Assembly: GCA_009103225.1 (NCBI GenBank)
Contig: RHPI01003156.1
Location: 1 to 17,979 of the forward strand
Direction of reading: 5' to 3'
DNA: 17,979 bases
From: Chlorokybus atmophyticus
Lineage: Eukaryota > Plantae > Mesostigma and Chlorokybus algae
Shown here: one piece after another, positions 1 to 17,979 of the stretch
How positions within the stretch are numbered: the stretch's first letter is position 1
Layout: every line of letters begins with the position of its first letter
Notes under the pieces: generated by a model
The model's database searches: none
What the model was told of the DNA's origin: nothing
What the model saw: only the letters and a program-made list of their open reading frames with translations
Position numbers and translations under genes: made by a program

Positions 1-556
1 TGCTCGCAGAACTCGAAGGCAGGTGCCGCTGACGGCACAACTGGCTTGTGCCGAGAACGGATTCTGCTGCAGGCGCCGTGTGATGGGCGCGACCTCTTGT
101 AGCCCTTTAATTCATTGTTAAAACCTAATAGTTGGTAAGCACATTACTCTTATATACATACACTCCCTCTTATGTCCTCTGGCTTTGCGTTGCCATTCCT
201 TGTTGGCTCTGCAAGGTGGTACATATTCAACAGGCAGCACAGACCATGCACGTACCCTGACGCCATCATCGCCTTCTCCACAGAGGTTGCCCGCCTACCA
301 GTGGATGCACGTGCATGCTGTGTCCATCTTTCAAAGACAAACTTACGAGTTAGTCCCACCTAACAACATTTGTTGCCAATGGTTTCAAATGTAACATATA
401 TCACATGTGTTGTGTTTCAACATGCATGTCAAGTTGCACAGCACAAGGTGGAGTACAAGTGGACTATCCTAGCTCTGAACAGAGGGGACACCAGCAGCAA
501 GGAGGTGAAGCAACCAATAACGACAACGGTGAGGGTGGCGACGGCAATGAAGACAC

Positions 557-731
557 TCGCCTTCGGTCTTACAACCCTGTTGCTCAGACTGCAGAGCAAA
601 TAGGCTGCAGGCTGTAAGTTCAACAACCAAATAAGTTATTAGGGTTATGGGGGTTCCACCAACAGTGTTATCGCCATACACCGCAAGGCCCACATGTCAC
701 AATACCACAACAGCATAACACCGGCATGACA
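557..731. repeat. Direct repeat, copy A (pairs with 1905-2092)
   Basis: 557-715 aligns without gaps to 1905-2063 (offset 1348) with 17 mismatches in 159 nt by hand count (~89%); looser similarity continues to GCATGACA at 724-731. Confidence 0.9.
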
Positions 732-1904
732 GCTGTCGCGCAACGTCTCCTCGACTGCCATGTTACCTCGATGCACCCACTAGCACATGTCTACCATGCT
801 GCTACTGATACGCAACACTGCATCTTTATGCAATATCTCCTCATTCTTCTCATACACCAGCATGTCTAGCTACATGTGCAAGTGAACAGTTTACACGAGG
901 GTGATGATGATGACCTCCTCCTTGTAGATGTACTTAAGCAGGGCACGATGGTATGCGCCAGTGTCACACGCTCACACAACAACAGTCTCAGCTAGAGCAC
1001 CCATCGCATACAACACACAAAGATGTATTGCACTTGTGTTATGGTACTTGTATGGCACTTGTAACTTGGTATGGTAACTTGTTGACCGGATAGCTACATC
1101 CATACAGTCACACTACTTATCTAATGAACAAGTCAACATAAATCGCATGTCTAAATTTAGCATAACCAATCACATATGCACTAGACCATGGTTAGCTACT
1201 TGGACTTGCTCTCCTCTACCTCTAGCTCCAATCCATGCCTCCAATGATGAGTAGTAGTAGTAGATCATCTTTATGACCAGCTTCTGACTGCCACATGGAT
1301 GCCGACTCCTTCCACCAGTCCTTCTCCACTCACAACTCCTAAAATAGCCCCGATTACACCCACCAGATCTAAGTTACGCTGATGTAACTCGCAAACAGCA
1401 CCTTCCCTCACTCAATAACATCCTCATCTACCTTCCCATCACAAAAACCAACTGAGGTTATTGTTTAGATATGCTTCTACAAGCAAATCCAACTACCTCA
1501 TGCCTACAACCAGCCCATAGTCTGTTACTCCCCTGCATGTAGTCATATCTCGAGACAACCTAGCTCAAGTCCTTCTCCGGCATGACAGCACGCAGATGTT
1601 GAGCCCATAAAGCACATCAGCATGAATTAACATGGAGGCCAAGGTAGAGCTAGCACAACGGACCCACCAACTAAGACACTATGGCTAGCTACACAACTAG
1701 ACGCTCATAATAGAGATAGCAGGCAGCAGGCAGACAGAGTAGGTAACAAGATGAACAACTTGCAGAGCGCAGGGAGAAAGAGAAGGTAGGAATCAAGTCC
1801 GAAAAGAAGTAAGAGCAGCATGCACGACGTTGGACTTGACGGACGCCTAGACTTGGCCCCTAGCATCCAACTGTGCGCGGTGCTTAGGCTATGGCGCCGC
1901 TACA

Positions 1905-2092
1905 TCGCCTTCGGTCTTACAACCCTGTTGTTTAGACTGTAGAGCAAATAGGCTGCAGGCTGTAGATTTAGCAAGTTAACAAGTTTTTAGGGTTATAGGG
2001 GTTCCACCAACAGTGTTACCGGCATACACCGCAAGGCCCACATGTCATAATACCATAACAGCACACAAGTATGACAGCATAACAGCATGACA
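1905..2092. repeat. Direct repeat, copy B (pairs with 557-731)
   Basis: Same alignment as copy A. On the minus strand both copies begin TGTCATGC (731 and 2092). Confidence 0.9.
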
Positions 2093-2465
2093 ATAACATT
2101 CACAAATGCTTGACTATAACATATTCTCAGTGAATGGTCTATTGTCATTAACTTGTTGTATAGAATTATAGCCTTTGTAATGCAAAGCTCTTACACATAT
2201 CTGTATCAAGATGTCGCTTGTGTAGTTTTGAATGATTAACATTGAGTTAACTGAACCTCAAAATATTTACTATCGTTCAAGTTCTTGTTCTTTGTTCGTT
2301 CGCACATGCCCAAACCTAGGTTCGGCCCCAGCCCTATTTGTCATGGTAACGCCACCCTCATCAGAACAGTCTCGAGACAGGTGGCCTACAGCAGTGACAG
2401 AAACATTAGCCCTACATCAATTCACCAGGCTAACAGGTGGCCCAGTTTGCGCCACGTTGGCGAGC

Positions 2466-6295
<3,830 letters not shown>

Positions 6296-6407
6296 TGCCA
6301 ATCACCCCTTTGCTTGCACTCCCTCATTGCTCTGCACATTCTTTTGCTGCGACTGCATTCAGTCATATCACAGCACATTGTGAGCACCACAAACAGCAAA
6401 GCTTGCA

Positions 6408-6412
6408 TGTAA
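6408..6412 (+). terminator. Possible TGTAA polyadenylation signal for NTRC (second copy at 6518-6522)
   Basis: TGTAA is the known chlorophyte poly(A) signal and lies 113 nt after the stop. It is only a 5-mer and the lineage is not established. Confidence 0.3.
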
Positions 6413-7257
6413 CGTCCCCTCTAGTTGTACTGGCAACTGATTGCATGCGGCAGCAAATCATTTGCCCATCAATGAGTGCCTGGTCCAGGAAATGCGCCAC
6501 CGGTGGTGTGCTGGTGGTGTAAGTGTGGCCTCCAGGCGCATCTCACCTACTCGGGAGTGCAGATGGCATGCATTGCGCTGTGGAAGCTATTGCGCAAAGC
6601 TCACGTTTGCTCGCACGAGCTGCAAGCATCTTGACGTTCATGCATTGTGTACATAGTTGGTGCAAGTGATCATGAGTAAATGCACTAATTGTCAGCATGC
6701 CAGCCCTCTCAGAAGCTGTCATTGAACCATTGGGCTATAAAGCTAGGGATTACCTAAGCTACTGCACTATTGCCACTAACCTTACCTTGCCAGGCCAACA
6801 TGCAAGCACCTCAATCATCGCTTGCGCATGTGCCACACTTGGTGGGTGCTGTTTTGTTATCCTTCTTCCACGAAGTCAGTCATCATATTTGACGATCTCG
6901 TCACAGCCAGCTGATGCTTGCACAATAAATTCACCATAGGTTCTGAGCCTTGCAGCAGTGAGCAAGCGGCACTGACTAGGTGCAACAAATTTTCCTGTGA
7001 GTCAACCAAGCATGTCATAAACAACCCTACAACTGCTTACTTCTATGTACTTGTCGAAAAGTCTCAATAAACACGCTCAGTGATTGTACACTAGGCTGCA
7101 GCCAATATCTTCTCCAATCTTGATACTAACCTCAAATTGATAACTATACAAAAACTGCACAAAAACTGTGGAAAGTTAGTGCCAACCACCGTTCTACCAT
7201 GCGTGTATGCAAAGCCATGTTGCAATCAGGCCATGATCACAGATGTTGGCCAACACA

Positions 7258-8666
7258 TCAACCTGCAGGTGCTCGCCAATTGCTGCTTTTGTGCGTGCGT
7301 TTGCGCGCGGTCACCAAACACGAAACCTCCCGCCCTCTTTTTGCCGCCATCTCAAGCGCCATACCCAAACATCTTCCAATCCCACGCGCCGTGCTCACAT
7401 CAGCCCAACCTGCATCACACAATAACCCACAGCATTGAGACCACAATACAGTCTCTGCTACTGCTTCAGGTGACATAGCATCTGCTTACATGGTCCACAT
7501 GCTGCACTGATACTATGCACCCTCCCTACTGATACACACATATGGGCGCTCATGTGTGCACTAATATGGTGTGCATGTGTGCATGTGCGCGTATGCAACT
7601 TAGACAACGCGCACCACGCAAGTTCTTGTCTTCATACAAACCCGGCATGCACATCTGAACAACATACCGTCAAACACAACAGACTCACCAATTGTGCTCG
7701 GGGGGGGTGCTTGCGCGAGGGCTGCCTTGAAAGGGCTGCAACGCCGCGGTTTCTTCGGCCTCGGCAGGGAGCCCAGCACCGCCGGAAATGTTTCAAACCA
7801 GTCATCAACACTTTGGTAGTAACTCTCGTCGTCAAGCCGTGAGAAGTCAAAGTACTTGGGCGCATCGAACTCGTATAATGGGTCGTAATAAGGTGTCTGG
7901 CATAAGGCCGCACACGTTCCACACATCAGTCCATTGCAAGGTACAGTGTATCACCCGCACAGTTGCTGACCATTGCACCACATACACTGCTGCATCATGT
8001 ACATGAGCTATGATAGTCTTGGTGACGAGAATGGCAATGACAACCAGGAAGTTAGCGAATAAGGTGCGGGCTCTGACGTCAAAACCTTAGACCTCATCAC
8101 CAAGGGACTGGAACAAACAGGCAATACCAGCTTGTCTTCATCATGGTAAACTGGTGTTGACAATTCATACTAGAGAACACATAAGGAAACAGGAACAGCA
8201 GTGAACCAACATGCTGTTGCAGCAAGCTGCGAAACCATTGGAGTCTTGCTTATATGGCGGGTAGAAGCAAAGAACAACCCTAATGCCGCAAGATGGCATG
8301 TCTGTTAATCTATCTGCCATTCAAACCCCACCACATGTTGCCCGATGCGCACATACTGCCGCTGCAGGTGATGTTGTACACTAAGAGTTCATCCACTCAT
8401 TCTGACTCTACCACCGTTCTAGGTCTAGACTGGACGCACGCACGACCAGGCCAGACCAGACCAGCAAAGCGAGCAATGCGAGAAAAAATTCCAGCGCCCC
8501 CCTCCCCTGTCCCTCCGCCCCTCACCTCAGCGCCGCCGTCGCTCCTATCAATGCTGTTAAAGTCAGCGCCACTCGTCACCACGTACGTCGGGCCTGTGAC
8601 GTCGCCCATGTCGTCGATGCCGCCGCCGCCAATGCCGCCGCCACCTGGAAGGTGCGGCTGCAGCAT
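7258..8666 (-). CDS. Short protein (~166 aa) with a TPX2-type Aurora-kinase-binding motif (TPX2/TPXL-like)
   Basis: Model: exon 1 8666-8526 (MLQPHLPGGGG...DGGAE, donor GTGAGG), exon 2 7896-7689 (acceptor GCCAG; TPYYDPLYEFDAPKYFDFSRLDDESYYQSVDDWFE...CSPFKAAL...; donor GTGAGT), exon 3 7409-7258 (acceptor TGCAG; only the phase-compatible frame is open; TGA). Total 501 nt. Exon 2 matches the TPX2 N-terminal Aurora-binding motif. Exons 1 and 3 are less certain than exon 2. Confidence 0.7.
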
Positions 8667-8751
8667 GGATATCGACACCCGAGACTGGGATTGCCTGGCC
8701 TAAACGCGGATATCTGTAAGTCCCCGCGTTTTTGGTTCCCGCGCAGGCTGA

Positions 8752-8786
8752 TTCAAATTGAACCGTAGGATTCGGCGCGTGCCGTT
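8752..8786 (-). promoter_or_regulatory. CHR-like (TTTGAA, 8757-8752) and MSA-core (AACGG, 8786-8782) motifs upstream of the TPX2-like gene
   Basis: Both motifs are present 86-120 nt upstream of ATG 8666 and fit a G2/M gene, but they are short enough to occur by chance. Confidence 0.3.
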
Positions 8787-8817
8787 TGTATGTTGTATGA
8801 GTTGTGCGGGTGCGTCA

Positions 8818-8872
8818 CATCCACATGAAAGGATGCGATCAAATCGTTTTATCGCATCCTTTCATGTGGATG
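8818..8872. repeat. Perfect 22-bp inverted repeat with 11-nt spacer
   Basis: CATCCACATGAAAGGATGCGAT (8818-8839) is the exact reverse complement of ATCGCATCCTTTCATGTGGATG (8851-8872). The spacer CAAATCGTTTT can add an AAA/TTT pairing. Confidence 0.95.
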
Positions 8873-9112
8873 CGGTCAAACTTGTTGTAGGGTGTGTGGA
8901 CCATACTTCGGACGACTTTTTAAGGATAGGTCGTAGCTTACGGCTTGGTGGTCAGTTTAGGGAGGGTAATAGCACGTTGGATAGCTGAGGAGTTGACGGC
9001 CATGATGTGCTTGACGGCACCTCAAACGGATAACTATAGCGTCCTCACCTTCCTGCCAAAGTGCGGGGTGGGTAAAAAGTTCGAAAAATTTAGGTTTGCC
9101 TACCTTTGGACG

Positions 9113-9146
9113 GCCTCAAATGGCTGCTTGGCAGCCATTTGTGGCG
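9113..9146. repeat. Imperfect hairpin
   Basis: GCC-T-CAAATGGCTGC / TTG loop / GCAGCCCATTTG-T-GGC: 14 pairs with one mismatch and one bulge. Confidence 0.7.
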
Positions 9147-9221
9147 GTAAGGTGGCGTCAGACAGGTCTAGGGCTGCGCTGACGTGCTGTGCTGACACTT
9201 GGCTGCATGTCACGGCCGGAA

Positions 9222-9250
9222 AACCCCCAAACCCTAGTGGTTTGGGGGTT
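9222..9250. repeat. Perfect 12-bp hairpin with CTAGT loop
   Basis: AACCCCCAAACC (9222-9233) / CTAGT / GGTTTGGGGGTT (9239-9250). Confidence 0.9.
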
Positions 9251-9721
9251 GTGGGCGGCGAGGTTGCTGGTGGGGTGGTTGTAGTCCGCTGTCCGGAGTG
9301 TGTGTGCGCCCTACACAGGTGGCGCAAAAGGGTCCAGCGACGGCGACGGTGGCCCACTTGGCGCAGGTGCGTGGCTCACCGTTGTGGCTCTTGAGCGCAG
9401 GGAGCACAACTTCATTGTGCTGTCTTGTACCAAGTTGTGTGGTGTGCGTATTTGCTGGGCGGGCAATTGTGTGCAGCTGTGTGGAGGTCTATCTCTGTGC
9501 GTGTGTGTGGTGCGGNAGTTACTGTTGTGCCTAGTTCCTGAGTCTTCAGCAGCATGTTGTGAATTCTGGCTTGCATGGCACTGTGTGGCACTCATTCTAT
9601 GTGGCATGCACAACGTGTTCATGAGGCCAAGGCAGGAGCAGTTAAAGGGAACAAGTGGTGTGTGTGTACAAGGTCTGAAGAGTGCTCTAAGTCAGTAGTG
9701 TACTAACTAGGCTAACTAGGC

Positions 9722-12423
9722 CTACATCATGCGTGACCGCATGGCTGCCTTAAGGTTGAGCAGGGTCCGTGCTGGGCCTGCTGCTGCAGCAACTGAGGCA
9801 TCCACTGCGCGGGTGGCCTCTTGCAGTTCAAAAGGTGTTGGAGATATTGACAAGATGCGGTGTGCTTGTGGGCTGCCAACAGGGCTGGCCATTGGTGACA
9901 GACAGATTAGAGGGCTGTAGCTCAGGTGAGATGGCTCTGCCTGTGTCTCCAGATCAACAATGCATGCTCTGGAACCTGAAGCAGTCTGGATATGAGTTGG
10001 GCCTGCTCGTGCCACTGCCTGCTGCTGTGCTGCCAACTTTTGCTGCTTGGCAGCATCCTTCGCTGCCTTGGCTTGCTGCTTTTGTGCTGCCAACAGTTCC
10101 CTCTCAGACTTGGCTGCCTGCCGCTCCAGCGCTGCTATCTCTTTCTTCTTGGTAGCTTCAACTCGCTTGTTGGCAGCCTCTTGCTTCCTCGCTGCAATCC
10201 CCGCCTTCTTCTGCTCCGCTGCAGCCACCTTTTCTGCCAACATGTTGATGTACCCCTGAGATGTCAGAAGCACAGAGCCTGGCAGCTGCGGAGCTTTCTT
10301 CTGCCTCCACCCCTCCACACCCTCGGTGGGTTGCCTGACTTGGATGTTGATGTTGCCAGATGAAGGCCCTGCCCCGTTATTGATGTTGATGTTGATGCTG
10401 TTGTTGTTGTTCTGGTTGTTGTTGTTGTTATTGTTGTTCTGATTGGTGTTGTGGCTGTTGTGGTTGACTTGAGGCGCTGCAGATGGAGGTGGAGAGCGGT
10501 TTTCCTTCTCGCAGGAACTGTCTTCATCTTCGGTGGCATCTGAGTCCTCGTGATCAGAATGGTGAGGCACACCCTCACCATACAGGGCAGGTCCGCCAAA
10601 CTCATGCTGCACCTGGGCGTGAGCCAGGTCTGGCGTGACTTCATCAGCAGTAGGCTTGGGCATGTCCGGAACACGGTCATCGAGTGCGTGTACGTCCACA
10701 GGCCACACTCCTGCGTGCATGTTGGCATTGATGTTCTATGCGGGATGGTTGAGAGGGCATACGTCCACATGCATTTGCATTTGAACATATGTGCAATCAC
10801 ACCTGTTCTCCTGAAGCCGGAGGTGATGTTGCGTGGGGTCATAGCCAATAGGAATGGCTCGCAAGTCAGCTTCACAAATTGCAGCTTGCTGATGGGTGCG
10901 TTTGGCTCCTCCACTCTCCACGCCAGAAACTCCTTCCGGTAGTGCTCTTTCAAAGGCCGAAAGCAACTCACATCCAACACCTGCCACAGGTAGGCCACAT
11001 TTGCATTGTTTACTACCGCAAATCATATGCATGTGCACAACAACTGAACAGCATGCACGTGCAGTCAACTGACTGACCTGCATGAGGTGTGTCATGTGAG
11101 GAGGAAAGGTCAACATGTGCACACCGGCCGTCCTGGCCTGCTCCAGCAGCTCCGGGTTCATACGGGAGGAGTGCCCGTCCAACAAAAGCAGCACGGGTTT
11201 GTCTACCGACACCCCTCCAGGTACAAACTCCACAAACTTCTTAAACCAATCGGCAAATATGTCGATGGTCATGTATGCGTTCTCCTGCATGCGCATGAAG
11301 CTTCCATAAGGAGCGACCTTCATGTAGTTCTTTGTATAGCGGGTACCCTTCAAGATGTACATAGGTGGCATCCACATGCCCGCAGCATTGACACAAGCCA
11401 TGACGGACATATGCTCTCGACTTCCGCATTGGTTGTAATAGGGGTTCTTGTAACCCCGGCTGCATATGACCTTGACAGTGCCTGCACAAGCCAATTGTTC
11501 ACATGCTACATGCACGCAATCATAGCTAACACTTGGTCCTTGCAGGACTTACCCAGGTTATCAGGTTCAAAGCCTGTCTCGTCCGCGTTGAAGATCCTAG
11601 TGGGATCATTAATGCCAAGCTCTTCTAACGTTCTTGTATACAACTCAAAGAACGCGTTGACATTATCTCGCGTACAGGCCTGCCACCTCCTGCGATCTAG
11701 TCCTTCAGCAACACGGGAGGCCAGATTGTGGCGTGCCATGAACATGCGAAGCCACTTATAACCAGGTATGCCACGCGGTCCAAAACGCTGCAGGCGCCCA
11801 GTGGGATCACTCCGCAGCATGTGCACAACCTACAGCAAGTGCAACAGGTCATGAGTGGCTTGAACACACATTGCACTTAATAGGGCTCACTGCATCACAA
11901 CAGCACATGCATCACCAGCACGCACATGCACATGCATGCGAATAGCACACACATGCATCCCGAGACAACGATAGTTAATCCAAGTCCTAACCGTTACCTT
12001 CTGGAACAGTGAAGGCCGAGTGACGGCATACTTTTTGTCCGCCATCCAGTTGACCCAAGTGACTAGCTCCTCCTCTTCCTGTGGGGTCAAAACAGGGGAG
12101 CGTCCAGGGCCTCGCGGCAGTTGTAACTTATAAGGGTAGGTCACGTAGTCGTATAGCGTGGAACGTGGCACTCCATATTTGCCAGATGCAATCCTCAGGC
12201 TCATGCCAGCCTTCACTTCCTCCACCGCCACACCCAACTGCAACATCATCCCCTCACCATGGTAGTTCATGTACTGCATGCCCTTGCGACGGGCGCTGCC
12301 AATGCAACTACGCAGGGCTTGCTTGCTGCGACTCTTCACACGCTTGGAAGGGCACGGGGCTAATGGGGTTGATGCTGCTCGCTTGCTCCCGATTGGAGTG
12401 CTCTCCTGCAAACAAATCCACAT
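9722..12423 (-). CDS. pogo-family (Fot/Fot-like, DD35D) transposase, copy 1, intron-containing, about 750 aa
   Basis: Exons 12405(or ATG 12423)-11998, 11829-11553, 11481-11078, 10980-10803, 10710-9722, with GT-AG introns of 168, 71, 97 and 92 nt; phases are compatible and there are no internal stops. HTH_psq-like GMSLRIASGKYGVPRSTLYDYV; CENP-B-type HTH GRSPVLTPQEEEELVTWV...GYKWLRMFMARH; catalytic IFNADETG (D 11583-11581), LLLLDGHSS (D 11179-11177), MQVLDVSCFRPLK (D 10974-10972) with 35 residues between D2 and D3; GFRRTGVWP. The true start codon is uncertain. Confidence 0.9.
10400..10441 (-). repeat. (AAC)n-type repeat encoding an Asn-rich tract in the transposase tail
   Basis: QNNNNNNNNQNNNNS in exon 5; identical at +5277 in copy 2. 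Confidence 0.85.
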
Positions 12424-12702
12424 ATGCTAAGGGGGGCAAGGATGACAAGGTGCACAATCAAACAGCGCCTAAGCTGCCTAACCACCAGCTCTAAGTCCCC
12501 ACCAGGCCGCCACCCTAGCAGATAGCATAGACAGCATAGTGTGTATAGCATAGAATGCATAGACAGCGCAGGCAGACATCCCTCTACTTTAATGCATCTC
12601 CACAACCTGCATAGACAGTATATCTCATTGTCGTGCGTGTCTTGGGTGGTGGTTGCCCGTGTGCCCACCATCGCTCTCTCCACCCAAAACTATGCCCCCC
12701 CC

Positions 12703-13674
12703 NNNNNNNNNNNNNNNNNNNNNNNNNNNNNNNNNNNNNNNNNNNNNNNNNNNNNNNNNNNNNNNNNNNNNNNNNNNNNNNNNNNNNNNNNNNNNNNNNN
12801 NNNNNNNNNNNNNNNNNNNNNNNNNNNNNNNNNNNNNNNNNNNNNNNNNNNNNNNNNNNNNNNNNNNNNNNNNNNNNNNNNNNNNNNNNNNNNNNNNNNN
12901 NNNNNNNNNNNNNNNNNNNNNNNNNNNNNNNNNNNNNNNNNNNNNNNNNNNNNNNNNNNNNNNNNNNNNNNNNNNNNNNNNNNNNNNNNNNNNNNNNNNN
13001 NNNNNNNNNNNNNNNNNNNNNNNNNNNNNNNNNNNNNNNNNNNNNNNNNNNNNNNNNNNNNNNNNNNNNNNNNNNNNNNNNNNNNNNNNNNNNNNNNNNN
13101 NNNNNNNNNNNNNNNNNNNNNNNNNNNNNNNNNNNNNNNNNNNNNNNNNNNNNNNNNNNNNNNNNNNNNNNNNNNNNNNNNNNNNNNNNNNNNNNNNNNN
13201 NNNNNNNNNNNNNNNNNNNNNNNNNNNNNNNNNNNNNNNNNNNNNNNNNNNNNNNNNNNNNNNNNNNNNNNNNNNNNNNNNNNNNNNNNNNNNNNNNNNN
13301 NNNNNNNNNNNNNNNNNNNNNNNNNNNNNNNNNNNNNNNNNNNNNNNNNNNNNNNNNNNNNNNNNNNNNNNNNNNNNNNNNNNNNNNNNNNNNNNNNNNN
13401 NNNNNNNNNNNNNNNNNNNNNNNNNNNNNNNNNNNNNNNNNNNNNNNNNNNNNNNNNNNNNNNNNNNNNNNNNNNNNNNNNNNNNNNNNNNNNNNNNNNN
13501 NNNNNNNNNNNNNNNNNNNNNNNNNNNNNNNNNNNNNNNNNNNNNNNNNNNNNNNNNNNNNNNNNNNNNNNNNNNNNNNNNNNNNNNNNNNNNNNNNNNN
13601 NNNNNNNNNNNNNNNNNNNNNNNNNNNNNNNNNNNNNNNNNNNNNNNNNNNNNNNNNNNNNNNNNNNNNNNNNN
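12703..13674. other. Assembly gap (972 N), flanked by C8 on both sides
   Basis: N run; C8 at 12695-12702 and 13675-13682. Confidence 1.
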
Positions 13675-13689
13675 CCCCCCCCAATAAAT

Positions 13690-13722
13690 GGGGGGTGTTG
13701 TATTTAGGGGTGGGGTGGGGGG
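13690..13722 (+). other. G-quadruplex-like motif
   Basis: G6-TGTTGTATTTA-G4-T-G4-T-G6. Confidence 0.6.
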
Positions 13723-14651
13723 TATTTGAGCAAATACAAAAGTGATACTATTGATTTGTTTAAAAATGCCTATTTGTGGAAGTGTCGACTGTCACACGAT
13801 CATGTGATGGGTCAGCGTATAGTTGCATGAAATGTGATAGCTTCCTTGCTGCCACGACAACAAGCCTATACTGTTTATTGTAAACGCAACGGAGACAGAC
13901 ACAGACTTATATGGAACTCTGTACTTACAGTTATTTGATACCGTCATGACCTTTTCATAAGATTGTGTGGCTGTCTTAGATAGTTATCGATGTCTTCAAT
14001 AGCTCATTAGCAGGCTGATCTATGTTTGACGTGAGCCTATTATGGCATTGTGTGCAAATGTAGATTCTTTCTCTCTCTCATTTGCTCGCAGCAAGAGACA
14101 TACACCTTCACGACCATAATTACATACATAGTCTACCCCATACTTGAATTGACTTGGGCATGTGGTAGTGGGCAATGCAAGCTACGGCATTTTATGACGC
14201 TCCACTAGTGCTTGTCAGTCATGTAATGACGCTGTTATTACATATTCATACAAATGACTTTAAGTGTGATTGTTGGCAACTTGACGAGCAAGATGGGACA
14301 ACAATGATAGCCTTTCACTTACAACGCGTATGCTGAGAGCTAGCCTCTGCCTATCAACAATTCAATATCTCCTTGCAAACTACTACGGTATGCTGTCTAC
14401 TTTATGCGCATGCACAACACGCGACGCCGCTTTCCCTCAAGGACCCAGCAATGTATACTACAAAGATGATGTTTGCGCGCTTGCTTGAAGACGCATTTTA
14501 TTGTACAGCAAGTAGGTCGCGGCGGCAGAGCGGGCATCGAGGCCTCGGTTGGCACATGACGCGGACACCACATGGCCTGCAAGCAAATGTCATTTATCAG
14601 AAGTTATATGTACGTGTCTGCATATGCATGCACATGTGCACTCGCCCGTGT

Positions 14652-14662
14652 GCGCGCGCGCG

Positions 14663-14720
<58 letters not shown>
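14652..14720. repeat. Compound microsatellite (GC)13 followed by (AG)21, truncated by the gap
   Basis: Alternating GC at 14652-14678 and AG repeat at 14679-14720. Confidence 0.95.
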
Positions 14721-15382
14721 NNNNNNNNNNNNNNNNNNNNNNNNNNNNNNNNNNNNNNNNNNNNNNNNNNNNNNNNNNNNNNNNNNNNNNNNNNNNNNNN
14801 NNNNNNNNNNNNNNNNNNNNNNNNNNNNNNNNNNNNNNNNNNNNNNNNNNNNNNNNNNNNNNNNNNNNNNNNNNNNNNNNNNNNNNNNNNNNNNNNNNNN
14901 NNNNNNNNNNNNNNNNNNNNNNNNNNNNNNNNNNNNNNNNNNNNNNNNNNNNNNNNNNNNNNNNNNNNNNNNNNNNNNNNNNNNNNNNNNNNNNNNNNNN
15001 NNNNNNNNNNNNNNNNNNNNNNNNNNNNNNNNNNNNNNNNNNNNNNNNNNNNNNNNNNNNNNNNNNNNNNNNNNNNNNNNNNNNNNNNNNNNNNNNNNNN
15101 NNNNNNNNNNNNNNNNNNNNNNNNNNNNNNNNNNNNNNNNNNNNNNNNNNNNNNNNNNNNNNNNNNNNNNNNNNNNNNNNNNNNNNNNNNNNNNNNNNNN
15201 NNNNNNNNNNNNNNNNNNNNNNNNNNNNNNNNNNNNNNNNNNNNNNNNNNNNNNNNNNNNNNNNNNNNNNNNNNNNNNNNNNNNNNNNNNNNNNNNNNNN
15301 NNNNNNNNNNNNNNNNNNNNNNNNNNNNNNNNNNNNNNNNNNNNNNNNNNNNNNNNNNNNNNNNNNNNNNNNNNNNNNNNNN
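14721..15382. other. Assembly gap (662 N)
   Basis: N run. Confidence 1.
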
Positions 15383-17700
15383 AGACTTGGCTGCCTGCCG
15401 CTCCAGCGCTGCTATCTCTTTCTTCTTGGTAGCTTCAACTCGCTTGTTGGCAGCCTCTTGCTTCCTCGCTGCAATCCCCGCCTTCTTCTGCTCCGCTGCA
15501 GCCACCTTTTCTGCCAACATGTTGATGTACCCCTGAGATGTCAGAAGCACAGAGCCTGGCAGCTGCGGAGCTTTCTTCTGCCTCCACCCCTCCACACCCT
15601 CGGTGGGTTGCCTGACTTGGATGTTGATGTTGCCAGATGAAGGCCCTGCCCCGTTATTGATGTTGATGTTGATGCTGTTGTTGTTGTTCTGGTTGTTGTT
15701 GTTGTTATTGTTGTTCTGATTGGTGTTGTGGCTGTTGTGGTTGACTTGAGGCGCTGCAGATGGAGGTGGAGAGCGGTTTTCCTTCTCGCAGGAACTGTCT
15801 TCATCTTCGGTGGCATCTGAGTCCTCGTGATCAGAATGGTGAGGCACACCCTTACCATACAGGGCAGGTCCGCCAAACTCATGCTGCACCTGGGCGTGAG
15901 CCAGGTCTGGCGTGACTTCATCAGCAGTAGGCTTGGGCATGTCCGGAACACGGTCATCGAGTGCGTGTACGTCCACAGGCCACACTCCTGCGTGCATGTT
16001 GGCATTGATGTTCTATGCGGGATGGTTGAGAGGGCATACGTCCACATGCATTTGCATTTGAACATATGTGCAATCACACCTGTTCTCCTGAAGCCGGAGG
16101 TGATGTTGCGTGGGGTCATAGCCAATAGGAATGGCACGCAAGTCAGCTTCACAAATTGCAGCTTGCTGATGGGTGCGTTTGGCTCCTCCACTCTCCACGC
16201 CAGAAACTCCTTCCGGTAGTGCTCTTTCAAAGGCCGAAAGCAACTCACATCCAACACCTGCCACAGGTAGGCCAGATTTGCATTGTTTACTACCGCAAAT
16301 CATATGCATGTGCACAACAACTGAACAGCATGCACGTGCAGTCAATTGACTGACCTGCATGAGGTGTGTCATGTGAGGAGGAAAGGTCAACATGTGCACA
16401 CCGGCCGTCCTGGCCTGCTCCAGCAGCTCCGGGTTCATACGGGAGGAGTGCCCATCCAACAAAAGCAGCACGGGTTTGTCTACCGACACCCCTCCAGGTA
16501 CAAACTCCACAAACTTCTTAAACCAATCGGCAAATATGTCGATGGTCATGTATGCGTTCTCCTGCATGCGCATGAAGCTTCCATAAGGAGCGACCTTCAT
16601 GTAGTTCTTTGTATAGCGGGTACCCTTCAAGATGTACATAGGTGGCATCCACATGCCCGCAGCATTGACACAAGCCATGACGGACATATGCTCTCGACTT
16701 CCGCATTGGTTGTAATAGGGGTTCTTGTAACCCCGGCTGCAAATGACCTTGACAGTGCCTGCACAAGCCAATTGTTCACATGCTACATGCACGCAATCAT
16801 AGCTAACACTTGGTCCTTGCAGGACTTACCCAGGTTATCAGGTTCAAAGCCTGTCTCGTCCGCGTTGAAGATCCTAGTGGGATCATTAATGCCAAGCTCT
16901 TCTAACGTTCTTGTATACAACTCAAAGAACGCGTTGACATTATCTCGCGTACAGGCCTGCCACCTCCTGCGATCTAGTCCTTCAGCAACACGGGAGGCCA
17001 GATTGTGGCGTGCCATGAACATGCGAAGCCACTTATAACCAGGTATGCCACGCGGTCCAAAACGCTGCAGGCGCCCAGTGGGATCACTCCGCAGCATGTG
17101 CACAACCTACAGCAAGTGCAACAGGTCATGAGTGGCTTGAACACACATTGCACTTAATAGGGCTCACTGCATCACAACAGCACATGCATCACCAGCACGC
17201 ACATGCACATGCATGCGAATAGCACACACATGCATCCCGAGACAACGATAGTTAATCCAAGTCCTAACCGTTACCTTCTGGAACAGTGAAGGCCGAGTGA
17301 CGGCATACTTTTTGTCCGCCATCCAGTTGACCCAAGTGACTAGCTCCTCCTCTTCCTGTGGGGTCAAAACAGGGGAGCGTCCAGGGCCTCGCGGCAGTTG
17401 TAACTTATAAGGGTAGGTCACGTAGTCGTATAGCGTGGAACGTGGCACTCCATATTTGCCAGATGCAATCCTCAGGCTCATGCCAGCCTTCACTTCCTCC
17501 ACCGCCACACCCAACTGCAACATCATCCCCTCACCATGGTAGTTCATGTACTGCATGCCCTTGCGACGGGCGCTGCCAATGCAACTACGCAGGGCTTGCT
17601 TGCTGCGACTCTTCACACGCTTGGAAGGGCACGGGGCTAATGGGGTTGATGCTGCTCGCTTGCTCCCGATTGGAGTGCTCTCCTGCAAACAAATCCACAT
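15383..17700 (-). CDS. pogo-family DD35D transposase, copy 2 (3' end lost in gap)
   Basis: Same exon structure as copy 1 shifted by 5277: 17682(17700)-17275, 17106-16830, 16758-16355, 16257-16080, 15987-gap. Catalytic motifs are intact. Confidence 0.88.
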
Positions 17701-17979
17701 ATGCTAAGGGGGGCAAGGATGACAAGGTGCACAATCAAACAGCGCCTAAGCTGCCTAACCACCAGCTCTAAGTCCCCACCAGGCCGCCACCCTAGCAGAT
17801 AGCATAGACAGCATAGTGTGTATAGCATAGAATGCATAGACAGCGCAGGCAGACATCCCTCTACTTTAATGCATCTCCACAACCTGCATAGACAGTATAT
17901 CTCATTGTCGTGCGTGTCTTGGGTGGTGGTTGCCCGTGTGCCCACCATCGCTCTCTCCACCCAAAACTATGCCCCCCCC
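15383..17979 (-). mobile_element. pogo/Fot-like DNA transposon, copy 2 (partial)
   Basis: Matches 10106-12702 without indels; six substitutions found by hand in 2597 nt. Confidence 0.85.

Follow-up and report, generated by a model that had tools for sequence, protein, structure and literature searches.

TPX2 couples the activation of Aurora kinase to spindle microtubules. How far the two functions are separable has been asked repeatedly, on account of Drosophila D-TPX2, the Arabidopsis TPXL proteins and C. elegans TPXL-1. A locus in the alga Chlorokybus atmophyticus raises this question in the green lineage. In the window analysed here (the whole of contig RHPI01003156.1, 17,979 nt, assembly GCA_009103225.1), an initial annotation had proposed a small gene that encodes the Aurora-activating segment of TPX2 and none of its other domains. 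Does the locus specify a stand-alone protein of this kind, or is it one part of a longer TPX2 gene?

The locus contains an expressed three-exon gene on the minus strand (7258-8666), with a coding sequence of 501 nt and a product of 166 aa (Table 1). The coding exons are defined by transcript contigs from two independent studies. We compared positions 5600-9700 of the window (4,101 letters) with Logan contigs from four runs of small size, whose type (RNA) is a guess. Logan contigs are not strand-specific reads, and exact transcript ends and expression levels are beyond their reach. A 735-nt contig from run X1 aligns to 6975-7407, 7687-7896 and 8526-8617, and the gaps between these blocks have CT..AC ends on the plus strand, hence GT..AG ends on the strand of the gene. 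After the cut offset is applied (7407/7687, cut +2), the joints fall at 7409/7689 and 7896/8526. The second joint is also present in run X2, which belongs to a different study and covers 8526-8611 of exon 1 as well as 7080-7376. The ORF at 7600-7926 (minus strand) contains TPYYDPLYEFDAPKYFDFSRLDDESYYQSVDDWFETFPAVLGSLPRPKKPRRCSPFKAALAQAPPPSTIG, with a GTGAGT donor next to it at 7689. The acceptor of exon 3 is the AG at 7411-7410 and its in-frame stop is a TGA. The X1 contig continues unspliced from the acceptor, past this stop, at least as far as position 6975, and the mRNA ends about 280 nt past the stop codon. These are exactly the joints and the stop of the splice model of about 166 aa that had been drawn from the sequence, and the mRNA of the gene was recovered in two independent studies.

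Table 1. Features of the TPX2-like gene, in the order of transcription (positions in the window)
Feature	Position	Strand	Evidence
Approximate 5' UTR	8667..8750	minus	transcript depth; ATG-free; in-frame stop near 8700
Exon 1, coding part: residues 1-47, Gly-rich acidic disordered N-terminus	8526..8666	minus	ATG at 8666; donor GAG/GTGAGG after 8526
Intron 1, 629 nt, GT..AG	7897..8525	minus	joint 7896/8526 in X1 and X2 contigs
Exon 2: residues 48-117, Aurora-binding motif, basic patch and SPFK	7689..7896	minus	contigs, Pfam, PDB alignment
TPX2-type Aurora-binding motif, residues Y50-T83, YYDPLYEFDAPKYFDFSRLDDESYYQSVDDWFET	7789..7890	minus	Pfam PF09041 and PDB alignment
Basic patch PRPKKPRR, residues 92-99, candidate monopartite nuclear localisation or importin-binding signal	7741..7764	minus	sequence
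SPFK, residues 101-104, candidate site, fits the S/T-P-x-K/R CDK consensus	7726..7737	minus	sequence
Intron 2, 279 nt, GT..AG	7410..7688	minus	joint in X1 735-nt contig
Exon 3, coding part: residues 117-166 and TGA stop, basic tail	7258..7409	minus	ORF; Pfam-empty
3' UTR, contiguous with exon 3	6975..7257	minus	X1 contig 6975-7407 joint-free; X2 contig 7080-7376

The 5' end of the gene is set by the genomic sequence together with transcript depth. There is no ATG in 8667-8800 and there is an in-frame TAG near 8700, so the ATG at 8666 is the first AUG. Transcript depth is seen in the bin 8614-8750 and there is none from 8751 upward. Positions 8618-8666, the first 49 nt to be translated, lie outside the gene's own contig, which ends at 8617 because a GGC-rich 32-mer beyond that point is common to another transcript. 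Contigs of about 280 nt in runs X1 and X3 share only this Gly-coding 32-mer (8618-8649) and then diverge from the window; they probably represent a different transcript that also encodes this Gly-rich stretch. Farther upstream, about 150 nt from the ATG and beyond the last transcript-covered bin, is a palindrome (8818-8872; 26 nt, 96% complementary, 3-nt spacer) that could be a promoter element or the remnant of a small inverted-repeat element.

A protein identical in exon 2 was found by word search in EukProt (EP00898, Chlorokybus atmophyticus; JGI Chlat1 model Chrsp23S03659, 173 aa). The gene had therefore already been predicted as a short protein, which carries no name and no Pfam annotation. 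The JGI model differs in taking as donor a GTATGT that lies 21 nt farther downstream than the GTGAGT at 7689, which adds seven residues (ESVVFDG). The difference, at 7668-7689, reflects either alternative use of 5' splice sites or a small annotation error; the X1 transcript contig supports the 166-aa form over the 173-aa form. An exact look-up of the JGI protein on contigs gave no match.

Could the transcript continue into a normal TPX2? The convergent neighbour, on the plus strand at 2400-6482, is an NTRC-type gene, with Pyr_redox_2/Pyr_redox exons and a C-terminal Thioredoxin exon (Pfam). Its transcript is spliced in the same runs, with the last three introns confirmed by contigs, and ends near 6482. 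About 490 uncovered bases separate the two convergent transcripts. Since the NTRC gene bounds the locus, there is no room for further exons of the TPX2-like gene. Splicing onward into exons lying under NTRC was considered and is ruled out by the unspliced contig at 6975-7407 and by the uncovered gap. We also looked in the transcript contigs for splicing from 7689 or from exon 3 into a full-length TPX2 and found none, and the three-exon model stands. Run X3 shows a divergence of about 8-10% in the NTRC exons and a last joint displaced by a single base, and we therefore take this run to come from a diverged relative. On the other side of the TPX2-like gene, the window contains two near-identical tandem pogo-type transposon genes (HTH_psq and DDE_1, interrupted ORFs) at 9722-12423 and 14597-17700, with runs of N (about 12700-13680 and 14720-15380) that separate them and hide parts of them.

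The remaining domains of TPX2 are missing as well. Canonical TPX2 combines the Aurora-binding motif with a TPX2_importin domain and a TPX2/Xklp2 domain. Pfam searches of every exon and ORF and of the JGI protein gave no match to TPX2_importin (PF12214; E up to 10 or 0.1) and none to TPX2/Xklp2 (PF06886), and tblastn with six TPX2-type proteins detected the motif as the sole TPX2 similarity in all 18 kb of the window. Both results agree with the earlier reading that no further TPX2 domain precedes NTRC. Thus, of the three parts of a canonical TPX2, the gene has the Aurora-binding motif and lacks PF12214 and PF06886. The group A TPXL proteins are recognised by the motif together with TPX2_importin (PMC7139753); the Chlorokybus protein has the former and lacks the latter.

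What exon 2 does encode is recognisable by several routes. The peptide YEFDAPKYFDFSRLDDESYYQSVDDWFE, encoded at about 7873-7790 (minus strand) within the ORF at 7600-7926, had been read as TPX2-like, matching the human protein at most key positions with one gap. Pfam assigns exon 2 to Aurora-A_bind (PF09041; 23.0 bits, E 8.6e-5), a score only just above the gathering cut-off of 21, which weighs against the functional reading given below; the 173-aa JGI protein scores 21.8 bits. When exon 2 was compared by phmmer with all PDB chains, the only credible matches were to human TPX2, namely the N-terminal peptides of Aurora-A co-crystals (1OL5, 4C3P, 5LXM and 3E5A; E 1.7e-4, one gap) and the full-length protein (6BJC). 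In a third comparison, five angiosperm TPX2 proteins and one Ambispora protein were run by tblastn against the whole window, and 7744-7896 was the sole region matched, in each case by the part of the query that holds the motif. A BLASTP comparison with Arabidopsis lyrata TPX2 gave a pairwise E of 8e-7, and the match reaches slightly past the WF pair into a P-rich and basic stretch. The structural part of the earlier reading is thus supported, whereas its functional part, a protein that would activate or retarget Aurora independently of microtubules or else a split TPX2, is inferred from conservation of the motif.

The alignment places Chlorokybus residues 54-83 on human TPX2 residues 7-37. Y55 pairs with human Y8, F57 with Y10, D58-A59-P60 with D11-A12-P13, Y62 with F16, F65 with F19, L68-D69-D70-E71 with L22-D23-D24-E25, and W80-F81-E82 with W34-F35-E36. 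The human contact residues Y8, Y10, F16, F19, W34 and F35 are therefore kept or conservatively replaced (Y10 to F, F16 to Y). A59, P60, F65, D78, W80 and F81 are invariant in a second alignment, and the F-to-W spacing is 15 in the human, angiosperm and Chlorokybus sequences. The one-residue-shorter form of the motif, AP-x-x-F-D-F, is the plant type, and it is the form present in Chlorokybus.

A short peptide rich in aromatic and acidic residues might merely resemble the TPX2 motif by chance. The motif is only about 30 residues long, and it scores modestly, at 23 bits in Pfam and E about 1e-4 in PDB. However, three independent comparisons all settle on the TPX2-type N-terminal motif, in register and with the same spacing, and the P-rich and basic stretch that flanks it also resembles plant TPX2. 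We consider a chance resemblance very improbable. As judged by these several independent comparisons, the exon 2 peptide is a genuine TPX2-type Aurora-binding motif, and binding to Aurora is what it predicts.

The rest of the protein offers little else to recognise. The basic patch PRPKKPRR and the SPFK site that had been noticed after the motif are both present (Table 1). The PRPKKPRR stretch aligns loosely, by BLASTP, with the P-S-P-x-x-P-R that follows WF in Arabidopsis lyrata TPX2. The initial annotation had also mentioned an SPF feature in plant TPX2. That feature is real in angiosperm TPX2, where APSPF is conserved and the arrangement is WF-x7-SPF, but the spacing in Chlorokybus is different (WF-x19-SPF); the resemblance is loose because SPF sits 19 residues past WF. 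Pfam found no match in exons 1 and 3. Exon 3 contributes a basic tail of 49 residues (pI 11.3) to a protein of about 17.9 kDa. Third-position GC is 0.77 in exon 1, 0.62 in exon 2 and 0.53, the lowest, in exon 3.

AlphaFold2 (single sequence, monomer, 173-aa JGI model) gave a mean pLDDT of 35 and no fold, a model too poor for a structure-based fold search. It contains only two helices. One, at 131-147 (173-aa numbering) in the exon 3 tail, is weak, with pLDDT about 50. The other, predicted at 73-82, corresponds to the part of human TPX2 that forms a helix when bound to Aurora. A chain predicted to be disordered, with a helix where WF lies, would suit a linear motif that folds on binding, and a meaningless tail would look alike. 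The protein is, on these predictions, intrinsically disordered, and its only recognisable element is the TPX2 N-terminal Aurora-binding motif.

We favor the view, with somewhat more confidence than doubt, that the Chlorokybus protein is a TPX2-derived linear-motif protein that would bind and allosterically activate Aurora without tethering it to microtubules. The model is built on analogy to human TPX2(1-43) and to the N-terminal 100 residues of Arabidopsis TPX2, TPXL2, TPXL3, TPXL4 and TPXL8. N-terminal fragments of 100 residues from all the Arabidopsis TPX2-family members that have the motif activate AUR1 in vitro (PMC7139753; bioRxiv 10.1101/431791), and AUR1 and AUR2 are bound only by the group A members TPXL2/3/4/8 (PMC13606213). 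By this analogy, YEFDAPKYFDF would put hydrophobic side chains (Y55, F57, Y62 and F65) against the N-lobe of Aurora's catalytic domain. The helix that follows, with W80-F81 at its end, would hold the activation segment in its active conformation. We propose that this clamp would activate the kinase allosterically and that, because the protein has no TPX2_importin or TPX2/Xklp2 part, Aurora would be activated or occupied without being tethered to spindle microtubules. PRPKKPRR, which is of the K-K-x-R type, may bind importin-alpha and so place the protein under importin/Ran control, and SPFK may bring control by a CDK.

The same parts could make a natural competitor. A protein that occupies the TPX2 site of Aurora might displace the kinase from microtubule-bound full-length TPX2 or TPXL and act mainly as a regulator of its localisation. 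The docking motif is present and the microtubule-binding part absent, as such a decoy would need, and N-terminal pieces of human TPX2, when overexpressed, cause Aurora A to lose its spindle localisation. However, a decoy requires a second, full-length Chlorokybus TPX2 that has its own Aurora motif, and pure inhibition is unlikely because the same motif contacts both bind and activate. We regard this role as quite unlikely.

A bolder proposal is that TPX2 is split in Chlorokybus, with Aurora activation divorced from the microtubule function. The 166-aa protein would then be a dedicated Aurora activator, possibly under importin/Ran and CDK control, and any TPX2-domain protein of the genome would lack the motif. 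We think this unlikely. If it were true, the green lineage would hold a natural case of a split TPX2, and the protein would be the smallest known natural Aurora activator of its type.

Is the short layout found elsewhere? An exhaustive search with exon 2 against 1.84 billion cluster representatives gave six matches at E 1e-3 or better. The first is the Chlorokybus protein itself, and the second is a Brassica TPX2 model with TPX2_importin. The third is a 572-aa protein of Ambispora leptoticha that has two copies of the motif. The fourth is a short product that proved to be the opening exon of a longer gene; its contig is AT-rich and has an exon encoding PF06886 downstream. The fifth is a short first-exon product from a GC-rich, algal-looking contig. 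The sixth, a repeat protein of 998 aa, was rejected as spurious. The significant relatives are therefore of the TPX2 type, which speaks for the identity of the motif. The Brassica model (Brassica cretica KAF2590339.1, 821 aa) has the N-terminal motif and the importin region twice each and looks like two tandem TPX2 5' halves fused in one gene model. In the Ambispora protein (CAG8655606.1), which is from a glomeromycete, the two Aurora-binding-like motifs are about 200 residues apart (DPLYDFDAPKY...GDSWFD and DPLYNFEAPRW...GDSWFD), and Pfam found neither TPX2_importin nor TPX2 in it.

The fifth match is the nearest among green algae. Its contig is chlorophyte-like (JBEBXW010000965.1, NCBI GCA_040391455.1, 3337-4720). 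Exon 1 encodes MSTATEEAKPVEPYYDERYEFNAPRYYDFTNLEDDKDADKWF, with a GT donor directly after WF, and beyond the donor the coding frame continues in phase into an Ala/Pro-rich ORF, more than 370 residues long and free of Pfam matches, that runs off the contig; the motif thus heads an ORF of more than 400 aa. Searches for stand-alone short relatives led to the same kind of result. A word search among proteins of 59-189 aa returned only the Chlorokybus protein and first-exon fragments of longer genes from plants, animals or algae, and a profile search among proteins of 95-303 aa returned only first-exon fragments, from Salix/Populus-type TPXL genes and similar ones. In every relative inspected, the motif is at the head of a longer protein, and the 166-aa layout has been seen only in Chlorokybus, in one genome.

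These searches are insensitive, and absent matches prove little, since against 1.8 billion proteins a motif of 30 residues attains no more than about 36 bits. The word, exhaustive and profile searches found no orthologue, which is not proof of absence, and neither is the lack of a contig of this gene at 90% likeness or more in run X3, from a related Chlorokybus species. Likewise, the exhaustive search gave no second Chlorokybus match, which for a motif of this length is not evidence of absence. A query with the Brassica TPX2_importin domain returned 572 matches, and the best 120 of the 572 are all angiosperm, a result that is uninformative on Chlorokybus. A feature search of the ESM Atlas gave weak leads, namely small streptophyte clusters (0.89-0.91) and a TPX2_importin cluster (0.86).

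Because the nearest green-algal match has the motif at the start of a protein of more than 400 aa, the short layout may be lineage-specific or it may be a truncated relic. The gene would in the latter case be the 5' end of a full-length TPX2 or TPXL gene, or a partial duplicate of one, that lost its 3' part by a rearrangement, possibly linked to the pogo-like transposons; exon 3 would be unrelated sequence, and the gene would be transcribed without a selected function. Several observations fit. Exon 3 has no detectable homologue or domain, and its low third-position GC would be in keeping with a recent truncation. The two tandem pogo-type elements are only about 1 kb upstream, the motif heads a long protein in the chlorophyte-like contig, and the searches showed the short layout in no other organism, the other short matches being first-exon fragments of longer genes. 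However, the reading frame is intact over three exons with canonical splice sites, the transcript is present in two independent studies, all key residues of the motif are intact, and the exhaustive search turned up no long paralogue in Chlorokybus whose N-terminus is closely similar. On balance we find a relic doubtful, though credible enough to be weighed, and we hold to a linear-motif activator of Aurora as the better account of the gene.

What would such a protein mean? It is not a new kind of system, because the motif and its role are well known. What is new here is a domain-minimal natural form of a TPX2-type protein in the green lineage. We found no paper on TPX2 in Chlorokybus or in other streptophyte algae, and no description of a stand-alone Aurora-motif-only protein in plants or algae, in keeping with the earlier annotation, whose author was aware of no such protein described in algae. 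Chlorokybus belongs to the earliest-diverging streptophyte branch, and the protein would show the plant TPX2/TPXL family at the base of the streptophytes. A natural protein with the activating motif alone would be a clean test case for microtubule-independent activation of Aurora, and at 166 aa it would also serve as a minimal reagent for algal and plant Aurora biochemistry. If it is a lineage-specific truncated relic, the gene is a curiosity of gene annotation only.

Several known proteins share parts of this design. TPXL-1, of about 500 aa, still targets Aurora to spindle microtubules. Functions of TPX2 are split between proteins in Drosophila (D-TPX2) and, disputedly, in C. elegans (TPXL-1) (PMC5080731). 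In TPXL-1, whose homology is disputed, the likeness to TPX2 is confined to the Aurora-binding part, and in D-TPX2 (Ssp1/Mei-38) to the microtubule part (PMC5080731). Both are precedents for split or lost TPX2 functions, but in another kingdom than Chlorokybus.

The closer comparison is with plants. Like canonical TPX2 (human; Arabidopsis AT1G03780; the angiosperm proteins P0007-P0125), the Chlorokybus protein has the N-terminal motif with its key residues and its F-to-W spacing, and with plant TPX2 it has in common the AP-x-x-F-D-F form and a P-rich/basic stretch after WF. However, canonical TPX2 is about 700-800 aa long and contains PF12214 and PF06886. The algae sampled previously have a single canonical TPX2, and in Arabidopsis every protein with the Aurora motif also has TPX2_importin (PMC7139753). 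TPXL2, TPXL3, TPXL4 and TPXL8 of Arabidopsis have kept the motif and lost the C-terminal kinesin-5/Xklp2 part (PMC7139753; 10.1101/431791), as in Chlorokybus. In contrast to the Chlorokybus protein, which lacks the domain and is several times shorter, they retain TPX2_importin and bind microtubules (PMC7139753; PMC13606213). A further counterpart is human TPX2(1-43) (1OL5, 4C3P), the minimal peptide crystallographically bound to Aurora A, to whose residues 7-37 the algal motif aligns. That peptide is an engineered laboratory fragment, whereas the Chlorokybus protein is a natural gene product.
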